From Fidelibacterota bacterium (GTDB taxonomy: Bacteria > Fidelibacterota > UBA8477 > JABMPR01): DNA of 64,000 nt. Location of the stretch: assembly GCA_018673925.1 (NCBI GenBank), contig JABHBL010000019.1, forward strand, positions 45,960 to 109,959, written 5' to 3'. Within the stretch, counting starts at the first letter, position 1; each line of letters opens with the position of its first letter. Both the position numbers and the translations under genes were made by a program. Shown here one piece after another: positions 1 through 64,000 of this stretch. The notes beneath the pieces are model-generated. The model made no database searches. It saw only the letters and a list, made by a program, of their open reading frames with translations, and had not been told where the DNA came from.

Positions 1-100
1 TGCCTGGCGTATTCTTCAGCGACATCCTAAATATTAAACATAACAGTAACTATTACTATTAACTTGAATTTGGCAGTACTTCGCTTACTTTTATTGGACT

Positions 101-487
101 ATGGAACCAATAAAACAAAGATATAGCCGTCAGCGAGAAACCATCCTTCAGATCGTACAGAGTACGCTCGTACACCCCAATGCTGATTGGGTCTACAAAG
201 AGACCAGAAAATTGATTCCCAACATTAGCCTGGGTACAGTATACAGGAATTTGAACCAACTCGTTGAAAGTGGTCAGATTCTCAAGCTAAAAGATGAAGC
301 CATGGTACGCTACGATGGAAATACAGGGCAACACGATCACTTCAGGTGCTCCAAGTGTGGCAAGTGGTATGATGTGGAGCTGATTGATCAATCCATCTTT
401 AAATCCTTTGCTGAGAAACATGATTTTCGGATTGAGTCTTTTAATCTTGAATTGGAAGGTACCTGTAAGAGCTGTCTCGACTCGTGA
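101..487 (+). CDS. Fur-family metalloregulator (Zur/PerR-like)
   Basis: 128 aa; HDHFRCSKCG plus C-terminal CKSC (two CxxC pairs = structural Zn site); winged-helix N-term typical of the Fur family. Confidence 0.8.
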   Translation: MEPIKQRYSRQRETILQIVQSTLVHPNADWVYKETRKLIPNISLGTVYRNLNQLVESGQILKLKDEAMVRYDGNTGQHDHFRCSKCGKWYDVELIDQSIFKSFAEKHDFRIESFNLELEGTCKSCLDS

Positions 488-504
488 TGAGGACAAAAGT
501 TGAA

Positions 505-537
505 TAAAAAAAAGGAGAGCATGCTCTCCTTTTTTTG
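505..537. terminator. bidirectional intrinsic terminator (perfect palindrome GGAGAGCATGCTCTCC flanked by A-run and T-run)
   Basis: 16 bp perfect hairpin at 514-529 with A8 before and T7 after; lies between convergent genes 101-487(+) and 552-1253(-). Confidence 0.65.
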
Positions 538-551
538 TGTCACATTATATT

Positions 552-1253
552 CTATTGAAACTGGATATTATAGCCTTTACTGGCCCAACCCATAATTCCC
601 ATACGCAAATTCATCACATCCTTATAGCCCTTATCCAAAAGGATCTTGGATGCTGTAGTGCTGCGATTACCTGTGGCACAGTAAATCAAAATTGGTTGAT
701 TCTGATACTGCTCTAATTCACCTGCTCTAGCTTGAAGGTCTTGCAAAGGAATCAATATAGCTCCCTTTATATATCCCCTACTAAATTCATTGGCAGTTCG
801 GACATCTAATAGCAAAGGTGGATTCTTCATTACTATTTTCCAGGCTTCTTCAGCACCCAATTCACGATAGTTGGATTGGCGTAATTCTACGACCTCTATT
901 TCTCCCACCTTATCACCAATTGTAAATTGATAGCTACCCGTTATTTTCATTTTGAAGAAGGGCTGATCCAAGGTGTTGTCTTTAAGAACGACACTTACAC
1001 CCAATTCAGCTATATCGAGGGGATATTCTATCTGGGCTTTACCCTGATCGTCAATGTAGAATTTTACGTAGTCACCGCGGTAAACAACCAGCTTCGTTGA
1101 ATCACTTTTCATACTTATAGGAAGATGGCGATAACCACCCTGAACCTTACCAGACACATCTACAGGAGAACCACTACCTCCACCTGAATTATCACTACAT
1201 GAAAACATCAATACCCCACTCATCAATACTATGCTAATAATTTTAAATTTCAT
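552..1253 (-). CDS. lipoprotein with C-terminal rhodanese (sulfurtransferase) domain
   Basis: signal peptide + Cys lipobox (LMFSCS); C-terminal LLLDVRTANEF...IYCATGNRS rhodanese active-site Cys loop; GGAGG RBS. Confidence 0.75.
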   Translation of the reverse strand: MKFKIISIVLMSGVLMFSCSDNSGGGSGSPVDVSGKVQGGYRHLPISMKSDSTKLVVYRGDYVKFYIDDQGKAQIEYPLDIAELGVSVVLKDNTLDQPFFKMKITGSYQFTIGDKVGEIEVVELRQSNYRELGAEEAWKIVMKNPPLLLDVRTANEFSRGYIKGAILIPLQDLQARAGELEQYQNQPILIYCATGNRSTTASKILLDKGYKDVMNLRMGIMGWASKGYNIQFQ

Positions 1254-1428
1254 CTTTCCTCCTAAAGCTATAGATGCCTTATATATGCAAAGGTGACAAT
1301 ATAAATACTAATTAAATGTTTACTGAATGACTATTGACTTGAGGTTCAGGATTCAGATCCAATATCATCGCCAGGAAAATCCAGTGATAATTATCTGGAC
1401 GATATTCACATCTGATTTGTTGGATATT

Positions 1429-2106
1429 TTAAGTCCTGGAGAGCACTTGCCCAAGCCACGCTTGAATGTGTTCCAGCTCTGATTGGGAAATTTCATGACC
1501 CATAGCATATTCATGATGTTCCAGGTCTGCAATGGGATCCCAAAATGAAACAATCTGACGACCAAATTCTATCGGAATGACATTGTCAAGGGTACCGTGA
1601 CCTGCAAAAACTGGGAGACCATTAAATCTTGTAGTATCACCGGAAAGCTCAACCATATCTTCAGGCAATCTGCCACTCATGATGAGCAAGGCTCGTAGGA
1701 GTTCTGGTTTTTGCAGACTTATCAGATTTGAAATAGTTGCCCCCTGGCTAAATCCAGCCAGGATTATCTGTTTTTCTTGGATAATCCCATCCAGTTGCAT
1801 TTTGCTAAGAATATCAATCACGCCCAGGGTGCTCACTTTTGCCTGATCAATGTTAAATCTAAGGCTGCCATCAGAGAGCATATCAATATCAAACCATGAG
1901 GCACCACCATAAGGAGTTAGACCACTGCCCCGGATGCTCAGCACCTGGATATCAGGGTCAAAGTAAGATGCCAGACCCATGAGATCATACTCATCCGCCC
2001 CATAGCCATGCAATAGCACTAGTGTGGCTCTAACCTGCTTCAAATCTCGAGCAGGTCGATGTAGGACACTTCTATCATTAATATCTAGCTGTTCAATATT
2101 ATTCAT
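1429..2106 (-). CDS. phospholipase/carboxylesterase-family alpha/beta hydrolase
   Basis: LLHGYGADEYDL, GFSQGA (GxSxG nucleophile elbow), catalytic His near C-terminus. Confidence 0.7.
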   Translation of the reverse strand: MNNIEQLDINDRSVLHRPARDLKQVRATLVLLHGYGADEYDLMGLASYFDPDIQVLSIRGSGLTPYGGASWFDIDMLSDGSLRFNIDQAKVSTLGVIDILSKMQLDGIIQEKQIILAGFSQGATISNLISLQKPELLRALLIMSGRLPEDMVELSGDTTRFNGLPVFAGHGTLDNVIPIEFGRQIVSFWDPIADLEHHEYAMGHEISQSELEHIQAWLGQVLSRT

Positions 2107-2180
2107 AATTGGATTGCGGTTTCAGTGATGTATGGTTTGAACCAAGCGGGGATGTGACTCCCCGCCTGAAAGTTGAATAT

Positions 2181-3812
2181 CTACTCGCTATCCATAAAAG
2201 GATATGGAAATTCTGTTGGTGGCAAGAAATTTTCTTTGATGGTTCGTTGAGATATCCAACGGATCAAGTTAAAGATTGACCCTGCCTTGTCGTTGGTTCC
2301 AGATGCTCGACTTCCACCAAAAGGCTGTTGCCCAACTACTGCGCCGGTGGGTTTGTCATTGATATAGAAATTACCCGCACTGTGACGCAATTTTTCAAGC
2401 GCGAGCTCTACTGCATCCCTGTCTTTGGCCAATACTGCACCGGTTAGAGCGTAAGGGCTGGTTCCATCTACAATATCCAGGATATCATCCCAACTTTCGT
2501 CATACACATAAATGGTAACCACAGGACCAAAGATTTCCTCTTCCATGGTTTTAAAATGAGGATCAGTTGTGACAATAGTGGTCGGCTCAATAAAGAAACC
2601 AACAGAATCATCATAATTACCGCCTGTAATTATTTCTGCATCCTTATGCGAGCTTGCATAGTCGATGTATGCAGTGATATCAGAGAAGGCTCCCTTATCA
2701 ATAACTGCATTCATGAAATTGCCAAAGTCTTCAACATCGCCAACTTTTATTCTGGCAACTTCGGAGATATAGCTCTCTTTGAAATCAGCCCACATGGAAC
2801 GAGGGATGTAAACTCTCGAAGCAGCTGAACATTTCTGACCTTGATATTCGAAAGCTCCTCGAATCACGGCGGTTCGCAATACTTCCATCTCTGTGGATTC
2901 ATGGGCGACGATGAAGTCTTTCCCACCAGTCTCCCCCACAATACGAGGATAGGTTTTATACTTAGCGATGTTGTTGCCAATTGTTTTCCACATGTTTTGA
3001 AAAACAGCAGTAGAACCTGTAAAGTGAATCCCGGCGAGATGTTCACTCTCAATAACCTGGGGACCTACAACCGAGCCCTTGCCAGGAATGAAGTTTATCA
3101 CGCCATCTGGTAATCCAGCTTCCTCAAACATCTTCATCAGGAAATAGCCTGAATACACTGCGGATGAGGCTGGTTTCCAGAGTGCCACATTTCCCATCAG
3201 AGCTGGTGCAGTGGGTAAGTTTCCTGCAATTGACGTAAAATTAAAGGGTGTAACAGCAAATACAAATCCCTCGAGGGAACGATGTTCAACTTGATTCCAC
3301 ATTCCGTCGGGTGAATAACCAGGCTGTTGAGCATAGATTTCCTGCAAATATTCCGCATTGAAATTAAAGAAGTCAATCAGTTCGCAAGCTGAATCAATTT
3401 CAGCTTGAAAGGCATTCTTACTTTGTCCAAGCATGGTGGCTGCATTAAGAATGTGACGATAAGGACCCGCCAATAAGACTGCCATTTTCTTGAAGATGGC
3501 TACACGTGATTCCCAGGGCATAACCGACCAGGTTTTCCAGGCTTCCTGTGAGGCTTCGATAGCCTGAGCAATTTCTTTGCTGCCTGCCATGTGGTATTTT
3601 GCCAGGACATGTTTATGATTGTGGGGCATCACATTGGTTGATGTTTCACCTGTGAATATCTCTTTGCCGCTTATGATGACAGGGATTTCCACAACCTCTG
3701 ACTTCATTTTATTTAGTATGCTTAATAGTTCTACTTTTTCCGGCGAACCAGGTTTGTACTCTAATATTGGCTCATTGACTGCTTTTGGGACTCGGACTAT
3801 TTTATCAGCCAT
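2181..3812 (-). CDS. 1-pyrroline-5-carboxylate (L-glutamate gamma-semialdehyde) dehydrogenase, aldehyde dehydrogenase family
   Basis: 543 aa; ALDH catalytic region FEYQGQKCSAASR (Cys nucleophile) and ETGGKD; length and N-terminus typical of RocA/PruA-type P5CDH. Confidence 0.75.
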   Translation of the reverse strand: MADKIVRVPKAVNEPILEYKPGSPEKVELLSILNKMKSEVVEIPVIISGKEIFTGETSTNVMPHNHKHVLAKYHMAGSKEIAQAIEASQEAWKTWSVMPWESRVAIFKKMAVLLAGPYRHILNAATMLGQSKNAFQAEIDSACELIDFFNFNAEYLQEIYAQQPGYSPDGMWNQVEHRSLEGFVFAVTPFNFTSIAGNLPTAPALMGNVALWKPASSAVYSGYFLMKMFEEAGLPDGVINFIPGKGSVVGPQVIESEHLAGIHFTGSTAVFQNMWKTIGNNIAKYKTYPRIVGETGGKDFIVAHESTEMEVLRTAVIRGAFEYQGQKCSAASRVYIPRSMWADFKESYISEVARIKVGDVEDFGNFMNAVIDKGAFSDITAYIDYASSHKDAEIITGGNYDDSVGFFIEPTTIVTTDPHFKTMEEEIFGPVVTIYVYDESWDDILDIVDGTSPYALTGAVLAKDRDAVELALEKLRHSAGNFYINDKPTGAVVGQQPFGGSRASGTNDKAGSIFNLIRWISQRTIKENFLPPTEFPYPFMDSE

Positions 3813-3920
3813 CTTTTACTCCTCATTACATCGTACATTTAATAATTTCCAAAATATCATCGAATATTTTGACTTGATATTCGCAAAGCAAATTCCAATC
3901 CAATCTACACCGAGATGATA

Positions 3921-4151
3921 TCAGATTTCCTCAGATAAGTATATTTTGTAGTAGAAATCCAGATCTGCTGGATCGGCAAAGATACCAATGACCTCATCTT
4001 GATAGCTCTGTCCCAAAGGCACATTTGATCTGATAAACAACTCGCCCTTATCATTTCGAAAAAGACCTGATCTTGAACTATTTAATTCTTTTCGAAGTTC
4101 AGCATCGAAGGTCTTTATCAGCCTGGCAACATCACGCATAGAATTTGTCAT
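3921..4151 (-). CDS. hypothetical protein (76 aa from internal ATG; ATGA-coupled to upstream ORF)
   Basis: ORF track gives 104 aa, but Met29 ATG overlaps the stop of 4148-4384 as ATGA; no recognisable family. Confidence 0.3.
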   Translation of the reverse strand: MTNSMRDVARLIKTFDAELRKELNSSRSGLFRNDKGELFIRSNVPLGQSYQDEVIGIFADPADLDFYYKIYLSEEI

Positions 4152-4384
4152 GAATCTTTGTCCTGGCCATTTCGAGTGATAATTTCTCTTAAATCTGACA
4201 GATGGCCATCCAGTTTTTCTGTATGATTCTGCCACTGACTTCGATCCCCACCGTGTCCTGATTTGGCAGGATCGCGAATTTCACTCTGGAGAATACTGAG
4301 GAATCCACGAACTCGATCTAGATTTCGTACAATTCTATCCCCAATTTCCTGTGGAGAGGGGGGTATTGATTTCCTGCCTGGCAC
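4148..4384 (-). CDS. hypothetical protein (78 aa)
   Basis: ORF only; stop overlaps the start of the next ORF (ATGA); starts MPGRK like the upstream 132-aa ORF. Confidence 0.3.
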   Translation of the reverse strand: MPGRKSIPPSPQEIGDRIVRNLDRVRGFLSILQSEIRDPAKSGHGGDRSQWQNHTEKLDGHLSDLREIITRNGQDKDS

Positions 4385-4398
4385 TAAAAGATTTTTAT

Positions 4399-4797
4399 TT
4401 AGTCGTGTGTAATACGTTTTCGCATGCGGGCAATAATATCCTGGTCTTCTTCCTCTTGATCTTCGAAAGACTTCTCAGGATCTTCGTCACCCTCTAGGAC
4501 TTCGTCTTCAGATGAATCGGACTTTTCAGAACTTTCTTCTGGAGTATCTTCCTCAAAGATTTTGCCAGCTGTGAGCTTACCAATTAAACCGCTCACTTCA
4601 CCGTTGAAGTCTTCAACTGTTTTCTCTAGACGTTTGAGGAGCTCGTCCATTAGATCTTGTCCATAGATACTATTGATGCCATCCAGCATATCATTTAGCT
4701 GGCCTTTCAAAAACGTCATACGACTTTCTGAATTATCAAAATCAACAGGTTCCTCAACGCTCTTAGCTTCTTGAGGTTTTTCGTCTTTTCCCGGCAT
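4399..4797 (-). CDS. hypothetical acidic protein (132 aa, Glu/Asp/Ser-rich C-terminus)
   Basis: ORF; strongly acidic low-complexity tail (EESSEKSDSSEDEVLEGDEDPEKSFEDQEEEDQD); no family recognised. Confidence 0.35.
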   Translation of the reverse strand: MPGKDEKPQEAKSVEEPVDFDNSESRMTFLKGQLNDMLDGINSIYGQDLMDELLKRLEKTVEDFNGEVSGLIGKLTAGKIFEEDTPEESSEKSDSSEDEVLEGDEDPEKSFEDQEEEDQDIIARMRKRITHD

Positions 4798-4915
4798 TCT
4801 GCACTCCTGTGATATTATTCTTAATAAAATGTTACGTCAAAATTCGCTTATCGGCATAGGCCCTTAAACTAGAATGAATCCCCTCCTCAGGCAATTATTA
4901 CATCTGAGGATATAA

Positions 4916-5698
4916 TCAATTCCGGGGAGGTCTTCTTAGATAAACACCTTCTAATTCTATATGTCCTTCAACCGTCTCCATGCCTTCCTTGGAAGAAAGG
5001 AGTGAATAATTAAGATTGGTGATTGCATCAGCATTTTCCTGGAGGCATAGATACAGCATGGATCTAAATAGATCTTCAAGAGTCGCCTCATCATTTCCCA
5101 CAATTTTGATATAGCCACTCTCGATAAATGCTTGATTCGCTTTGGGAATATATAGAACAGGGAAATTATTTGATCTTCGAAGTGGCTTAGGCTTCCAGGG
5201 AGTGACAATATGATCGACAATAACATCTTGAATTAGCTTTGGTTCAAATTTGCGGTTCTTGGTGATAAATTTTAATAGAGGGACTTGTACTGGATTGGTA
5301 TCTGGATTTTCAGCTGGAAATGCCGCTAGTCCCGCTGGACCAAATGAGGCACCAATATAGTAGCTTAGCTTATCACCATTCATATAGGCTGCGGGGATAT
5401 CGCAGTACCAGGCACCACTTTCTTCATAAAAAGTTAGTTCCTGATAGACCATTTTACCCTGCTCTCGAATGAAGAGTTTGACAAAATCAGGATCAGCAAG
5501 GTAGTGAGGCAAAATGACTTCCAGCTGTCCAGGGACCCCCTGGAGAAAATGATCAGGTGGATTATGGTAAATCTCAAATGAAAACCCCTGAGAACAGGAA
5601 CCAAGCAGGAGAAAGGCTACTACAATGGCTCTAGTTATCACTGAATTGAATTCCCGCAGTGGATAAATATTGATAAAGTCTGAAGTTATAATCATCAA
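4916..5698 (-). CDS. hypothetical lipoprotein
   Basis: hydrophobic segment ending in LLLGSCSQ (lipobox) about 20 aa into the ORF; true start probably downstream of the annotated Met (68 nt overlap with the upstream ORF otherwise). Confidence 0.4.
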   Translation of the reverse strand: MMIITSDFINIYPLREFNSVITRAIVVAFLLLGSCSQGFSFEIYHNPPDHFLQGVPGQLEVILPHYLADPDFVKLFIREQGKMVYQELTFYEESGAWYCDIPAAYMNGDKLSYYIGASFGPAGLAAFPAENPDTNPVQVPLLKFITKNRKFEPKLIQDVIVDHIVTPWKPKPLRRSNNFPVLYIPKANQAFIESGYIKIVGNDEATLEDLFRSMLYLCLQENADAITNLNYSLLSSKEGMETVEGHIELEGVYLRRPPRN

Positions 5699-6233
5699 CC
5701 AGTCTCTCTATCCTGGCAGCACTAATCAGTGTCTGTAAATAATACTGTTCTCGTAGTGCTTGTATTTCATACTGCCTACTCTCAAAGTAGCGTACTCCAC
5801 CAATCATGATAGCAGCATAACCGGGTATTTGATAAACCCACCCCTTACTCCATATAATTGCCAGATAGGTAACACCACCAATTGAGCTGATCATTGAAAA
5901 GACGCGCCTTGAGCGAAAGTCCTTCAAGAATCCAGCTTCCCTGGCTAGATGTTCCTCATAATCGACCAGGACACTTTCCTGACCCAGAAGATGCAATGAT
6001 TGTGAAAAACTCAGTGCTTCAGTGCCTCGATACAATTGCCAGGAGGAATCGGAAAACACTTCAAGTTTCAAGCTACTGCGTTGAAAAGCATCTGGCACTT
6101 TCAGTTTCAATAATTGGCTGTCAAATTCTGGATAAACTGTCAAGCTATCAACCTGACCAAATCCAGCTGTCATAAGGAATAGAAGCAGGGTCAGACACTT
6201 CAGATGGATTTTAGTGGAAATTATGCTGTTCAT
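5631..6233 (-). CDS. hypothetical secreted/membrane protein
   Basis: N-terminal signal peptide (LLLFLMTAGFG) and two C-terminal hydrophobic helices; no family recognised. Confidence 0.4.
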   Translation of the reverse strand: MNSIISTKIHLKCLTLLLFLMTAGFGQVDSLTVYPEFDSQLLKLKVPDAFQRSSLKLEVFSDSSWQLYRGTEALSFSQSLHLLGQESVLVDYEEHLAREAGFLKDFRSRRVFSMISSIGGVTYLAIIWSKGWVYQIPGYAAIMIGGVRYFESRQYEIQALREQYYLQTLISAARIERLVDDYNFRLYQYLSTAGIQFSDN

Positions 6234-6407
6234 TTCGGGCTGAATTTAGTCAATTTTCGCGGGGCTAATAATGCTTTTATGATCAATTGATCTTTGTCTG
6301 TTTCAACTTCTCGGGAAACAGAAAATAGCTAACTCGATGTCATGGTTTGTTTTACCTTACTCCACGTAGCCCAACAAAAAACACAGCATATCTAAAGGAA
6401 CGCCTCC

Positions 6408-7841
6408 ATGGACCCTGTCACTCTAGGATTTATACTCTATCTCATGCTTATTCTGGGAGTCGGATTTTATACTGCTCACCTCACCAAATCCATGAAGGAC
6501 TTTGCGTTGGGTGGTCAACGTCTGGGACCCTGGGTCATCGCCTTCTCAGAGAGGGCTTCCGGGGAATCAGCCTGGTTAATTCTGGGGTTACCAGGGGCCG
6601 CATTGGTGGCAGGGTTACTAGAATTGTGGACAGTTGTGGGCTGCATTTCCGGGATCATTTTTTCTTGGTTCTTTATCGCCAAGCGTCTGAGAGAAGCGAC
6701 AGAAGAATTTAACGCTATAACCTTGCCTGAGTTATTTGCGAAACGTTTTGGGGATGAGCGAGGTATACTCAGAATTCTGGCTTCCCTGATCATCACCTTC
6801 TTTTTCACCTTTTATGTAGCAGCCCAGTTTTCTGGTGCTGGAAAAGTATTAAACGTCACTTTTGGTATCACGCACATGCAAGGCATGCTTATCGGTGCCG
6901 TCATCATTGTGTTTTACACCCTAATGGGTGGTTTTCTGGCTGTGGCCTGGACAGATATGGTGCAAGGCGTTATCATGATAGGCACCCTGGTCATATTGCC
7001 TCTGGTGGCATTTATTGAAATTAATGCACTCCAACAAGTTGATTTTCATTTCAATGGAGCCAGCCTGTTCGCAGGAAAGGCGGGCATGGCGGCTTTGGCA
7101 GCCGCCATTGGCGGGCTGAGCTGGGGATTGGGCTACATGGGGCAACCTCATCTTGTTACGCGGTTTATGGCAATCGACAAAGCCTCGAACATCAAAATCA
7201 GCCGCCGCATCGCCATTTCATGGGCTGTGCCCGCCTTTTTTGGAAGCATGTTTATTGGGCTCACTGGATATTTTCTACTCCAGGCTGGCAGTATGAGTTT
7301 TGAAGGTCAACAGTTAACGGCCGTTGCCTCCTTGAGTGATCCAGAAAAGTTGATGCCCATTATGGCTCAAAATCTTTTGCATCCCTGGGTTGCGGGAATT
7401 TTTATATCTGGTGCTATTGCTGCCATGATGTCAACTGCAGATAGTCAGTTACTGGTTTCTACTACGGTCCTCACCGAGGATCTCATAGGCAACTATTTTC
7501 AGAAACTGAAAAATCGCTTCGACTTGCTCACCATTGGGCGTGTACTTACCATAATGATCGGATTATTAGCTTTTTATCTGGCCTGGCAATCTACCAATCT
7601 TGTGTTTGAAACGGTAAGCTATGCCTGGGGTGGACTTGGAGCATCCTTTGGACCGGCACTCCTGTTGACACTTTGGTGGAAGCGAATCAGTCGGGTAGGT
7701 GTTATTGCAGGAATGATTACTGGAACGCTATTTACTGTTATGGATCTATTCGGTGATTGGGTAAGCGTTCGATTTTCAGCATTTATTATTGCCTTTATCG
7801 CTGTCTATCTTTTTTCAATTCTCAAACCGGATGAGACCTGA
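6408..7841 (+). CDS. sodium:solute symporter family transporter (PutP/PanF-like)
   Basis: 477 aa polytopic membrane protein; SSS-family N-terminus (GGQRLGPWVIAFSERASGESAWLILGLPG). Confidence 0.8.
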   Translation: MDPVTLGFILYLMLILGVGFYTAHLTKSMKDFALGGQRLGPWVIAFSERASGESAWLILGLPGAALVAGLLELWTVVGCISGIIFSWFFIAKRLREATEEFNAITLPELFAKRFGDERGILRILASLIITFFFTFYVAAQFSGAGKVLNVTFGITHMQGMLIGAVIIVFYTLMGGFLAVAWTDMVQGVIMIGTLVILPLVAFIEINALQQVDFHFNGASLFAGKAGMAALAAAIGGLSWGLGYMGQPHLVTRFMAIDKASNIKISRRIAISWAVPAFFGSMFIGLTGYFLLQAGSMSFEGQQLTAVASLSDPEKLMPIMAQNLLHPWVAGIFISGAIAAMMSTADSQLLVSTTVLTEDLIGNYFQKLKNRFDLLTIGRVLTIMIGLLAFYLAWQSTNLVFETVSYAWGGLGASFGPALLLTLWWKRISRVGVIAGMITGTLFTVMDLFGDWVSVRFSAFIIAFIAVYLFSILKPDET

Positions 7842-7862
7842 GAATAAATTTCGGCTCAATAT

Positions 7863-9143
7863 CTAGCGGGCATATATCTTCAGTGAATTGCTCAGGGAGT
7901 TGGCCAGATCAGTGGCTGCTTGGCTCACCATTTCTCCACCAACAGGAGCCACGGTTTCACCCTTCCTGGCAAGTCGTGCAGTACGTGAATTGAGCGCTCG
8001 GGAGTCTCCTTTTATAACTGCCCACTCAGTAGAAAAATTTGATTTTCCTTCAAAAGCTTCACTTTTAATAACTTTTGATGTGCGTACATCCACAATCCTG
8101 TAGGATCCCTTGATCACTGCCTTAGTCGTGCGGGTATAGTGTCTGACCTTCGCCTCAACGTCAGCGTAAATATTGCGAGTCTTGGTCTTACCCTCTTTAT
8201 TTTTGTACTTTTCAGTATCAACAACTACCCGCTTTGCTTCTTTGTATTCTCTATTCACAGTCTGTACCGGGGTATAAATAATCTGTGTTATTTTTCCCGT
8301 TAATATTTCATGGACACCCAGTAGGGCTCCTACTTCCATGGCGGTTTCTTCATTCACCATGCCGGAGAGTCCCAACTTTTGCTCAGCAATTACACGATCC
8401 AATTGATCACGACTGATAAGCTCCAGAAATTCCGTAGCCGAAGGATCTTTCATGACCGAGGTCACCATTTGATCCACCACCAACTCTTCGATGGCTCCAT
8501 ACCTTTTATTCTTACCACTTAAATCTTCAAAGGGGAATACAGCGATTCTTTTTACGCCAGCTTGCCTGGTTGCCTCATACCTGGATTCAGAATCCTTATA
8601 TCCTGGAACAAAGCTGAAAGCTTTTTTGAATTGTTTTGCTGCGGCTTTTTGCTGGGATAAATCAAGTGAGAGGGAGAGGGCTGCACCGGCAGCATAATGA
8701 GATTCAGCTGCCAATTGTTTTGCCTCGGCAAGCTGATCTGAATAATCAACTATTTCCAGTTCCAGGAGTACTCCAGTTTTAGGATGGCGAACTGGAGGCA
8801 AATTCTTGACAGCATCGTGAAGATTCACTAAGCTCTGGTATTCACGAGCTAGACCATCATATCTGAAGTCATCAGAGCTGGATTCCAACTCAGAAATTCT
8901 ATTTTCATGAACGCGATTTGCCATTAGAAAAGCATCCGCCATAAGAATCTGGCTTTTGTCATAATCCTGACTCATTTGAAGGCTCCGCGCCAACACAAAA
9001 ACGGCTGCATCATAATCTGCCCGGCCATATGAATCGCGTGCACTTCTTTCCAGCTTCGCATGTTCACTAAAATATGTACAGGAGATTGTACTCAACAATA
9101 CAACCAAAATTCCAAGTTTATAAATACTCCGCCCTGCTTTCAT
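7863..9143 (-). CDS. lipoprotein with CsgG/LpoB-like C-terminal domain
   Basis: lipobox LSTISC; C-terminal IAVFPFEDLSG...LISRDQLDRVIAEQKLGLSGMVNEETAMEVGALLGVHEILTGKI matches the CsgG/LpoB pattern (IAVLPFEN...ILKEQ...SG..D...A.ELGK.LGA). Confidence 0.5.
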   Translation of the reverse strand: MKAGRSIYKLGILVVLLSTISCTYFSEHAKLERSARDSYGRADYDAAVFVLARSLQMSQDYDKSQILMADAFLMANRVHENRISELESSSDDFRYDGLAREYQSLVNLHDAVKNLPPVRHPKTGVLLELEIVDYSDQLAEAKQLAAESHYAAGAALSLSLDLSQQKAAAKQFKKAFSFVPGYKDSESRYEATRQAGVKRIAVFPFEDLSGKNKRYGAIEELVVDQMVTSVMKDPSATEFLELISRDQLDRVIAEQKLGLSGMVNEETAMEVGALLGVHEILTGKITQIIYTPVQTVNREYKEAKRVVVDTEKYKNKEGKTKTRNIYADVEAKVRHYTRTTKAVIKGSYRIVDVRTSKVIKSEAFEGKSNFSTEWAVIKGDSRALNSRTARLARKGETVAPVGGEMVSQAATDLANSLSNSLKIYAR

Positions 9144-9381
9144 AGCTGATCTCCTAACTGTGTCATGCCTACCCTACGAATCCTTACAGATAAACAATAT
9201 AAATGAGTCACCCCAATATTTATATACTATTGACGATTTTCCTTCAATTATTCTAATATAAATCATTGACATGAGCCCTATTGACTACTATTTTTATCAT
9301 GATTTTACAGGGACATCGGTCTGGTCGTATTCCCCCGCTTCCGGATTTTAGTTGTCCCTGTTTCTTTTTCTAAAAGAAACC

Positions 9382-9412
9382 AAAAAAAAGCGACCAAGGT
9401 CGCTTTTTTTTA
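9382..9412. terminator. bidirectional intrinsic terminator (GCGACCAAGGTCGC flanked by A8/T8)
   Basis: hairpin 9390-9403 with A-run upstream and T-run downstream; immediately after the stop of the minus-strand STAS gene. Confidence 0.6.
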
Positions 9413-9429
9413 TCCCACAAATGTTGCAT

Positions 9430-9765
9430 TTATTTTTTTAAAGCAGTCTCCTCGTCATCAACGATGGTAAATACATCATCCAACTTGGATATCTTGATGA
9501 GGGAAGCGATTTTCTGCTGCGGTTTCACCAGGAAACACTCCCCACCCTTAATCGTTGCCTGGCGTTTGGCAAAGAGTAATCCGCCCAGACCTGTACTGTC
9601 AACCATTCTGACATTTTCCATGTTGATGATAATATTCTTGAAGTCTGCTTCAGCAATCGCCATGAAAATATCACGCTTAAATGCCTTCACTCCACGAATG
9701 TCAAAAGTTGTATTTTGAACTCTCACAATGAGAGTATCATTTTTAAATTCTGTCTCAAATTTCAT
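9430..9765 (-). CDS. STAS-domain anti-sigma-factor antagonist (SpoIIAA/RsbV-like)
   Basis: 111 aa; ...VDSTGLGGLL... conserved phosphorylatable Ser/Thr region of anti-anti-sigma factors. Confidence 0.75.
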   Translation of the reverse strand: MKFETEFKNDTLIVRVQNTTFDIRGVKAFKRDIFMAIAEADFKNIIINMENVRMVDSTGLGGLLFAKRQATIKGGECFLVKPQQKIASLIKISKLDDVFTIVDDEETALKK

Positions 9766-9927
9766 TTAATGGGATTCCCAATTGCACAAAAATATTTAGT
9801 GCTTTTAACTCTATTAGATGTCTTAAAACCATCAAGACCAATTCCGAGCTCAATAACCGTAAGCCTGAATATATTCGGTGTTCTTTGGGAGGGCAAGGTC
9901 ATAACGGCACTATTCTGAAATAAAATA

Positions 9928-11658
9928 TTGCGTTTTATTCTATATCAACGTTCTCAAAATTCTATTAAAATGTTTGCTATGGAAAATGGACTCAGAATAG
10001 CGCGCAATTTTTTGGGCCTGGTCATTAAATTGTCCATAATCCCCTGTGTTTTCTATATCTCACCTGGACTGATTCATGATCCAACTCCTGAAACTCTAAG
10101 TTCGCTTCTGGGAGGGATATTCATTCTACTTGGTCTATATGGGATGATGAGTTCTGATCTATTAATTCTAAGATTTGGAGATGGTAAACTTTACTTCTCT
10201 ACAAAAAGTTCACGTCTAGTGGATGTAGGGTTATATGCTAGAACGCGACAACCATTTTTTTGGTTTTTCTCGATCTACCAGTTTGGAATATTATTTGTAC
10301 TCACAGGTTTCGACGGGTGGGTTTTGCTGCTTTCTCTCAGTATTTCTTTGATTTACCTCCTTTGGCTTCTCCTGGTCCAGGAACCGCTCCTATCTAGGAC
10401 TTTGGGTAACTCATATCTTCAATACAGAAAAAATGTTCCCTTCTGGTATTGGAAATTTAAGATAGCCGAAAATCTCAAAATTAGTTTTCGCTCACAGTTT
10501 GTGTGGCTTATAGGTATGCTGATTATTCGGCCATGGTATAGAGTTAAAGTTGAGGGAGTTGATAATATTCCTCATAACAAACCCTTTCTAATCGTATCAA
10601 ACCATGAGTGCTATCTGGATCCATTCTTGTTTGCCATATTTGTACCCTATGAAATTAAATTTGTGACAACTGCTGATATCTTCACGACCCATTTGATGCG
10701 ATTTTTACTCAAGGGAACTGGTAGCTTTCCCATGCGCAGACATAAACAGGACTTAAAATCAATCCGCACCATGATTAGAATGATAAAAAAGGGTCAGGTT
10801 GTATGCATTTTCCCAGAGGGTGGCAGATCAACAGATGGTTCTCCCCTACCAATCCTTAAGGAAACCTTAAAATTAATCCAACACTGTAAGGTACCCATAT
10901 TACCAGTTCATCTGGATGGTGCCTATGAGATATGGCCCAGATGGGCGCCAAATCGCAGGCGCGGGAAGGTCACTGCCTCCTTCAAGCCCTTAATTCCACT
11001 AGAAACTCAATCGGATTTAAAAGATTTAGAGCACCAAATCAAAACCCAAATCTTTGCAGAGGAGAAAATCTTCCGTCCTGTGAAAAGTAGAGCAATTACC
11101 AGAGGCATGGAGCACTTACTATGGGCATGTTATAAGTGTCATACCCGCAATTCAATTGAGGTCATTTCAGGTCATAGTGTCAAGTGTAACCATTGCAATA
11201 CTGAGTGGCTGGTGGCAAATGATTATTCTTTGAAAACTTCCACAGAAAAAGAATCTATCTCCAGCATTCAATGGATTAATAAAATAGAAAATGATGTTTT
11301 AGAATATCCCCTTAATCTTGAGCATTCATTTGCCCTGGAAAATGGTGAATCAGTTCATCTCCACACCCCTATATTGAGATATACAAATGAGAAGACTGTG
11401 GTTGAGGGAAGTGATTTAAGTTTGACACTCTCAAATCAGAGAGTAGCACTATCTGATAAGCAAAAATTGATTCACTCATGGACTCTATCGAGCATCACGA
11501 TATTTACGATGGATTATTTCAATGCTGTTTCTATCGGTGTAGGGGGTGTCAGGCATAGCTTTAAACTTCCACCAGACGAGATCACTCTAAAATGGCAGAC
11601 TTATTTTGATATTCTTAAGGCTGAAAATCGAAAGAACGATGATAATTCTTTCCTATAA
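9928..11658 (+). CDS. tripartite fusion: ICMT/PEMT-like membrane methyltransferase domain + PlsC-type lysophospholipid acyltransferase + C-terminal zinc-ribbon domain
   Basis: N-term about 180 aa polytopic with LVDVGLYARTRQPFFW (cf. ICMT/PEMT LVT.G.Y...RHP.Y); middle has HX4D (SNHECYLD) and FPEGGRS acyltransferase motifs; C-term CYKCH...CNHC; TTG start (alternative ATG at 9970). Confidence 0.6.
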   Translation: MRFILYQRSQNSIKMFAMENGLRIARNFLGLVIKLSIIPCVFYISPGLIHDPTPETLSSLLGGIFILLGLYGMMSSDLLILRFGDGKLYFSTKSSRLVDVGLYARTRQPFFWFFSIYQFGILFVLTGFDGWVLLLSLSISLIYLLWLLLVQEPLLSRTLGNSYLQYRKNVPFWYWKFKIAENLKISFRSQFVWLIGMLIIRPWYRVKVEGVDNIPHNKPFLIVSNHECYLDPFLFAIFVPYEIKFVTTADIFTTHLMRFLLKGTGSFPMRRHKQDLKSIRTMIRMIKKGQVVCIFPEGGRSTDGSPLPILKETLKLIQHCKVPILPVHLDGAYEIWPRWAPNRRRGKVTASFKPLIPLETQSDLKDLEHQIKTQIFAEEKIFRPVKSRAITRGMEHLLWACYKCHTRNSIEVISGHSVKCNHCNTEWLVANDYSLKTSTEKESISSIQWINKIENDVLEYPLNLEHSFALENGESVHLHTPILRYTNEKTVVEGSDLSLTLSNQRVALSDKQKLIHSWTLSSITIFTMDYFNAVSIGVGGVRHSFKLPPDEITLKWQTYFDILKAENRKNDDNSFL

Positions 11659-11745
11659 TCCTCTCAGTTTTCAAATTAATTAGCACTTTCCCCCTTTTTA
11701 ATCTCCCTTATCTTTGCGGTCACATCAAGATAAGAAAGGGATATC

Positions 11746-13629
11746 GTGAGTAAGCCATTACCTGAAATCACCGTTAAAGCAGTTTTCCTCGGCATAATTC
11801 TATCCATGGTCCTGGCAGGCGCTAATGCCTATCTGGGTCTCTTCGCAGGTATGACAGCCTCTGCTTCAATTCCAGCTGCTGTTATCAGTATGGGTGTTTT
11901 AAGTTTATTCAAGAAGCACAATATTCTTGAGGACAATATCGTTCAAACAGCTGCATCGGCTGGTGAGTCACTGGCTGCTGGTGTCATCTTCACCATTCCT
12001 GCCTTACTACTCATGGGATATTGGGAAACCTTTGATTACCTGGAAATAGCCAAGATCGCCAGCGTGGGTGGATTAATTGGTGTCCTATTCACAATTCCTC
12101 TGCGTCGTGCCCTGATTGTAGAAGCAAAACTGACCTATCCTGAGGGAATTGCTACTGCAGCTGTGTTAGAAGCTGGAAATGCCAAGAGTAGCGGTGCTGA
12201 GGATGAGGTCCAGGGTGGTTTACGTTTGCTTACCCTGGCCAGTGTATCAGCAGCGTTGATGAAACTGGGGCAACAAGGCTTTGCCCTTTGGCATTCTGCC
12301 ATGGAGGGTGCAACTCATCTGGGTCGTTCCGTCTTTGGATTTGGAATGGATTTATCGCCTGCCTTGATTTCAGTCGGCTATATCGTTGGTAGAAATATCA
12401 GTATCCTGGTTTTTACCGGTGGACTCATATCCTGGTTCTTCGCTATTCCCATTTACACTGCAGTTTATGGATACGAAGGGGATGCTCTGGATGCAGCAAA
12501 TACTATTTGGGATACAAAAATCAGGTATCTGGGTGTGGGTGCCATGGTTGTAGGCGGTATTTGGTCCTTGATTAAACTTTTCAAACCACTCATGATTGGG
12601 ATACAAGCGAGTTTAAAAGCATACAGTAAAGTTCAGAGTGGTGAAGAGCTAAAACGTGAAGAAAATGACATTCCCATTAAGTATGTGGCCATTGCTCTGC
12701 TGGTTCTCATGATCCCCGTCTTTATGATTTATAATGATATCCTGCCAACACCTCAATTGGCCATTTTAATCACCATTATTATGATGGTCTTTGGATTCTT
12801 CTTTTCAGCCGTAGCCGCTTATATGGCTGGAGTTGTCGGCTCTTCAAATAACCCAATTTCGGGGGTTACTGTGGCCACAGTATTATTCGCATCACTCCTG
12901 CTCCTGGCCATCCTCGGATCTGGATCGCTGCAAGGTGCGGCTGCTGCCATCATGGTAGGCGCCGTAGTATGTAATGCGGCTGCCATTGGCGGTGATAACC
13001 TCCAGGATTTAAAAACTGGACATCTGGTTGGAGCAACACCCTGGAAGCAGCAGGTCATGCAGGTGATTGGTGTCTTAAGCGCTGCCATCGTGCTTGGCGT
13101 TGTACTCGATATTTTACACACAGCTTACACTATCGGTTCGCCCACCTTATCTGCACCTCAGGCCACTTTAATGAAAGCTGTGGCAGAAGGTGTTTTCCAG
13201 GGGAACCTGCCCTGGGACATGGTCATTATGGGTGCCATCATTGGTGTTATTATCATTGCTCTTGATATTCGTCAGGAACGCAATGGATCTGATTTTAGAA
13301 TACCAATCCTGGCCGTGGCAGTTGGTATTTACCTACCCATTTCTTTGACCACTCCCATTTTTATTGGTGGAATGTTGGCTCATTTTGGTGACAAAATGGG
13401 TGCAACCGACTCTACCAGGAAGAAGGGTTTACTATTAGCAGCAGGAATGATTACCGGCGAAGCTATCATGGGAATTCTGGTGGCATTGCCAATTTTCCTC
13501 ACTGCAGATAAAGATTGGTGGCCTAACTATGATGGTTTTGGCTGGCTGGGACCTATTCTGGTAGTGGCCATTGCCATTTGGTTCATCACCACATTGAAAG
13601 CTGATAGAACTCAAGTCGGAGAAAATTGA
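11746..13629 (+). CDS. OPT-family oligopeptide transporter
   Basis: 627 aa, about 16 TM; N-terminus and Gly-rich helices typical of the OPT superfamily. Confidence 0.85.
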   Translation: MSKPLPEITVKAVFLGIILSMVLAGANAYLGLFAGMTASASIPAAVISMGVLSLFKKHNILEDNIVQTAASAGESLAAGVIFTIPALLLMGYWETFDYLEIAKIASVGGLIGVLFTIPLRRALIVEAKLTYPEGIATAAVLEAGNAKSSGAEDEVQGGLRLLTLASVSAALMKLGQQGFALWHSAMEGATHLGRSVFGFGMDLSPALISVGYIVGRNISILVFTGGLISWFFAIPIYTAVYGYEGDALDAANTIWDTKIRYLGVGAMVVGGIWSLIKLFKPLMIGIQASLKAYSKVQSGEELKREENDIPIKYVAIALLVLMIPVFMIYNDILPTPQLAILITIIMMVFGFFFSAVAAYMAGVVGSSNNPISGVTVATVLFASLLLLAILGSGSLQGAAAAIMVGAVVCNAAAIGGDNLQDLKTGHLVGATPWKQQVMQVIGVLSAAIVLGVVLDILHTAYTIGSPTLSAPQATLMKAVAEGVFQGNLPWDMVIMGAIIGVIIIALDIRQERNGSDFRIPILAVAVGIYLPISLTTPIFIGGMLAHFGDKMGATDSTRKKGLLLAAGMITGEAIMGILVALPIFLTADKDWWPNYDGFGWLGPILVVAIAIWFITTLKADRTQVGEN

Positions 13630-14684
13630 TGAAACCGGTTCGCAGAGATTTTTTAATAGAACTTCCCAAGCCTGAACTCCACTGTCATCTCGATGGATCT
13701 TTACGTTTGGAGACCATGCTGGATCTGGCTCAGAAGGATAAGATTGAATTACCAGCCAAAGATGTAGATGGACTCAGAAAAGCAGTAGTCGTGCAAAAAC
13801 GAGTAAAAAACCTGGAAGAGTACATTGAAAAGTTTCAATTTACCCTGGCCGTACTCCAAACTCCTGAAGCCCTGCAACGCGCAGCATTTGAACTGGCTGA
13901 AGATGCTGCAGCTGAAAATGTTCGCCATCTGGAGGTTCGATACTCCCCCATTCTCCACAAGGACAAGGGCATGACCCCCATGGAATCGCTGGATGCGGTT
14001 ATCAAAGGTCTTCGGGAAGCAGAACATGAATTCAATATCAGTACTGGGGTCATTATTTGTGGGATCCGAAATTTTTCTATAGAATCCTCCATTGAACTTG
14101 CTGAGCTAGCCATTGCGTATAAGTACAGAGGCGTTATTGGTTATGATCTGGCCGGGGCTGAAGAAAATTTTCCTGCCAAGGATCATTTAGAAGCCTTCTA
14201 TCTCATCCGAAACAACAACGTCAATGTGACGCTACATGCTGGTGAAGCCTATGGTCCACAGTCCATTCATCAGGCCATACACTACTGTGGTGCAAACCGA
14301 ATTGGCCACGGAACCCGTCTCAGGGAGGATGGTGATCTCATGAATTACATCAATGATCACCGCATTTGTCTCGAAGTTTGTCTGACTTCCAATTCTCAAA
14401 CCGGAAGCATTGGCAAAATGAGCAATCATCCCCTCAAGTTTTATCATGATTATGGATTGAGATTAAGTCTAAATACGGACAACCGACTCATCAGCGGGGT
14501 CACTCTAGTTGATGAGTATATGCTGGCCTATGAAACTTTTAATTTCAACATGCTAGATTTTAAGGATTTTATCATTAGTGGGTTTAAAAGTGCCTTCCTA
14601 GAGCATCGTGAACGCACAAAATTGATCAAAGAAGTTGCCCATCAGATAGATGATTATCTAGGTATGGGTGCTCATAAATACTGA
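13626..14684 (+). CDS. add: adenosine deaminase
   Basis: PELHCHLDGSLR metal-binding motif, SLNTDN; start overlaps the OPT stop (ATGA). Confidence 0.9.
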   Translation: MMKPVRRDFLIELPKPELHCHLDGSLRLETMLDLAQKDKIELPAKDVDGLRKAVVVQKRVKNLEEYIEKFQFTLAVLQTPEALQRAAFELAEDAAAENVRHLEVRYSPILHKDKGMTPMESLDAVIKGLREAEHEFNISTGVIICGIRNFSIESSIELAELAIAYKYRGVIGYDLAGAEENFPAKDHLEAFYLIRNNNVNVTLHAGEAYGPQSIHQAIHYCGANRIGHGTRLREDGDLMNYINDHRICLEVCLTSNSQTGSIGKMSNHPLKFYHDYGLRLSLNTDNRLISGVTLVDEYMLAYETFNFNMLDFKDFIISGFKSAFLEHRERTKLIKEVAHQIDDYLGMGAHKY

Positions 14685-14695
14685 TCAACCCAGTT

Positions 14696-14887
14696 TTATT
14701 TTTTATTTCTAAGCAATCCTAGTGAAGGATTATCAGGTATATCCGTGTGGCAGGAAGAATTGCAGCCACCGCAGCTAATTGACTCACTTTTAGGAGTCTT
14801 CCCCAGATTATAGAAATACTTCACTGTATACCAGAAGGCGATGGCGACAGCAAGGATCACCAGCAGGATATCAATTAACTGAGCCAA
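14696..14887 (-). CDS. FeoB-associated Cys-rich small membrane protein
   Basis: 63 aa; one TM then CGGCNSSCH; directly downstream of feoB (overlapping). Confidence 0.6.
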   Translation of the reverse strand: MAQLIDILLVILAVAIAFWYTVKYFYNLGKTPKSESISCGGCNSSCHTDIPDNPSLGLLRNKK

Positions 14888-17148
14888 TTAAACATCCTCC
14901 CAAAGTAGCTTACAGCAAAAGCTAAAGAGTAAGCAAGCCCTAGTGAATAGGCGATTGAAAATAAGGTATAAGCCCAGGTGCCCGTTTCCCGCCTAATGGC
15001 TGCCACCGTAGCCAAACATGGCGTGTAAAGTAAAGTGAAGACCAGGAAGCTTAATGCCACCAAAGGGGTCATCCCTGAAGACCTTAATCCACTGATAACA
15101 CCCTGACTTCCTTCATCGACATCCTCACCAACGCCAAACAGGACACCATAGGTTGAAACAACAATTTCTTTAGCGACAAAACCTGTGATAAGTGCCACGC
15201 TTTCTCGCCAGGTAAATCCAAGAGGTCTTACGATGGGTTCAAAAATTTTCCCCACGCGTCCAATCCATTTTTGCTCTGTTATATCTCCTATCTCCTGCTG
15301 ACGGAGACTAGAGAGCTGTTGGTTCTTCTCGCTGCTTAATTCTTTCTTCAATAGCTGATACTGCTCAAGAAGTTCCAGATAGCTGGAGCTGGATTCATAG
15401 ACTATCATCTCTGAGTGGTACCCTGAACGATCCTGATCGACAGATTTTTTAAATTTTGATTCCAGGGCTATAAATTGAGAGTCGTACTCTAGTGTCAGAG
15501 TGGTTCGTTCGCTTCCATAATCCCTATCCAGTTCAACCTCAGTTGGGAAATACCCCAGAACCCAGATGATGACTGATCCAACCAGGATAACGGTCCCCAT
15601 TTTCTGGATAAAAAGATAACCACGCTCCCAGGTATGCAGAACAAGTGAACGCAAGGTAGGACGTTGGTATGGGGGTAACTCCAGGACAAATGGTTTGGAC
15701 ATACCCTTCAAAATGGTTCGGCTAAAAAGCTTACCACTTCCAATAGCGGCAACAATACCTAGGATATACATTGAAAATATTACTGTTGCGGCATTTTCAG
15801 GAAAAAAGGCACCAGCTACGAGAACGTATACAGGTAAACGGGCGGAACAACTCATAAAGGGGTTTATGAGAACTGTGAGAATTCTATCTCGGCGTGATTC
15901 CAGAATACGGGTCCCCATTATTGCCGGTACATTACAGCCAAACCCCATAATCATAGGAATGAAGGCTTTTCCATGAAGACCAATATTGTGCATGACCCGG
16001 TCCATGATAAAGGCTACTCTGGCCATGTATCCTGAGTCTTCCAGCACGGCAATAATTAAGAATAAAATAAAAATATTGGGTAAAAATACTGCAATGGCCC
16101 CCACACCGCCGATGACGCCATCCACCAATAAACTGGCAAACATACTGTCAGGTAACAAGTCTGAGATAAAATTCATAAGAGCGACAAGACCCCTATCAAT
16201 CCAATCCATGGGTATCGAGCCTATGTCATAAGTCAGTTTAAACATAAGCCACATGAAAAGACCAAATATTGGCAAACCCAACCAACGATTTGTGAGGACT
16301 CGATCTATCTGGCGACTATAGTCCACAGAATCTACCAGACTTTCAACAACACATTCACGCATAGCACCTTGAATAAAACCGTACCTGGCACTGGATATGA
16401 TGGCGCGACCGGTATCCTTGAATAATCCCTCAATCCTGCCAACGGAGATCTTGGCCTGGTCAAGTATATCTGTTCCATTGCTATGGAGCCGAACTTCATC
16501 ACGAGTTTGCTTGTCTGATTCTAACAGTTTGATACTGGTCCATCGACTATGCTTGTCAGTGACATCATTCACTTGAATGAGTTGATGGAGTTTATCAATT
16601 TCTATTTCAAGATCTCTGGGATAGCAAATATCAATTAAACGCGCTTTCATTGAAATTTCGGTGCTCACACGTAAGATCTTCTCCTTAAGAAGATCAATAC
16701 CCTCGCCAGTGCGCCCAACTACAGGAACTACGGGGGCACCTAAAAGGGTAGCCAGGGTATCCACATCAATTTGTAGCCCCTTTTCATTGGCCATATCCAT
16801 CATATTGAGAACCAGGACCAGAGGCTTCCCCAATTCTATGAGTTGAGTGGTAAGAAAGAGGTTTCGCTCAAGGTTTGAGGCATCAATAATATTTACTACG
16901 ACATCAGCCTCATCATTTTCCAGGTACTGGCGAACAACTGTTTCCTCGGCAGAAAAGGCGGCTAATGAGTAAGTGCCAGGGAGATCAATAACGTCAAATT
17001 TGTGGTCTGATTGATTGTAGTGTCCTGATTTTTTCTCAACAGTTACTCCAGGCCAATTTCCCACCCGCTGCTTTGCACCAGTCAGGGCATTAAATATGGT
17101 GGTTTTACCACAATTGGGATTTCCAGCGACTGCGATGTTAAAATTCAT
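14875..17148 (-). CDS. feoB: ferrous iron transport protein B
   Basis: 757 aa; N-terminal G-domain IAVAGNPNCGKTTIFNALTG; polytopic C-terminal gate domain. Confidence 0.9.
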   Translation of the reverse strand: MNFNIAVAGNPNCGKTTIFNALTGAKQRVGNWPGVTVEKKSGHYNQSDHKFDVIDLPGTYSLAAFSAEETVVRQYLENDEADVVVNIIDASNLERNLFLTTQLIELGKPLVLVLNMMDMANEKGLQIDVDTLATLLGAPVVPVVGRTGEGIDLLKEKILRVSTEISMKARLIDICYPRDLEIEIDKLHQLIQVNDVTDKHSRWTSIKLLESDKQTRDEVRLHSNGTDILDQAKISVGRIEGLFKDTGRAIISSARYGFIQGAMRECVVESLVDSVDYSRQIDRVLTNRWLGLPIFGLFMWLMFKLTYDIGSIPMDWIDRGLVALMNFISDLLPDSMFASLLVDGVIGGVGAIAVFLPNIFILFLIIAVLEDSGYMARVAFIMDRVMHNIGLHGKAFIPMIMGFGCNVPAIMGTRILESRRDRILTVLINPFMSCSARLPVYVLVAGAFFPENAATVIFSMYILGIVAAIGSGKLFSRTILKGMSKPFVLELPPYQRPTLRSLVLHTWERGYLFIQKMGTVILVGSVIIWVLGYFPTEVELDRDYGSERTTLTLEYDSQFIALESKFKKSVDQDRSGYHSEMIVYESSSSYLELLEQYQLLKKELSSEKNQQLSSLRQQEIGDITEQKWIGRVGKIFEPIVRPLGFTWRESVALITGFVAKEIVVSTYGVLFGVGEDVDEGSQGVISGLRSSGMTPLVALSFLVFTLLYTPCLATVAAIRRETGTWAYTLFSIAYSLGLAYSLAFAVSYFGRMFNWLS

Positions 17149-17149
17149 C

Positions 17150-17431
17150 TTAGACTATGCGCTCCACAGCGATTTTTTCCGCATCCATCCCCCGTAAGGA
17201 TAGGTGATAACCTTTTACAATAAGTTCCATCGGATCCCTGAGGGGGGCATATTTATCCACACATATTTCTGCATCACGTGTAAGACCCATCTCAATCAGT
17301 CGATGACGAAAATTCTCACTTCCCCCAATTTCGGTGATGCGACCTTTTTCACCCGGCTTTAAATCACTGAGACGTAAATCATTTTCATCAGATATATGAA
17401 GCTTATGACGTGGTCTTTTAAAATTAAACAT
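17150..17431 (-). CDS. feoA: ferrous iron transport protein A
   Basis: 93 aa FeoA SH3-like domain (LSDLKPGEKGRITEI...RLIEMGL). Confidence 0.8.
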   Translation of the reverse strand: MFNFKRPRHKLHISDENDLRLSDLKPGEKGRITEIGGSENFRHRLIEMGLTRDAEICVDKYAPLRDPMELIVKGYHLSLRGMDAEKIAVERIV

Positions 17432-17479
17432 TGGATGTTTCCATCATTTCAACAGGTACTCTTTGGGATAGACTCGCAT

Positions 17480-17920
17480 CTACTGGGGTTTCTTACAATC
17501 AGAACAGATTCCAAAAATGTGCATGGTATGAGTCGAGGGAGTGAAATCATTTTCTTCACAAACTGATAGCTGTTGGGCTTCCATTTCCAGATTAAAGAAT
17601 TCGATGACCTTGCCACATTCCTCACATATGAGATGATCATGGTGTTCATCTTCGCCCTTACTTCGCTCAAAGCGCATCCGACCGTCTCCAAAATCCAATC
17701 GGGTAACCAGATCCTGCTCTGCTAGAGCTTCAAGGGAGCGATACACAGTTGCCCGGCTCACATTTTTTTGCTTCTTGAGCAACTCCAGGTAAATCTCTTC
17801 GGCATCAAAATGCTCATGGGTTGCATCTAATAATTTTAAAAGAGCAATTCGTTGAGTTGTTGCCTTTAGTTCATGCTCTCTGAGCACTTGTTTTAGTTGT
17901 TGATTTTCTGCTGCAGACAT
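17480..17920 (-). CDS. fur: ferric uptake regulator Fur
   Basis: KATTQRIALLKLL...ATVYRSLEALAEQDLV...EHHDHLICEECGKVIEF; start set at Met15 preceded by AGGAG (ORF track start 17962). Confidence 0.85.
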   Translation of the reverse strand: MSAAENQQLKQVLREHELKATTQRIALLKLLDATHEHFDAEEIYLELLKKQKNVSRATVYRSLEALAEQDLVTRLDFGDGRMRFERSKGEDEHHDHLICEECGKVIEFFNLEMEAQQLSVCEENDFTPSTHTMHIFGICSDCKKPQ

Positions 17921-17959
17921 AATCTCTTCTCCTCTCATTTTAAAAATAAGAATGAATCT

Positions 17960-18030
17960 CATCTACGCAAGTGCAAATAAGTCTCATTTAAATTAAGAAT
18001 CTATTAGATGAGAACTCTGTGGGGTGTTGC
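17960..18030 (-). promoter_or_regulatory. candidate Fur/metalloregulator operator upstream of the fur-feoAB operon (TCTCAT/ATGAGA repeats)
   Basis: three copies of TCTCAT within 60 bp including inverted pair TCTCAT-N20-ATGAGA; partial (11/19) match to the Fur box GATAATGATAATCATTATC on the transcribed strand. Confidence 0.25.
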
Positions 18031-18093
18031 TCCCCCAAAAGTTGGAAATGAAAGGGTGTATTGCTTACTTCAGGATATGCAGGTATTCAAGAA

Positions 18094-20322
18094 TCAATCT
18101 GTAACATCAAGATTAGCAAACTTGGCAATCAACTTCTTTTTGACGTTACCCTGGAACATGACCGTGACTTTAGCCTCTGGACCAGCTCCCTCAACTGTGA
18201 GTATTTTGCCTTTCCCAAAGATTTTGTGGCCTACTTGCATGCCAGCCACATAAACCCCAGGCTCATGTTGATTGAGGGTACCCATTGCCCGACGCATACC
18301 AGTTGTCTGTTTTGGCGCAGGCTTTGTGGGTTTGGTTCGAGTCACTTTTACTCCAGGTTTTTTGCGATAGTCCTCGCGGGTAAAATCGCTGATACTTCTT
18401 GTTGAATAATCTAATAAATGAGCTGGTATTTCTTCGAGGAATCGCGAAGGACGGCTATACATCGTCTCTCCATATCGCTGCCTCATTTGAGCACCACTTA
18501 AATATGCACGTTCCATGGCTCGTGTCAAGCCTACATAAAAAAGTCTTCGCTCTTCTTCAAGAGCCTCATTATCGTCAATTGAACGCTGTAATGGGAAGAG
18601 TCCATCTTCCATTCCAGTCAAAAACACAACTGGAAATTCAAGCCCTTTTGCGCTGTGCAGGGTCATCAATGTGACCTGTTGCTTATCCTGATTAAACTTG
18701 TCAATATCGGTAAGTAGAGCGACCTCTTCCATATAACCCGTCAAATTGGGCTCTTCAGCTCTCTGAGCATATTCAGACACTGCTGAGAGTAATTCGTAAA
18801 TATTATCCACACGAACTTCACTCTCTGCAGTTCCCTCTGCTTTGTACTGGTTGACAAAACCGAGTTCGTCAACAAAGACGCGAGCCCACTCCTCCAGATT
18901 CAACTCATTGAGTAGGCTTGAATATTTTCCAATCAACTGCACAAACTCGATGACCTTATTAAAAGCCCGCGAGGTTAAGCCGTATTCCTGAGCACGGGTG
19001 GCAGCGCTAAAAAGGGAAATGCCCTGATCAATGGCAAAGGCATTGATGGCATCCTGACTGGTCTTCCCTATTCCCCTCGTAGGTTTATTAATTATCCGCA
19101 TGAAACTGATGTTGTCCAAGGGATTTACAATAAGTCTGAAATACCCCAGGACATCTTTTACTTCCATACGATCATAAAATTTGGTGCCGCCGATAATCTG
19201 GTACGGTACACCATTCCGCCGTAATACATCTTCAAGTGGTCGGGATTGGGCATTTGTGCGATAGAGTAATGCTACATCCTGGAAGCCATGTTTATTGCGA
19301 CGACAAACTGACTGGATCTCATCCACAATGAGACGGCCTTCATCCAATTCGTTCCGCCCTTCAAGCACCTTGATGATGTCGCCATCGGCACTTTCAGTAA
19401 ATAATTCCTTGGCGGCTCGCTTTTCATTGAGTTTGACTACGGCAGATGCTGCAGCCAGAATAGTTTTAGTGGATCGGTAGTTCTGTTCAAGCTTAAATAT
19501 CTTTGCCCCTGGAAAATGCTGCTGAAAATCCAGAATGTTTCCAATATCAGCTCCACGCCAGCCATAAATGGATTGATCGTCATCTCCCACCACACACAAA
19601 TTCTTATGCTCGTGGCTCAACGCTTCCACAAACTGGAATTGAGCCTTGTTGGTGTCCTGGTACTCATCCACCATTATAAATCTGAATTGATCCTGATATT
19701 TTTTCAAGATATGCGGGTTCTTTTCAAAGAGTTCCAGAGGTTTTAACAGGAGATCATCAAAATCCATGGCACTGCTATTTTTGAGCTCCGATTGATAAAT
19801 CCCATAAATCTTGGCCACGGTATCATCAAAGGTGGACATCGCAAGATCAGTTGCCTCAGCCGGAAATATCATCTGAGACTTGAATTGCTTAATATTATAA
19901 AACACGGAGTTAGGTTTGATGACATCGATTGATATTTGAAGGTCCTTCATGATCTTCTTGACAACTTTTTGGCCATCTTCATCATCATAGATACTAAAAC
20001 TTTGCTCATAGCCGATATAGAGTGCTTCACGTCTGAGTATTCGAGCACAAATGGAATGGAAGGTTCCCATATTGACATGAGATCGATCCGCTCCCAGTAT
20101 GCGTTTGATACGTTCACGCATTTCTCCAGCGGCTTTATTGGTGAAGGTGACAGACAGAATTTCATGGGGCTGGGCAGTCCCACTATAAATCATATTTGCT
20201 ATCCGATGGGTTAATACACGGGTCTTTCCACTACCGGCGCCGGCGAAAATAAGAACCGGTCCTTCCAGGGCTTCAACTGCAGCTTGTTGTTGAGGATTTA
20301 GTCCAGCCAGGACATTGTTCAT
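18094..20322 (-). CDS. pcrA: ATP-dependent DNA helicase PcrA/UvrD family
   Basis: 742 aa SF1 helicase; GLNPQQQAAVE...AGAGSGKTRVL, DEYQDTN. Confidence 0.85.
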   Translation of the reverse strand: MNNVLAGLNPQQQAAVEALEGPVLIFAGAGSGKTRVLTHRIANMIYSGTAQPHEILSVTFTNKAAGEMRERIKRILGADRSHVNMGTFHSICARILRREALYIGYEQSFSIYDDEDGQKVVKKIMKDLQISIDVIKPNSVFYNIKQFKSQMIFPAEATDLAMSTFDDTVAKIYGIYQSELKNSSAMDFDDLLLKPLELFEKNPHILKKYQDQFRFIMVDEYQDTNKAQFQFVEALSHEHKNLCVVGDDDQSIYGWRGADIGNILDFQQHFPGAKIFKLEQNYRSTKTILAAASAVVKLNEKRAAKELFTESADGDIIKVLEGRNELDEGRLIVDEIQSVCRRNKHGFQDVALLYRTNAQSRPLEDVLRRNGVPYQIIGGTKFYDRMEVKDVLGYFRLIVNPLDNISFMRIINKPTRGIGKTSQDAINAFAIDQGISLFSAATRAQEYGLTSRAFNKVIEFVQLIGKYSSLLNELNLEEWARVFVDELGFVNQYKAEGTAESEVRVDNIYELLSAVSEYAQRAEEPNLTGYMEEVALLTDIDKFNQDKQQVTLMTLHSAKGLEFPVVFLTGMEDGLFPLQRSIDDNEALEEERRLFYVGLTRAMERAYLSGAQMRQRYGETMYSRPSRFLEEIPAHLLDYSTRSISDFTREDYRKKPGVKVTRTKPTKPAPKQTTGMRRAMGTLNQHEPGVYVAGMQVGHKIFGKGKILTVEGAGPEAKVTVMFQGNVKKKLIAKFANLDVTD

Positions 20323-21347
20323 CTGTTGGATCTCCGGCGTTGATAGCGATTCACTTTATTATTGTGCTCGCGGAGGGTTTTAGAAAAATCGTGAGCACCA
20401 GTGCCATCATTTTTTCCGACAAAATATAAGAAATCTGTTTTTTCAGGGTTGAGAGCGGCATGGATGCTGGCTAATCCAGGGTTGGCAATCGGACCTGGTG
20501 GAAGCCCCCTTTTTAAATAACTATTGTAGGGATCATTTATTGCAAAATGTTTGCGCTGCAAATTTCCATTCCATTCGCCCCGCCGCACCAGCATATATAT
20601 CACCGTTGGATCGCAACCGAGGAGCATATTTTTTTGAATTCGATTGTGATAGACTGAGGAAACCAATCTTCGTTCATCTTCCCTGGCTGTTTCTTTCTCA
20701 ACCAGTGAGGCAAAGGTGATAAGACGTTGGAGATCAAATCCCAGAGCTGCTGCTAGTTCAAGCATCTCTGGATCCACACTCTCCCTAAAGTGTCTAACCA
20801 TTTTTGCCATCACCATAAATTCATCACTATTTTCCAGAAAACGGTAGGTCTCGGGAAATAGTGTACCTTCGAGATGTGTAAATCCATCCCCGGCAATACT
20901 GAGTAGTGTTGAATCAGTGAGAAGGCTCATCATTTTGAGTGAGTCCAAGTTTAATTGGCGGCTCAGAATTCCGATGATTTCATCAGAGCGTAAACCTTCT
21001 GGGATAGTGACCGTAACCTCTATTGCCTTTGCATGTGCTAGCGCTTCTATGGCTTCAGTATTTGTAAGCCCCTTTGGAATGGAATAGGCACCGGGATAGA
21101 TGGCTCGAGTTCTATTAAGTAATTTTGCCGCTACCTTGAATGATTCTGGTGAGGATATAATATCTGCCTCGTAAAGTTGCTGGGCAATAGAACTCAACGA
21201 GCTTCCATCACGAATAACTATATGGGCAAGTTCGTCGTCAGACTTGTCTGGTCTTGAATCAAAAACAAGATAGAGACTAGTAATGCCCGCCAGACAGAGA
21301 ATAATGAGAGCTGTAAGAGCGTAGCGCATAATCCTTTTCAAGCACAA
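20319..21347 (-). CDS. mltG: endolytic murein transglycosylase MltG (YceG family)
   Basis: N-terminal TM; YceG core ...LVEKETAREDERRLVSSVYHNRIQKNMLLGCDPTV...LPPGPIANPG; stop overlaps the pcrA start. Confidence 0.85.
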   Translation of the reverse strand: MCLKRIMRYALTALIILCLAGITSLYLVFDSRPDKSDDELAHIVIRDGSSLSSIAQQLYEADIISSPESFKVAAKLLNRTRAIYPGAYSIPKGLTNTEAIEALAHAKAIEVTVTIPEGLRSDEIIGILSRQLNLDSLKMMSLLTDSTLLSIAGDGFTHLEGTLFPETYRFLENSDEFMVMAKMVRHFRESVDPEMLELAAALGFDLQRLITFASLVEKETAREDERRLVSSVYHNRIQKNMLLGCDPTVIYMLVRRGEWNGNLQRKHFAINDPYNSYLKRGLPPGPIANPGLASIHAALNPEKTDFLYFVGKNDGTGAHDFSKTLREHNNKVNRYQRRRSNR

Positions 21348-21470
21348 ATTCCTTTCTAAAGTCTATCAATATAGAAGGGGTCATTTGGCATGTCAACGAG
21401 TGTAAATATTTAAACAAATAAATGATTTTTATTTGCGCACCTATTTGTCACCATCTATATTCGCCGCGCT

Positions 21471-21701
21471 ATGATAAGTGAAGGCAACAACGACACCAAA
21501 CACTGGCTCTCTGAGTTACCCTTTACGAGAACAAATTATTTTCTTTTCATAGCAGGGCTTATTGTCATTATTCTTGGATATGTGTTGATGGGTACAGGCG
21601 AACTAAACAGTGTACAAGCACTCTCGGTTTCGCCCATTGTACTGCTCATTGGTTACCTGGTAATTATTCCAGTCTCCATCATGTACAGGAAAAAAGACTA
21701 A
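21471..21701 (+). CDS. DUF3098-like small membrane protein
   Basis: 76 aa, two TM; pattern resembles the Bacteroidota DUF3098 family. Confidence 0.45.
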   Translation: MISEGNNDTKHWLSELPFTRTNYFLFIAGLIVIILGYVLMGTGELNSVQALSVSPIVLLIGYLVIIPVSIMYRKKD

Positions 21702-21717
21702 GCCATTTGAAATTTTT

Positions 21718-21792
21718 GGGATCGTAGTTCAGCTTGGTTAGAACGCCGGCCTGTCAAGCCGGAGGTCGCCGGTTCGATCCCGGTCGGTCCCG
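21718..21792 (+). tRNA. tRNA-Asp (anticodon GTC)
   Basis: manual cloverleaf: 7 bp acceptor GGGATCG/CGGTCCC (one G-U), D-arm GTTC...GAAC, anticodon loop CTGTCAA, T-arm GCCGG-TTCGATC-CCGGT, discriminator G; near-identical to E. coli tRNA-Asp; CCA not encoded. Confidence 0.85.
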
Positions 21793-21795
21793 CAT

Positions 21796-21826
21796 TAAGC
21801 TCCTGAGAAATCAGGGGCTTTTTTGT
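21796..21826 (+). terminator. intrinsic terminator immediately after tRNA-Asp (CCTGAgaaaTCAGG + T6)
   Basis: hairpin plus T-run; part of the 43 bp direct repeat. Confidence 0.6.
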
Positions 21827-21829
21827 ATC

Positions 21830-22078
21830 ATGAATTATTACATATACATATTAGAAAGCAAGACTGGCAAGTTTTACATCGGGCAATCGGCCAACCTTGA
21901 AGCGCGATTAGAAAGACATAATAGTAATCGTGTAAAGTCGACCAAATTCAAAGGTCCTTGGAAAGTCATATATACTGAGCGCTATTCTTCTCGAAGTGAA
22001 GCTATGATCAGGGAGAAGCAGCTCAAGAAATGGCGGAGGGAATTGCTTCTGAACCTTATTAAGGGTACAAGTCAATGA
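21830..22078 (+). CDS. GIY-YIG nuclease family protein (82 aa)
   Basis: YIYILESKTGKFYIGQSANLEARLERHN = GIY-YIG/URI motif; start taken at MNYYIY (the ORF track's upstream extension runs through the tRNA). Confidence 0.8.
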   Translation: MNYYIYILESKTGKFYIGQSANLEARLERHNSNRVKSTKFKGPWKVIYTERYSSRSEAMIREKQLKKWRRELLLNLIKGTSQ

Positions 22079-22080
22079 AT

Positions 22081-22150
22081 GGAGGTCGTCCCGACCAAGC
22101 GTCGGGATCGGTCCCGCATTAAGCTCCTGAGAAATCAGGGGCTTTTTTGT
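22081..22150 (+). repeat. tRNA-Asp 3'-end-like fragment plus second terminator copy (direct repeat of 21784-21826; the 8 nt GGAGGTCG of 21761-21768 is also repeated)
   Basis: 43 bp perfect repeat TCGGTCCCGCATTAAGCTCCTGAGAAATCAGGGGCTTTTTTGT at 21784-21826 and 22108-22150; the T-arm is replaced by an unrelated perfect 7 bp hairpin TCCCGAC-caagc-GTCGGGA. Confidence 0.65.
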
Positions 22151-22246
22151 TTCTAGTATCCTTCCTCAATCAAATACCAACTTTGACTAATTGAAAAGCA
22201 ATTTGGTTTTCTTATGTTAGTGGCCTATCATTTGGAGCCTCAGCGT

Positions 22247-25200
22247 ATGAATCGATATCAGTATTTTCTCACATTTGTTCTCGTTGCAATTCTATTTTCC
22301 TGTATTTCGAACAAACCAGTGAGCACCGATTATGACTATTCCAGTATGGATCGGACCACAAAAAAAGCTTACCAAAGTGTAGAACGATTTCTTGCCACTA
22401 ACACTAAGGCAGATTCTCCTCTCCGATTGAATAAATACACGAAAATTGATACCATCATCGTTGACTCTGATTCGCGGCAACTTCAAATCCATTTTAATCG
22501 GAATTTTGCCAACATACCTATTCGAGAAAATGTGGTCAAAGACGTGCATTCGAGTCTTAAAGATTTTTTAGGTGGAAAGTTTAAAGACTATAGTCTGAAA
22601 ATTTATGCTGTTGATTACCCTATTGAAGATCTCATCCCAAATTATTTTCGTGGTAGCAAACGTAGTTATGACCGCAGTAGGATGCCTATGCCTGAGAATA
22701 GGTCTCTCCCATTGGTCCGCAACTTGAGCCATAAATGGACCCCTTCTTCTGGTCTATATAATCGTAACATTGCACTGTGGCACAGTCATGGTTGGTATTA
22801 TGAGCAAGAGCTGCAGCGTTGGGAATGGCAAAGAGCTCGCGTTTTCCAAACTGTGGAAGATTTACTCCCCATGTCCTTTACGCTAAAGTATCTGGTTCCC
22901 ATGCTAGAAAATGCTGGTGCCCAAGTTTTTATGCCCCGAGAGCGTGACCTCCAGACCAATGAAATCATCATTGATAATGACACACCAGGTGTAAAATCGG
23001 CTTATCAGGAATATGACTCAAAATCAGAAAAGTGGAAAATGCTGGACCAACCAGGATTTGCCATTGGTACTCCACCATATGTCTCAGGAGACAATCCCTT
23101 TTTTATGGGAACATCCCGTCACATCAAGGCAGACACCAGTGGAAGCGCCAAAATACGTTGGATACCCAGCCTTCCAGAAGCAGGAAAATATGCAGTCTAT
23201 GTCGCCTATAGTGCTGCCGACAGCAACATAACAGATGCCCACTACACTGTTTTTCATACAGGTGGTCAAACTGAATTTATAGTCAATCAGCAAATCGGTG
23301 GTAGTACCTGGATATACCTTGGAATCTTTGATTTTAATCAGGATCTCAATGAGGATATCCATCGAGTTGAACTCACCAATAAAAGTACTGAATCAGGTAA
23401 ATATGTAAGCGCAGATGCGATCCGTTTTGGCGGCGGAATAGGAAACGTATCACGTGAAGGTCAGGTGAGTGGCCGACCAAGATTTGCTGAAGCAGCTCGT
23501 TATTATCTGCAATATGCTGGAATGCCAGATAGCCTTGTTTACAATTTGAATGAGGATGAGAGCGATTATAAGGATGACTATCAATGCCGTGCAGAATGGG
23601 TCAACTATTTGCGTGGTGCGCCCTATGGTCCAAATTTGGATCGTCAGACCCCTGGGTTAAAAATCCCTATTGATCTTTCCTTCGCTTTTCATACCGATGC
23701 TGGATTTACACGCAATGATACGGTTATCGGCACCTTATCCATATACAGTACAGAGGACTTTGAAGAGCGTGAAATTTTTCCTGATTCCATGTCACGAATG
23801 ACCAACCGGGATTTGGCAGACATTCTACAGACTCAAATTGTCAATGATATTCGTGCCAAATATGATCCAACCTGGACACGCCGCATGCTTTGGGATCGAG
23901 GATATAGTGAGGCTTACCGGCCCAATGTACCCTCCGTCTTATTGGAACTCCTCTCCCACCATAATTTTCTTGATATGAAATTTGCAAATGATCCTCGTTT
24001 CAAATTCGATGCAAGCAGGTCCATTTACAAAGCTATGGTTAGATACATTTCCACCCAATGGAATCTTGAATATGTCATCCAACCACTTCCAGTTTCGCAT
24101 TTTCAGGCAACCTTTACTGAAACTGGTGAACTGAGACTTCAATGGCTGCCTGTGCTTGATCCGCTAGAGGTGACTGCCTCCCCTGAAAAGTATATGGTGT
24201 ACACAAAGGTTGAGGATGAAGGATTCGACAATGGTATTGTTGTCGATAGTCCCTATCTCGATACCCCTGCTCCTGAAGAAGGTCTCATATACAGTTATAA
24301 AGTGACTGCCCTCAATTCTGGTGGTGAGAGCTTTCCTTCTGAGATTCTCTCCGTATGCAATATGGGTGGAGATAAAACACCTGTCTTAATTGTGAATGCC
24401 TTTGATCGCATCTCAGCAGGAAGTACCATTGAGACTGATGAATACCTCGGGTTCGTTGATCTCTGGGATGAAGGTGTCTCAGATGGTTATGACATGAACT
24501 ATATAGGCTCCCAATACGATATCCTGGCAGACTCACCATGGCTAGATGATGATGAACCCGGGCATGGTGCCAGTTTTGGGGATATGGAAACAACCCTCAT
24601 CCCGGGAAACAGTTTTGATTTTCCTCATTTACACGGGAAATCTTTACGCGAGGCTGGCCATTCATTTGTCTCATCAAGTGATGAAGCCATCTGGGATGGT
24701 CAATTAGATATAAACAATTATACCTTGTTGGATCTGATTTTTGGGGAGGAAAAGGAAGTTTCTGGTCCAAAGGATTTCAGCCCAAGAGATTTTCGTGGGT
24801 TTCCCAAGGCATTTCAAGAGAAAATCACTTCCTATACCCGATCAGGAGGAAATCTTTTTCTCAGCGGTGCCTATGTAGGATTTGATCTCTTTGACAATGG
24901 GAATGACTCACTGGATATGCAATTCGGTGAAGATATCCTCAAATATAAATTTCGAACAGATCATGCGGTGAAGACCGGTAAACTTAGTGTCGTCTCTCAA
25001 GATTTGTTCCAATTTGAAACCACACAGACTTTAGAGTTCAATACCCGTTTCCACCCATCAATGTACAAGGTAGAATCACCTGATGCCATTGAGCCCTCTG
25101 TTCCAGAAGCGCTCACCATACTACGCTATGGCGAAAATAATACTAGCGCCGCTGTTGCAGCCTCAGGGGAGTCTAACATAGTGGTATTCGGTTTCCCTTT

Positions 25201-25273
25201 TGAAAGCATCATTTCAGAAACCAGCAGAGATGAGGTCATGGCCTCGGTTCTTAAGTTTCTTGACTCCAAATAA
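22247..25273 (+). CDS. large secreted lipoprotein, possible Xly/golvesin-like carbohydrate-active protein with degenerate amidase_3-like region
   Basis: about 1000 aa; lipobox ILFSCIS after Met12; region ...IALWHSHGWYY...LVPMLENAGAQVFMPRERD resembles an MurNAc-LAA amidase_3 fold; beta-rich Ig/FN3-like segments; family assignment tentative. Confidence 0.35.
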   Translation: MNRYQYFLTFVLVAILFSCISNKPVSTDYDYSSMDRTTKKAYQSVERFLATNTKADSPLRLNKYTKIDTIIVDSDSRQLQIHFNRNFANIPIRENVVKDVHSSLKDFLGGKFKDYSLKIYAVDYPIEDLIPNYFRGSKRSYDRSRMPMPENRSLPLVRNLSHKWTPSSGLYNRNIALWHSHGWYYEQELQRWEWQRARVFQTVEDLLPMSFTLKYLVPMLENAGAQVFMPRERDLQTNEIIIDNDTPGVKSAYQEYDSKSEKWKMLDQPGFAIGTPPYVSGDNPFFMGTSRHIKADTSGSAKIRWIPSLPEAGKYAVYVAYSAADSNITDAHYTVFHTGGQTEFIVNQQIGGSTWIYLGIFDFNQDLNEDIHRVELTNKSTESGKYVSADAIRFGGGIGNVSREGQVSGRPRFAEAARYYLQYAGMPDSLVYNLNEDESDYKDDYQCRAEWVNYLRGAPYGPNLDRQTPGLKIPIDLSFAFHTDAGFTRNDTVIGTLSIYSTEDFEEREIFPDSMSRMTNRDLADILQTQIVNDIRAKYDPTWTRRMLWDRGYSEAYRPNVPSVLLELLSHHNFLDMKFANDPRFKFDASRSIYKAMVRYISTQWNLEYVIQPLPVSHFQATFTETGELRLQWLPVLDPLEVTASPEKYMVYTKVEDEGFDNGIVVDSPYLDTPAPEEGLIYSYKVTALNSGGESFPSEILSVCNMGGDKTPVLIVNAFDRISAGSTIETDEYLGFVDLWDEGVSDGYDMNYIGSQYDILADSPWLDDDEPGHGASFGDMETTLIPGNSFDFPHLHGKSLREAGHSFVSSSDEAIWDGQLDINNYTLLDLIFGEEKEVSGPKDFSPRDFRGFPKAFQEKITSYTRSGGNLFLSGAYVGFDLFDNGNDSLDMQFGEDILKYKFRTDHAVKTGKLSVVSQDLFQFETTQTLEFNTRFHPSMYKVESPDAIEPSVPEALTILRYGENNTSAAVAASGESNIVVFGFPFESIISETSRDEVMASVLKFLDSK

Positions 25274-25293
25274 ATTTCAAGTGGCATAGAACG

Positions 25294-25662
25294 ATGGGAT
25301 CTCATCCAATAAATTTAGCCTTTAGATTTTTGTTGGAAATTTCAGCTTTGATATCATTTGGGCTGTGGGGTTGGAAACTCTCAGAATCAGGATGGCGCTA
25401 TCTCCTTGTTCTGGTTGTCCCTCTCATATTTGCATTAGCCTGGGGTGTTTTTAATGTGCCAGAGGATCCCAGTCGATCCGGGAATGCACCCATCATCGTC
25501 TCTGGTGCTGTTCGTCTCGTTTTGGAGCTTGTTTTTTTTGCCCTGGCCAGCTTAGCTCTTTTTCAGCTGGGATATCAAAATTTATGGTGGATTCTAGGCT
25601 CTGCAGTCATACTGCACTACCTGATTTCATATGATCGCATCATGTGGCTTCTTGCACGATAA
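25294..25662 (+). CDS. DUF2568 (YrdB)-like small membrane protein
   Basis: 122 aa, 4 TM; LEISALISFGLWGW...pattern. Confidence 0.4.
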   Translation: MGSHPINLAFRFLLEISALISFGLWGWKLSESGWRYLLVLVVPLIFALAWGVFNVPEDPSRSGNAPIIVSGAVRLVLELVFFALASLALFQLGYQNLWWILGSAVILHYLISYDRIMWLLAR

Positions 25663-25668
25663 AAACTC

Positions 25669-26532
25669 ATGGAAATTGAATTAAAAACACAGTATTGGGA
25701 CAATCCCAAAGCCAGGAATGCATTTAAAGCATTTATCCTGAAAATTCACGGTCTAGATTTCACTGAATGGGAATCCCGAGGATATTGGGACAATGCCTAT
25801 ACCCCATTTTCCTATTTTAAAGATGGGCAAGTCATAGCCAGTGTTTGTATCTATTTGCTCGATGCAGTAATAGCGAATAGAAAAACTAAGCTAGTGCAGA
25901 TATCCGGTGTGGGAACGCACAAGGAATGGCGTAGACAGGGTTTAAGCCGGGAGTTAACCAATTTGGGACTGCGTTGGGCCAGAGGTCAACATGATGGTGT
26001 TTTCCTATTTGCCGATGACGAAGCCATTCCCTACTATAAGCACTGTGGATTCTCTCCCCTCGATGAAACTCTGGAATACTGTCATGCTGAACCAGTTCCA
26101 AAAAAGCAAGGAATCATTCCTCTAGATCCTTCAAATCAATCGGATCTGGATAAAATTTATCGATATGCAAAAAATAGAACACCAATCTCAAACAAATTGA
26201 GTGTATTCAGTTCAAAATTACTCATGTTTCATGCACTTTATACCATGCGTAACAAGATATATGAGATTCCAGATCTGGAATGTCTGGTATTTTTTGATAG
26301 GGAAGGCGGATTGGTAAACGTTTATGATATCCTGGGCAGGACGATCCCTTCCTTCGAGCAGGTATACCCCTACCTTGCTTCGGAGTTAGACAATAGGATC
26401 AATTTTCACTTCCATACGGATAATCTTGGAATCAAGGGAATCAAAACGGAAATCACGACGGGGAATAACACCTTTGTTAAGGAATCATTCCCCATATCGA
26501 CCCCCGCTTTTCCTTACACGTCAAGGGCTTGA
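25669..26532 (+). CDS. GNAT-family N-acetyltransferase
   Basis: acetyl-CoA motif A ...VGTHKEWRRQGLSRELTNLGL... Confidence 0.6.
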   Translation: MEIELKTQYWDNPKARNAFKAFILKIHGLDFTEWESRGYWDNAYTPFSYFKDGQVIASVCIYLLDAVIANRKTKLVQISGVGTHKEWRRQGLSRELTNLGLRWARGQHDGVFLFADDEAIPYYKHCGFSPLDETLEYCHAEPVPKKQGIIPLDPSNQSDLDKIYRYAKNRTPISNKLSVFSSKLLMFHALYTMRNKIYEIPDLECLVFFDREGGLVNVYDILGRTIPSFEQVYPYLASELDNRINFHFHTDNLGIKGIKTEITTGNNTFVKESFPISTPAFPYTSRA

Positions 26533-26569
26533 CAATAAGTGGAAGCGCGGTATAGCAAAAATTCTACTG

Positions 26570-28210
26570 TTAAACTTTAGGACCTGCGGCTATCACTTCA
26601 GCAGTAACACCATCCTCAAACTGCTTAAAATTTTCCACAAATTTTACCGCCAGATTCTGATAGCGTCTCTGATAATCTTCCTTATCAGCCCAGGTTGAGA
26701 TAGGATCAAGGATTTCTGAAGGTACATCAGGACAACTCTCAGGAATTTCGAATCCGAATACAGGATCTCGTCGAAATTTTACTGCATCAAGTCCGCCATC
26801 CAGAGCTGCATTTAGCAATGCCCGTGTATATTGGATACTGATACGACTTCCGACTCCAAATGGTCCACCTGTCCAGCCCGTGTTGATCAACCAGCAATTC
26901 ACATTGTGCGTGAGCATTCGGTCTTTCAGCAATTGGGCATACACATAGGGATGGTGTACCATAAAGGGTGCACCAAAACAGGCACTGAATGTGCTGATCG
27001 GGTCTGCTCCCAGACCAATCTCTGTACCACCCACCTTGGATGTATAGCCAGAAATAAAATGGTACATAGCCTGATCAGCGCTTAATCTGGAAATGGGAGG
27101 TAATACACCTGAAACATCACAGGTGAGCATGAAGATATTTTTAGGATTGCCACCGCGAGCACCTGGAACAGCATTGCTGATAAATTCCAAAGGATATGAG
27201 GCACGGGTATTTTCAGTATACATATCGTCATCCAGATCTAGATGTCGAAAACGACCACCAAAGACCACATTTTCTAGAATAGTACCAAACATTTGTGTCA
27301 CAGCATAGATTTGTGGTTCAGCTTCCGGATTCAGGTTGATCACCTTCGCGTAGCAACCGCCTTCAAAATTGAAGACGCCATCATCACTCCAACCATGTTC
27401 ATCATCACCGATAAGTCCACGATTCACATCCGCAGAGAGCGTAGTTTTGCCTGTCCCGGATAAACCGAAGAAAATGGCCACATCTCCTTTTTGACCCACA
27501 TTAGCTGAACAATGCATTGTCAGGACATCTCGTTTGGGCAGGAGGTAATTCATGATTGTGAAGAATGATTTTTTGATTTCTCCACCATATTTTGAACCAC
27601 CAATAATGGCTAATCTCTCTTCAAAATTGAGAATAATGAATGTTTCACTATGCAAATCATCATATTCCGGATCTGCTTTGAAATCAGGGGCTGATATCAA
27701 TGTGAATTCAGGCACATGCTCCTTAAGTTTTTCGTCATCACGTTCAACCACAAACATATTTCTGGCAAACAAACTATGCCAGGCATACTGGGTAATTACG
27801 CGAATTGGCATACCATAGTTCTCATCGGCTCCCACGTAACAATCCTGTACAAATACATCTTTGCCCTGGAGATAACCTTTGAGACGGTTTGACAGGTTAG
27901 CGAATTTCTTTTTCGTATAGGGTTTATTATGCTTACCCCACCATATATCGTTCTTGGTTGAAGATTCACGAACTACGAACTTATCATTCGCCGCACGTGC
28001 GGTGTGTTCACCTGTATAGACCAGGAGAGGACCATTATGGGCAATCTTGCCTTCTTCTCGATCAAGTATCTCTTCATAAAGTTCAGAAGTGGATAAATTC
28101 CAAAAGACATCGTTCAAATGTTTTAACCCGTGATTTTCCAATCCATGATCACTGGCTAAGGTTCCAGCATATTGAGATTTTTTCATTTCATCGCGTAATT
28201 GACGTTTCAT
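26570..28210 (-). CDS. pckA: phosphoenolpyruvate carboxykinase (ATP)
   Basis: kinase-1a GLSGTGKTTLS, family-wide N-terminal LYEE motif; start set at Met17 (MKRQL). Confidence 0.9.
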   Translation of the reverse strand: MKRQLRDEMKKSQYAGTLASDHGLENHGLKHLNDVFWNLSTSELYEEILDREEGKIAHNGPLLVYTGEHTARAANDKFVVRESSTKNDIWWGKHNKPYTKKKFANLSNRLKGYLQGKDVFVQDCYVGADENYGMPIRVITQYAWHSLFARNMFVVERDDEKLKEHVPEFTLISAPDFKADPEYDDLHSETFIILNFEERLAIIGGSKYGGEIKKSFFTIMNYLLPKRDVLTMHCSANVGQKGDVAIFFGLSGTGKTTLSADVNRGLIGDDEHGWSDDGVFNFEGGCYAKVINLNPEAEPQIYAVTQMFGTILENVVFGGRFRHLDLDDDMYTENTRASYPLEFISNAVPGARGGNPKNIFMLTCDVSGVLPPISRLSADQAMYHFISGYTSKVGGTEIGLGADPISTFSACFGAPFMVHHPYVYAQLLKDRMLTHNVNCWLINTGWTGGPFGVGSRISIQYTRALLNAALDGGLDAVKFRRDPVFGFEIPESCPDVPSEILDPISTWADKEDYQRRYQNLAVKFVENFKQFEDGVTAEVIAAGPKV

Positions 28211-28337
28211 TACATTCCCAAATTTTGTGATAATTATTGTCACTACAAGAATAAACATGTGATTTCAACATGCAAATATTTGTTTCAAAAAAAACTCCGC
28301 CATTTGGACGGAGTTTTGAAGCTAAACTGTCTATATA

Positions 28338-29126
28338 TTATTGAGGAAATCTAACCTTTGTCCACACCTCGATATCATTTTGATCCATTCCTGATCCAGG
28401 GCTACCTCCACCTCTTTGACCGCCGCCACTCTTACCACCCCCCATGCCGCCAGATCTACCTCCCCTTTGACCACCACCCATGCCACTATTCATACCACCG
28501 GAACGACCACCAGATATGGCAGGTCTCTCAATAGTGGATTCCAGACCGAGTCCCAATTCATCCATATTGAATTCATCACCAAGCATGGCTAGAGGAATCT
28601 GGTATTCGATAAAAATGGTTTCATCAATTGAGTTGGCAGATGCCAGGAGATCTGCGGGCCCCAGACTTTTACCTGCTTTGGTTTCAGTAACAATTAGAGT
28701 CAAATCCCCGTCAAACATATTAGGGAGCTCAAGTCTTCTTTCTCGATCCTGGTTGCTCCGCTGTTGTCCTCTACGGGAGGCTCCAGAGCGTTTCTCTCCA
28801 GACACTATACCCTCAAATTTGATTCCAAGATCTTGGCGCTTCCCGCCTTTTGCATCCAACCAGAGTACGAGCCCACCCATGGCCAGTTGACGCCTGAAAT
28901 CCTGGTCAATACTGCTGATGGCAACATACAGATAATTTTTATTATGACTCAACCCAAGAGCAAACTTCTCTCCTTCTGGAATCTGAAATCGACCTGTCCA
29001 TTCTGATCGCTGACCATCGGTTCTAAATTCTTCTGTAGCGACGTGGCTGAGGTAGGTGGTACTACTGCAGGCATTCAATATGAGTAACAGGGTTATTAAT
29101 ACTGAGATATTCAAAGTTTTGTTCAT
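28338..29126 (-). CDS. hypothetical lipoprotein with Gly-rich C-terminal repeats
   Basis: lipobox LNACSS; C-terminal GGRSGGMNSGMGGGQRGGRSGGMGGGKSGGGQRGGG low-complexity repeats. Confidence 0.4.
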   Translation of the reverse strand: MNKTLNISVLITLLLILNACSSTTYLSHVATEEFRTDGQRSEWTGRFQIPEGEKFALGLSHNKNYLYVAISSIDQDFRRQLAMGGLVLWLDAKGGKRQDLGIKFEGIVSGEKRSGASRRGQQRSNQDRERRLELPNMFDGDLTLIVTETKAGKSLGPADLLASANSIDETIFIEYQIPLAMLGDEFNMDELGLGLESTIERPAISGGRSGGMNSGMGGGQRGGRSGGMGGGKSGGGQRGGGSPGSGMDQNDIEVWTKVRFPQ

Positions 29127-29203
29127 TTCAATTCCCTATTTGATATAAGATCCATGTCACACCTTTGACATGGATATCTCAAAATGGTTAAGATGTGGTT
29201 TTA

Positions 29204-30349
29204 TTATTGAAGTAGTCGAGTAATTTTCTTTATGAGAATCGCTGAAGCCTGCTGCACCAGTGCTTCATCACAAAATCGACCCAAAGAAATCCTGATGGTT
29301 CCCAGCTGATAATTCAAAGGAATGTGCATGGCTTCAAGAACACCAGAACCTTTCCCGTCGGCGCTATGACAGGCGGCACCTGCTGAAAGCATGACCTCAT
29401 CTAGGTTTGCCAGGATATCCAGGGCATTTAGTTGAGCAAAGCTGACACTCAGCGTATTGGGAAGTCTCGCTGTATTGCCGGCATTGACCCGAATTTCAGG
29501 AAATGCCTGCTTTAAACTTGCTTGCAGTCTATCACGTAGATTCTGTTGTCTGAGAATCTCTGATTCTAGTTTTTGGGAAGCAATTTCTGCTGCCATCCCC
29601 AGACCCACTATCTGAGCTACATTTTCAGTTCCTGCCCGCATTCCGTTTTCATGATTCGCACCATGTATGAGGGGTTCCAGATCCACCCCTTTCTTGATGT
29701 AGATCGCGCCAACTCCTTTGGGTGCGTACAATTTATGACCGGCCACGCTCAAGAGGTCACAATCTAAATCGCTAACATCGACGGGAATTTTTCCAACAGA
29801 CTGGGCTGCATCTGTATGAAATACAGCACCGGCAGTATGGGCGATCTCGGCTAACTCATCAATAGGTTGAAGACTACCAATCTCATTGTTGGCGTGCATC
29901 ACTGATACCAGAATGGTTTTTGAAGTGATGATCTCTTCCAGGTCATCAACCTGGACCACGCCTTGGCCATCGACAGGAAGATAGGTGATTCTGAAACCCT
30001 GATGTTGTAAGTATTGAACCACGTTGAGGATGGCGGGGTGTTCAACTTTTGACACAATAATATGCTGACCCTTACCAGCCTGTCTGGATGCAATACCTTT
30101 GAGCGCCATATTGTTGGATTCTGAGCCTCCAGAAGTAAAAATGATCTCCTCTGGCTTACATCTGATCAGACCAGCTACTTGCTCTCGAGCAAAATCAATG
30201 GCCTGTCTATTGTATTTTCCGAGACTATGATTGGAGGATGCGTTTCCAAAATGCGAATGATAAAAAGGCTCCATGGCTTCAAAAACCATTGGATCTATGG
30301 GAGTAGTAGCATTGTAATCGAGGTAAATATTTCCATTGGCTAATAACAT
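29204..30349 (-). CDS. cysteine desulfurase (NifS/IscS-like, aminotransferase class V)
   Basis: 381 aa; PLP-Lys in SVAGHKLYAPKGVGAIY; catalytic Cys in LSAGAACHS. Confidence 0.8.
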   Translation of the reverse strand: MLLANGNIYLDYNATTPIDPMVFEAMEPFYHSHFGNASSNHSLGKYNRQAIDFAREQVAGLIRCKPEEIIFTSGGSESNNMALKGIASRQAGKGQHIIVSKVEHPAILNVVQYLQHQGFRITYLPVDGQGVVQVDDLEEIITSKTILVSVMHANNEIGSLQPIDELAEIAHTAGAVFHTDAAQSVGKIPVDVSDLDCDLLSVAGHKLYAPKGVGAIYIKKGVDLEPLIHGANHENGMRAGTENVAQIVGLGMAAEIASQKLESEILRQQNLRDRLQASLKQAFPEIRVNAGNTARLPNTLSVSFAQLNALDILANLDEVMLSAGAACHSADGKGSGVLEAMHIPLNYQLGTIRISLGRFCDEALVQQASAILIKKITRLLQ

Positions 30350-30488
30350 GGTTCACTCCTTTCTAAATGAGATGAATGAACATTTGAAATTAACCTGCGC
30401 ATGCAAACTCCCGTAGAGAAATCTAACGAACTTAACTTTCTCAAAATATAGTTGTCTAAAAGCACAGAAAATTGAAAGGAACCCAATT

Positions 30489-30968
30489 ATGTACAAAATC
30501 ACAAGACGTATCATCCCCTTACTCCTCCTGGTAGTCGCTCTGCCCACATATGCCTTGAAGGGACCTGCAAAGGAAGGAGCTGGTCAGGGGAAAGCGGGTA
30601 GACTTCAGGAAATGCAGCTGACTGAAGAACAGGAAGATCAGATGCAGGATCTGCGTTATGCCCATGAGAAGATCCTTATTGGTCTAAAGGCTGATTTAAA
30701 GACCGCCCAACTTGAGCTAAAAAAACTCAAACAGGCAGATGAGCCAAATAAGAAGAAAATTCATGCTCAAATCGAAAAAGTTGGCAAGCAACGCATAGCC
30801 ATAGATAAGGCCCGTGCAGATCACCACCTTGAAGTTCGCAAAGTACTGACTGCTGAACAGTTCAAGGTTTTCAAGAAAAAGATGAGGACCAGGACTGGTC
30901 ACAAAGGCGGCCGTAAAGGCGGACCTGCCGGAGATCGAGACCAGGGACATCGACCCTTTCGAAAATAA
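30489..30968 (+). CDS. Spy/CpxP-family periplasmic protein (LTXXQ motifs)
   Basis: signal peptide; two LTxxQ motifs (LTEEQ, LTAEQ), coiled-coil, basic tail. Confidence 0.6.
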   Translation: MYKITRRIIPLLLLVVALPTYALKGPAKEGAGQGKAGRLQEMQLTEEQEDQMQDLRYAHEKILIGLKADLKTAQLELKKLKQADEPNKKKIHAQIEKVGKQRIAIDKARADHHLEVRKVLTAEQFKVFKKKMRTRTGHKGGRKGGPAGDRDQGHRPFRK

Positions 30969-30995
30969 ATCTTCTTCCTCCCTAGAAGTGAAAAA

Positions 30996-31023
30996 GCACC
31001 CCGCTGTATGGGGTGCTTTTTTA
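30996..31023 (+). terminator. intrinsic terminator (GCACCCCgctgtatGGGGTGC + T-run)
   Basis: 7 bp GC-rich stem followed by TTTTTTATTTTT directly after the 30968 stop. Confidence 0.65.
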
Positions 31024-31049
31024 TTTTTCCTCAAATTGAATCCAGCTTG

Positions 31050-32243
31050 TTAGCTGATCGAGCCTGATTCTGCTTGAAGCTTGAAAAAGGTAATTTCAGA
31101 GGGCACTCCGAGACGAAGTGGAGGTCCCCAGTATCCAGTCCCCCTATTTACATAGACCTGCGTCTTGCCCTGTCTATAAAGACCGGCATAGTATTTATGT
31201 GCTCTTGCTACAGCCAGATGAAAGGGCATAAACTGACCACCATGAGTATGTCCGCAGACCAAAAGATCAATTGGCAGATTCTGAATCATATCGGCGGTTC
31301 CTGGCTGGTGAGCAAGCATAATACTTGGTATATCCTCAGGAACACCACTCATGGCCTTATGTGGGTCGCTTTTATGAGATTTGATAGTATGGTGAGCCAT
31401 GAGATCCGTGACCCCAACAATGGCCAGTGAAGACTCACCTCTAGTCAAAATACGATGTTCGTTTTTAAGATGAATCATCCCCAGTTCACCGACTTTATCC
31501 ACCCATTGTTTAGCACCTGAATAATACTCATGATTACCCGTGACGAAATAGGTTCCATATTTTGATTTTAAATCGCGCAGTGGTTCAACATCTGCTGACA
31601 ATCGATCAACGGATCCATCCACCATATCTCCCGTGAAAAAGATTATATCTGGCTGGAGGGAATTGACCTGGTCAACAACGGTTCGGGCATAGTCTGCCTT
31701 GATAGTAGGACCAACATGCAAATCTGAAACCTGGGCAATTTTCAAGCCCTGGAATTCTGCAGGTAGATTTGGGATGGCAATGTTTTGAGTGATGATGGTA
31801 GCTTTTCGTCGAGCTTGGAACAACCCAATCCCACCTAATACAGAAGTAACACCTACGATGCCCAGATTCATAGACATGAGTAGAAATTGTCTGCGTCCGG
31901 GATCCAATTCAATGCTACTGGGACTAGTGTTGGTAATTGATTTCAGAATTTTGAAAGAAAGCGTGCCCGTCACCCACCCCAGATCTCGGATAATAAAGGC
32001 TATAAAAGCGAGTGAAAACAAACCCATACCAATAAACCCAAGCCACAAAAAAATATCGATGAGAATATTCTCCAGTCCCCTGGATCGGAAGATCATCCCT
32101 GCGATAGGGGCTACGGCCAACAGGACAATAACTGCCCAATATATATAAAGACCTGCACCTGAAACATCAAAGGGAGCGACCACTCTGGCACCAACATACC
32201 CATACAGCAGGGTTAAAACAAAAACGACGACAATAAAAAACAC
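31050..32243 (-). CDS. membrane-anchored metallophosphoesterase (calcineurin-like)
   Basis: 3 N-terminal TM; GDMVDG, GNHEYY, CGHTHGGQ metallophosphatase motifs. Confidence 0.75.
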   Translation of the reverse strand: MFFIVVVFVLTLLYGYVGARVVAPFDVSGAGLYIYWAVIVLLAVAPIAGMIFRSRGLENILIDIFLWLGFIGMGLFSLAFIAFIIRDLGWVTGTLSFKILKSITNTSPSSIELDPGRRQFLLMSMNLGIVGVTSVLGGIGLFQARRKATIITQNIAIPNLPAEFQGLKIAQVSDLHVGPTIKADYARTVVDQVNSLQPDIIFFTGDMVDGSVDRLSADVEPLRDLKSKYGTYFVTGNHEYYSGAKQWVDKVGELGMIHLKNEHRILTRGESSLAIVGVTDLMAHHTIKSHKSDPHKAMSGVPEDIPSIMLAHQPGTADMIQNLPIDLLVCGHTHGGQFMPFHLAVARAHKYYAGLYRQGKTQVYVNRGTGYWGPPLRLGVPSEITFFKLQAESGSIS

Positions 32244-32395
32244 AACTTATCCTTTTCCTTCCCCAGAATGAACTAAATCAAAACCTGCAATGAGTCAATC
32301 CCTTTCTGATCCAATTTGCGGGGTGTTTTCAAGCGAAGCAATTCTATATTGTGCCACGTTCACTGCAACAATAATTAAATCTCGAGGTCATTGCT

Positions 32396-33658
32396 ATGTC
32401 ACTGCTACGTCAAGCATTCATGAAGTTCTGGAATTTGGAATTATACTGGAAAGTGTTTATTGGAATGGGTGCTGGAATTATCTATGCCTTATTAATGGGC
32501 GAGCAAGCCATGAACGTTGCTCCCCTGGGTGATATGTTCATGCGATTGCTAAAAATGGTCATAGTACCTCTCATTTTCTTTTCCATCACATCTGGTGTTT
32601 CAGGTATTGGTGAGAATAAAAGTCTTGGGCGTTTGGGTGCAAAAACCTTCGGCTACTACTTCCTCACATCCATGTTGGCCATTCTGATAGGTTTAACACT
32701 TACTAATGTTATTCAACCGGGTGTTGGCGTGGATATTAATGCCGGAGGCAAAGACTTTGATCCATCAAGCCTGAGTCAACCAGGAAGTCTGGGTAACATA
32801 CTTATCCGTATGATTCCGACAAATCCTATAGCAGCTGCAGCAAAGGGTGATGTTCTCTCGGTTATCTTTTTCTCAATCGTCCTGGGAATGGCCATCACTG
32901 TTTTACCTGAGAAACAATACAAGTTTATGCATGAACTATTTGATACCTTTTTCAAGGTCATGATGAAAATGACTCAGGGTGTAATCATGTTTCTACCCAT
33001 TGGTGTGTTCGGATTAATTGCAAAGGCTGTTGCCAGTACTGGTTTTACCCTATTTAAGGCTGTGGGTTGGTACATGGTGACAATTGCCTCTGGACTAACC
33101 ATTCATATTTTTATTGTGCTTCCCATAGTTTTTTATCTTTTCACCAAGATCAATCCTATGAAGCACTACAAGGCTATCGCATCTGCCATGGCTACTGCCT
33201 TCTCAACCAGCTCTTCTGGTGCCACACTACCTGTGACGATGGATTGTATCGAGAATCGTGCAGGTGTCTCCAATAAAGTTACCAGTTTTGTACTTCCCCT
33301 GGGTGCAACCATCAATATGGACGGCACGGCTCTATATGAATGCGCTGGAGTTCTCTTTATCTCACAGGCCCTTGGTTTTGATCTAACTGTGGCCCAACAA
33401 TTACTTATTGTCATCACAGCTTTTCTGGCATCTGTAGGTGCAGCCGCTATTCCCTCAGCAGGATTAGTTATGATATTTATTGTTTTAGATGCTGTGGGAC
33501 TGGGAGATCATCCCCAGGCCGCCATCATCGTTGGAACCATGCTGGCCGTCGATCGTCCCCTCGATATGTTTCGCACTGTTGTCAATGTAACCAGCGATAC
33601 AATGGGTGCTGTTATTGTGGCAAAATCTGAGGGAGAGGAAGTTCTCACAAAGGTCTAG
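32396..33658 (+). CDS. dicarboxylate/amino acid:cation symporter (DAACS/GltP family)
   Basis: 420 aa; DAACS conserved region ...SSSGATLPVTMDC..., NMDGTALYE. Confidence 0.85.
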   Translation: MSLLRQAFMKFWNLELYWKVFIGMGAGIIYALLMGEQAMNVAPLGDMFMRLLKMVIVPLIFFSITSGVSGIGENKSLGRLGAKTFGYYFLTSMLAILIGLTLTNVIQPGVGVDINAGGKDFDPSSLSQPGSLGNILIRMIPTNPIAAAAKGDVLSVIFFSIVLGMAITVLPEKQYKFMHELFDTFFKVMMKMTQGVIMFLPIGVFGLIAKAVASTGFTLFKAVGWYMVTIASGLTIHIFIVLPIVFYLFTKINPMKHYKAIASAMATAFSTSSSGATLPVTMDCIENRAGVSNKVTSFVLPLGATINMDGTALYECAGVLFISQALGFDLTVAQQLLIVITAFLASVGAAAIPSAGLVMIFIVLDAVGLGDHPQAAIIVGTMLAVDRPLDMFRTVVNVTSDTMGAVIVAKSEGEEVLTKV

Positions 33659-34022
33659 CAATTACTTCAATTCTCATGGCTTTTCAGCCTCGCTGAAGGG
33701 TCTAGATTACCTTTATTCATATCAAATTCGATAGCTCTAGGACTTGACCAGCTCTGGAGCTAAATTTGGCGCATCGGGGGAATATTTGGGTGCTTTTTTA
33801 AAACTTTGACTGCAATGATGCTCGGCATTTTTTGAACGAGAACTTACCAACGGGAACCCAACTCCTTGCTGCTAAGGCAGGCCTTTCCCTCCCCCCAGGG
33901 ATCAAGGAAGTCTGATCTTTAAGGGCGGTGCCCACCGTGAATAAACACGGTTCAAAAATGTCACATTGTTGCAGTTTTTTTTATCAGAAATTACTCATAT
34001 ATCCAAAAATATATTTTAGCAA

Positions 34023-35936
34023 CTAGTCTAAATTAAAGATTTCAATGGGCTCCACTGATTCGGCCGCTTCGATTCCAAATATCCGGGTATAAAAATAGTA
34101 TTCACTCTCGATAGCTTTGATCACTGTTGTGGATTGCCTGAAACCGTGAGACTCTCCTTCAAAGGGTAAATAGGCAACTGGAATTCCATTCCGTTTTAGA
34201 GCAGCTACCATGCTCTCTGCCTGGTTCGGTGGGACAACAGGATCGTCTAAACCCTGCATAAAAATGACGGGACAGTCCAACTGATCCGCAAAATTTAGAG
34301 GTGAGCGGTCGATATAGAGTTGTTTTCCCTCTGGATACGGACCCACCATACTATCCAGATAGCGGCTTTCGAATTTGTGAGTGTCCCGAGCCAGCAAAGT
34401 GAGGTCACCAACACCATAGTAGCTGGCTCCTGCCTTGAACACATCCATGAAGGTGAGAGCTGCCAATGTGGTGTATCCACCAGCACTTCCGCCCTTAATG
34501 ATCAATCTTTCATGATCTGCCAGGCCTTCATTAGCCAGATGATTGGCAGCGGCAGCACAATCGTGGACATCACGAATCCCCCATTCTCCTCTCAGACGTT
34601 CGCGATAAATACGTCCATATCCTGTTGAACCACTATAATTGACATCTACAATGGCAAAACCACGCGTTGTCCAGTATTGAATCGCCAGACTGAATGCACC
34701 CGAACTATTACCAGTTGGTCCACCATGACTCAAAACGATGAGAGGCGGCAGATTTTCTTCAGGTGCTGTGTAGTTAGGATTTTTGGGTGGATAATACCAA
34801 GCATGGGTCAACTCACCCGGAGCCGTTTCAAAGCTTATATGTTGAGCACGAGAAATATACGTTTCATCAATATCAGTCTCTGCAGCTCTCTGAATAGGAT
34901 GTGTGGAATTGGCATCTAGATCCATAGCGACCACTTCACCTGGTTGGGAGTCTGTATGACCAATGAAGGCGATGAGGTTCTTTGATCCTCTGACTTGATC
35001 AATAGAGCTGAAAGCGGTTTTAATTTCTTTCGATGTGCGTGAGTTTACATCTATTCTAGTTAAGTGTGAGCCCGTCATATCTGAATAAGCAGCAACAAGA
35101 TCCCCGGAGTTGAGTACGGTATATTTGCTCATACCAAAGACCCATTGAGGAAGACCAAACTCTGCCTCTTTCTCAAGAACACATGTGGTCTGGGTTTCCG
35201 AATAGTGATATATATTCCACCATCCGTTTCGATCAGAAATGAAGTAGATACTTCCATCAGGATCCCAGAGGGGTTGAAAAATAGATTCCTGCTTTCCACC
35301 TGCTATCCCTTGAACACTATGAAAGCTCCCATCCTCTTTCAAATTTGCCAGCATGAGCTGAGTCCCATCCCAGGGCATGTTGGGGTGATCCCAGATCAGG
35401 AATAGGAGTTGTTTACCATCTGGACTGAGCTGGGGATTCGAATAGAAATCATGTCCTTCTGCGATGATACTCATTTCCCCAGTAGCTAGAGAAATATTTA
35501 CGAGATAATTCTCGATATTCTGGGGATCAGAATGATCCTCACCGACAGCAAAGAGCAACCCTCGATTCTGATCCAGAATCATATCTGCAAACCGATATGT
35601 AGATTGATGGGTAATCTGCTTGGACTCACCTTTTTCCAGGACTTCATATATCTGTTGATCGGAGTTATTGATATAAAAGCGACGGTCAGCATTGCAGAGA
35701 AATGCTCCGCCCCCATATTCGTGGGTGCGAGTTCGAACATCGCTTTGCAATGAAGTGATTTCACCTATAGCTCCACCTGACCAAGCCATTAAGGCTGTAC
35801 GCCCTTTCTCAGCAGGTCGTCCCTCTGTCCAGTAGACAGATCCATCATCGATTTGGATCTGTCCCAACCGTAAACTACTCTGTACCAGTGACTTTCCAGA
35901 AATGGGAGATTTCCAGGATCCATAAGGTTTACTCAT
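34023..35936 (-). CDS. S9-family serine peptidase (prolyl oligopeptidase / acylaminoacyl-peptidase-like) with N-terminal beta-propeller
   Basis: GGSAGG nucleophile elbow, catalytic D/H region (LPFEGESHGF); start set at Met11, which abuts the upstream gene stop. Confidence 0.8.
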   Translation of the reverse strand: MSKPYGSWKSPISGKSLVQSSLRLGQIQIDDGSVYWTEGRPAEKGRTALMAWSGGAIGEITSLQSDVRTRTHEYGGGAFLCNADRRFYINNSDQQIYEVLEKGESKQITHQSTYRFADMILDQNRGLLFAVGEDHSDPQNIENYLVNISLATGEMSIIAEGHDFYSNPQLSPDGKQLLFLIWDHPNMPWDGTQLMLANLKEDGSFHSVQGIAGGKQESIFQPLWDPDGSIYFISDRNGWWNIYHYSETQTTCVLEKEAEFGLPQWVFGMSKYTVLNSGDLVAAYSDMTGSHLTRIDVNSRTSKEIKTAFSSIDQVRGSKNLIAFIGHTDSQPGEVVAMDLDANSTHPIQRAAETDIDETYISRAQHISFETAPGELTHAWYYPPKNPNYTAPEENLPPLIVLSHGGPTGNSSGAFSLAIQYWTTRGFAIVDVNYSGSTGYGRIYRERLRGEWGIRDVHDCAAAANHLANEGLADHERLIIKGGSAGGYTTLAALTFMDVFKAGASYYGVGDLTLLARDTHKFESRYLDSMVGPYPEGKQLYIDRSPLNFADQLDCPVIFMQGLDDPVVPPNQAESMVAALKRNGIPVAYLPFEGESHGFRQSTTVIKAIESEYYFYTRIFGIEAAESVEPIEIFNLD

Positions 35937-35938
35937 TA

Positions 35939-37432
35939 TCAATCCATACCTTTGTAGTTGGAACACTGATAAATATCGATTTTCCTTACCAATTTTCCGA
36001 AGTTTTCAATCTTAATGGTCCTCAACTTTTTCACCTCATCAAAATAGGGAGTAATCTTTTTTGGTTTAAAACGATATTCGCGACGGTTATCCACTACAAG
36101 CAACCCGCTTCTCCCCTTGAGTTCTTCTTCCTTGGGCCAGATATCGAATTGGAGAGCATGTTTCCCGATAATGTCCTGGGCATAGGTTCTGGGTTGATCT
36201 GGCAAATAGAATTTCAGCAGCGAGCTAGCCTTGTAATTGGTGCTAAAGATAAACGGGGATTCCCCTTCGTTTCTCAGGGAATCTTGTAATGTCTTAACAT
36301 CCTGCGCAGCCTGTTTCCAACCGCTCCATGTATTCCCTTCTCCAAGGGGAACATTTGGGATGGCTACCACGGAGATGCCAACCGCCAGAAATATGAGTGA
36401 TGAAAAAACACCAGTTCGCATGCGATTGAATCTATTGGAAGATTGGAAAAGATAATAAATGCCCAAAATGATGAGTGACCAATATGCAGGAGCTAACCAA
36501 TTCATTTTTACCAGGCTGCGGAAACTAACTGCAGTAAAAAACACTGATGTGACCAGACCACTACTAAGGAGTAGCAACAGTTTGTCCTCCATACCAGTGA
36601 AAAGTTTGCGACCATATCGAATCAAGGTGGCTATTACGACGACAAACAGATAGGGGGATAAAATAAAAAACTGTGATCCCAACAGCTCTCCAAAATGTTT
36701 CACCTTCCAGTGACCCATCCCTGAAGCACGCTGAGAACCCTGGAATGCAAAGGAAATCCAATCATGTTGAGCATTCCAGATCAGTACGGGTGAAAACACC
36801 AGGATTGCTAGAATTATTCCCAGATAAGGATGCGGAGTGACTAGCCATTTCCTTTGATTCTTTGAGACGATGATAAAGAGGAAAACCGAAGGTACTAGCA
36901 TAATCCCTGAATACTTCCCTAACCAGGCCAGTCCCATAAACAGACCTGCAACATACCACCACTGGGGATGTTTGCTCTGAACCAGTTTCCACAGCGCATA
37001 TATGGTGGCTGTCCAACAAAAGAGCAGGGGTGTATCAGGTGTAATGACAAATCCATAAAGTTCGAAGACAATAGATGCGTTGAGAGCCAGAAGAGTCCAG
37101 AAAGTTTGGCGTGAATTGTCAAACATTTCCTGAATAATGGTTGCCCAGATGATATTCATACCGAGATACCATAGCACTGCGGCTAGTTTAATTCCAAATA
37201 TGGTCTGGCCAAAAATCAAGGTAGTAAACCAGATGCTATAACTTGCTAGAGGGGGATGATCAAAATATGATAGCGCCAGATCCCTACTCCAGCTCCAATA
37301 ATAGGCTTCTTGAGGTGTGAGTGGTAGGATGAGGGCCAGGAACAATCGAAACAACGTAAATCCCAGAATAACCTTCCAGGCGCTTGTTGGAATGCCTATA
37401 TAGCTTTTTTTAAAGGTGATCTTATTGGACAT
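35939..37432 (-). CDS. glycosyltransferase family 39 (ArnT/PMT-like) membrane protein
   Basis: 497 aa polytopic; N-terminal LTPQEAYYWSWSRDLALSYFDHPPL motif (DE loop) of GT39/83 glycosyl-lipid transferases. Confidence 0.7.
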   Translation of the reverse strand: MSNKITFKKSYIGIPTSAWKVILGFTLFRLFLALILPLTPQEAYYWSWSRDLALSYFDHPPLASYSIWFTTLIFGQTIFGIKLAAVLWYLGMNIIWATIIQEMFDNSRQTFWTLLALNASIVFELYGFVITPDTPLLFCWTATIYALWKLVQSKHPQWWYVAGLFMGLAWLGKYSGIMLVPSVFLFIIVSKNQRKWLVTPHPYLGIILAILVFSPVLIWNAQHDWISFAFQGSQRASGMGHWKVKHFGELLGSQFFILSPYLFVVVIATLIRYGRKLFTGMEDKLLLLLSSGLVTSVFFTAVSFRSLVKMNWLAPAYWSLIILGIYYLFQSSNRFNRMRTGVFSSLIFLAVGISVVAIPNVPLGEGNTWSGWKQAAQDVKTLQDSLRNEGESPFIFSTNYKASSLLKFYLPDQPRTYAQDIIGKHALQFDIWPKEEELKGRSGLLVVDNRREYRFKPKKITPYFDEVKKLRTIKIENFGKLVRKIDIYQCSNYKGMD

Positions 37433-37570
37433 GGAAAGATTCCTATTCTGCTCTGGATTGGTTTCAGGCTAGAAGATAGGAATACGAATTCGTATGTCGA
37501 CTGATATTGTTTTTTGTTGGGGAAAAAGTAGGGGCAACTGACAATCCCCAGAAGGTCAATTCAGAGAGAT

Positions 37571-37873
37571 TTAATCTCGACCGGTATTGTATTTAAGACG
37601 TTCCACAATGATGTTTCGATCTGATTTTCCCTTATATGCTTCTTGCGAGACAATGTCCTTGCGTCCAGGATAACCTGCTTTGGACAGTGTCGTTAGTTGA
37701 TCCTCATCCTCATCATTGGGACAGAAAGCACAGGAATCACCTTCACCATCTAGCTCGTGGGTAGCAGCGCATGAACTGTGGACTTTATTCTCGCCAGTAA
37801 GAATCAAAGCAATACTCATAATGAGCATGGCGCTACCAATAATACCAATCGTAAGTAGTATTATCGTCGTCAA
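37571..37873 (-). CDS. small single-pass membrane protein with Cys cluster (weak NqrM/DUF539-like)
   Basis: 100 aa; TM then SSCAATHELDGEGDSCAFC; translationally coupled (ATGA) to yciH. Confidence 0.35.
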   Translation of the reverse strand: MTTIILLTIGIIGSAMLIMSIALILTGENKVHSSCAATHELDGEGDSCAFCPNDEDEDQLTTLSKAGYPGRKDIVSQEAYKGKSDRNIIVERLKYNTGRD

Positions 37874-38184
37874 CCTTTTACCTCGTAACCTTCATCGCTC
37901 AAGTATACACGAAAACGGTCTCGATGTTCACCCTGGATTTCAATTTTCTCATTTTTTGTCGTCCCGCCGGCACTTACGAGGTTTTTTAGCTGTTTGGCCA
38001 GTGCCTTCATGTCAGGAACACCTTCCATATCATATAAAATAGTAGTTGGTTTGCCTTTGCGCTTTTCCATGCGCAACCGTACAATCTTATTACCACTCTC
38101 ACGTTTCCTCGTGGAGTGATCCTTGTCTGCATTGAAGGTCCAGCCTTCACCAACACTGATTCTATTTGATTTCTTGCGACTCAT
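37870..38184 (-). CDS. yciH: translation initiation factor SUI1/YciH family
   Basis: KIVRLRMEKRKGKPTTILYDMEG...LAKQLKNLVSAGGTTKNEKIEIQGEHRD = SUI1 fold consensus. Confidence 0.75.
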   Translation of the reverse strand: MSRKKSNRISVGEGWTFNADKDHSTRKRESGNKIVRLRMEKRKGKPTTILYDMEGVPDMKALAKQLKNLVSAGGTTKNEKIEIQGEHRDRFRVYLSDEGYEVKG

Positions 38185-38305
38185 ACGCTCATAATCTATT
38201 GCTGACCAGTCTGATTAAAACAAAAAGTCCCACATGTTTCCATGCAGGACTTTAATATGACAAGGCTGCAAAGGATTAAAACCTTTGCAAGGTTAAACTC
38301 AGGAT

Positions 38306-39661
38306 TTATTGTTGGCTCTTTTTAACGGCAGCTTCCATTTCCTTGAGAACTTCAGTATTCAGAATCGAAGCCAGGGTAGGCATACCAATTTCCTGCAATT
38401 TGTAGGTCACACGAACGGAGGGCTTCTCAATATTGATGATGCGTCTCAGATCAATTGGAGTCCCGATAACCACAGCTTCACATTCAACCTGATTAATGGT
38501 GGTTTCAAGATCTTTCATCTGTTCATCACCATAGCCCATGGCTGGTAATATCTGACCAATATCTGGATACTTATCAAAGGTTTCAGAAAGTTTGCCAACG
38601 GTCCAGGGTCTTGGATCAACCAGACTCTCTGCGCCATACTTTTCAGCGGCTACCACACCAGCACCATACTGCATCTCGCCATGGGTCAATGTTGGACCAT
38701 CTTCAACAACCAATACATTTTTACCATAAATCACATCTTCATCATCAACAGATACTGGTGATGCAGCATCGACGACGATGGCTTCTGGATTCACGATACG
38801 GATATTCTCACGCACGGTGGCAATATCATCTATATCAGCGGTATCAATTTTATTGATGACAATCACATCAGCCATGAGCAGGTTGGTTTCACCGGGATAA
38901 TAGGTCAATTCGTGACCAGCTCTGTGTGGATCCACAACCGTGATCATGATATCTGGCATATAGAACGGCATATCGTTATTTCCACCATCCCAGACAATGA
39001 TATCGGCTTCTTTTTCTGCTTCTCTAAGAATGGCTTCATAATCAACACCGGCATAGACGACAGTGTTATTCATGATGTGCGGTTCATATTCTTCCATCTC
39101 TTCAATGGTACAATCATGTTTTTTAAGGTCAGCTAGCTCGGCGAAGCGCTGTACTTTCTGTTTTACCAGATCACCATATGGCATGGGGTGACGGATGGCG
39201 ACCACTTTTTTACCTTGAGCTGTGAGATGATCACAGACAGCACGCGTGGTCTGACTTTTTCCACACCCTGTTCGTGCTGCACAAATAGCGATCACAGGTT
39301 TGGTGCTGGGAATCATAGTTGATTTGGCACCCATGAGACGAAAATCTGCACCAGCATAATTCACGATAGCTGCTTTGGACATGACATAGTCGTATGGAAG
39401 ATCACTATAGGAAAAAACAACTTCATCTACATCTAGATCGTAAATCAAATCCTCAAGTTCTTCTTCATCATGGATGGAGATACCCTCTGGATAGAGGCTT
39501 CCAGCTAACTCGGCTGGGTATTTTCTACCATCAATATCTGGAATCTGTGTGGCTGTGAAGGCAACCACATCATAGGCTTCGTTCTCCCGGAAAAAAACAT
39601 TGAAATTATGAAAATCACGCCCGGCTGCACCCATGATCAATACTTTAACTCGATCGCTCAT
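38306..39661 (-). CDS. P-loop NTPase of the COG2403 / cyclic 2,3-diphosphoglycerate synthetase-like family
   Basis: 451 aa; Walker A AARTGCGKSQTT; N-terminal VLIMGAAGRDFHNFNV as remembered for cDPGS-like proteins; assignment from memory only. Confidence 0.45.
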   Translation of the reverse strand: MSDRVKVLIMGAAGRDFHNFNVFFRENEAYDVVAFTATQIPDIDGRKYPAELAGSLYPEGISIHDEEELEDLIYDLDVDEVVFSYSDLPYDYVMSKAAIVNYAGADFRLMGAKSTMIPSTKPVIAICAARTGCGKSQTTRAVCDHLTAQGKKVVAIRHPMPYGDLVKQKVQRFAELADLKKHDCTIEEMEEYEPHIMNNTVVYAGVDYEAILREAEKEADIIVWDGGNNDMPFYMPDIMITVVDPHRAGHELTYYPGETNLLMADVIVINKIDTADIDDIATVRENIRIVNPEAIVVDAASPVSVDDEDVIYGKNVLVVEDGPTLTHGEMQYGAGVVAAEKYGAESLVDPRPWTVGKLSETFDKYPDIGQILPAMGYGDEQMKDLETTINQVECEAVVIGTPIDLRRIINIEKPSVRVTYKLQEIGMPTLASILNTEVLKEMEAAVKKSQQ

Positions 39662-39832
39662 TGTATCTCCTTTATGTAATTATTTCTGAATTGAACAAAA
39701 TTTACAACACGAATCAATGCAAAATTCCCGCCAATGATGGCGAGTTTGTACCGCAAATATTATAATCTTATTTATAAATATGTATAGAGAATGTTAGGCT
39801 TTATTCAGGCCATCCATTCTTAAAACAATTAA

Positions 39833-40885
39833 TTAGTAATTGTCTTTACTACCTGGAACATTGGGAAACAAGTCACCTTCTTCACGATATGCAAAGTTCG
39901 CTAATTCAGGATCCTTTTCCAACTCAGATATAATTTTTGATATTTCACCTTCCATATGGGCAAATTCCATATGGCGATATAGACGTTTCCGATATTCTGA
40001 GGCACCTGGAAAGCCCTTTAGATACCAGCTTAGGTGTTTCTTGATATAATTGGTTGCCCGATAATCACCCATAGAGACTGCTTCTAGGTACAGGTGACGG
40101 TGACATAATTTTACACGGTCAATCAGTCGGACAGCTCCAGATAAGGTACCCGTATCAAGATATTCATTGATCTCTCGAAAAATCCATGGATTTCCTAAAG
40201 CTCGGCGACCAATCATGACACCATCACAACCTGTCTCATCAATCATACGTTTTGCATCCGCCGCACTTTTAATGTCCCCATTACCAATAAGTGGAATACT
40301 GATGGCTTTCCGCGTTTCAGCTATCAAGCTCCAATCGGCTTCACCGGTATACAGCTGTTTGGTGGTGCGGGGATGCAAAGTGAGAGCCTTTATTCCTGCT
40401 TCTTCGAGGGCTGCAGCAGCCACAGGGGCAACAATACAACCGTTGTTCCATCCTGACCGAATTTTTGCCGTCACAGGGATTGAAACCGCTTCCACTACGG
40501 CTCTGGCAACATCATCCATAAGAGGTAAATCTTTGAGGATGGCTGATCCGGCTCCCCTTTTGGTGACTTTTGGAACTGGGCAGCCAAAATTGAGATCAAT
40601 GAGATCAGGTTTGACAATGTCTTCAATATATTTGGCGCTCTGGGCCAGGACTTCTGGAGTTTCACCAAAAATTTGAACACCGATGGGTCGCTCAGATTCT
40701 GTAAATTTCATCATATCCAGTGTCTTCTGATTCTCTCTGATGATGCCGTTGGCAGAGACAAATTCAGTATAGACCAGACCAGCGCCCTGTTCTTTACAGA
40801 GCACCCGAAATGGATGACCTGTTACACCGGCCATGGGAGCCAGCAGGGCTTTTGATTTTACTTGGATGGGTCCGATCTTAAACAT
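39833..40885 (-). CDS. dusB: tRNA-dihydrouridine synthase (DusB-like)
   Basis: LAPMAGVTGHPFR...DLNFGCP...catalytic Cys; 350 aa TIM barrel plus helical C-terminus. Confidence 0.85.
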   Translation of the reverse strand: MFKIGPIQVKSKALLAPMAGVTGHPFRVLCKEQGAGLVYTEFVSANGIIRENQKTLDMMKFTESERPIGVQIFGETPEVLAQSAKYIEDIVKPDLIDLNFGCPVPKVTKRGAGSAILKDLPLMDDVARAVVEAVSIPVTAKIRSGWNNGCIVAPVAAAALEEAGIKALTLHPRTTKQLYTGEADWSLIAETRKAISIPLIGNGDIKSAADAKRMIDETGCDGVMIGRRALGNPWIFREINEYLDTGTLSGAVRLIDRVKLCHRHLYLEAVSMGDYRATNYIKKHLSWYLKGFPGASEYRKRLYRHMEFAHMEGEISKIISELEKDPELANFAYREEGDLFPNVPGSKDNY

Positions 40886-40962
40886 CTCGGAACATGTTAT
40901 TCAGCAGAGTCGCTGACAACAAATAAATTTCAGAAAATCAGTGGGAAACAAGTAGGGGAAAA

Positions 40963-42393
40963 TTAGGGTGAAAGTTGTCTGATATATTCCTCACCTCGGC
41001 TCAGGACGGAATCGTGATCCTCCGGCGAATGGAGTTTATTCAGCACATTTAGTGTGTATTCTCGCAACCTGCTTAATGCATCAGGTGAAAACTCAGTTTG
41101 CCACTGATTTAATGAATAACCTGGCCAAATCTGGCTGTGTTGTTCATGTATGTCTCGGTATTGAGCCAGGGTAGCCTCGGACAGGAGAAAGCTTCCTCCC
41201 GGTCCCACTGAATGGATATCTTTCAATGGATCGTTATTCTCATCCAATACAAAACCTGCTGCAAATTGTCTCACCTGACGAATCACTTCATCGGCATAGA
41301 CCACCGTGGTGGGTGAAAATGCCTGCGAATCAAAATTTCCCCCAACAAAAGGAGCCAGTCCCACCTTACCTATGGAATTGGTAAGATGATTCATCCACAA
41401 GGTACCACTGGCTAATAAATCTGGCCCCCATCCGGTACCACTACCAGATGTTCCAGCATGTGGAATGTGATAGTGATCCATCATCTCAGCACAAGCCAGG
41501 TTGACCAGCATGGTTTGAGATGTATAGGCGGAAATCATATTCTGCATTTCAAAAACAGAAGGTAGACTCCCTAAAATGACTGGTGTCCCAGGTTTAATTA
41601 ATTGAGAGAATACCAGACCTGCCAATAATTCAGCATTGAGCATGACTAGGGTGCCCTCAGCACTGATCGGTGCGGTTGCCCCCGACATCCCATAGCTGGA
41701 GAAAATGAAAGGTAGACCGTGATCGATGGTAGAAAACATTTTGTCTGTGGTGTCCTCATTTAACACCAGGGGCGTAATTGGATTGAAATATGGGAGCACA
41801 AATGGCTTTTGGGAGAGATTACCACGGAGATGTTCCAACATACTGAGAGCCAGATCAAATTGTTTCGGCTCAGAAATTAATATGCCTAGTGGTTTAGTTG
41901 TATTGGCCATCATCTCCAGGGTGCCTACTACCTCACCCATCTGGGTATCGTCGTTCTGGATCACCCCTGGAGTTGATACAAGATCAAATTGGGTAAGCGT
42001 ATTGCCAAGGGCTGTAGCGATCTCAACATGTTTCCGAGTAAAAGGGATGGCGGAGTCATTTTCAGGGTTCTGATACCAGGAGTTGGTCACTCCGATGCCA
42101 TAAATCGTTCCCGATGGCTGATGCCCTCCCATGGAGAAGGCCAAATTTCCGTCCCTATTATACATATCGATTTGAGCGGGTACAGACTGGAGAGCTTGCT
42201 CAACGATTTCACCGGGTATCCGTACAAGATTGTCGTCAAAACCACCAACTGCTTCTGAGAATACTGCTCTGGCGCGTTCTGAATCTACCCGTATCCCAGT
42301 GTGGGACAGCACTTTAAGGGAATCCTGGTGAACTTTTTGGATTTGCTCCCCATTGAGGATTGAAATGTGGGGTTTAATATGGTTCAGTACCAA
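40963..42393 (-). CDS. MttB-superfamily methyltransferase (non-pyrrolysine; trimethylamine / glycine-betaine:corrinoid methyltransferase-like)
   Basis: 476 aa; N-terminal LNGEQIQKVHQDSLKVLSHTGIRV... typical of the MttB/MtgB family; no in-frame TAG. Confidence 0.75.
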   Translation of the reverse strand: MVLNHIKPHISILNGEQIQKVHQDSLKVLSHTGIRVDSERARAVFSEAVGGFDDNLVRIPGEIVEQALQSVPAQIDMYNRDGNLAFSMGGHQPSGTIYGIGVTNSWYQNPENDSAIPFTRKHVEIATALGNTLTQFDLVSTPGVIQNDDTQMGEVVGTLEMMANTTKPLGILISEPKQFDLALSMLEHLRGNLSQKPFVLPYFNPITPLVLNEDTTDKMFSTIDHGLPFIFSSYGMSGATAPISAEGTLVMLNAELLAGLVFSQLIKPGTPVILGSLPSVFEMQNMISAYTSQTMLVNLACAEMMDHYHIPHAGTSGSGTGWGPDLLASGTLWMNHLTNSIGKVGLAPFVGGNFDSQAFSPTTVVYADEVIRQVRQFAAGFVLDENNDPLKDIHSVGPGGSFLLSEATLAQYRDIHEQHSQIWPGYSLNQWQTEFSPDALSRLREYTLNVLNKLHSPEDHDSVLSRGEEYIRQLSP

Positions 42394-42400
42394 ATTAAGT

Positions 42401-43489
42401 CTATCTCTTTCCTTTGTTTCTGCTCTTATGCTCTTTCGAAATTCGCTTATGATCCTTGGTCATTGCCCTTAACCTCACGCGCTCGAGATGATCAGCTCGA
42501 GGATCGCTTTTCCTTTCCAGAAAAGTGAGTTCCTTTTTCATTTTTAAATAATTATTTATTCTTTCTGGAGAGATAACTCCAACTTCAACGGCAGCTATGA
42601 CAGCACAGCCTGGTTCTGTTTCATGGGAACAGTCTGAGAATCGACACCCTGCGGCAAGTTTATCAATATCAGCAAAACTTTTATCAAGATTATCGTCCTC
42701 TCGCCAGAGTTGAAGTTCCCGCATCCCTGGTGTATCAAGCAATAATCCACCTGTTGGCAGTAGAATGAGTTCTCGATGGGTGGTGGTGTGCCTCCCTTTC
42801 CCATCTTTCTCTCTTACTGTGGCAGTGTGCAAGAGCTCGTGCCCAACGAAATGATTGATGAGCGTGGACTTGCCCACACCAGATGAACCTAACAATGCAA
42901 TTGTTTGGCCTGGAGCAATATATTGGTTCAGATTGCTGAGCCCAATCTGCGCTTTTGCACTGACGGCATAGATGGGAACATTCTGGATTCTTTCCTGGAG
43001 TGATTCAATGATGGGTTCAGTCATTTCTTCCAGATCCGCTTTAGCCAGGACAATCACGGGTCTTGCCCCACTTTCAACCACAAGTGCAACATATCTTTCC
43101 AGACGAGCGGGATTGAAGTCAGTACCAAATGTTGATACTATCCATACTGTATCCAGATTGGTGGCCATGATCTGTTCGTTAGAATTTTTTCCAGCAACTT
43201 TTCTGGAAAATGTGGATTTTCGTGGCAAAACCCCGCGAATGGTGGCCTTGCCCCTTATATCAGTTTCATCCACTACCACCCAATCCCCGACAGCAGGCAA
43301 TTCGGTTTGCTTGAAGGGAGCATGATAGAGTCTTCCGGCTGCTTTTGCAGAGATATCAGCCGTTCCAGTATGGACCTTGTATTCGCTGCGATGTTCAGAA
43401 ATGACACGAGCGGGAATACCTCTATTATCCTCAGCTTGTCCTAATTTTTCAGCCCAGGTTCCATCCCAGCCATAATCTTCAAGACTCAT
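42401..43489 (-). CDS. rsgA: ribosome small-subunit-dependent GTPase A
   Basis: circularly permuted GTPase LLGSSGVGKSTLINHF; C-terminal zinc finger CRFSDCSHETEPGCAV. Confidence 0.85.
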   Translation of the reverse strand: MSLEDYGWDGTWAEKLGQAEDNRGIPARVISEHRSEYKVHTGTADISAKAAGRLYHAPFKQTELPAVGDWVVVDETDIRGKATIRGVLPRKSTFSRKVAGKNSNEQIMATNLDTVWIVSTFGTDFNPARLERYVALVVESGARPVIVLAKADLEEMTEPIIESLQERIQNVPIYAVSAKAQIGLSNLNQYIAPGQTIALLGSSGVGKSTLINHFVGHELLHTATVREKDGKGRHTTTHRELILLPTGGLLLDTPGMRELQLWREDDNLDKSFADIDKLAAGCRFSDCSHETEPGCAVIAAVEVGVISPERINNYLKMKKELTFLERKSDPRADHLERVRLRAMTKDHKRISKEHKSRNKGKR

Positions 43490-43641
43490 TTGTGTACTTT
43501 CTTTTGCAATGGTTCAACCATAATAGCCCTTGATTTGAGTGATCCAATCCATCTATGGCCTCAATTCTAAGCATACTGGTGTGAAGAACCACAAATAATT
43601 AATTTTCTAAATTGTGTAGAGATGACCGGGTTATATGAGTT

Positions 43642-43842
43642 TCATTTCGGATCTGACATGAGGACCTTGAGTATCCGATCAATCTGAATATACTCGATGA
43701 ACTTCGCGTGCTTTTTTCCCTGGACCTCAAGTTTTAGCCATTTCTCAGTCAGGTCAATGATGATTCCCTTCGAGGGTGATGCAAATCCTTCTACAGGGCT
43801 ATAATGTATCGTCACGTGTTTATTCTTTAATTCCTCAAGCAT
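43642..43842 (-). CDS. hypothetical small protein (66 aa, possible Sm-like/beta-barrel)
   Basis: ORF only; alternating hydrophobic pattern KHVTIHYSPVEG...GIIIDLTEKWLKLEV. Confidence 0.3.
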   Translation of the reverse strand: MLEELKNKHVTIHYSPVEGFASPSKGIIIDLTEKWLKLEVQGKKHAKFIEYIQIDRILKVLMSDPK

Positions 43843-43909
43843 ATCCTGGTATTCCTTTATGGATTTGACTTTGTTTTATGTGTGGATCCATTTCACAAGA
43901 AAACCGCGA

Positions 43910-44107
43910 TTATTCGTCACTTATTTTTCCACGGTGATAATTTGCCCAGAAGAAGGTAGTTTTGGCCATTTCTTCAACGCCGGGAATAGATTCTTGAGGT
44001 GTTTTACTTTTTTTGAAACGCAATAGAAGTGCAATAGCTGCAATCAATAGGATCAACATACCAACGAGAATCATGATAAATGTTTTTGTCTCAAAATAAA
44101 TTAACAA
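43910..44107 (-). CDS. hypothetical small membrane protein (65 aa)
   Basis: ORF with one N-terminal TM helix. Confidence 0.3.
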   Translation of the reverse strand: MLIYFETKTFIMILVGMLILLIAAIALLLRFKKSKTPQESIPGVEEMAKTTFFWANYHRGKISDE

Positions 44108-44169
44108 TTCTCAGCACTCCCTTCTTATCACCAAAGAATTGAATTCCCATAATATAATCTTCCCCTATG

Positions 44170-45018
44170 TCAGGCAAAGGCACTGCTTAGTTCATCAAGA
44201 ATGTCCGAACAGCCCCCGCCCTTAATGAATTCGGAATGATCCTGAACATTTTCAAATTTTCTGCCAACGATGTTAGAACATTCGAATTCATAATTGCTGA
44301 CTGCCAAGAATTTCTCCATGGCCTCAAGGGCAGCTGGATTATTAAAATCTAACTTCTCACCAGGCTTCAAATCTTTAAGCATTCCCCTCAACCAAATCGC
44401 AGCACCGAGAGCCCCACAGGCACCGCCACTTAGTCCAATACCACCTGCTAAACCAGCAGCCATAACCTGATGTTCATCTGAAAGCCCCATTTTTTTGGCC
44501 AATAGTGCAGCGCAGCTCACGGGTTGTTGAGGGACATCAATTACTTCCTCAGCAAGAGTAGACTCAATTTCTTTGTATGCTTCCGGTGCAAATTTCGCAG
44601 CCATGCGAAAACAACCGATGGTTCCACCTTTTAGTAGAAAGAAGGTTACCATTTTTAGAGCAGAAGAAGTTTTGTCAATATCGGTGATTTCAAGACAGTT
44701 CATATGTTTATTCAGATCTTTAAATTTTTCAACCAACTTTTGGGATGAAATTACTGCCTTGGTTTCTGCCTGAGGTCCAGATCCAGAGAGCCTGTATGCT
44801 TCAGCTCCAGCAGCCAGGGCCGCTCCCCATATCATTCCACACTGATAGCCATGTTGCATGATACCACCAGCCAGTGGCATTGATGCCTTCTCCTCGGAGG
44901 TCATGCTATTGTCAAATCCCTGGTTGAGAACTCTCAACAAGGCTTCAGATCATGTACCTACTTTCAGGAATGCTCCTGCGGCTCCCATTCCCGTTACATT
45001 ACTTGTTGTTTTAGCCAT
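44170..45018 (-). CDS. C-GCAxxG-C-C family putative redox (seleno)protein; in-frame UGA (44950..44952) proposed to encode selenocysteine
   Basis: ATG at 45018 with GGGGAGAG SD encodes MAKTTSNVTGMGAAGAFLKVGT-TGA-SEALLRVLNQGF... continuous in the frame of the 256 aa TTG-initiated ORF; UGA aligns with the first conserved Cys of the family (F.K.GYNCAQAVL); downstream family motifs GYQCGMIWGAA, GCFR, GGACGALGAA, CSD; hairpin follows the UGA. Confidence 0.6.
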
Positions 45019-45043
45019 CTTCTCTCCCCTTTTTTTTACTCAG

Positions 45044-45718
45044 CTAGACTTTCTGTGCCAGAACAATGTCCACTGGTAAACCGAACATGGACATCTCTGT
45101 CACACTTCTAATATGAAAGCCATTTTCCTTGATACATTGTTCAACATAGATAGGTCGACAATCTACATATTTATTGAAGTTTTTCTGGGTCCATTCATAC
45201 AGATTGACGATGAACCCATTAATTGCTTTTTTGGACATGGATACAATGCAAAGTCGAGCTCCAGATTTTAATACTCGCTGACATTCTGATAGAACCACAG
45301 GAATTTCCGGTGTGTCGAACAATTCTAATGTGAAACTTGAATAAGCGGCGTCAAAGGAATTGTCAGCGTATGGCAGTTTCATGGCATCTCCGAGACACAA
45401 TTCTACAGAATCACTTATCTCTGCCTTGAGGAGTTTTGAGTGGGCAACATCCAGCATCCCTTGAGAAAGATCAACTCCAAAAACATTGCCCGTTTCACCG
45501 GTACTCTCGACCAGCTTAATCAAGCATTGTCCAGTTCCGAAACCCAACTCCAGGACTTGCTCCCCAGCTTGTATATCCAGGATCTGTAAACCCATTTCTT
45601 TATATTTTTTTTCAGAGAGACCAGCAAGCAAATCGTACCACCTACTCATCTTGTCATAACTGGCTCTGGCTTCTTCCCGGGATCTGGTTACTCTATTTAT
45701 GGGTGATGTGGTATTCAT
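45044..45718 (-). CDS. class I SAM-dependent methyltransferase (UbiE/Methyltransf_11-like)
   Basis: motif I VLELGFGTGQ, post-I acidic residue, motif II/III spacing. Confidence 0.75.
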   Translation of the reverse strand: MNTTSPINRVTRSREEARASYDKMSRWYDLLAGLSEKKYKEMGLQILDIQAGEQVLELGFGTGQCLIKLVESTGETGNVFGVDLSQGMLDVAHSKLLKAEISDSVELCLGDAMKLPYADNSFDAAYSSFTLELFDTPEIPVVLSECQRVLKSGARLCIVSMSKKAINGFIVNLYEWTQKNFNKYVDCRPIYVEQCIKENGFHIRSVTEMSMFGLPVDIVLAQKV

Positions 45719-45734
45719 TGCTTAGTTCGGCATG

Positions 45735-46898
45735 TTACTGTCTATGTACAATACCAATTTTTCCATGTGATAGGGTCAAGGATATTTCCCCCATTAATAG
45801 CCGTTCAGCCAGCCCACCGAATAGGTCGCGGCGCCAACCACCTGACATTCTCGTTTTGACACCCAGTGTCATTTGCTCCAGGTCTGATTTAGAGGCAACC
45901 AGTTTGGGCGCCACATTATTTTTGTCACAGACATGGGTGAGCAGGGCGCGTAAAAGCACAATAGCATTTCCATTGATATCCTCATCAGCCGAATTGTCAG
46001 GAACCACTGGGCACTCTGATAGGGGTAGTTCCCTGGCTTTTTTGATAGTGCTTAGAATTTCTTGTCCTGCCCTACCCTGGGCATTTCCTCCAATCCCCCG
46101 TGCTCGTTCTAAATCTTTCAAATTATCTGGAGGATTGGAGACCAGATCACGTAAAGCTAGATCCTTGATTACCCATCCTCGTGGAATATTCTGGGTTTTT
46201 GCGCGTTCTTCCCGCCAGGTTACCAACCCATGGAGCAGGGCCATACGACGTGGTGTCATATTTCTTAATTTTAATTTCCTGGCCTGGGCCTCAGGTTTGA
46301 AATCGAAGCGCTTTGTTTCAGACAGCTCCTGCATTTCTTCTGCTACCCAGGGAGCACGACCACGTTTATCAATATCTTTATGAAGACGTTCATAGACTTT
46401 ACATAGATGTGTAACATCGGCCAGGGCATATTCAAGGTGACGATCTCGCAGTGGTCGTTTTGACCAGTCCACGATCTGTGAGCTCTTATCAATTCTGGTC
46501 TTGGTAAAGGTTTTCACCAACTGAGCGTAAGAAACCTGATCTCCGAAACCACAGACCATAGCTGCAATCTGGGTGTCGAATACTGGCATAAGAGACAGCT
46601 TAAAATCGTTCCATAGTATGACGAGATCCTGCTCAGCTGCGTGAAACACTTTTATCATTTTGGGGTTCATGAGAAACTGTATGAGGGGTTCAAGATCAAT
46701 GTCAGCAAGCGTATCTATAACCGCGGCATGATTACCGTGAGCTATTTGGATGAGGCAGAGTTGTGGGAAATAGGTTTTTTCAGAGAGGAATTCTGTATCT
46801 AGTGCCACATAGGGTGGCGTTCCAATAGCGTGAATGAAATTGACTAATTCTTGAGTATTCTTAATTAACAAGTACGTTTGCCTCCTGATTGGTTTCAT
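45735..46898 (-). CDS. rnd: ribonuclease D
   Basis: DEDDy 3'-5' exonuclease (ALDTEF...HAAEQDL...YALADV) plus HRDC-like C-terminus. Confidence 0.85.
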   Translation of the reverse strand: MKPIRRQTYLLIKNTQELVNFIHAIGTPPYVALDTEFLSEKTYFPQLCLIQIAHGNHAAVIDTLADIDLEPLIQFLMNPKMIKVFHAAEQDLVILWNDFKLSLMPVFDTQIAAMVCGFGDQVSYAQLVKTFTKTRIDKSSQIVDWSKRPLRDRHLEYALADVTHLCKVYERLHKDIDKRGRAPWVAEEMQELSETKRFDFKPEAQARKLKLRNMTPRRMALLHGLVTWREERAKTQNIPRGWVIKDLALRDLVSNPPDNLKDLERARGIGGNAQGRAGQEILSTIKKARELPLSECPVVPDNSADEDINGNAIVLLRALLTHVCDKNNVAPKLVASKSDLEQMTLGVKTRMSGGWRRDLFGGLAERLLMGEISLTLSHGKIGIVHRQ

Positions 46899-47065
46899 TT
46901 AATGTAGCTTGGAGCTTCTGAATATCCGAGGATGGTCTTTCAGGAAGTGATAGTTCGTGTGATTTTGATCAACATATGGATATACACCAGGCAAAGTTCA
47001 AAATCGATCATCTCTCTGGTAAAACAATACCCCATTGTAATCTTAGTAACATTGAATGAAATATT

Positions 47066-47097
47066 CTTTGACACAGGGGCATGTCCGTCTATATTTG
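47066..47097 (+). promoter_or_regulatory. promoter of rpmB (fits both TTGACA-N16-TATATT and Bacteroidota-type -33 TTTG / -7 TAnnTTTG)
   Basis: TTTGACA at 47066-47073, TATATTTG at 47090-47097, about 25 nt upstream of the rpmB ATG. Confidence 0.4.
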
Positions 47098-47122
47098 CGC
47101 GCTTTAGAATGGGAGTATGAAA

Positions 47123-47314
47123 ATGGCAAAACGATGTGATGTATGTGGAAAAGGTCCAGTTACGGGCAACAATGTGAGTCACTCACACAAAAAATCTCGT
47201 CGCAGATGGTTACCCAACCTGCAACGTGTTCGTGTTTCTGTTGATGGACAAAACACACATAAAAAAGTTTGCACTAGCTGTATCAAGTCAGGAAAAGTTG
47301 TAAAAGCTGCCTGA
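47123..47314 (+). CDS. rpmB: 50S ribosomal protein L28
   Basis: [34 protein letters not shown] = L28 consensus. Confidence 0.9.
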
Positions 47315-47344
47315 TTTTTTCCAATATCTAGAAAAATTTAAAAA

Positions 47345-47368
47345 GCTCCGTGATTCGGAGCTTTTTTT
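47345..47368 (+). terminator. intrinsic terminator after rpmB (GCTCCGtgatTCGGAGC + T7)
   Basis: perfect 7 bp hairpin plus T-run. Confidence 0.7.
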
Positions 47369-47437
47369 GTACCAATACCACTCTCGATAGGTAGATTTTT
47401 ACATGTCTAACATTCTTCTAAAACAAGTGACTATGGT

Positions 47438-48400
47438 ATGACTGAAACTGAAACAACTACACCTCAATCTATTGATCCTATTCCAGGTGATCAAGGCTCT
47501 CCGGCTCTGGCATGTTATGGGATATCCAAACGATTTAAAAGCATTCAGGCACTGGATGATGTGAGTCTCAGCGTTCCGCGGGGATCCATTTTTGGGTTTC
47601 TCGGACCAAATGGAGCCGGAAAATCTACCCTGATTCGAGTGGTTGCCGGTCTCATTGCAGCTGACAAGGGACATTTTGATATCCTGGGTTACTCCAGCCT
47701 GAAGGGGCACGGGGTCCGTAAAGATATGAGTGCTCTGGTGGACCGAGCAGATTTTTATAAGAACCTCAGCGCCTATCAGAACATGAAAATCCTGGGAAGA
47801 ATCACTGGACATGATAGTAATGAACACATCAACCGGCTATTGGACCTATTAGGGTTGTATGATCGTCGTAAGGATAAGGTTAAAACCTTTTCGCAGGGAA
47901 TGAAACAACGTCTGGGTTTGGCTCAATCACTTCTCCCAGATCCAAAACTGTTGGTTCTGGATGAGCCCACCACTGGTCTTGACCCTCAGGGAATGCATGA
48001 AATTCGAGATTTTATTCTGAAAATAGCAGCTGAACAGAATGTGACGATATTTTTGTCATCCCACCTCCTCCACGAGGTTGAACTGATTTGTTCTGATATT
48101 GCCCTCATTTTTAATGGCAAGCTGGCTGCCCAGGGCTCAATGCAGAACATTTTTCGTGAGATAGATAATGTAACTATTGAGCTCGAGGTTGAGGATTCTA
48201 AAACCACTTTGGCCTTTCTGGAGAAGAACGATCTGGTTACTCAGATTACTCCACTGGCCAACGCTATCAGCATTGAGATTCACTACAATAGGATTCCTGA
48301 GCTCATTCGTCTTATGTCAGCCGCAAAGATCAATATTTTCTCAGTCTCCCAGCGGAATCGTCTGGAGAATTACTTTCTCTCACTCATGGAGGGAAAATGA
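47438..48400 (+). CDS. ABC transporter ATP-binding protein (ABC-2 subfamily)
   Basis: Walker A GPNGAGKST, signature FSQGMKQRL, Walker B LLVLDEPTTGLD. Confidence 0.85.
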   Translation: MTETETTTPQSIDPIPGDQGSPALACYGISKRFKSIQALDDVSLSVPRGSIFGFLGPNGAGKSTLIRVVAGLIAADKGHFDILGYSSLKGHGVRKDMSALVDRADFYKNLSAYQNMKILGRITGHDSNEHINRLLDLLGLYDRRKDKVKTFSQGMKQRLGLAQSLLPDPKLLVLDEPTTGLDPQGMHEIRDFILKIAAEQNVTIFLSSHLLHEVELICSDIALIFNGKLAAQGSMQNIFREIDNVTIELEVEDSKTTLAFLEKNDLVTQITPLANAISIEIHYNRIPELIRLMSAAKINIFSVSQRNRLENYFLSLMEGK

Positions 48401-49239
48401 TACTCTTTAAACTCACTCAAAACGAACTTTACAAAATTTTCTCACTGGTACGTTCTTATATAGGCATCATCTTATTTACCGGTATTGTGCCCCTCATCCT
48501 CTGGGGCTATGGTATGGGAACCTCCCACATTGAAGGTCAGATTGAGAGTTCTGTCTCGGATATGTTTTTTATCGAGGGCTCGCCTACCAACGGTTTTACT
48601 GCAGCATATTTTATCATGAATTTCTTCTGGATACATATCCCATTTCTACTGGCACTGGTTGGTGGGGACATCTTTGCCGGTGAACATGCGAATGGGACAT
48701 TCAGGGTTTATGCAACCAGACCAATCTCGCGAATGAGTATTTTCACATCCAAAGTTTTAGCCACCATGATCTATACCTTCATCTTTGTCTTTTACTTTGG
48801 CTTACTCACCCTTGGGCTGGGTTTGATCTGGCATGGTGGTGGGGATATGCTGGTGTTTCACAATGGCGTCCTTATTCTGGAATCTAGCGATGCACTTGTG
48901 CGATTTTTTATAGCCTATTTCTTCTCATTTATGAATATGGTTCTGGTGAGTTCCATTGCCATATTCTTCTCAACCATGGTGAGAAATGCAGTCGGTCCGG
49001 TAATTGGTACCATGGCATTGTTCATTTTTATCCTTATGGTTTCGTCTCTCCCTCTTGAGGTGTTTGAGGGTATTCAGCCATATCTCTTTACTACTTATTT
49101 TTCGAACTGGGAGCAGGCATTTTTTGATCCGATCCCCTGGCCTGATCTATTCAGAGGGATGGGCCTTGTTGGCTCCAACATCGTTATGTTTCTCGGTATT
49201 GCACTTATCATATTCCGGAGAAAGGATATCCTTTCATGA
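48397..49239 (+). CDS. ABC-2 family transporter permease
   Basis: 280 aa, 6 TM; ATGA-coupled to the ATPase. Confidence 0.6.
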   Translation: MILFKLTQNELYKIFSLVRSYIGIILFTGIVPLILWGYGMGTSHIEGQIESSVSDMFFIEGSPTNGFTAAYFIMNFFWIHIPFLLALVGGDIFAGEHANGTFRVYATRPISRMSIFTSKVLATMIYTFIFVFYFGLLTLGLGLIWHGGGDMLVFHNGVLILESSDALVRFFIAYFFSFMNMVLVSSIAIFFSTMVRNAVGPVIGTMALFIFILMVSSLPLEVFEGIQPYLFTTYFSNWEQAFFDPIPWPDLFRGMGLVGSNIVMFLGIALIIFRRKDILS

Positions 49240-49964
49240 GTCATATATATAAAAGCCTACTGATAATTATCATGCTATGCCTTTCAGCAGGCTCTTTTGC
49301 CCAAAAGAAATATCCCAGCCAACAGGAGTTGCAGGACCTGATGCTTGGAAACTGGGAGCGTATTGAAGATTATGAGGTAGATATAAAGCTGGCTCTGGAC
49401 ATCCCAGGGTTTCGTATGCCATCACGCAATATTCACTATATGTATAAATTTCCTGATAAGAGTAAAGTCGAGGTGAAAGGATTCGCTATAGTCCCTAAAC
49501 AAGGCATTCAACCTTTCTTTACTTTTTTACGGGATTCGGTCTCGCTCCAGATTGTAAATGACTCCCTGGTAAGTGGAGAGGCTCTATTTGAAGTTACCCT
49601 TGAAGACACGTTTATGAATGAACTGGGGACCATAAACTTTTTTGTAAATCAGGAGACAGGAAATATCACTGAAGCCTGGGTGGTCCATGAGGGTAGAGAA
49701 TTTTTCCGACTCACATCTGATTATGAACAAGTTGATGGCATTTATTTACCAACATCTACCGCCATTAAAATGACCTTCCCACCCGATTTTAAAAACCTGC
49801 AGCGTCTCGGTAAAAAACCAACTGACATGCGGGAATTCGATGCCAGCATGACTGATGAGTGGTTGGACGGTTCCATTAAAATTCAATTTAAAAATTATAA
49901 AGTCAATCGAGGTATTCCGGACTATAAGTTTGAGGATGAAACTGAAGACGCTATTCAGGATTAA
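49236..49964 (+). CDS. secreted hypothetical protein (LolA-like/DUF4292-like?) coupled to the ABC-2 exporter
   Basis: signal peptide CLSAGSFAQ; ATGA-coupled to the permease; fold guess only. Confidence 0.35.
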   Translation: MSHIYKSLLIIIMLCLSAGSFAQKKYPSQQELQDLMLGNWERIEDYEVDIKLALDIPGFRMPSRNIHYMYKFPDKSKVEVKGFAIVPKQGIQPFFTFLRDSVSLQIVNDSLVSGEALFEVTLEDTFMNELGTINFFVNQETGNITEAWVVHEGREFFRLTSDYEQVDGIYLPTSTAIKMTFPPDFKNLQRLGKKPTDMREFDASMTDEWLDGSIKIQFKNYKVNRGIPDYKFEDETEDAIQD

Positions 49965-50094
49965 ATCCCCCGATTCTGCGTTTCCTTTTTAGCTAATATT
50001 TTATCCAATAAATTGACCGAAATCTCTGGATTTGGGTTGAGTTTCATATCACAGCAAATACATTACTTTGCTTTTAATCTTGAAGGAGAAACTA

Positions 50095-51033
50095 TTGCGA
50101 AAAGCAGTTGTAGCTTTAGGTGGAAATGCTATCTCCCCACCTGGCGAAGTTGATTCAATTCGGAACCAGTTCAAGCACACCCGTGCCAGCCTGGGATCTA
50201 TTGTTGACCTCTTAAAACAGGATATTATTCCTGTCATTACTCATGGTAATGGTCCACAGGTAGGCAATGCTGCGCTACGTACTGAAGAACTGGCAGAATC
50301 CATCCCTTATTTACCACTGGGTATCAATGTTGCCGATACTGAAGGCGGCATGGGTTATATGATAGAACAATCCCTGATCAACCGGCTCAGATCAGACGGA
50401 ATTCATCGACAGGTTGTCACCTTGATCTCTCAAGTTTTGGTCGATGAAAATGATCCCTCCATTCAGAATCCCACCAAGTATATAGGTACTGAATTGCCTG
50501 AAGACGAAGCTCGGGAAAAAGCTGCTCAATTTGGCTGGAGTATCAAGAAGTTGGATAATGGCAATTGGAGACGGGTCGTACCCTCGCCTGAGCCTATCGA
50601 TATTATTAATTCTAAGGTCATTAGCGAACTTATAGAGGCTGGTCATATTGTCATCGCAGTTGGTGGTGGTGGAGTCCCGGCCTTTCGAGATGTTGATGAC
50701 AACCTTGAAGGTCTTGATGCAGTCATTGATAAGGATAAGGCTTCTGCCCTACTGGGTACCCAGATTGGTGCTGAACTACTCTATATCTTTACCAATGTGG
50801 AACGTGTCTCATTGAATTTTGGCAAAGAGAATGAACAACTTCTGGCAAATATTACGCTAGCAGAAGCAAAACAGTATCTGACTGAGGGGCATTTCCCTCC
50901 TGGAAATATGGGACCAAAGATCGAAGCCAGTATCAATTTTCTTGAAGGTGGTGGAAAGCAGGTCATTATCACCAGTATTGAGGGCATCCAAAAAGATTCT
51001 TCAGGACAAAATGGAACCATTATAACACACTGA
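50095..51033 (+). CDS. arcC: carbamate kinase
   Basis: VVALGGNAI, HGNGPQVG, C-terminal ...GGGKQVIITS; start moved to TTG 50095, 7 nt after GAAGGAGA (ORF-track ATG 50068 has no SD). Confidence 0.8.
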   Translation: MRKAVVALGGNAISPPGEVDSIRNQFKHTRASLGSIVDLLKQDIIPVITHGNGPQVGNAALRTEELAESIPYLPLGINVADTEGGMGYMIEQSLINRLRSDGIHRQVVTLISQVLVDENDPSIQNPTKYIGTELPEDEAREKAAQFGWSIKKLDNGNWRRVVPSPEPIDIINSKVISELIEAGHIVIAVGGGGVPAFRDVDDNLEGLDAVIDKDKASALLGTQIGAELLYIFTNVERVSLNFGKENEQLLANITLAEAKQYLTEGHFPPGNMGPKIEASINFLEGGGKQVIITSIEGIQKDSSGQNGTIITH

Positions 51034-51096
51034 TTTATATATAAAATATGTCTCATTTATGACTGAGATACTGACAAAAAAAAGAGGAAGTAATAC

Positions 51097-52260
51097 ATGA
51101 ACATTCATGAGTATCAGGCGAAAGAGATCTTTCGGAAATACAATGTCCCGGTTCCCAACGGTGGCGTTGCATATTCTGTTGAAGAGGCTTTAAATGTAGC
51201 CAAATCTCTTGACTCAAGCATCTTTGTAGTCAAAGCCCAGATTCATGCAGGGGGACGCGGTAAGGCCGGCGGTGTGAAAATTGCTAAAAACCTTGACGAA
51301 GTAACACTGCACGCCAATGAAATATTAGGTAAAACACTGGTAACTCACCAGACAGGACCTGCTGGAAAAACGGTAGGACGTCTACTGGTTGAAGAGGGTA
51401 TCGATATTGCCAGAGAGCTATATATGGGGATTGTTCTGGATCGGCAAACCGGACAGTTCGTGTTTATGGTTTCTGTTGAAGGTGGTATGGAAATTGAAAA
51501 AGTTGCCTCTGAAACTCCAGAAAAGATCATTAAGGAGTGGATTGAACCCGGTATGGGTCTCCAGGCTTTCCAGGCTAGGAAGTTAGCCTATGCTCTGGGT
51601 CTTCAGGGAGTTCAAGTCAGAGAAGCTGTCAAGTTTATGTTTGCATTGTGGAATGCTTTTAATGCTTCAGATGCATCCCTGGTAGAGATCAACCCGCTTG
51701 TTGTTACAGGTAATGGACATGTCATGGCATTGGATGCCAAAATGAATTTTGATGACAATGCACTTTACAGACAAGCTGAAATACTTGAGTATCGGGATCT
51801 CAGTGAAGAAGAACCCTCAGAAGTTGAAGCATCCAGTTATAACCTGAACTACATCAAATTGGATGGAAATGTGGGTTGTATGGTCAATGGGGCTGGTCTG
51901 GCCATGGGTACAATGGATATCATCAAATTGTATGGTGGAGAACCTGCCAATTTCCTCGATGTTGGCGGCGTTGCCAATCCTGACACTGTGTCCAATGGAT
52001 TCCGTATCATTATGAGTGACTCCAATGTTAAAGCAGTCTTGATCAACATTTTTGGTGGAATTGTCAGGTGTGATCGTGTGGCAATGGGTATCATTTTAGC
52101 ACTTGAAAAGGTGAAAGTGAATGTCCCAATCGTTGTAAGACTGGCTGGGACAAACGCAGAAGAGGGTGCTCGGCTTCTGGCTAATTCTGATATTGATTTT
52201 ATTGTTGCCACAAGTCTGGCTGAAGCTGCAGAAAAAGTAACTGCAGCCATCAAGGAGTAA
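51097..52260 (+). CDS. sucC: succinate--CoA ligase (ADP-forming) beta subunit
   Basis: [20 protein letters not shown]..., ATP-grasp plus CoA-ligase domains. Confidence 0.92.
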
Positions 52261-52264
52261 TCGC

Positions 52265-53137
52265 ATGATTCTAGTTAATAATGACACAAAGCTGGTTGTC
52301 CAGGGGATTACTGGCAGCGAGGGATCCTTCCACACAGCACAGATGTTGGAATATGGTACTCAGGTTGTTGCAGGCGTCACACCTGGAAAAGGTGGACAAA
52401 CTACTGAAACTGGTGTACCGATTTTCAATACAGTTCAAGAGGCAAAAGACAAAGTCCAGGCCAACACATCTGTCATTTTCGTCCCACCCCCGTTTGCCGC
52501 AGATGCTATTATGGAAGCTGTGGATGCGGAATTGGATTTGGTGATCTGTATAACTGAAGGTATTCCTACCTCTGATATGGTCAAAGTTCATGAATATATG
52601 GCTGGTAAAAAGACTCGTATGGTTGGCCCTAACTGTCCTGGTGTCATTTCACCAGGGGCTGGAAAAATTGGTATCATGCCAGGTTTTATTCATCAGGAAG
52701 GCAAAGTTGGGGTTATATCACGAAGTGGCACCCTCACCTATGAAGCTGTGCACCAATTGAGCTCTCGCGGTATTGGCCAATCCACCTGCATTGGAATTGG
52801 TGGGGATCCAATTATCGGTTCTAACTTTATTGACCTGCTCGACCTGTTTAATCAGGATGAAGGTACAGAGGCCGTGGTTATGATCGGTGAGATTGGTGGA
52901 ACCGCAGAAGAAGAAGCTGCCGAATGGGCACAGAAGAATTTCACCAAGCCTATTGTGGCATTTATTGCTGGTACCACGGCTCCTCCAGGACGCCGTATGG
53001 GTCATGCAGGTGCCATTATTTCAGGTGGCAAGGGAACTGCATCAGATAAGATTGCCGCTCTTAAAGCTGCAGGTATTGCAGTTTCTGAAAGCCCTGCTGG
53101 AATTGGTGAGCTCATGGAAGAAATTTTAAAGAAATAA
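52265..53137 (+). CDS. sucD: succinate--CoA ligase alpha subunit
   Basis: [16 protein letters not shown], catalytic His in ...GHAGAII... Confidence 0.92.
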
Positions 53138-53276
53138 GGTAATGTCATCCTGGGCTCGCCTGCCTATGCCGAAGACGGTCTCCGTGCAGGCAGGTCGAAG
53201 GATGCAAAATAGAATTACCATGTGTCATACTTCGACAAGCTCAGCAAGACACATGTAACAAATAGGAGTAAAGATT

Positions 53277-53705
53277 TTGGGTAACAAAACATTCGCAATG
53301 ATCAAACCTGATGCCGTGGCATCTGGAAAACTTGGCAAAGTCATCGATGCCACCTTGCAAGCTGGTTTTTCAATTAAAGGGGGTCGTCTGACTCTGATTA
53401 CACGTGCACAGGCAGAAGAATTTTACGCTGTTCACCGGGAACGTCCTTTCTATGGAGAGCTGGTTGACTTCATGTCTTCTGGTCAAACATTTGTAATGGC
53501 ATTGGAAAAAGACAACGCTGTTCAGGCCTGGAGAGATACAATTGGTGCCACAGATCCAGCTGAAGCTGCAGATGGTACAATCCGTAAAATGTATGCAGAG
53601 AATAAGGGTAGAAATGCAGTTCATGGCTCCGACTCAGATGAGAATGCTGAGAAAGAGATTGCATTTTTCTTTAGTGGGGCTGAAATTATCGCCTCTAATC
53701 TCTAA
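53277..53705 (+). CDS. ndk: nucleoside-diphosphate kinase
   Basis: TFAMIKPDAV, NAVHGSDS active-site His; TTG start 7 nt after AGGAG. Confidence 0.9.
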   Translation: MGNKTFAMIKPDAVASGKLGKVIDATLQAGFSIKGGRLTLITRAQAEEFYAVHRERPFYGELVDFMSSGQTFVMALEKDNAVQAWRDTIGATDPAEAADGTIRKMYAENKGRNAVHGSDSDENAEKEIAFFFSGAEIIASNL

Positions 53706-53731
53706 TTATTAGCCTGTATCAGGAGGCAGAA

Positions 53732-54571
53732 ATGACTAATAATGTTCTACTTAAACGCGCTTTATTGATTCTGATAGTTCTAAGCATTATTGTCAGCTGC
53801 GACATGTGGAATAGCCGATTTGGGCGTGATGAGGTCAATCTGGGTGAATATATCACCCTCCAAGTTGATGAACCTGTCGAAGGACAGAAAATAAACTGGA
53901 TCTTTGCCCAATTACCGGATAGTAGCCAATTGCTCGGATTTCTGCCTTCTGATACACTTGATTTAGTTTCTTTTAAACCGGATTTTGCTGGAGAATATGA
54001 TGTGGTTCTTGAAGTCACAGCAGATGGTGAAACCGAACAGACCAAGTATTTTTATGAAGCTGTCATGAGTGAAGATAATACGCTGGTCGAAGGTGACATT
54101 CCAGACCATGTCATAGAGGCATCAAAAAATAACGATACCACCGTTGCAGATACACCTTCTGTAAGTCTCACTGATGAAGGTGTCCAACGACGTTATCTTT
54201 CCAAAATGAAATCTCCTGGTGAACCGAAGAAACCACGTAAAAGTATTGCAAAGAGAAAAAAAGCTGCAAAATCAAAACCTGCTGTAACCAGTCGCGGAAA
54301 TCTTATTCCGCTGGCTTCAAGAACGTATACAATACAGGTTTCATCCTGGCCATCACTTGATGAGGCTCAATCTGCTTCACATGACCTCCAACAAAAATAC
54401 GGTATTGATAGTTATATCCAGAGAGCCTTTTTTAAGGATAAAGATGAAATCTATTATCGTCTGCGCGTAGGAAATTTCCAGGAATCAAAAGATGCGGAAG
54501 CCTACGCCAAAGAAATCCAGGGTATGACCAGCCTCCCTGTCTGGGTTGACTTTGTTCGGCAGGAAATGTAA
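53732..54571 (+). CDS. SPOR-domain (peptidoglycan-binding) protein
   Basis: N-terminal TM; C-terminal YTIQVSSWPSLDEAQSASHDLQQKYGIDSYIQRAFFKDKDEIYYRLRVGNFQESKDAEAYAKEI = SPOR repeat. Confidence 0.65.
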   Translation: MTNNVLLKRALLILIVLSIIVSCDMWNSRFGRDEVNLGEYITLQVDEPVEGQKINWIFAQLPDSSQLLGFLPSDTLDLVSFKPDFAGEYDVVLEVTADGETEQTKYFYEAVMSEDNTLVEGDIPDHVIEASKNNDTTVADTPSVSLTDEGVQRRYLSKMKSPGEPKKPRKSIAKRKKAAKSKPAVTSRGNLIPLASRTYTIQVSSWPSLDEAQSASHDLQQKYGIDSYIQRAFFKDKDEIYYRLRVGNFQESKDAEAYAKEIQGMTSLPVWVDFVRQEM

Positions 54572-54610
54572 TCTAAATAATTATTAAAACTTCAAAGCGG
54601 AGAATCACCC

Positions 54611-55876
54611 ATGCTTGAAACTCAACTGCATTTCAATTTCAAGGATATGTTTCGTGTGCCTCGTTTAGCACTTGGCCGGAGAATGTTGGTTATGCTGGAG
54701 GCACTCCTGGCCTCATACATAGTTTATCTTTTCATGACATATCTTGCACTGCTGGTAGAAGGTCATTCCCTTGGAAGTATTTGGAATGATTTTCATCTCA
54801 TGCCATCCTCTATTCTTTGCCTGGCCGATAGTACAATTGGACACATCCTGGTAGCTCTGTCGTATACGTTTTCGATCATTATTCTCTGGTTGGGACTTAC
54901 CTCAGTAGCAAAGATTACCATAAAAGAGTATAAAGGTGACCTATTTTATTCCTCCAGAGATGGTTGGAAATGGGCTATGAAGAATTGGTTCCCCGTATTT
55001 TTTGGACCTATTTCAATTGGAATCATCGTTGGATTTTTTGTTCTGTTAGCTGCACTCTTTGGATGGTTGGCTCAATGGCCAGTTTTGGATATCATTTTTT
55101 ATGGTCTCCTCTTCGTCATTTTCCTACCCACGGCTCTCTTCCTGGCATTTTCCGCTCTGGCTTTTGGTGTTGGACTATTCATGTCACCCAGCATTGTTGC
55201 CTGTGCTGAGGAAGACACCATGGGTTCCATGTTTGGATCCTATACCTTGCTCTGGAATCAACCAGTGCGTCTAATCACCTACACGCTGATGACGATCGTT
55301 GCTGCCATGATAGGGTATCAGATATTTTATGTATTCATTCTATCTGCCTTCAAATTTATCGAAATGGTGTTTGGACATGAGATGATCATGGGCAATGCAT
55401 ATGTCGCTATTAAACAGGTAGGTATGGATTTGTTCGGGAATTACAGCTTCCTACCCTCAAGCATATTTGCCGGATATTGTAGTGATTCTACCTGTCTTTT
55501 GATGCCCGATTGTTTAAGCAGTATATATGAACCTATCGCCGCTGGTTGTGGCGGTGGAGGTTGTGGTGGTTGCGCATCTGCAGCACCTGCGGTTGTATCA
55601 GCGACAATCACTCAGACAATCACAGGGGTTGTAGTTGGCATATTTACCCTTCTGGCTCACCTGGCTGTACCAGCCTATGCGCTGGCCACAATGGCAACAG
55701 GATTCGCCACCTCATTCATCGTACTGACCAAGCACAAGGATGATCAGGATTTGATCAAACGCAAAGATGCTGATGAACGCGCAGAGGCTGAGGCCGCTGA
55801 AGCTGAAGAAGAAGCCCAGGCTGAGACTTCAGCAGATGCAGAGGAAGCTAAAACAGATGAGCCTGATACCGAATAA
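54611..55876 (+). CDS. hypothetical polytopic membrane protein with Cys/Gly cluster and acidic Ala/Glu tail
   Basis: about 8 TM; AAGCGGGGCGGCASAAPA; C-terminal DADERAEAEAAEAEEEAQAETSADAEEAKTDEPDTE. Confidence 0.4.
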   Translation: MLETQLHFNFKDMFRVPRLALGRRMLVMLEALLASYIVYLFMTYLALLVEGHSLGSIWNDFHLMPSSILCLADSTIGHILVALSYTFSIIILWLGLTSVAKITIKEYKGDLFYSSRDGWKWAMKNWFPVFFGPISIGIIVGFFVLLAALFGWLAQWPVLDIIFYGLLFVIFLPTALFLAFSALAFGVGLFMSPSIVACAEEDTMGSMFGSYTLLWNQPVRLITYTLMTIVAAMIGYQIFYVFILSAFKFIEMVFGHEMIMGNAYVAIKQVGMDLFGNYSFLPSSIFAGYCSDSTCLLMPDCLSSIYEPIAAGCGGGGCGGCASAAPAVVSATITQTITGVVVGIFTLLAHLAVPAYALATMATGFATSFIVLTKHKDDQDLIKRKDADERAEAEAAEAEEEAQAETSADAEEAKTDEPDTE

Positions 55877-55902
55877 GTCGATCACTTCATAGAAATAAAA
55901 AA

Positions 55903-55927
55903 GGCTGAGTCTGACTCAGCCTTTTTT
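55903..55927. terminator. bidirectional intrinsic terminator (GGCTGAGTCtGACTCAGCC, A6 before / T6 after)
   Basis: 9 bp perfect palindrome between convergent genes 54611-55876(+) and 55948-56445(-). Confidence 0.7.
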
Positions 55928-55947
55928 ATTGCGCATTTTGTTTTAGT

Positions 55948-56445
55948 CTAGCTCCTATGGAACCATTCATTATTTTCTTGACGGGCACGAGGTTTCCCCA
56001 GAATCTCATGGAGAATGATACCTTGCTCAATCTTTGAATAGGGTTCTAAAACCTCTTCAAGGGATTGACCACCACCTTCATGACTTTCCTCCAGCGTAGC
56101 TACCGTAGTCAAGGGATGAGCGTGGGTGTGCTCTTTCGAGCCTTCCTCATACTGTGGTGATGGCTCAATCTCCTCAACTGGAATCTCTGCTTCCTCTTCA
56201 GGTTCATATTCAGGCATGGCCTGTTGGAAAGTCAGAGGCTCCTCATCTATCTCAAACAACTCTTTCTTGAGTTGATCAAGTATCCCACCTACCTCTTTTA
56301 ACGGTTTAGAGATTGGAGATGATGATTGAGTTCCAGGTTTCTCTGTTGGTCTGGCTCTCTTCCTGGCCTTGTTTTGCTTAGACCAGGCAGAGATAGCCAT
56401 ATAAACGATAAATAGAACTATTGGACCTAGGTTGTCCAAATCCAT
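55948..56445 (-). CDS. hypothetical small membrane-anchored acidic protein (YqfB-like position downstream of floA)
   Basis: N-terminal TM then Glu/Pro-rich region; third gene of the nfeD-floA operon as in B. subtilis yqeZ-yqfA-yqfB. Confidence 0.35.
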   Translation of the reverse strand: MDLDNLGPIVLFIVYMAISAWSKQNKARKRARPTEKPGTQSSSPISKPLKEVGGILDQLKKELFEIDEEPLTFQQAMPEYEPEEEAEIPVEEIEPSPQYEEGSKEHTHAHPLTTVATLEESHEGGGQSLEEVLEPYSKIEQGIILHEILGKPRARQENNEWFHRS

Positions 56446-56457
56446 AAAGGTTAGACC

Positions 56458-57435
56458 TTACTTCTTGCTATCGGTTTTGTCCGGACCAGAAAGATTCTTC
56501 CTCATGGATGAATCAGCCTGGATGTTTTCCATCCGGTAATAGTCAAGAATACCAAGATTTCCCTGGCGGAAGGCTTCAGCCATAGCACGTGGAACTTCTG
56601 ATTCAGCTTCCACAACTTTGGCCCGCATTTCCTGGGTCTTGGCCTTCATTTCCTGTTCTTCAGCAACAGCCATGGCACGGCGTTTCTCAGCAACGGCCTG
56701 AGCAATGTTCTTATCTGCATCAGCTTGATCCATTTGGAGAGTAGCACCGATATTCTTACCGACATCTACATCAGCAATATCAATGGATAGAATCTCAAAG
56801 GCGGTTCCTGCATCGAGACCTTTGGAGAGAACATTTTTGGAAATAATATCAGGATTTTCCAATACTTGTTTATGGGATTGAGAGGAACCAATGGAACTAA
56901 CAATTCCTTCTCCAACGCGAGCCAGGACAGTCTCCTCACCAGCACCACCAATAAGACGATCGATATTGGCACGAACCGTCACTTTGGCCACTGAGAAGAG
57001 CTGAATTCCATCCTTGGCGATTGCTGAAACCCGGGGAGTTTCAATCACGCGGGGATTTACACTCATTTTCACCGCATCCAATACATCACGACCAGCTAGG
57101 TCAATGGCTGCAGCGCGTTGAAATTCCAGATCAATATTGGCTTTATCTGCTGCGATGAGAGCCAGAACAACTTTGTTCACATCTCCTCCAGCAAGATAAT
57201 GGGCTTCAAGAACGTTGGTATCCATATCCAGACCGGCTTTTCTCGCACTCACCAGAGAATTGATAATCAGTGGTGGTGGAATCCGGCGAAGTCTCATTCC
57301 GATGAGAGTCAATAGGCCGACATAAACTTGTGCAGCTGCTGCACTTATCCACAATCCAATTGGAATGAAATAGGTAAATAGAACTAGAAAGGCGACAAGG
57401 CCAATCAGTATGAACATCAATGGTATAGCTTCCAC
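56458..57435 (-). CDS. floA: flotillin-like protein FloA (SPFH/band-7, YqfA/UPF0365)
   Basis: N-terminal TM hairpin then ...[43 protein letters not shown]... diagnostic of FloA. Confidence 0.8.
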
Positions 57436-57455
57436 AATTCCTCCTGTGTTAATTA

Positions 57456-58805
57456 TTAAACTTGTTTGTCCACAACCACTCGATTTCCATCTATCCGAAT
57501 GATTGTAACTTCTGAGTCTTTATCAATAAAGGTGCCTTGGGTAACAACATCTACCCTCTGTCCTTCGATCAGTGCGGTTCCAGCGGGTCTAAGGGATGTT
57601 ATGGCAACACCACTCTTCCCCACCATTTCTTCTAGTCCCAGACTTCCGCTATATCCCTCAGCCTGAGTTTCGGTTTCTGGTAGACTGATTCTCTGCCAGG
57701 CCTTCGTTTTAAGCATTCGTTTAACCATAAGACCCAAGCCGATCAGGCCGCCAATAATGGCAATAACCAATCCCCAGAGAGCTGCATTAATATCACCAGA
57801 AGTTGGCGCTATGGGCAGCAGCATGGTAAACATGGCATAAATCATGACAATTATACCAAGAATTCCCACCACTCCGAACCCGGGAATTACAAAAGCTTCG
57901 ATCCCAAGTAGGACAATACCTCCAATCAAGAACAATAACTCCATCATACTGGCTAAGTCTGCGATAAATGATGTGGAGAAGAAGAGAAAAAGAGCGAGTA
58001 ATCCCACGGTTCCAGGTATTCCCCAACCTGGACTCTGGATTTCAAAGATAAGTCCTAAAAATCCAAGTGTCATGAGTAGCGAACTGACGATGGGGTCTGT
58101 AAGGAAGCGAACAATGGATTCAGACCAGGTGGGAACGACATTAATAATTTCCTTATCTGAAAAACCGAAATGGTCAAGGACTTCACCCATTGAATCCATT
58201 TGGTAGTCAGCCATTCCATATTTCAAAGCTGTAGAGGTTCTCAAGGTAAGTAATTTGCCTTCGTTGGCTCCCTCGATGTCATCAAGAAAAAGCGTATCCC
58301 CTTCTGCAGAAACCAGTGTATCAATATCCAGGGATTCATCTACCATGGCCATGGCAATATCCGGGTTGCGTCCTTTAGATTCAGCAGTTGAGGCCATTTC
58401 CTCACGCATATAGGACTGGGCTTTCTCACCAGCTTTCTGGCTTTGCCCATCTACGACCGTAGTTGCCCCCATAGTCGCTCCAGATCGCATAATGATGGTA
58501 TCACATGCCAATGTTATAAGAGAGCCTGCAGAGATGGCTTTGGTGTTGACGAAGGCATAAGTCTCTATTTTTGAATTTAGCAGGGCATTCTTCATCATCG
58601 TGGCAGCATCCACTCTTCCACCAAAGGTATCCATATCCAGGATGATGGCATCACCTCCGGCTGCATTTAATGAGGGAATCTGGCGTTCAAAGAAATATGC
58701 CAATCCCATATCAATGGTTCCCTTTACCTCAAGAATATAGACCTGTGGGAAAATGAGGATGGGTAATAACAAAAGCAGGAATATTCGTCGCATAGCTGAT
58801 CCCAT
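57456..58805 (-). CDS. NfeD-family membrane protein (ClpP-class serine protease domain + OB-fold; YqeZ-like)
   Basis: signal peptide; ClpP/crotonase-fold [15 protein letters not shown]...[14 protein letters not shown]...[13 protein letters not shown]; about 5 TM; C-terminal beta-barrel; immediately upstream of floA. Confidence 0.75.
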
Positions 58806-58884
58806 TAATTTTGATTTCTAGAGCATAATAATTGTGGGCAAAGATAACCTATAAAATCTCAGGTCGGTAAGGTTTTCGGATAAA

Positions 58885-59565
58885 TCAGGGGTCTTCCATA
58901 CGCATTTGTACGTTACCATACTTGGTATCAATCTCAATCCTCAATGGTGTATGTGGGTAGGATTTTGAATATAGCATAGAGAGTTGAATCTGATTTGCTC
59001 GAGACTTCCGAGTACTGTTGAGGGGTGTCAATCGCCAGCCTGGCTTCTCAAAAGGTTTGAAGAGTGATGGTTTGCCAATTTTTTCAACCAGAAGCATCAG
59101 CACACCGGATCCACGACCATCCCACATACGATATTGTAATGTATCACCGTGCTGAAATTTGGTAAGAGACAAATCATAGAGAAGACTGGGAATATCTCTC
59201 AATCCCTGGATGTCAACTTCCTTATCCTTGCCATTTACTGTAGCGAAGTTGCTGTCACTAAAAGTCACTTCATAGTTCCTATGATAGGAACCTTCATGAA
59301 TAGCCTTGGTGTGTTTGACAAGACGACCCACATCAATGAGATACTCTGTCATCACAGAATCAGAAAGCGTCCATAAGGTCGATAGCCAGGGAGAAGATTC
59401 GATTACAAAGATGCTGTTTAGAACATCGTCCTCCACGGTGTGGATCAGCGTGGCCATGCCTGCTTGAACCAATCCATATTTTACCTTATATGAATAGGTC
59501 TGAGCAGATGCCCCTGTTGCAGACAGAAGCATGACAAAGAGTAATATTTTGTGCATCATATTCAC
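58885..59565 (-). CDS. secreted hypothetical protein (DUF3108-like?)
   Basis: signal peptide LSATGASAQ; beta-rich; family guess weak. Confidence 0.3.
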   Translation of the reverse strand: MNMMHKILLFVMLLSATGASAQTYSYKVKYGLVQAGMATLIHTVEDDVLNSIFVIESSPWLSTLWTLSDSVMTEYLIDVGRLVKHTKAIHEGSYHRNYEVTFSDSNFATVNGKDKEVDIQGLRDIPSLLYDLSLTKFQHGDTLQYRMWDGRGSGVLMLLVEKIGKPSLFKPFEKPGWRLTPLNSTRKSRANQIQLSMLYSKSYPHTPLRIEIDTKYGNVQMRMEDP

Positions 59566-59585
59566 AGATTCAGAAGCTAGACGGG

Positions 59586-60071
59586 ATGCTTACATTCCTC
59601 AAGCTTTTTGTCTATCCATTCCTAACGATACAATTAAATTCTTCCATGCAAATGAAGCTTCCCAAGCGTTTTATTTCCTTCACCTTTGTCGGTATATCCG
59701 GTATTGTCGTCAATAGTGCGATTCTGTATTACGCCAAGGAATATCTGTATGTTCCCATTCCCATAGCATCCCTCATCGCCATCCAGCTTGCCATATTCAA
59801 TAATTTTTTCTGGAATCACCGATTCACCTGGACTGATCGTGAGATGAAGGGATTTCAGGCCATTCGAACTGGTTTGATCAGGTTTACACTTGTCAGTTGG
59901 ATTGCCGGAGGGCTCAACTGGATTATCCTGCTCCTGCTACACCACTATGTAGGAATTCATTACATTCTGGCAAATCTCATCGCCATTTTTATAGCATCTA
60001 TCCTAAATTATTTTTTGAATGATTTGTGGACATTCCGTCACCCGGGTAGTAACGAGAAAGCTGAAGCCTGA
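59586..60071 (+). CDS. GtrA-family membrane protein (polysaccharide synthesis)
   Basis: 161 aa, 4 TM; FVGISGIVVNSAILYYAKEYL...FFWNHRFTW GtrA signature. Confidence 0.7.
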   Translation: MLTFLKLFVYPFLTIQLNSSMQMKLPKRFISFTFVGISGIVVNSAILYYAKEYLYVPIPIASLIAIQLAIFNNFFWNHRFTWTDREMKGFQAIRTGLIRFTLVSWIAGGLNWIILLLLHHYVGIHYILANLIAIFIASILNYFLNDLWTFRHPGSNEKAEA

Positions 60072-60075
60072 TCGG

Positions 60076-61905
60076 TTAGACTGTATCGCCCTTGGCAAAC
60101 TGCAGGCGATACAATTTTTCATATAAACCACCCGCTTTACTCAAACTGGCATGATTCCCCTGTTCGACAATCTCACCATGGTCCATGACCAATATCTTAT
60201 CCGCACTTAAAATTGTTGAGAGACGGTGGGCAATGACAATCACGGTTCGACCTTTCATTAAGGTCTCAATGGCGGATTGAACCGCTTTTTCAGATTCTGT
60301 ATCCAGAGCAGAGGTTGCTTCGTCCAGAATAAGAATTGATGGATCCTTCAGTAGGGCTCTGGCAATGGCGATACGTTGTTTTTGACCCCCCGAGAGTCGA
60401 GCGCCATGCTCGCCCAGCATGGTTTCATACCCATCTTCCAGATTAAGAATAAAATCATGGGCATTGGCTTTTTGAGCGGCTGCTTCCACATCTGAGGCAC
60501 TACTCTCCATGCCATAGGCAATATTGTTGTAAACTGTGTCATTGAAAAGGATGGTCTCCTGAGAGACGATGCCTATCTGTCTGCGAATACTGGATCGAGT
60601 GAGTTTGCGAATGTCATTACCATCAATACTGATGCTACCTGCATTGATATCATGAAAACGGGGAATTAGATCCACGACTGTGGTTTTACCAGCGCCTGAG
60701 GGTCCTACCAAAGCGACAACTTCCCCTTTTTGGATAATTGTATCCAGATTCTTGATTGCCTGCATATCAGAGTTATCATAAGCAAAATCGACTGACTCAA
60801 ATCGAATTTCTTCCTGAAACTCTGGTAGATCCTGGCTGCCACTTTCGTCACGAATAGCCGGTTCAATATCAAGAACCTTAAAGACCCGACCTCCGGCTGC
60901 TACACCAGTTTGAATACTAATATTGACCTTAGCCAAATTTCTGATGGGTTGATAGATAGCGAATAGGATGACGATAAATCTTAAAAAGTCAGAGCTGCTA
61001 ATGGTGCCATATTCCAGCACCTGGACACCACCAAGCCACAGCAGTACTACAGCCATGCTGACACCTAGCATTTCAGTCACAGGCAAGGATAAACTCTGGA
61101 GGCTGATCTGCCGGAACATGAGTCGAAATAATTTTTGGGCTTCAGTTCCAAAACGCTTGTTCTCATTGTCTTCATTCACAAAAGCCTTGATGATCCTAAT
61201 CCCCGATATCATCTCGGTAAATCGCGAGGTAATCTCACCTAGTTGGGTCTGTACCCGTACTACCTTACGTCGAATACTTTTGCTTATTACTGCAATAAAT
61301 AAGGTGGTAATTGGAATAATAAGTATGGAAATCAGGGTCAGTTGCCAGTTAATGATGAACAGGATACTGAGATAGGCGATAATGTAGAGCGGTTCAATCA
61401 CTAATGGATGAAAAGTCGTGGCCAGTGCTTGATTCACTTTTAGCACATCGTTCATGGCGAGAGAAATGAGATCACCACTGCGGCGGGTTTGAAAAAAACT
61501 CAGTGGTTGCTGCAGGAAATGTTGATACAGCTTTAATCGTAGGTCTTGAACTACTTTCGCCTGGACATAACCAGTGAATAGCTTATTACCATAATAGGCA
61601 ATCGATTTAATCAGATAACTAAACAGTATAACCAAGGCCAGGGTGGCTAGAGCATCAACCGGAGTGCCGGAAAAGAAGTACTCACTGGTTAATTGTTTTA
61701 ACCTTTCGTTGAGATCAATATTACCAGTCAGGGATTCAGCTGGTGTCACAATCTGCTCATCAGGATTAGCAAAAATAGTCGTAATAAATGATGCTGATAA
61801 CCACAGCGTCAGAGAATGAAAGGCCACATTGATGATTGAGAAACCCACACCCACGCTTATTTGCGCCCAATACGGTTTGATCAGTTTTAGTATTCGTAAA
61901 TACAT
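60076..61905 (-). CDS. msbA: ABC transporter permease/ATPase, MsbA-like lipid exporter
   Basis: 6 TM N-domain; Walker A GPSGAGKTT, signature LSGGQKQRIAIARALL, Walker B ILILDEATSALD. Confidence 0.8.
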   Translation of the reverse strand: MYLRILKLIKPYWAQISVGVGFSIINVAFHSLTLWLSASFITTIFANPDEQIVTPAESLTGNIDLNERLKQLTSEYFFSGTPVDALATLALVILFSYLIKSIAYYGNKLFTGYVQAKVVQDLRLKLYQHFLQQPLSFFQTRRSGDLISLAMNDVLKVNQALATTFHPLVIEPLYIIAYLSILFIINWQLTLISILIIPITTLFIAVISKSIRRKVVRVQTQLGEITSRFTEMISGIRIIKAFVNEDNENKRFGTEAQKLFRLMFRQISLQSLSLPVTEMLGVSMAVVLLWLGGVQVLEYGTISSSDFLRFIVILFAIYQPIRNLAKVNISIQTGVAAGGRVFKVLDIEPAIRDESGSQDLPEFQEEIRFESVDFAYDNSDMQAIKNLDTIIQKGEVVALVGPSGAGKTTVVDLIPRFHDINAGSISIDGNDIRKLTRSSIRRQIGIVSQETILFNDTVYNNIAYGMESSASDVEAAAQKANAHDFILNLEDGYETMLGEHGARLSGGQKQRIAIARALLKDPSILILDEATSALDTESEKAVQSAIETLMKGRTVIVIAHRLSTILSADKILVMDHGEIVEQGNHASLSKAGGLYEKLYRLQFAKGDTV

Positions 61906-61912
61906 AAGGCTG

Positions 61913-62545
61913 CTAGTTTAGGAATTCCTGCAGTGCTTGGCGAGAGATTTCACCCTCTCTGAGAATTTTGAAAGGTGAGCTCGAAACATCGATTACCGTG
62001 CTTCCCCTGGAAGGGTTTATGGGTCCAATATCGATCATTAGATCAATCTGATTCGCATAATACGCTTCCACTTCAGATCTCGAGGACGCTGGTTTCATTC
62101 CGGCTGGATTGACACTAGTTGTGGTGATGGGCTTCCCAAACATTTCAGGTAATTCACGGGAAATGCTATCCCCTGGGACCCGAAACCCAACTGTGCCCAT
62201 TTGAGAGATCAATTGTGGAGCGAATTCATAATCAGTTCTGCAGATAACCGTCAGAGCCCCAGGCAGAAAAGCTTTGATTAATTCAATGGCTTTGTTGCTA
62301 AGGTCTGTGGCCATCTCGAGTAACTGGTGATTAGATGACAGGAGTACAGAGATTGGTGAATTGTCACGGGATTTGAGTGAATAGAGTGTGTCTACTGCTT
62401 TTGTGGAAGTCACATCTGCTCCTAAACCATAGAGCGTGTCCGTGGGGTAGACTATAACCTGATCTTCTTCCAGTGCGGTTCTTATTTCAGTAATTTCTTT
62501 GGCTGAAAAGGGATTGGCTTCAACGGCAGGACTGATGATTCTCAT
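61913..62545 (-). CDS. tsaC: L-threonylcarbamoyladenylate synthase (TsaC/YrdC family)
   Basis: VIVYPTDTLYGLGAD YrdC motif; start moved to Met16, which abuts the upstream lpxL-like stop. Confidence 0.85.
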   Translation of the reverse strand: MRIISPAVEANPFSAKEITEIRTALEEDQVIVYPTDTLYGLGADVTSTKAVDTLYSLKSRDNSPISVLLSSNHQLLEMATDLSNKAIELIKAFLPGALTVICRTDYEFAPQLISQMGTVGFRVPGDSISRELPEMFGKPITTTSVNPAGMKPASSRSEVEAYYANQIDLMIDIGPINPSRGSTVIDVSSSPFKILREGEISRQALQEFLN

Positions 62546-63486
62546 GAAGCTGACTTCGCTTTTCTTTCCTGACGATCCAGATCCCTCCAACGTCGGTGAA
62601 ACCAGAAATATTGTTCGGGATACTTGCGAATTTCTTGTTCTAGTTTGGAAGTCAGAGTTTGAGTAAGGTCATGCACCCACTCCTCAGTCATCGTTTCAGG
62701 AAGATCATAATCGATCTCTTCAATCTTAATCTTGTAGCGGCCGCGGTGCTGAGTACAGGCCAGGACAACCAATTTGGGTTTCACACGATAGGTCAGTACA
62801 GCTGCTCCCCGAGGTGTTGATGAGGGGATACCAAAGAAATCAACTTGAACCCCTTTTTTACCCTTATACTGATCCCCTACCACAGCTAATCCATAGGTTC
62901 TCACCAAGGCTTCTTCAAAAGCCGACATGCCTGACCAAGAGTTTACCAACTCCAATTGATGATATTCACGAATCTTTGTCAGAAACCAATCAGCTAGTGG
63001 ATTTTTTTGAATTCGATAGATGGAAGCTGCGCCATCACCAAGTCCACCTACATAGCGACCAGCCATTTCCCAGGAGCCAAAGTGTCCGGTAAAGTATAGA
63101 ATTGGTTCCTGTTGTTCTATGGATCCCAGGACATATTCATCCAGACCTGGTGCATCTACGAGAGAACGCGCTTTACGTTGGGTGATCATCCACAGTTTAA
63201 GGGTAGAGATAAATCCTTCGCCCCAATGCAAATAACAACCCTTGATAAGGGATTCAATGTCAGCCTCCCCCATAGCGGGAAAAGCCCTACGAATATTCCT
63301 AGCTACCGTGGATTTACGTTTGGTGAGCAACTTATAGGCAATCCAGCCAAAGCCTCGGCCAAGACGCCATGAAAGCGCCCAGGGTAGGATAAACAGGATC
63401 AGATTGAAAACCATCATCAACAGGAATTCAAGCGTATATCTGATATATACCAGGGATGACACCGATTTATTATTGGGAGCTGCCAT
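62542..63486 (-). CDS. lipid A biosynthesis lauroyl/myristoyl (Kdo2-lipid IVA) acyltransferase, LpxL/HtrB family
   Basis: N-terminal TM, ...ILYFTGHFGSWEM... (HX4-type acyltransferase region); adjacent to msbA. Confidence 0.7.
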   Translation of the reverse strand: MAAPNNKSVSSLVYIRYTLEFLLMMVFNLILFILPWALSWRLGRGFGWIAYKLLTKRKSTVARNIRRAFPAMGEADIESLIKGCYLHWGEGFISTLKLWMITQRKARSLVDAPGLDEYVLGSIEQQEPILYFTGHFGSWEMAGRYVGGLGDGAASIYRIQKNPLADWFLTKIREYHQLELVNSWSGMSAFEEALVRTYGLAVVGDQYKGKKGVQVDFFGIPSSTPRGAAVLTYRVKPKLVVLACTQHRGRYKIKIEEIDYDLPETMTEEWVHDLTQTLTSKLEQEIRKYPEQYFWFHRRWRDLDRQERKAKSAS

Positions 63487-63501
63487 AATCAGCTGAAATC
63501 T

Positions 63502-64000
63502 CTATAGCCGAGATATATCCTGAATGGTGATAAACAGAACCATACCCAATAAGAATAACATGCCTACCTGCTGAATGATCAACTTCACATTCAAAGGTAG
63601 AGGTCGACGGATAATACCTTCTATACTGATGATGATGAAATGACCACCGTCTAGACCAGGTATAGGTAAAATATTTATAAAAGCCAGATTCACACTGATA
63701 ATGGCCATGAAATAAAATACATCAAGCCAGCCACGACGAGCCATATCCCCGGCCATCTTGGCGATCATAATAGGTCCACCTACTTGATCCATGGAGGTGG
63801 CACCAGTGACCATGGACCAAAATCCACGAGCCATAAGTGTTCCGAACATGTAGGTGCTTCGGGCACCAAAGGAAACCGATTCAACAAAACCCAGATCAGT
63901 ATGCTCTGTAACTCGACCAATACCAATCATACCAATATCTATGGTTCCCTCTGCTGTGGGTACAGTCTCTTTGACAACAGCTATTGAATCACTGTAACGG
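63502..64000 (-). CDS. rseP: RIP metalloprotease RseP (site-2 protease), C-terminal part; gene continues beyond the window end
   Basis: C-terminal LAFINILPIPGLDGGH motif and last TM helices; frame remains open to position 64000. Confidence 0.7.
   Translation of the reverse strand, partial: RYSDSIAVVKETVPTAEGTIDIGMIGIGRVTEHTDLGFVESVSFGARSTYMFGTLMARGFWSMVTGATSMDQVGGPIMIAKMAGDMARRGWLDVFYFMAIISVNLAFINILPIPGLDGGHFIIISIEGIIRRPLPLNVKLIIQQVGMLFLLGMVLFITIQDISRL

Follow-up and report, generated by a model that had tools for sequence, protein, structure and literature searches.

A gene in a 64,000-nucleotide stretch of DNA (hereafter the window) raised the question of what is done by a single polypeptide in which a PlsC-type acyltransferase is joined to a methyltransferase-like membrane domain in front and a cysteine-bearing tail behind. 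The host of this fusion protein is a marine bacterium of the uncultured phylum Marinimicrobia (SAR406), which abounds in the ocean. No description of Marinimicrobia lipids is known to us, and membrane-lipid remodelling in bacteria beyond the model organisms is poorly mapped.

Architecture of the fusion protein

The mechanically called open reading frame spans 9928..11658 on the forward strand (576 aa, opening at TTG 9928), in agreement with the initial annotation of this DNA. The true start is most likely ATG 9970, which is Met15 in the numbering of that annotation, because the homologs are 559-562 aa long and the database protein P0001, 100% identical to the window protein, has 562 aa; the homolog alignment opens at MFAMENGL. 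Residue numbers below refer to the 562-aa form, i.e., those of the initial annotation minus 14, and the features of the gene are as follows.

9970..11658, + strand: fusion gene, 562 aa plus stop, likely start at ATG 9970
9970..10464, + strand: membrane-integral ICMT/PEMT-like domain (residues 1-165) with four transmembrane helices and, behind them, a short C-terminal helix, predicted N-in/C-in
10246..10260, + strand: degenerate 'RHPxY' motif, R93-Q94-P95-F96-F97, from comparison with 161 fused relatives
10378..10383, + strand: degenerate 'EE' motif, Q137-E138, from the same comparison
10486..10539, + strand: linker helix (residues 173-190) joining the membrane domain to the acyltransferase, from the secondary structure of the AF2 model, which has a pTM of 0.81
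10540..11064, + strand: PlsC/AGPAT-type acyltransferase domain (residues ~191-365), from Pfam and motifs
10603-10620, + strand: HX4D motif within the acyltransferase domain
10810-10827, + strand: FPEGGR motif within the acyltransferase domain
10933-10944, + strand: WPRW motif within the acyltransferase domain, subfamily-specific and invariant
11128..11196, + strand: zinc ribbon CxxC-N15-CxxC (C387, C390, C406, C409), invariant Cys, short beta-strands in the AF2 model
11335..11652, + strand: PH-like domain (residues ~456-561), a beta-sandwich of seven strands capped by the C-terminal helix

The acyltransferase call of the initial annotation held on all sides. PF01553 matched (E=1e-25) at residues 205-328 in the 576-aa numbering, scoring 90.5 bits where the gathering cutoff is 23, and H212 and D217 of HX4D, F281, E283 and R286 of FPEGGR, and the motif-II arginines were all invariant across 39 aligned relatives. 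The fold comparison returned PlsC, GPAT and tafazzin, with a PlsC-like alpha/beta fold. Judged by its sequence, the middle module belongs to the PlsC-type acyltransferases and retains intact catalytic motifs; it is very probably active. The acceptor need not be lysophosphatidic acid, because the score of the curated NCBIfam PlsC family (TIGR00530, 1-acylglycerol-3-phosphate O-acyltransferase) was not reached (77.1 against 102.95 bits). The top NCBIfam match of the domain was instead an Aas-type domain (E=6.9e-27), a local domain match only, given that the cutoff for whole Aas proteins was far off (93.6 against 1221 bits). After the fusion family itself, the nearest sequence relatives were MFS(LplT)-acyltransferase fusions, and the Pfam scan found neither an AMP-binding nor an MFS domain in the fusion protein. 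Membership in the ornithine-lipid acyltransferases OlsA and OlsF was also considered and rejected, the scores lying far under the cutoffs (26.4 and 24.5 against 300 bits for OlsA, 15.7 against 620 bits for OlsF).

Compared with Thermotoga maritima PlsC (PDB 5KYM), which represents a PlsC of ~240 aa with a short helical anchor, the fusion protein adds a four-helix ICMT/PEMT domain in front, a zinc-ribbon/PH module behind and the invariant WPRW. From the 5KYM match we infer that helix 173-190 may be the positional counterpart of the PlsC N-terminal membrane-association helices. Aas and the LplT-acyltransferase fusions follow the same principle, in that a PlsC-type domain is paired with a membrane module working on the same lipid; there the partner is an acyl-ACP synthetase or an MFS flippase, here an ICMT/PEMT fold.

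The tail of the protein is a cytoplasmic zinc ribbon followed by a PH-like domain. None of C387, C390, C406 and C409 varied among 39 full-length relatives or 16 diverse C-terminal modules, and the two conserved CxxC knuckles they make up are a predicted zinc ribbon, as the initial annotation had held. That annotation saw no recognisable family beyond the ribbon; fold matches, on the contrary, revealed a PH-like beta-sandwich of seven strands, with a capping C-terminal helix and the conserved Trp of the PH-like superfamily, the near-invariant K541-W542 sitting in that helix. The domain has a kindred fold to PH, GRAM and GLUE domains (TAPP1 PH, Lam6 PH-like and Vps36 GLUE); it differs from them in following a zinc ribbon and in having no detectable sequence family, and no Pfam family matched it in the window protein or its relatives. 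When other protein contexts were sought by a profile search, the C-terminal module gave seven matches, mostly fragmentary. Within the searches made, the tail was seen only joined to the acyltransferase subfamily of the fusion protein. The family thus provides a clear example of a PH-like fold on a bacterial lipid enzyme.

The N-terminal domain and its eroded hallmark

The initial annotation had assigned the N-terminus to the ICMT/PEMT methyltransferases and had proposed a domain scan as a check. In that scan PF01553 passed its cutoff and PF04191, run against the window sequence alone, stayed below it (E=0.0025; 18.7 bits, cutoff 25), while a profile of the family's N-terminal domains matched solved ICMT structures (5V7P, E=3.6e-10; 4A2N, E=6.8e-9). 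Fused distant relatives scored 37-40 bits on Pfam PEMT, above the cutoff, and up to 27.9 bits on ICMT, where some passed the cutoff. The fold matches likewise pointed to an ICMT-type helical membrane fold. No module evolves faster in the Marinimicrobia clade: mean pairwise identity is 36% here and 64% in the acyltransferase. Even so, the positions that stay at >=85% conservation, ~20 in number, are in essence those of the ICMT/PEMT signature. The N-terminus is a genuine ICMT/PEMT-superfamily domain, and a generic membrane anchor is ruled out by the ICMT profile and fold matches together with the conserved signature positions. With this, all three features claimed at the outset were recovered far above chance, the acyltransferase through PF01553, the N-terminus via the family profile and the ribbon through its four invariant Cys.

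The four-helix domain lies within the membrane. Its conserved polar pocket faces the cytoplasm, and the predicted topology puts all modules of the fusion protein on the cytoplasmic side. Its membrane fold is homologous to that of ICMT/Ste14 and PEMT (PF04140 and PF04191; 5V7P and 4A2N), the signature residues are similarly spaced (G-x-Y...R-x-P...E-x-x-L...G-x-x-Y-x-x-Y...P), and the motif lies on the cytoplasmic face as it does in those families. Unlike them, the fusion protein has an acyltransferase fused on and a degenerate hallmark. The substrate-binding Arg173 of ICMT aligns with Ser or Ala in the fusion family; the prenylcysteine-binding Arg is not conserved.

RHPxY...EE is the hallmark motif of ICMT/PEMT methyltransferases in the Ste14p literature, and in mutagenesis of Ste14p and PEMT the substitution of the first Glu reportedly destroys activity or AdoMet binding. 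Among 161 fused relatives, the His position is H in 151, with Q found only in the window protein and P0001-P0004; at the first position of EE, 97 have E and 58 have Q, the latter typical of the Marinimicrobia clade; and at the second, 153 have E. The canonical RHPxY/EE is kept by 79 of the ~96 fused relatives outside Marinimicrobia, among them some in Bacteroidia and Poribacteria, the Marinimicrobia clade mostly has RHPxF...QE, and the window protein has RQPFF...QE, departing at three of the four hallmark positions (H94Q, Y97F and E137Q). The remainder of the ICMT/PEMT signature is intact in it. The initial annotation had therefore pointed to the right site ('...YARTRQPFFW...'), but what it read there as a methyltransferase signature is a degenerate one. 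A working methyltransferase is not to be assumed for the window copy, because the hallmark RHPxY...EE is absent from it, and methyl transfer by this copy is uncertain.

These data bear on the strongest alternative to a bifunctional enzyme, in which the protein would be the cell's PlsC or a lysophospholipid acyltransferase, and the ICMT/PEMT fold would serve in the Marinimicrobia lineage as a non-catalytic anchor or as a lipid- or ligand-binding scaffold, i.e., a pseudoenzyme. We regard this as a real possibility, though one that falls well short of being the expected outcome. The hallmark has worn, RHPxY/EE having become RHPxF/QE across the clade and RQPFF/QE in the window protein, which fits such a retirement, as do the fast evolution of the domain and the failure of the window sequence at the Pfam PEMT cutoff. 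Moreover, Tam46 of the Ycf2-FtsHi complex (8XKU_G), a structural subunit with an ICMT fold, is among the closest PDB matches, a widespread sister form dispenses with the N-terminal domain entirely, and the fakA-degV and plsY genes downstream in two deep Marinimicrobia species (L013 and L039) suggest a housekeeping PlsC step. However, ~12 polar or glycine signature residues are conserved at >=85% despite 15-36% identity in the domain, which is not expected of a mere anchor; Gln137 is conserved and not drifting; and the other signature residues of the window protein are intact. On these conservation patterns, the N-terminal pocket appears to be still under selection in the Marinimicrobia clade.

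Gene neighbourhood and the divergent STAS gene

The initial annotation had noted a lone STAS-domain protein next to the fusion gene and had suggested envelope-stress control. The two features concerned are as follows.

9430..9765, - strand: protein consisting of one STAS domain (anti-sigma-factor-antagonist type; serine motif DSTG), adjacent to the fusion gene and divergent from it (PF01740, E=2.8e-17)
9868..9896, - strand: sigma-70-like STAS promoter, TTGCCC-N17-TATATT, from a promoter scan, arranged back-to-back with the fusion gene's upstream region

The gene and its adjacency are real: the protein also passes TIGR00377 (63.8 bits, cutoff 53.45), and STAS is directly adjacent and divergent at the loci of 24 of 26 Marinimicrobia species. 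The suggested control is still a guess, since STAS forms a monocistronic unit bounded by a promoter and a terminator of its own, is absent beside the relatives in other phyla, and has no partner-switching genes nearby; the ORFs of >=150 aa in the 64 kb of the window yielded no HATPase_c kinase, PP2C phosphatase or sigma factor. The spacer between the two genes has a constant length of 190-245 bp. A shared operator or RNA element in this spacer was considered and rejected, the conserved block being the STAS promoter itself, which is conserved across the phylum (AATATAT and GCAAG invariant in 21 aligned intergenic regions); an Rfam search gave only sub-threshold matches, located at the STAS terminator.

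We find it highly unlikely that phosphorylation-dependent binding of STAS to the zinc-ribbon/PH tail switches lipid remodelling on and off, for instance under envelope stress. Such a switch would agree with a divergent pair that is kept while the downstream and CsgG-like genes vary, with the constant spacing, with the serine motif of phosphorylatable antagonists and with a tail whose fold is protein- or lipid-binding. Yet the conserved spacer element is merely the STAS promoter, the separate transcription of STAS and the missing kinase, phosphatase and sigma factor speak against it, the same tail occurs in many phyla without a STAS neighbour, and the SSF transporter gene is also syntenic, so plain conserved gene order suffices.

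The gene neighbourhood points to no single pathway. Downstream of the fusion gene, Marinimicrobia subclades carry OPT and adenosine deaminase genes, a 3-hydroxyacyl-CoA dehydrogenase gene, or FakA-DegV and PlsY, the last set (phospholipid-synthesis genes) lying directly downstream in the two deep species mentioned above; the CsgG-like gene is variable. In Bacteroidia the neighbours are an SDR gene, a UDP-glucose-dehydrogenase-like gene and a 320-aa gene of no assigned function. Within the window, no PE-synthesis or SAM-related genes lie near the fusion gene, no lipid A or ornithine-lipid genes flank it, and no second PlsC-type gene was found, the sole exception being a lipid A acyltransferase of the LpxL/M type at 62.5 kb. 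An aminolipid pathway, with OlsA/GlsA-like O-acylation of lyso-ornithine, lyso-glycine or a similar lipid and OlsG-like N-methylation of its amino-acid head group by the N-terminal domain, is hardly plausible: weak matches to the lyso-ornithine lipid O-acyltransferase OlsA (E=3e-6) and to OlsF, the kinship of OlsG with phospholipid N-methyltransferases described in PMC12971839, and fused relatives in Bacteroidia, known for glycine and serine lipids, favour it, but the OlsA scores of 24-26 bits face a cutoff of 300, the domain is far nearer the Aas/PlsC types, and no examined locus has an adjoining OlsB- or GlsB-like N-acyltransferase gene.

Proposed role and occurrence of the family

The reading that we prefer, with a confidence that is evenly balanced, is an inner-membrane enzyme of lipid metabolism, in which a lipid acyltransferase at the cytoplasmic leaflet is coupled, at least ancestrally, to head-group methylation. 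The acyltransferase domain would use acyl-ACP or acyl-CoA as acyl donor and, at the cytoplasmic leaflet, esterify a phosphate-bearing lysolipid, which would be lysophosphatidic acid or else a lysophospholipid (lyso-PE, for example). Family-wide, that lipid would also have its head group methylated by the ICMT/PEMT domain with S-adenosylmethionine, most likely by N-methylation of an ethanolamine-type amine, as PEMT and OlsG do, or alternatively by O-methylation of a phosphate, as LmtA does. The zinc-ribbon/PH module may tune activity by docking to the membrane or a partner. In the window copy, acylation would be kept, and methylation may be weak, altered or lost because the cofactor hallmark is eroded.

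The family was probably bifunctional in its ancestry, which is suggested by the ICMT profile and fold matches, the relatives passing Pfam, the canonical motif in 79 of ~96, the recurrence of the architecture in at least five phyla and the third head-group enzyme domain of two relatives. Whether the window copy still methylates is somewhat doubtful. The reaction type proposed for the N-terminal domain has precedents in bacterial membrane SAM enzymes that act on lipid head groups, namely LmtA, the Leptospira lipid A 1-phosphate methyltransferase (PMC4402001), and OlsG, an ornithine-lipid N-methyltransferase related to phospholipid N-methyltransferases (PMC12971839). Both differ in being stand-alone and in acting on lipid A or ornithine lipid, and they are likened to the N-terminal domain by reaction, not by sequence.

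A conserved single polypeptide with PlsC-type, ICMT/PEMT and PH-like modules is a concrete, testable candidate for coupled acylation and methylation. A bolder proposal, which we consider unlikely, is that such proteins form a class of self-contained lipid 'finishing' enzymes not recognised before, each combining the re-acylation of a lysolipid with methylation of that lipid's head group in a single polypeptide, under a PH-like/zinc-ribbon sensor and, in Marinimicrobia, a phospho-switchable STAS partner. Marinimicrobia are abundant in oxygen-poor ocean waters; if active, the Marinimicrobia proteins would be a possible source of methylated phospholipids there.

The fusion had been described as unusual. 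It is real and unstudied, and the literature search found no characterised protein with a methyltransferase-like/acyltransferase/zinc-ribbon-PH architecture, in keeping with the initial annotation; it is not rare, however, and a unique architecture is ruled out by a deep homolog search and a genome scan, which returned dozens of 50%-identity clusters. All three modules are present in ~85 of the best 150 cluster representatives (50% identity), and the full architecture occurs in at least five phyla, including Marinimicrobia, Bacteroidia, Poribacteria, Aminicenantes and Spirochaetes. The widespread sister form lacking the N-terminal domain consists of the acyltransferase and the zinc-ribbon/PH tail (~380-430 aa). 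No stand-alone PEMT-like gene was found beside unfused acyltransferase relatives, which leaves the fusion without reciprocal 'Rosetta stone' support. In every source, the sole label on the relatives is '1-acyl-sn-glycerol-3-phosphate acyltransferase', and this annotation as an ordinary PlsC conceals two-thirds of the fusion protein. Two of the fused relatives carry an extra, third head-group enzyme domain, PF00884.

Domain anatomy of the fusion protein

The open reading frame proposed in the initial annotation is present in the window, where it was counted as 576 aa from a TTG codon. The database protein that is 100% identical to its product has 562 aa, close homologs are all 559-562 aa long, and the family alignment begins with MFAMENGL; these lengths and this alignment start point to ATG at 9970, rather than TTG at 9928, as the most likely start codon, and residues are numbered from it here, which lowers the initial numbering by 14. 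The G+C content of the gene (~40%) matches that of its surroundings, its neighbours are ordinary chromosomal genes, and the window was assigned to Candidatus Neomarinimicrobiota (Marinimicrobia, SAR406) from its best hits and from scanning species-representative genomes.

9928-11658, forward strand: fusion gene
Residues 1-165: N-terminal ICMT/PEMT-like domain, four long helices and one short
Residues ~191-365: acyltransferase domain (PF01553, E=1e-25)
Residues ~385-561: C-terminal module, beginning with a zinc ribbon

An AlphaFold2 model of the full protein, based on a 39-sequence alignment, was confident (pLDDT 86.6, pTM 0.81). The polypeptide holds three folds oriented to the cytoplasm. As claimed initially, the central domain is of the PlsC type, and it also matches the Aas-type acyltransferase domain of NCBIfam (E=6.9e-27). 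Its catalytic apparatus is intact, with H212 and D217 of HX4D and F281, E283 and R286 of FPEGGR invariant in the family alignment; a subfamily-specific WPRW motif (322-325) is also invariant.

Hydropathy and the positive-inside rule predict an N-in/C-in topology for the N-terminal domain, which would place its conserved polar motifs at the cytoplasmic face. The Pfam PEMT model scored 18.7 bits against the window sequence alone, under the 25-bit threshold. A profile of 26 N-terminal domains matched the solved ICMT structures 5V7P (E=3.6e-10) and 4A2N (E=6.8e-9); further hits were Tam46 (8XKU_G), which is ICMT-like, and a sterol reductase, the latter weak. By their profile matches to ICMT structures, these domains are genuine members of the ICMT/PEMT superfamily, as had been proposed, and a generic membrane anchor is ruled out.

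The C-terminal module is covered by no Pfam or NCBIfam model. Its ribbon cysteines (C387, C390, C406 and C409) are invariant, most distant relatives included, which bears out the zinc ribbon noted before; the rest of the tail, formerly described as having no recognisable family, is a PH-like domain that follows the ribbon.

Methyltransferase signature and proposed function

The methyltransferase signature was compared over 161 fused proteins. The pattern G-x-Y...R-H-P-x-Y...E-E-x-x-L...G-x-x-Y-x-x-Y...P is well conserved across them, and the ICMT/PEMT pocket is conserved family-wide. Outside Marinimicrobia, 79 of ~96 relatives carry the exact RHPxY/EE, and several fused relatives score above the cutoffs of the Pfam models for PEMT and ICMT. 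Within Marinimicrobia, EE is retained in deep branches, the main clade has RHPxF/QE, and RQPxF/QE occurs in the window protein together with the four relatives closest to it. Three of the four hallmark positions are altered in the window protein, all by polar or near-isosteric substitutions; the first Glu is reportedly critical in Ste14p and human PEMT mutagenesis. Judged by these residues, the hallmark is eroded in the window copy (RQPxF/QE versus RHPxY/EE), which corrects the signature originally claimed for it.

In the main alternative, which we consider less likely, the Marinimicrobia proteins would be plain PlsC or lysophospholipid acyltransferases whose ICMT-fold domain has turned into a non-catalytic membrane module. 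Of the modules, the N-terminal domain evolves fastest (mean pairwise identity within the clade 0.36, versus 0.64 for the acyltransferase); despite this, its ~20 positions conserved at >=85% coincide almost exactly with signature positions, and Gln137 itself is conserved in the Marinimicrobia clade. This conservation indicates that the pocket is still under selection there, against simple decay. Retained methyl transfer is somewhat less likely than not for the window copy, while its acyltransferase activity is predicted with high confidence. The prenylcysteine-carboxylate-binding Arg of ICMT aligns with Ser/Ala in the fusion family, suggesting a substrate other than that of ICMT.

In the two-enzyme reading that we prefer, the acyltransferase would esterify a phosphate-bearing lysolipid, as suggested by the retained arginines of motifs II and III and by its nearest relatives, the Aas-/LplT-type lysophospholipid acyltransferases. 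In canonical members at least, the N-terminal domain would methylate the head group of that same lipid with SAM, in a reaction like that of PEMT and OlsG, which methylate amines (PMC12971839), or of LmtA, which methylates lipid phosphate (PMC4402001). An aminolipid role is possible and poorly supported. The zinc-ribbon/PH tail would regulate by docking to the membrane or a partner. Overall, the fusion represents an uncharacterised three-module lipid enzyme family built from known kinds of enzyme rather than a categorically new system; the family merits a targeted experiment, for which a canonical-motif relative would be preferable to the window copy.

Spread of the architecture

Among 1.84 billion cluster representatives searched with a full-length profile, 1,106 proteins reached E<=1e-30, and the best 150 were sorted with one HMM per module. 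Although the fusion had been considered unusual, it is not singular, since ~85 of these 150 carry all three modules; ~50 have only the acyltransferase and zinc-ribbon/PH modules, and ~15 combine the N-terminal domain and acyltransferase with other tails. Three of the two-module relatives (P0231, P0241 and P0263) are circularly permuted, with the tail module in front.

Distribution of the full form in species-representative genomes (percentages give identity with the fusion protein of the window)
Marinimicrobia: 26 MAGs, 36-86% identity
Bacteroidia: 7 MAGs, 24-30% identity
Aminicenantales: 1 MAG
Spirochaetes: 1 MAG
Poribacteria: 1 protein

All named copies bear the sole name "1-acyl-sn-glycerol-3-phosphate acyltransferase", all source organisms are uncultured, and literature searches found no characterised protein with this architecture, which is recurrent across phyla yet unstudied. 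Two relatives of ~1,100-1,142 aa (P0204 and P0229) join a PEMT-like domain and acyltransferase to PF00884 (sulfatase/LtaS/EptA-type), a third lipid head-group enzyme module on one polypeptide. Five loci from MAGs titled 'uncultured Lentisphaeria bacterium' (L020, L030, L032, L037 and L039) are of the Marinimicrobia type, STAS gene included, at <=69% identity, and their titles are probably a taxonomic mislabel.

Genomic neighbourhood

7863-9143, reverse strand: CsgG/LpoB-like lipoprotein-like protein, 426 aa (CsgG E=1.2e-10, LpoB similarity weak)
9381-9412, reverse strand: STAS terminator hairpin
9430-9765, reverse strand: STAS protein, 111 aa, divergent and upstream of the fusion gene
9868-9896, reverse strand: predicted sigma-70-like STAS promoter, TTGCCC-N17-TATATT, core bases invariant in 21 Marinimicrobia loci

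The STAS gene is adjacent and divergent to the fusion gene in 24 of 26 Marinimicrobia species (it lies 2.7 kb off in one of the others, and the contig is incomplete in the last), and this adjacency persists down to 33-36% fusion-protein identity. It is the only constant neighbour in the phylum, and its product is far better conserved there than the fusion protein (phmmer E 1e-43 to 1e-69 over 111 aa). The spacer that separates the STAS and fusion genes has a constant length of 190-245 bp and an invariant block (AATATAT, ~19 nt, GCAAG), and matches no RNA family. On the minus strand, this block corresponds to the TTGCCC-N17-TATATT promoter predicted for STAS. With its own promoter and terminator, the STAS gene is monocistronic; the CsgG/LpoB-like gene lies downstream on the same strand, beyond the terminator, occurs in the main clade and is missing from deep-branching loci. 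The neighbourhood noticed initially is a real phylum-level regularity and does not amount to evidence of mechanism. As to the hinted STAS control, the larger ORFs of the window encode neither a kinase or phosphatase of the partner-switching kind nor a sigma factor, and the STAS neighbour never occurs beside fused genes of other phyla. A STAS switch is possible, if poorly supported.

An SSF transporter gene also lies beyond STAS in the window. Downstream genes vary by subclade, with OPT transporter and adenosine deaminase genes in one arrangement, that of the window, and 3-hydroxyacyl-CoA dehydrogenase and acetate kinase genes in a second (the dehydrogenase in L005, L034, L035 and L037). Two deep-branching species of Marinimicrobia have bona fide phospholipid-synthesis genes immediately downstream of the fusion gene, namely one for a fatty acid kinase (FakA-DegV fusion) and one for PlsY (L013:6748-9210, L039:5553-8120). 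Bacteroidia neighbours are an SDR gene, a UDP-glucose-dehydrogenase-like gene and, directly downstream, a conserved ~320-aa gene with no Pfam match. The latter, absent from the window, also lies close to the fused gene in one MAG of Aminicenantes, there adjoining a radical SAM/SPASM gene, and is a possible functional partner; its copies in these two groups are at L040:3327-4343, L043:5677-6666, L045:5542-6492 and L047:5695-6855.

Other genes in the window are as follows.

1429-2106, reverse strand: Abhydrolase_2 phospholipase/carboxylesterase-family protein (E=2.9e-25)
22214-25273, forward strand: 1019-aa protein, Golvesin C-terminal domain as sole Pfam match (E=1.1e-25)
40963-42393, reverse strand: MttB-family (trimethylamine methyltransferase-like) protein, 476 aa
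56458-58805, reverse strand: FloA flotillin-like gene (E=6e-160) and NfeD-family membrane protease gene
60076-61905, reverse strand: MsbA-like ABC exporter
62542-63486, reverse strand: LpxL/M-type lipid A acyltransferase (PF03279, E=1.8e-47)

The Abhydrolase_2 gene is a conceivable lysolipid source; it lies ~8 kb from the fusion gene, on its upstream side, with no sign of linkage to it. The MttB-family protein is probably a non-pyrrolysine member, because its ORF reads uninterrupted. FloA and NfeD are a classic membrane-microdomain pair. The only further member of the wider acyltransferase clan encoded in the window is the LpxL/M-type gene, which together with the MsbA-like exporter (60076-63486) indicates that the organism makes LPS.

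Follow-up and report, generated by a model that had tools for sequence, protein, structure and literature searches.

What is a gene for a minimal nuclease doing inside the transcription unit of a tRNA gene, next to a partial copy of that same tRNA? The question is raised by a 324-nt cassette within the tRNA-Asp transcription unit of a marine Candidatus Marinimicrobia genome, of which a 64-kb stretch (here called the window) was analysed. On balance we favor the reading that the cassette combines a minimal nuclease gene of an Ssn-like branch with one recognition-type hairpin set in a partial tRNA-Asp copy, and that it is a variable, tandemly amplifying unit whose mechanism we infer below. The Ssn family (cd10448), which includes SsnA of Neisseria meningitidis, comprises site-specific single-stranded DNA (ssDNA) endonucleases with NTS/SRM hairpin repeats (Chenal et al., Nat Commun 2025, PMC11893778). 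The family was described only in 2025; the present locus may bear on its role outside Neisseria and on whether its hairpin-gene-hairpin units are mobile.

Anatomy of the cassette

The features of the locus are listed in Table 1. An initial sequence-only reading of this DNA had described a tRNA-Asp(GTC) gene, a terminator, an 82-aa GIY-YIG ORF and a second piece of tRNA 3' end; ARAGORN, Rfam, Pfam and a terminator scan recover the first three where that reading had placed them, and the sequence itself bears out the fourth. The perfect 43-nt duplication that it reported is equally sound. The repeat, TCGGTCCCGCATTAAGCTCCTGAGAAATCAGGGGCTTTTTTGT, occurs in exactly two copies (21784-21826 and 22108-22150) and in none of 100 shuffles; the copies are spaced 324 nt apart and extend to 46 nt at 98% identity. 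Two identical terminator-like hairpins, with stems at 21797-21820 and 22121-22144, are each followed by a T run, against 0.6 such hairpins expected in shuffles. The cassette is bracketed by two copies of a module consisting of tRNA 3' end plus terminator.

Table 1. Features of the tRNA-Asp cassette, in window coordinates
Feature	Position	Strand	Basis
tRNA-Asp(GTC), intact gene	21718-21792/3	+	ARAGORN; Rfam RF00005, 67.5 bits
Direct repeat copy 1: tRNA acceptor 3' strand (TCGGTCCCGCA) and terminator	21784..21829	+	Repeat family D1, 46 nt
Intrinsic terminator 1: 10-bp stem, GAAA loop, T run	21797..21826	+	Terminator scan
GIY-YIG nuclease gene, 82 aa, Ssn-like	21830..22078	+	Pfam PF01541, E=4e-20
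Partial pseudo-tRNA-Asp	22081..22118	+	Sequence; alignment with real tRNAs and with relatives' pseudo-copies
SRM-like hairpin GTC-G-[TCCCGAC CAAGC GTCGGGA]-T-C	22085..22109	+	Predicted nuclease binding site
Direct repeat copy 2: acceptor 3' strand and terminator 2 (stem 22121-22144)	22108..22153	+	Repeat and terminator scans

In the real tRNA-Asp the sequence of variable loop plus T arm is GGAGGTCG-CCGG-TTCGATC-CCGG-TCGG. The pseudo-tRNA-Asp begins with the same variable-loop piece, GGAGGTCG (present at 21761 and 22081), continues with a hairpin in the place of the T arm, and ends with the acceptor 3' strand, TCGGTCCCGCA. The start codon of the ORF lies 3 nt past the T run of terminator 1. A promoter scan gave no credible promoter ahead of the ORF; the sole nearby match overlaps the start codon and therefore cannot drive the gene. 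An Rfam search of the cassette region returned tRNA only, plus two sub-threshold chance matches.

The upstream neighbors, UvrD, YceG and DUF3098, are in conserved synteny, and a Golvesin_C protein is encoded downstream. The collection contains an identical 82-aa protein in 42 blocks (23 contigs read), and the same neighbor genes surround the 14 places reported. Independent assemblies from JGI, ENA, Logan and NCBI show the arrangement in diverged form. The arrangement is therefore no assembly artefact.

Elements that integrate into tRNA genes typically leave direct repeats that include the tRNA 3' end, and the sequence-only reading had accordingly raised the scar of an excised element as one of its two options. 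Under that explanation an integrase would have excised an island from the tRNA-Asp 3' end, the repeats would be attL/attR remnants, and the GIY-YIG gene would be leftover cargo. We consider this very improbable and have set the option aside. The 82-aa ORF is the only one in the cassette, with no integrase or other mobile-element gene within or beside the 324 nt, and the upstream neighbors are syntenic host genes; the repeat holds a terminator as well as the tRNA end; and the same design of gene plus pseudo-tRNA, with the hairpin constant, is found at many tRNAs in unrelated phyla.

The nuclease and its hairpin

The GIY-YIG domain of Pfam spans residues 2-71 of the 82 aa, and neither another domain nor a DNA-binding module was found. 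Residues Y6, Y16, R26 and H30 are invariant in a 30-sequence alignment, and E62 is nearly so. Matched by position rather than by direct alignment to SsnA, Y6, Y16 and E62 correspond to Y6, Y17 and E64 of that enzyme, all three of which are essential (PMC11893778). Purifying selection acts on the protein: comparisons between lineages give a pN of about 0.3 with pS saturated at about 0.9, and the two copies carried by one relative (L008) give a dN/dS of 0.19. The nearest solved structure is that of UPF0213 protein BH0048 (1zg2, E=1.9e-11), followed by EF2693 (1ywl, E=2.9e-7). In phmmer comparisons the window protein scores 44-50 bits against SRM-flanked Ssn homologues and 47 bits against BH0048, whereas canonical Ssn-type proteins reach only 14-32 bits against BH0048; the close short homologues group together by score. 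The window protein also contains the motif REKQLKKW, and the form REKQ[LI]KKW is common to the SRM-flanked homologues. We call it Ssn-like; its placement in the Ssn clade is tentative, as it scores about equally near UPF0213, although the motif favors the Ssn side.

Most of the 80 genome homologues (34-52% identical) are flanked by hairpins of the form gtcaTTCCCGCG...CGCGGGAAtcc or tgtcgTCCC..GGGAccca, located about 50 nt before the ORF and 60-90 nt after it. These hairpins are the NTS/SRM element of Ssn nucleases, among whose homologues 42% have hairpins on both sides of the gene (PMC11893778).

In the window, the replacement of the T arm by a perfect 7-bp hairpin, pointed out in the sequence-only reading, is confirmed. 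The hairpin, TCCCGAC-CAAGC-GTCGGGA (22089-22107), occupies precisely the place of the T arm in the pseudo-tRNA; nowhere else in the 64 kb is there a TCCC...GGGA hairpin whose stem reaches 6 bp. This hairpin also forms in the predicted ssDNA fold of the surrounding 80 nt, a fold that is unusually stable (z=-4.1). That reading had called the hairpin unrelated, a description that we correct, as it resembles the SRM/NTS recognition hairpin of Ssn nucleases (PMC11893778). The + strand at 22084-22109 (GGTCG-TCCCGAC-CAAGC-GTCGGGA-TC) has features that correspond to the NTS determinants of cutting and binding in the Ssn paper (PMC11893778), namely a GTC 5' flank, a TCCC/GGGA palindrome and a C after it, on a single strand. 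The palindrome is closed by G·T, not A-T, so that the C is the second base past the perfect stem. The strict published SRM pattern, HGTCWYN(0-2)YYVSBRHN(0-5)WNVSBRGN(0-2)RNCYNB, has no match in the window, and neither does the published NTS pattern; the tgtcgTCCC...GGGAccca hairpins found beside many homologues likewise escape the strict SRM pattern. The window hairpin stands alone, downstream of the gene, and the equivalent upstream position is held by the real T arm. By analogy with the characterized enzymes, we predict that it is the + strand binding site of the encoded nuclease when that strand is single-stranded.

Conservation of the hairpin, with compensatory changes, extends over deep lineages that have synonymous-saturated ORFs. 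The window and loci L002, L008 and L009 share a 100% identical stem with variable loops, and compensatory variants occur in L092 (CCCCGAC/GTCGGGG) and L012 (TCCCGCC/GGCGGGA and CCCCGCC/GGCGGGG). Across these lineages the stems of the real T arms do change.

Changes that keep the hairpin are equally compatible with a function in RNA. The hairpin-bearing tRNA mimic might serve the nuclease mRNA, in its processing (RNase P/Z punctuation) or stabilization (3' protection), instead of being a DNA site; all parts are co-transcribed in one orientation, and in L093, L131 and L132 the ORF runs into the 5' end of a tRNA, real or pseudo, and stops there, and in L013 it begins within a pseudo T loop. We regard such a role as highly doubtful. 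A tRNA-like fold is impossible in the window, L002, L008 and L009 because the 5' acceptor strand is missing, and there is no Rfam family match for an element of this kind. Moreover, the sequence of the stem itself is kept, and homologues outside any tRNA context are flanked by the same TCCC/GGGA hairpin, both of which point to recognition by a protein. SsnA cuts ssDNA beside its hairpin, and it neither cuts double-stranded DNA (dsDNA) nor binds RNA (PMC11893778).

Two further ideas about the hairpin region were considered and dropped. The 5' boundary of the pseudo-tRNA is not a good candidate for the nuclease cut site, since its distance from the hairpin differs widely (L092, L012, L131), and the sequence GGGATCG after the hairpin, which could be taken for part of a permuted acceptor stem, is most likely a coincidence.

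Distribution among tRNA genes and relatives

All close homologues with readable context lie between a real tRNA gene and a pseudo-tRNA. The tRNAs concerned are Asp, Asn, Pro, Gln, Met and Lys, and in the pseudo-tRNAs an arm is replaced or interrupted by a hairpin of the same kind, always in the same orientation. Homologues next to other tRNAs, which the sequence-only reading had envisaged, are thus found for five species besides Asp, together with partial tRNA copies. The carriers include Marinimicrobia, KSB1, a Chitinophaga and lineages of the candidate phyla radiation such as Gracilibacteria and Woesebacteria. In the Chitinophaga locus (L026) the order is pseudo-Met, nuclease gene, tRNA-Met. 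ARAGORN still calls one of the hairpin-bearing pseudo-tRNAs a tRNA.

A metagenome scan with a loose pattern of hairpin plus acceptor gave 28 matches, four of which are real modules (the L002 contig, two of L009 type and an L107 orphan); the others arose by chance in high-GC DNA, as complementarity was not required by the pattern. The same pattern gave a single match in viral contigs, also by chance. Our literature search returned no paper tying minimal GIY-YIG or Ssn genes to tRNA pseudo-copies, and the word "tRNA" does not occur in the text of the Ssn paper (PMC11893778). The cassette belongs to a widespread, tRNA-linked branch of Ssn-like nucleases that has apparently gone undescribed so far.

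Presence of the ORF varies among relatives of the window. It is absent in the three closest relatives examined, whose YceG proteins are 91, 85 and 78% identical, and present in relatives with YceG 69, 66, 49 and about 35% identical, so that the window is nested among ORF-less lineages. The empty sites on which the sequence-only reading would have relied are therefore seen only in the sense that close relatives lack the ORF; among the loci examined there was no pristine empty site, circle or excision junction. Copy number also varies. The relative L008 has two tandem units, and the homologue at tRNA-Asn (L129/L130) has at least seven units of 382 nt that are 99% identical; truncated copies exist, for example at the end of the L130 array. 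L013, L098 and L099 contain derivative units that have no ORF. A duplication found also without the GIY-YIG gene had been named as a result that would tell against an insertion, and this is partly what we see: in the close relatives L098 and L099 tandem units bounded by terminators, and lacking the gene, occupy the same site. Since such nuclease-less units exist there, the nuclease may not need to act in cis for repeats to arise.

These gene-less units agree with an explanation in which the cassette is not mobile at all. A small nuclease domesticated by the host, serving as a vertically inherited housekeeping or ssDNA-restriction gene on a strong tRNA promoter, could have been lost in some lineages, and the repeat and pseudo-tRNA could have come from local slippage or unequal crossing-over where a terminator is prone to recombination. 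The order UvrD-YceG-DUF3098-tRNA-Asp-ORF is kept in lineages down to about 35% YceG identity, the purifying selection is strong, only a single hairpin is present in 64 kb, and domestication is the explanation favored by the Ssn paper itself for SsnA of Neisseria (PMC11893778). The hairpin-gene-hairpin layout of Ssn genes has already been compared to an insertion sequence. We nevertheless think domestication rather unlikely. Nesting of the window among three successive ORF-less relatives requires at least three losses or one re-gain, and the identity matrix of the GIY-YIG proteins is star-like and incongruent with that of the hosts. Slippage leaves unexplained the exact replacement of a tRNA arm by a conserved hairpin, and domestication does not readily account for truncated copies, for arrays of up to at least seven near-identical ones, or for the same architecture at six tRNA species in unrelated phyla.

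Presence and absence among relatives would also be expected of a classical free-standing homing endonuclease, which would cut the double-stranded tRNA-Asp gene of cassette-free genomes and be copied by double-strand break repair via its tRNA-derived arms. The flanks of the cassette are indeed homologous to a highly conserved target gene, and there is a precedent in phage T4: SegB, a GIY-YIG enzyme of the T4 tRNA cluster, is reported to cut the DNA of a related phage in the region of its tRNA genes, and segmental amplification can result from its activity (PMC2330249, PMC13096335). Homing of this type appears improbable to us. The 82 aa comprise a catalytic domain only, which scores 25.4 bits against the group I intron endonuclease model TIGR01453 (cut-off 56), and NCBIfam gave no match above cut-off. 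The resident tRNA-Asp is identical to that of the ORF-less relatives and therefore not immune to such an enzyme, and characterized relatives of the protein do not cut dsDNA (PMC11893778). A protein alignment search of viral contigs yielded relatives at most 36% identical, which argues that the nuclease is not a phage feature. Of the minimal homing-type element proposed in the sequence-only reading, what survives is a small, variably present unit at a tRNA 3' end; classical homing does not, as the protein has no DNA-binding domain. The terminator that follows the resident tRNA-Asp also matches its counterpart in ORF-less relatives exactly or almost so, and L099, which has no ORF, carries the same type of terminator after tRNA-Asp.

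Proposed mechanism and comparison with known systems

Returning to the reading we favor, an amplifying unit of nuclease gene and recognition-type hairpin, its parts suggest how it might work. The nuclease gene would be expressed by read-through of the tRNA terminator. By analogy with SsnA, binding of the protein to the hairpin would require the + (sense) strand to be single-stranded, as in replication or during heavy transcription of the tRNA, and the protein would nick a few nt 5' of the hairpin, near the junction of ORF and pseudo-tRNA. The real T arm would presumably be spared, and a working tRNA kept, because there is no TCCC/GGGA stem in it. The break could then stimulate recombination between the tRNA-derived direct repeats, which would delete or duplicate the unit or release a circle able to re-enter tRNA genes by homology. 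Arrays, derivative units without the ORF and a patchy distribution would all follow from such recombination. GC skew in the region is weak and does not show which strand the replication fork exposes. Retention at the same locus with purifying selection down to about 35% YceG identity fits a gene useful to the host as well as a selfish one.

More tentatively, these cassettes may represent a class of tRNA-gene parasites, spread across bacterial phyla and unrecognized so far. Each would consist of a minimal ssDNA nuclease gene and a tRNA mimic with one or more arms swapped for a recognition hairpin, and would exploit the single-stranded sense strand of heavily transcribed tRNA genes, keep one working tRNA, amplify in tandem and move via conserved tRNA homology. 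We hold this broader proposal to be possible, though it goes further than we would commit to. If true, it would provide the first natural evidence for mobile Ssn-hairpin units and would identify the source of their single-stranded substrate. The locus and its relatives offer natural experiments in the form of presence and absence in close relatives, arrays of two to at least seven units, and ORF-less derivatives. They also supply a concrete substrate candidate, a hairpin in the precise place of a T arm or anticodon arm. Hairpin cassettes would account for a class of odd bacterial "tRNA pseudogenes", and, as every one of these nucleases is accompanied by a predicted hairpin of its own, they may be of interest to those who build ssDNA tools.

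Several known systems share some of these features. Integrative elements that target tRNA genes have in common with the cassette the direct repeats of a tRNA 3' end and an intact tRNA on one side; the cassette differs in having no integrase, an insert of only 324 nt, a terminator within the repeat, and a displaced copy with a conserved foreign hairpin. The IS200/IS605 and REP/RAYT systems likewise combine a small nuclease gene with ssDNA hairpins recognized on one strand, and they have non-autonomous hairpin derivatives. Their enzymes, however, are of the HUH/Y1 fold and their hairpins do not mimic tRNA, whereas the sole ORF here is GIY-YIG, and we know of no strand-transfer chemistry in GIY-YIG enzymes. 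T4 SegB is similar in being a GIY-YIG gene located among tRNA genes, in its variable presence and in its link to tandem amplification. SegB is a larger protein, cuts dsDNA and is phage-borne. To our knowledge, no pseudo-tRNA with a recognition hairpin has been reported for it.

Proteins of the UPF0213/YhbQ group, such as BH0048 and EF2693, are also minimal stand-alone GIY-YIG domains (PMC1564403). Unlike the window protein, BH0048 and EF2693 do not have the REKQ[LI]KKW motif. We know of no reported association of this group with hairpins or tRNA.

The Ssn systems differ from the cassette in several respects. The hairpin in the window sits in a partial tRNA copy and the other flank is a real tRNA in place of a second hairpin; the 64 kb here contain a single hairpin against hundreds per genome; and the window protein, at about 80 aa, is without the C-terminal extension of the canonical homologues of about 95 aa. 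What they share is a single-domain GIY-YIG protein of fewer than 100 aa with conserved Tyr, Tyr and Glu residues, and, next to its gene, a short GC hairpin that has GTC on its 5' side, TCCC...GGGA at the base of its stem and a C past the stem.

Anatomy of the tRNA-Asp cassette

Every element that the sequence-only reading had described (tRNA-Asp, terminator, GIY-YIG ORF, second tRNA 3' piece, hairpin and 43-nt repeat) was recovered in its place. A partial tRNA copy (pseudo-tRNA) begins with GGAGGTCG, which starts 2 nt past the ORF stop and corresponds to the variable loop of the tRNA and the first base of its T stem. It continues with a perfect 7-bp hairpin, TCCCGAC-CAAGC-GTCGGGA, and then TCGGTCCCGCA, the acceptor 3' strand, which is followed by the terminator copy. 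Exactly two copies of the 43-nt block are present in the window, spaced 324 nt apart, and 100 shuffles gave none; for the terminator-like hairpins, 2 were observed and 0.6 expected. The GIY-YIG ATG lies 3 nt past the terminator T run and no usable promoter was found upstream of the ORF, suggesting that the nuclease gene would be expressed by read-through of the tRNA terminator. An identical protein is found in many contigs on record, with the same neighbors at the places reported, and diverged versions of the arrangement were found again in independent assemblies. The cassette is therefore no artefact of assembly.

The YceG/MltG protein flanking the cassette has near-identical matches named Candidatus Marinimicrobia. 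The order UvrD-YceG-DUF3098-tRNA-Asp is kept in all relatives examined, and the gene 3' of the cassette varies by lineage.

Features of the window, its relatives and tRNA-linked homologues (coordinates within each locus)
Locus	Position	Feature	Detail
Window	21718-21792	tRNA-Asp(GTC)	ARAGORN and Rfam
Window	21797-21820 and 22121-22144	Two identical terminator-like hairpins	T run after each
Window	21830-22078	GIY-YIG ORF, 82 aa	Pfam E=4e-20
Window	48001-56000	Positive + strand GC skew	+0.064; remainder of window about -0.04
L098 (no ORF)	1668-2045, reverse strand relative to tRNA	Non-coding tandem units, ~187 nt	After tRNA-Asp terminator, at the position of the window's nuclease gene
L099 (no ORF)	1740-2031, reverse strand relative to tRNA	Non-coding tandem units, ~173 nt	After tRNA-Asp terminator, at the same place
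L094-L097 (no ORF)	~1950-2130, reverse strand	12-15-nt copy of tRNA-Asp 5' end (TTTGGGATCGTAGTT)	Upstream of intact tRNA
L129/L130 (GCA_942492055.1, contig CALODP010000019.1)	L130 618-2717	tRNA-Asn, then array of units	
L131 (KSB1)		pseudo-Pro, ORF, tRNA-Pro, pseudo-Pro	GGTCG-TCCCGAA-GC-TTCGGGA-TCGC in first pseudo-Pro
L132		pseudo-Gln, ORF, tRNA-Gln	Hairpin in D loop
L093 (JGI 3300029624)	2589-3306	tRNA Ser-Pro-Arg cluster, 2x (pseudo-Pro + ORF), tRNA-Pro	T arm replaced
L013 (Candidatus Gracilibacteria MAG)	2940-3470	pseudo-Met, ORF, 2 ORF-deleted units, tRNA-Met	Anticodon arm replaced
L026 (Chitinophaga)		Flank + pseudo-Met, ORF, flank + tRNA-Met, terminator, second pseudo-Met, terminator	
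L028		tRNA-Lys-linked homologue	
L031 (Woesebacteria)		tRNA-Asn-linked homologue	Genes on both sides
L040	1091-1670	GIY-YIG gene between tRNA-Ile(GAT) and tRNA-Ala-like gene	Minihelix-like sequence ending CCACCA directly after tRNA-Ile
L107 (JGI Ga0209427_10265854)	1158-1196, minus strand	Orphan module CCCCGAC-AGATGT-GTCGGGA-TCGGTCCCGCA	1.4-kb contig with neither tRNA nor GIY-YIG gene

Distribution among relatives and selection

A GIY-YIG ORF directly follows tRNA-Asp in 4 further lineages, whose YceG and GIY-YIG identities to the window are, respectively, 69% and 62% (L002), 66% and 63% (L008), 49% and 57% (L009), and about 35-38% and 56% (L092). For the first three, the ORF is followed by (C)GGAGGTCG-TCCCGAC-[5-6 nt loop]-GTCGGGA-TCGGTCCCGCA and a terminator. 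By tblastn, the ORF is absent from the three closest lineages examined, L094-97, L098 and L099 (YceG identity 91%, 85% and 78%), all of which retain DUF3098-tRNA-Asp-terminator. Copy number varies as well, with two tandem units (period 316 nt) in L008. By YceG identity the window is nested among the three ORF-less lineages; vertical descent therefore needs at least three losses, unless the ORF was regained in the window lineage. Identities among the GIY-YIG proteins (49-63%) form a star-like matrix that does not track the host matrix; for so short a protein this is weak evidence.

Aligned to the ORF-less relatives, tRNA and terminator are identical and the sequences part directly after CTTTTTTGT. 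These relatives lack the ORF, but the site itself is not pristine in them. Each L098 or L099 unit restarts with a terminator copy, and the L098 units close with a mini pseudo-tRNA, GGGGCGTAGTT-hairpin-AGACCAATCCCGCA (hairpin TTCCGC-TTGA-GCGGAA); these non-coding units may be non-autonomous derivatives. An insert of ~85 nt also precedes the intact tRNA-Asp of L094-L097; it has no ORF and contains the anticodon-arm region as a diverged copy in inverted orientation. Since tandem terminator-bounded units occur in ORF-less relatives too, the tRNA-Asp 3' flank is a hot spot of such units, their cargo being the nuclease gene or non-coding DNA.

Between lineages the ORFs have a pS of about 0.9, so that synonymous sites are saturated, and a pN of about 0.3; dN/dS is 0.19 between the two L008 copies. 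The nuclease is therefore under purifying selection, and, judged against saturated synonymous sites, the unchanging hairpin stem cannot be neutral. Real T stems in these genomes vary in a compensatory manner (CCGG/CCGG, CGGG/CCCG, CGAG/CTCG). The L092 pseudo-copy begins in the D loop, carries a TCCCGAC/GTCGGGA hairpin in place of the anticodon arm, and has its T arm interrupted by CCCCGAC/GTCGGGG; in L012, TCCCGCC/GGCGGGA and CCCCGCC/GGCGGGG stand in for the two arms. These hairpin differences are compensatory double changes, and within each genome the variable base pair is common to both hairpins, the pattern predicted if a single protein recognises the two.

tRNA linkage and tandem arrays

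Beside other tRNAs, where the sequence-only reading had proposed to look, close homologues lie at Asn, Pro, Gln, Met and Lys loci with a pseudo-tRNA present. The same design recurs in all close homologues with retrievable context, which are tRNA-linked and co-directional, with a pseudo-tRNA bearing a GC hairpin. The tRNA-linked short proteins also group by score (window-L013 68 bits, L013-L026 70 bits). A tRNA lies within 160 nt in only about six of 80 distant genome loci. The tRNA-Ile/tRNA-Ala spacer arrangement, resembled by L040, is typical of rRNA operons.

The tRNA-Asn array of L129/L130 comprises at least 7 tandem 382-nt units of 99% identity, each with a terminator, an 88-aa GIY-YIG ORF and a pseudo-Asn in which TCCGGC-AGT-TGCCGGA replaces the 5' half of the anticodon stem; the array terminates in a truncated ORF. 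In L013, two 72-nt units resemble copies stripped of almost the entire ORF by deletion, the nuclease start codon forms within the pseudo-tRNA-Met T loop (GGATTCAATG), and the reading frame is able to continue into the following pseudo-tRNA. The main rival explanation, a domesticated host gene, would account for long retention at one locus and for strong purifying selection, but it fits poorly with arrays, truncated copies and nested absence, and we consider it doubtful.

In L093, each ORF runs into the tRNA or pseudo-tRNA that follows, whose 5' end contains the last codons and stop (...GV*); processing by RNase P would thus take the stop codon off. Altogether, five homologues in the alignment have a ...GV ending (P0015, P0018, P0019, P0020 and P0024), and one L093 pseudo-copy is still called tRNA-Pro by ARAGORN. 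An RNA-level role of the tRNA mimic is very unlikely.

Relation to Ssn nucleases and a proposed mechanism

A genome-wide protein-alignment scan identified the 80 distant loci in many phyla (34-52% identical). The ORF of about 24 of them is bracketed by direct repeats (17 nt or longer). In most, a hairpin of the form gtcaTTCCCGCG-AAAG-CGCGGGAAtcc or tgtcgTCCC(C/T)G...GGGAccca is present, at distances from the ORF of ~50 nt on the upstream side and 60-90 nt on the downstream side. In the Ssn family (Chenal et al. 2025, PMC11893778) this hairpin is the NTS/SRM element. Members are single-domain GIY-YIG proteins that bind it in single-stranded DNA only and cleave a few nucleotides to its 5' side. 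Cutting requires three upstream bases, GTC, and binding a C past the palindrome; dsDNA and RNA are not acted on, and activity is abolished when the hairpin is kept but its sequence altered. The hairpin is found near 71% of ssn genes, and the authors compared NTS-ssnA-NTS to an insertion sequence (PMC11893778). The flanks of L014 and L017 (Saccharibacteria and Phycisphaerae MAGs) share a different motif, ATTCGACTC(A/G)CTTCG...GCTCATGG, paired with GAGTCGAATGTCCTGAGT, which may be another hairpin type for the nuclease family; L017 also has a tRNA 3' part ~110 nt upstream of the ORF.

The window hairpin, GGTC-G-TCCCGAC...GTCGGGA-T-C on the + strand, has determinants comparable to those of Ssn and is like the 'GTCG-TCCC' variant beside alphaproteobacterial homologues. 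The window protein shares the motif REKQ[LI]KKW with canonical SRM-flanked proteins of ~95 aa. However, it scores about equally against these (44-50 bits) and UPF0213 BH0048 (PDB 1zg2; 47 bits), and neither its hairpin nor the 'GTCG-TCCC' variant matches the strict degenerate pattern of PMC11893778. We therefore term the protein Ssn-like, formal Ssn membership being unproven.

The data show the anatomy, selection on the protein as well as the hairpin, the patchiness, the arrays and a design common to the family; how the cassette works is inferred. The nuclease would bind the hairpin on the single-stranded sense strand and nick just 5' of GTCG, near the ORF/pseudo-tRNA junction. The real T arm has the GGTCG and TC flanks but no TCCC/GGGA stem; it would escape nicking, given the loss of Ssn activity on altered hairpins (PMC11893778). 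A nick could lead to recombination between the tRNA-derived direct repeats, by which the unit would be deleted, duplicated or released as a circle. A circle with its pseudo-tRNA could return to any cognate tRNA gene through homologous (Campbell-type) recombination, reproducing the repeat-cargo-repeat layout seen everywhere, including L026 with its duplication of 47 nt of upstream flank. As Campbell-type integration predicts, the L002 terminators after the real tRNA and after the pseudo-copy differ, the latter matching in type those of the window and of ORF-less L099. For replacement of the T arm, the common flanks GGTCG...TC point to template switching or conversion; they do not apply to anticodon-arm replacements, and exact replacement of an arm by a hairpin thus remains unexplained.

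The interpretation offered by the sequence-only reading is supported in part. Its minimal homing-type element, taken as classical dsDNA homing, is disfavoured and distinctly improbable, since the protein is without a DNA-binding domain and the resident tRNA is non-immune; its alternative, the scar of an excised tRNA-integrated element, is exceedingly unlikely when taken as an integrase scar. The cassette is to be grouped with the Ssn nuclease and its recognition hairpin, a known system characterised only recently. The Ssn paper (PMC11893778) makes no mention of tRNA, and we found nothing in the literature on tRNA association of these nuclease genes. As far as our search shows, what is new relative to that system is the placing of the hairpin within a tRNA mimic next to the cognate tRNA, in a tandemly amplifying cassette.

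Follow-up and report, generated by a model that had tools for sequence, protein, structure and literature searches.

Does the UGA codon at positions 44952..44950 on the minus strand of this DNA terminate a short reading frame, or is it decoded as selenocysteine (Sec) within a longer gene? The codon lies in a 64-kb window, a term used here for the entire stretch of 64,000 nucleotides that was analyzed. The source lineage is SAR406/Marinimicrobia (Ca. Neomarinimicrobiota, now Fidelibacterota). An initial annotation proposed that the gene encodes a selenoprotein of the C-GCAxxG-C-C family and that the UGA is followed by a hairpin resembling a bacterial SECIS (bSECIS). Comparison with homologous loci indicates that the internal UGA is almost certainly read as Sec. 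Positions 44170..45018 (minus strand) very probably constitute a gene for a 282-residue selenoprotein, in which Sec is inserted at the UGA by means of the hairpin bSECIS.

Structure of the interrupted gene

Rereading of the DNA reproduces the gene structure that was originally described. The complete gene (44170..45018, minus strand) has 282 codons plus a stop, and its translation is a two-domain C-GCAxxG-C-C protein in which Sec is residue 23. The ATG start codon (45018..45016) is preceded by the Shine-Dalgarno-like sequence GGGGAGAG (45022..45029), from which it is separated by 3 nt. The 22 codons that follow, MAKTTSNVTGMGAAGAFLKVGT (44953..45018), lead directly to the candidate Sec codon (44950..44952). 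After this codon, the same frame runs on as SEALLRVLNQGFDN... until the terminal stop at 44172..44170, which is likewise a UGA. The earliest start available to this gene in the list of open reading frames is a TTG at 44940, giving 256 amino acids. The family motif blocks GYQCGMIWGAA, GCFR, GGACGALGAA, and CSD are each located in the read-through translation, as had been claimed.

The most conventional explanation for this arrangement is that the UGA is a genuine stop, that the protein begins at TTG 44940 or ATG 44904, and that the 22 upstream codons represent either a leader peptide or a relic. UGA does serve as an ordinary stop in this genome. It ends 15 of the 44 well-supported genes in the window, so the genetic code is not reassigned. 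Moreover, the protein database entries of close relatives all follow this reading, with lengths of 226-260 amino acids. However, the starts chosen for the truncated proteins are inconsistent (L27, R29, M39, M47, and M54), as is typical of gene-caller artefacts.

The codons upstream of the UGA also argue against termination. Full-length homologs span 99% of the read-through protein, and the upstream codons of the window gene are homologous to the Cys-form N-terminus (M-K...ISS-GTVGTFLKVGT-C). In this alignment, the UGA coincides exactly with the first Cys of the N-terminal domain, which is invariant (FLKVGT-C-SEAL), and the Pfam and TIGR01909 alignments begin at the UGA residue. The correspondence with the first conserved Cys of the family, on which the initial proposal depended, is upheld. 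Truncation would deprive the first domain of one of its four conserved Cys residues. Furthermore, a script located an SD-like motif and an in-frame start 19-23 codons 5' of the TGA in ∼53 of 56 TGA loci. Per-codon-position entropy is 1.02/0.85/1.61 in this segment and 1.17/0.94/1.62 in the Cys forms, a match indicative of coding constraint. Upstream of the TGA, the start, the SD, and the codon periodicity are thus all conserved. By these comparisons, the 22 codons appear to be the real N-terminus, which is absent from current gene calls.

Conservation of the candidate Sec codon

The codon at the Sec position could be classified in 83 homologous loci from many phyla, where it is TGA in 56, TGC in 18, and TGT in nine; the Sec fraction is inflated, since loci were ranked by how similar they are to a Sec-form query, and shared descent of the loci means that the counts do not represent independent events. 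By record title, the TGA loci include members of Zixibacteria, Calditrichota, Nitrospirae, Gemmatimonadota, Cloacimonadota, Chloroflexota, Myxococcota, Acidobacteriota, and Planctomycetes, among others. Every syntenic SAR406 locus that was read as DNA (L001-L004 and L008-L012) carries TGA at this codon, and the proteins of L008-L012 are 75-92% identical to that of the window. Among the best 120 protein matches, all 96 full-length sequences have Cys at the aligned site. Another 21 are N-truncated at or just past the Sec site, one has W there, and two are offset by one residue. Because a neighbor-joining tree of Sec and Cys forms is star-like and unresolved, the number of switches between the two is not inferred.

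These data also bear on whether the gene is a pseudogene or whether a sequencing or assembly error has turned TGC or TGT into TGA. Only a single-base change separates TGY from TGA, and a related locus from a metagenome-assembled genome (L062) contains an additional in-frame TAA. Nevertheless, the identical TGA recurs in independent assemblies, as seen in the 56 loci and in 13 contigs that encode a 100% identical protein. The open reading frame is otherwise intact and purifying selection is evident on both sides of the codon. The comparative data effectively refute this explanation, for which we see next to no chance.

A candidate bSECIS hairpin

The core of the predicted hairpin (44923..44938, minus strand), identified by folding and by alignment of orthologs, is a 6-bp stem, GUUGAG/CUCAAC, closed by the apical loop AGUU (44932..44929). 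Spacing from the UGA is 11 nt to the start of the stem and 17 nt to the loop. Folding of the RNA after the UGA gives a minimum free energy (MFE) of −11.9 kcal/mol for 45 nt and −12.7 kcal/mol for 48 nt. Published bSECIS criteria specify a loop of 3-9 nt with a G within its first two positions, an upper stem of 4-16 bp, a UGA-to-loop distance of 16-37 nt, and an MFE of −7.5 kcal/mol or lower (PMC13188914, section 5). The window hairpin agrees with each of these values, with a 4-nt loop that has G at position 2 followed by U, a 6-bp stem, a distance of 17 nt, and an MFE of −11.9 to −12.7 kcal/mol.

Taken as a single sequence, the hairpin does not stand out from chance. Compared with shuffled sequences, the 66-nt segment has a z-score of −0.30 (72 of 200 shuffles fold as well) and the 48-nt segment has a z-score of −1.51. 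Of all TGA trinucleotides in the window, ∼15% precede a hairpin of 6 bp or more that is loosely bSECIS-like, and for 2.2% the hairpin is equally stable as well. The Rfam SECIS covariance models gave no match, either across the whole window at the gathering threshold or in 44850..45050 up to E=10. The hairpin core motif has no second occurrence in the 1.37 Mb of sequence searched. The significance of the hairpin comes from comparison of orthologs.

Over the 45 nt that follow the codon, the mean MFE is −11.4 kcal/mol for TGA loci (n=52) versus −5.8 kcal/mol for Cys loci (n=27; Mann-Whitney p=2.2e-10), and the hairpin is confined to the TGA loci. In an alignment of 38 distinct sequences that have the hairpin type of the window (alignment A2), the six core pairs are formed in 95-100% of sequences. 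Pair 17-28 is UA in 31 sequences and CG in seven, with zero breaks, a compensatory change. Pair 19-26 is AU in 35 sequences and GU in three. The covariation score of the hairpin exceeds those of all 500 shuffles and of all slid controls. In addition, synonymous sites within the hairpin are frozen, with a third-codon-position entropy of 0-0.18 bits versus 1.4-1.9 bits outside. At the same place, other lineages carry hairpins of different sequence, AUGAGCG...CGCUCAU and GAUCAA-CGUGC-UUGAUC.

The initial annotation also extended the stem by three more pairs. In the window, folding predicts a lower extension of 3-4 bp beneath the core, and the extended lower stem (44910..44949, minus strand) includes, for example, CCU 44942..44940 paired with AGG 44921..44919 and outer UC.GA / UU.GA pairs. 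However, among the 38 aligned sequences, lower-stem pair 12-33 fails to form in 25 and pair 13-32 in 18. The core is therefore retained as described, since it is the predicted fold, fits the bSECIS criteria, and is conserved in TGA loci only, whereas the three additional pairs are not conserved. The extension is either specific to this lineage or a by-product of the conserved S-E and F-D codons.

If the codon simply ended translation, it would be difficult to explain why only TGA loci have, after the codon, a hairpin in which synonymous sites are frozen and one pair shows a compensatory change. Together with the homology of the upstream codons, this pattern makes the genuine-stop explanation highly improbable.

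Probable Sec decoding in the host lineage

If the UGA encodes Sec, the host must carry selA, selB, selC, and selD, and these genes would lie elsewhere in the genome. No selA, selB, selD, or tRNA-Sec was found in the 64-kb window by ARAGORN, Rfam, and Pfam scans of ∼40 open reading frames. Sec machinery was also absent from the scanned flanks of related loci, and ARAGORN detected no tRNA-Sec in 32 of these loci. This absence from the scanned sequence is a point in favor of a genuine stop. A search of the window for other TGA read-through frames followed by a hairpin returned only the normal stop of an adenosine deaminase gene, which is a trivial match. The literature searched for Sec use in Marinimicrobia/SAR406/Marinisomatota yielded only one table, in which SelD is listed as an "orphan" in three SAR406 single amplified genomes (PMC5029168, 2016). 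The conserved Sec codon and SECIS in every SAR406 locus read as DNA suggest that Sec decoding is a trait used across this phylum.

The UGA could instead be recoded through the SECIS and SelB but with insertion of Cys or another residue, either by a Cys-charged tRNA(Sec)-like tRNA or by near-cognate read-through with Trp or Cys. The identity of the inserted amino acid does rest on inference, and Sec-to-Cys recoding systems reportedly exist in some uncultured bacteria. Nevertheless, selenoproteins are already catalogued in this family, and SelD has been reported in SAR406 genomes (PMC5029168). Retention of UGA and a SECIS in more than 50 genomes from many phyla merely to insert Cys would be unparsimonious, because sister lineages freely use TGC and TGT. 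We consider insertion of a residue other than Sec very unlikely.

Domain architecture

Protein family searches were conducted with Cys substituted for Sec. The read-through protein scores 74.2 bits against PF09719 (cut-off 27) in two stretches and 61.1 bits against TIGR01909 (cut-off 47.4). It is a tandem, internal duplication of the C-GCAxxG-C-C domain. When the two halves are aligned with each other (alignment A4), U23 is opposite C169, C60 is opposite C201, and C108 is opposite C247. The C-terminal domain (44209..44514, minus strand), which is the second Pfam stretch, has all four Cys residues in the order C...GCAxxG...C...C: C169, C201 (GGACGALG), C247, and C270. In the N-terminal half, the first Cys is replaced by Sec (U23) and the motif is degenerate (YQCGMIWG). 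The other conserved Cys residues of this half (44611..44841, minus strand), which are invariant in alignments A1 and A3, are C60 (44841..44839, GYQCGMIWG), C108 (44697..44695), and C136 (44613..44611).

Two more specialized models do not include this protein. The DVU_1555 family model NF045669 gives 41.3 bits against a cut-off of 103 and aligns with the C-terminal half only, and the HUGP/GUXX-star fusion selenoprotein model NF045501 gives 22.4 bits against a cut-off of 325.

Neighboring genes

A class I SAM methyltransferase gene of the UbiE/MenG type (45044..45718, minus strand) lies upstream; its Pfam and NCBIfam matches are all below equivalog cut-offs. Its stop is located 25 nt before the ATG of the selenoprotein gene, and this short gap on the same strand makes it a probable operon partner. 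The two genes adjoin in the SAR406-type loci for which gene tables were read (L001-L004), and in 12 of 79 loci, other phyla included, a related methyltransferase is encoded no more than 4 kb away. Clustering of neighbors across the 79 loci revealed no universal partner gene. A putative ADH_zinc_N-like protein, identified by inspection only, is encoded nearby in 17 of 79 loci; the two largest neighbor clusters proved to be artefacts of antisense reading frames.

The initial annotation had speculated that this methyltransferase and a cysteine desulfurase (29204..30349) could both be related in function to the selenoprotein. For the methyltransferase, adjacency in SAR406 loci and in some other phyla, along with a resemblance to the DVU_1556/DVU_1555 gene pair, hints at such a link. 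A link to the cysteine desulfurase was rejected. It lies 15 kb away, is NifS/IscS-like (456 bits for NifS and 104 for SclA), and is not syntenic.

Proposed mechanism and significance

We propose that translation begins at ATG 45018 and that the ribosome proceeds to the UGA at 44952..44950. There, the hairpin GUUGAG-AGUU-CUCAAC, 11 nt downstream, would act as a bacterial SECIS and, by analogy with E. coli fdhF, would recruit SelB-GTP with Sec-tRNA(Sec). In the N-terminal C-GCAxxG-C-C domain, Sec would then stand in for the first conserved Cys. The UGA at 44172..44170, which is without such a hairpin, would terminate the protein. The product would have two four-residue sites, U23/C60/C108/C136 and C169/C201/C247/C270. 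With lower confidence, Sec might tune the reactivity of the N-terminal site, and the selenoprotein may work with the probably co-transcribed SAM methyltransferase.

This locus therefore appears to hold a real selenoprotein gene. The proposal is correct but a fairly ordinary find, since the family was already known to include selenoproteins. Its practical consequence is for annotation. Close relatives in public databases, NCBI's own P0004 and P0027 and NCBI records titled "(seleno)protein" among them, are all deposited in N-truncated form with no Sec marked, and one public record has Trp at the Sec position. Such truncated records miss the first catalytic or ligand residue. A subfamily-specific model with a marked Sec position would fix dozens of species-level genomes. 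Sec decoding in SAR406 would also be relevant to selenium demand in oxygen-minimum-zone and deep-ocean communities. Finally, three hairpin designs in Sec forms and none in Cys forms, all at one orthologous site, provide a clean natural data set that bears on how SECIS elements arise in and constrain coding sequence (LLRVLN versus LFHVLN).

A far broader scenario can be drawn, although we regard it as unlikely. The two-domain subfamily of ∼280 amino acids would consist mainly of selenoproteins in at least 15 bacterial phyla, overlooked through gene-caller truncation. Its Sec residue might ligate an iron-sulfur-type center, a SAM methyltransferase would be its partner, and evolution would have rebuilt the SECIS to at least three hairpin designs, all placed around one conserved Val (GUN) codon. 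If true, this would represent a natural Se-ligated Fe center outside hydrogenases.

Comparison with known systems

The window hairpin resembles bSECIS elements of the E. coli fdhF type and the consensus bSECIS in being a stem-loop that lies within coding sequence, directly downstream from the UGA. The stem of the minimal fdhF SECIS is said to start 11 nt after the UGA, as it does here. The window hairpin also shares with the consensus model a small apical loop in which G is followed by U, and a UGA-to-loop distance, 17 nt, that falls within 16-37 nt (PMC13188914). The window hairpin, a candidate SelB-binding element, differs in that its AGUU loop closes a perfect 6-bp stem that lacks a bulged U, and C-GCAxxG-C-C relatives in other lineages use two other designs at this site.

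The pairing with a methyltransferase has a parallel in DVU_1555/DVU_1556 (NF045669/NF045667), where a class I SAM methyltransferase is likewise encoded directly beside a C-GCAxxG-C-C protein. Both window proteins match these models but fall far below the cut-offs (41 versus 103 bits and 53 versus 155 bits), which places the window genes outside the two subfamilies and makes the pairing alone analogous.

A fold match was found with the N-terminal non-heme iron-center domain of split-Soret cytochrome c from D. desulfuricans (PDB 1h21). Only this Cys-rich domain is shared. Identity in the structural alignment is 16%, and no sequence similarity between the window protein and split-Soret cytochrome c is detectable. 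The dihaem CxxCH motifs of the cytochrome are absent from the window protein and no signal peptide is evident; without CxxCH in its translation, the window protein was rejected as a cytochrome. The center in 1h21 is reportedly a Cys-ligated [2Fe-2S] cluster. With lower confidence, this resemblance suggests that each half of the window protein probably holds an iron-sulfur-type center or a redox-active chalcogenide/thiol site, and the fold match hints that Sec may serve as an iron ligand.

The closest known systems are the C-GCAxxG-C-C selenoproteins themselves. The initial statement that Sec forms exist in this family is documented by the name of NCBIfam model TIGR01909, "C-GCAxxG-C-C family (seleno)protein," and by two reviews. 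Examples are the "putative redox protein" of Olavius symbionts (Zhang & Gladyshev 2007, PMC1976440) and the proteins catalogued as "form 1" and "form 2" (MGD8741185.1 and WP_012158890.1; PMC13188914). The window protein belongs to the same Pfam/TIGRFAM family, has a Sec/Cys pair at a conserved Cys, and is encoded with a SECIS-like hairpin immediately 3' of the UGA. The comparison with forms 1 and 2 was made from descriptions that give no Sec position, and the window subfamily may be one of them. Its distinguishing features are a tandem two-domain form of ∼280 amino acids and a first-domain motif that reads QCGMIWG rather than GCAxxG.

Reading frame and homologs of the gene

The gene at window positions 44170–45018 (minus strand) opens with an ATG at 45018, preceded by the SD-like sequence GGGGAGAG (45029–45022, minus strand) at a distance of 3 nt. 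From this start, 22 codons (MAKTTSNVTGMGAAGAFLKVGT) run to an in-frame TGA (44952–44950, minus strand). Past the TGA the frame stays open, reading SEALLRVLNQGFDN..., and a further 259 codons precede the stop at 44172–44170. The initial annotation had described these elements, and all are present in the sequence. A mechanical ORF list can start the gene only at TTG 44940, giving 256 aa. The terminal stop is likewise TGA, and one mRNA would therefore carry two UGA codons, the first read as Sec with a hairpin after it and the second (44170–44172) as a stop.

UGA ends 15 of 44 well-supported window genes (TAA, 20; TAG, 9), including an adenosine deaminase gene whose product covers the full Pfam profile. 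Therefore, UGA is not reassigned genome-wide.

Profile searches were conducted with the 282-residue product carrying Cys in place of the stop. It scores 74.2 bits against PF09719 (cut-off 27) and 61.1 bits against TIGR01909, “C-GCAxxG-C-C family (seleno)protein” (cut-off 47.4). There are two matching stretches, and each of the two profile alignments opens at the UGA residue, which lines up with the conserved first Cys of the family, as had been proposed. The two halves align Cys by Cys (U23/C169, C60/C201, C108/C247, and roughly C136/C270), and the protein is therefore a tandem duplication of the four-Cys domain. The first half has a degenerate motif (YQCGMIWG) and the second the canonical GGACGALG. 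Membership in the DVU_1555 (41 bits, cut-off 103) and HUGP/GUXX-star (22 bits, cut-off 325) subfamilies was rejected.

A search of 5.8 billion proteins, evaluated from its best 120 matches, divided the homologs clearly in two. The closest, with identities that include 100, 91, 80, 79, and 77%, are 226–260 aa long and start just past the UGA, at points that vary among L27, R29, M39, M47, and M54. Matches with ∼60% identity are about 280 aa long, cover 99% of the readthrough protein, and read ...GTVGTFLKVGT-C-SEAL.... Cys occupies the aligned position in 96 of 96 full-length matches among the best 120. Since these Cys homologs match the upstream residues, the 22 residues 5′ of the UGA are the true N terminus, and the UGA falls on an invariant Cys. 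In one further database homolog, P0076 (ENA, 284 aa), Trp stands in place of Sec (...FLKEGAWSAALLRV...), evidently because a gene caller translated TGA under a UGA = Trp code. This is a further type of misannotation in this family.

Conservation of the UGA codon in DNA

In the syntenic metagenome and MAG loci examined, the gene order is RNase D, methyltransferase, selenoprotein gene, RsgA, MttB-like, and Dus, and every locus has TGA at the identical codon, preceded by an ATG and SD. Scanning a single genome for each species returned 80 loci and placed the window in Candidatus Neomarinimicrobiota (SAR406/Marinimicrobia; Fidelibacterota in current NCBI taxonomy), with a best match of 92% identity. 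Together with earlier loci and the window, 83 loci could be classified, and the aligned codon is TGA in 56, TGC in 18, and TGT in 9; the two-thirds share of TGA is biased upward because the sample was ordered by how closely loci resemble a Sec-form query. Judged by record titles, the TGA loci span at least 15 named groups, extending beyond Zixibacteria, Calditrichota, Nitrospirae, Gemmatimonadota, Cloacimonadota, Ignavibacteria, Chloroflexota, Anaeromyxobacteraceae, Acidobacteriota, Planctomycetaceae, Armatimonadota, Lentisphaeria, and Bacteroidota.

An SD-like motif and an in-frame start lie 19–23 codons 5′ of the TGA in ∼53 of the 56 TGA loci. Entropy by codon position in this region is 1.02/0.85/1.61 for TGA loci versus 1.17/0.94/1.62 for Cys forms. 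This conservation and the resemblance to Cys forms indicate that the region upstream of the UGA is translated.

A covarying hairpin follows the UGA

Folding of the window sequence predicts the 6-bp hairpin of the initial annotation, with a 16-nt core (GUUGAGAGUUCUCAAC, 44938–44923, minus strand) capped by an AGUU loop; a few extra pairs lengthen it below the core. By itself this hairpin is unremarkable. Its single-sequence z-score is −0.30 (66 nt) or −1.51 (48 nt), and ∼15% of window TGA triplets precede some hairpin of 6 bp or more whose geometry is bSECIS-like.

Comparison among loci is more informative. The mean MFE of the 45 nt past the codon is −11.4 kcal/mol for 52 distinct TGA sequences versus −5.8 for 27 Cys sequences (Mann–Whitney p = 2.2e-10). 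The exact window core, GUUGAG-AGUU-CUCAAC, is common to 33 TGA loci, and six others carry GUCGAG-AGUU-CUCGAC. When 38 distinct sequences with this hairpin type are aligned, all six upper-stem pairs are 95–100% paired. Pair 17–28 is never broken: 31 sequences have U-A and seven have C-G. At pair 19–26, 35 sequences have A-U and three have G-U. The covariation score exceeds 500 of 500 shuffles and every slid control. Thus the core that had been proposed is conserved and covaries, whereas the lower stem added to it is unconserved in this alignment.

Third-codon-position entropy is 0–0.18 bits within the hairpin versus 1.4–1.9 bits in flanking codons, which shows that selection acts on the RNA itself in addition to the peptide LLRVLN. 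In the Cys forms, whose peptides here include LFHVLN and LCNVLD, synonymous sites are free. In L062, a Sec-form locus of a Cloacimonadota MAG, an extra in-frame TAA lies directly past the hairpin (about 10022–10060; LLRVLN*S); the locus may be a pseudogene or carry a frameshift, or its assembly may be in error.

The published bSECIS model specifies a loop of 3–9 nt, a stem of 4–16 bp, G in the first two loop positions, a UGA-to-loop distance of 16–37 nt, and an MFE ≤ −7.5 (PMC13188914). With a 4-nt loop (A-G-U-U), a 6-bp stem, a distance of 17 nt, and an MFE of −11.9 to −12.7, the window hairpin fits throughout, in agreement with its initial description as SECIS-like. No Rfam family matches it, and the core motif has no second occurrence in 1.37 Mb of sequence searched.

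In other phyla, TGA loci of two further groups have hairpins of another design at this site. Type D, AUGAGCG-(8 nt)-CGCUCAU, encodes LMSVVD-S and is found mainly in Chloroflexota, Nitrospirae, and Eisenbacteria (loci L019, L033, L041, L048, L058, L073, L074, L076, L077, and L084). Type E, GAUCAA-CGUGC-UUGAUC, encodes LINVLDR (L040, L069, L079, and L080) and is less certain because an alternative fold that takes in the UGA itself competes with it. Both types keep the GU of a conserved Val codon at or near the apical loop, which suggests that the SECIS has been rebuilt several times around this one codon.

Decoding of the UGA codon

No tRNA-Sec was found in the 64-kb window, whose sole tRNA is tRNA-Asp, or in 32 related loci scanned, and selA, selB, and selD are absent from the ∼40 window ORFs scanned. 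External evidence of such machinery is limited to an “orphan” SelD listed for three SAR406 single-cell genomes (Peng et al. 2016; PMC5029168). A window-wide scan for TGA readthrough ORFs with hairpins yielded no other selenoprotein candidate. The scan did not flag a gene at 552–1253 (minus strand), whose 233-aa product has a C-terminal rhodanese domain and weakly matches NCBIfam “rhodanese-related (seleno)protein” (36.6 versus 115 bits).

The alignments show a conserved UGA at the Cys position, flanked on either side by conserved coding sequence, and a conserved hairpin that covaries, has bSECIS geometry, and is present only where the codon is UGA. These features uphold the original selenoprotein reading, and positions 44170–45018 very probably constitute a genuine Sec-encoding gene. 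By analogy with the established E. coli mechanism, SelB-GTP with Sec-tRNA(Sec) would bind the apical G-U loop and supply Sec at the UGA when this codon occupies the A site, and the terminal UGA, having no such hairpin, would be read by RF2. The minimal E. coli fdhF SECIS and the window hairpin both start 11 nt past the UGA.

Neighboring genes

A class I SAM methyltransferase gene (45044–45718, minus strand) ends 25 nt before the selenoprotein ATG, and the two adjoin in the SAR406-type loci examined. Such a methyltransferase gene neighbors the C-GCAxxG-C-C gene in SAR406 and several unrelated phyla (loci L001–L004, L008, L010, L022, L034, L042, L052, L065, and L076). Of 79 loci, 12 encode a relative of this methyltransferase within 4 kb, including Lentisphaeria, Ignavibacteria, Anaeromyxobacteraceae, and Anaerolineae. 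NCBIfam pairs a model of a C-GCAxxG-C-C protein (DVU_1555) with one of a methyltransferase (DVU_1556), and the two window proteins match these models weakly, below cut-off. Adjacency in several phyla and the paired models suggest a recurrent and perhaps conserved two-gene module. The functional link speculated upon initially is still suggestive only.

An MttB-superfamily methyltransferase (40963–42393, minus strand; TIGR02369, 202 bits versus cut-off 525) keeps synteny with RsgA and Dus in SAR406 loci. It starts at TTG and is a single uninterrupted ORF, and is thus apparently a non-pyrrolysine member. The window also holds two Fur-family regulators and a FeoB ferrous-iron transporter (101–487, plus strand; 14875–17148 and 17480–17962, minus strand). 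On the related metagenome contig L007, a gene call of 173 aa (5642–6163), situated 2 kb upstream, weakly matches the GRDB (glycine reductase selenoprotein B) Pfam family and may be another selenoprotein of that organism cut at UGA.

Relationship to known proteins

C-GCAxxG-C-C selenoproteins have been catalogued since 2007 (PMC1976440) and the NCBI name of TIGR01909 itself reads “(seleno)protein”; the gene therefore belongs to a known type. Three points were not found in the published accounts consulted: that the two-domain subfamily contains Sec in most sampled lineages and is deposited everywhere in truncated form, that it occurs throughout SAR406, and that three hairpin designs serve one site. 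The annotation correction is solid and useful and has some evolutionary interest, but would not surprise a selenoprotein specialist.

Sequence searches and Foldseek detected no solved structure. The AlphaFold model of P0009, a 62%-identical Cys homolog, is all-alpha (mean pLDDT 78, pTM 0.84). As a working hypothesis of modest confidence, each half may bind an iron–sulfur-type center or form a thiol/selenol site that is redox-active. Sec would then act in the N-terminal site as its first ligand or nucleophile. Confidence in the iron-center function is low. CxxCH motifs are absent from the window protein, and therefore what it has in common with split-Soret cytochrome c is the iron-center domain only.
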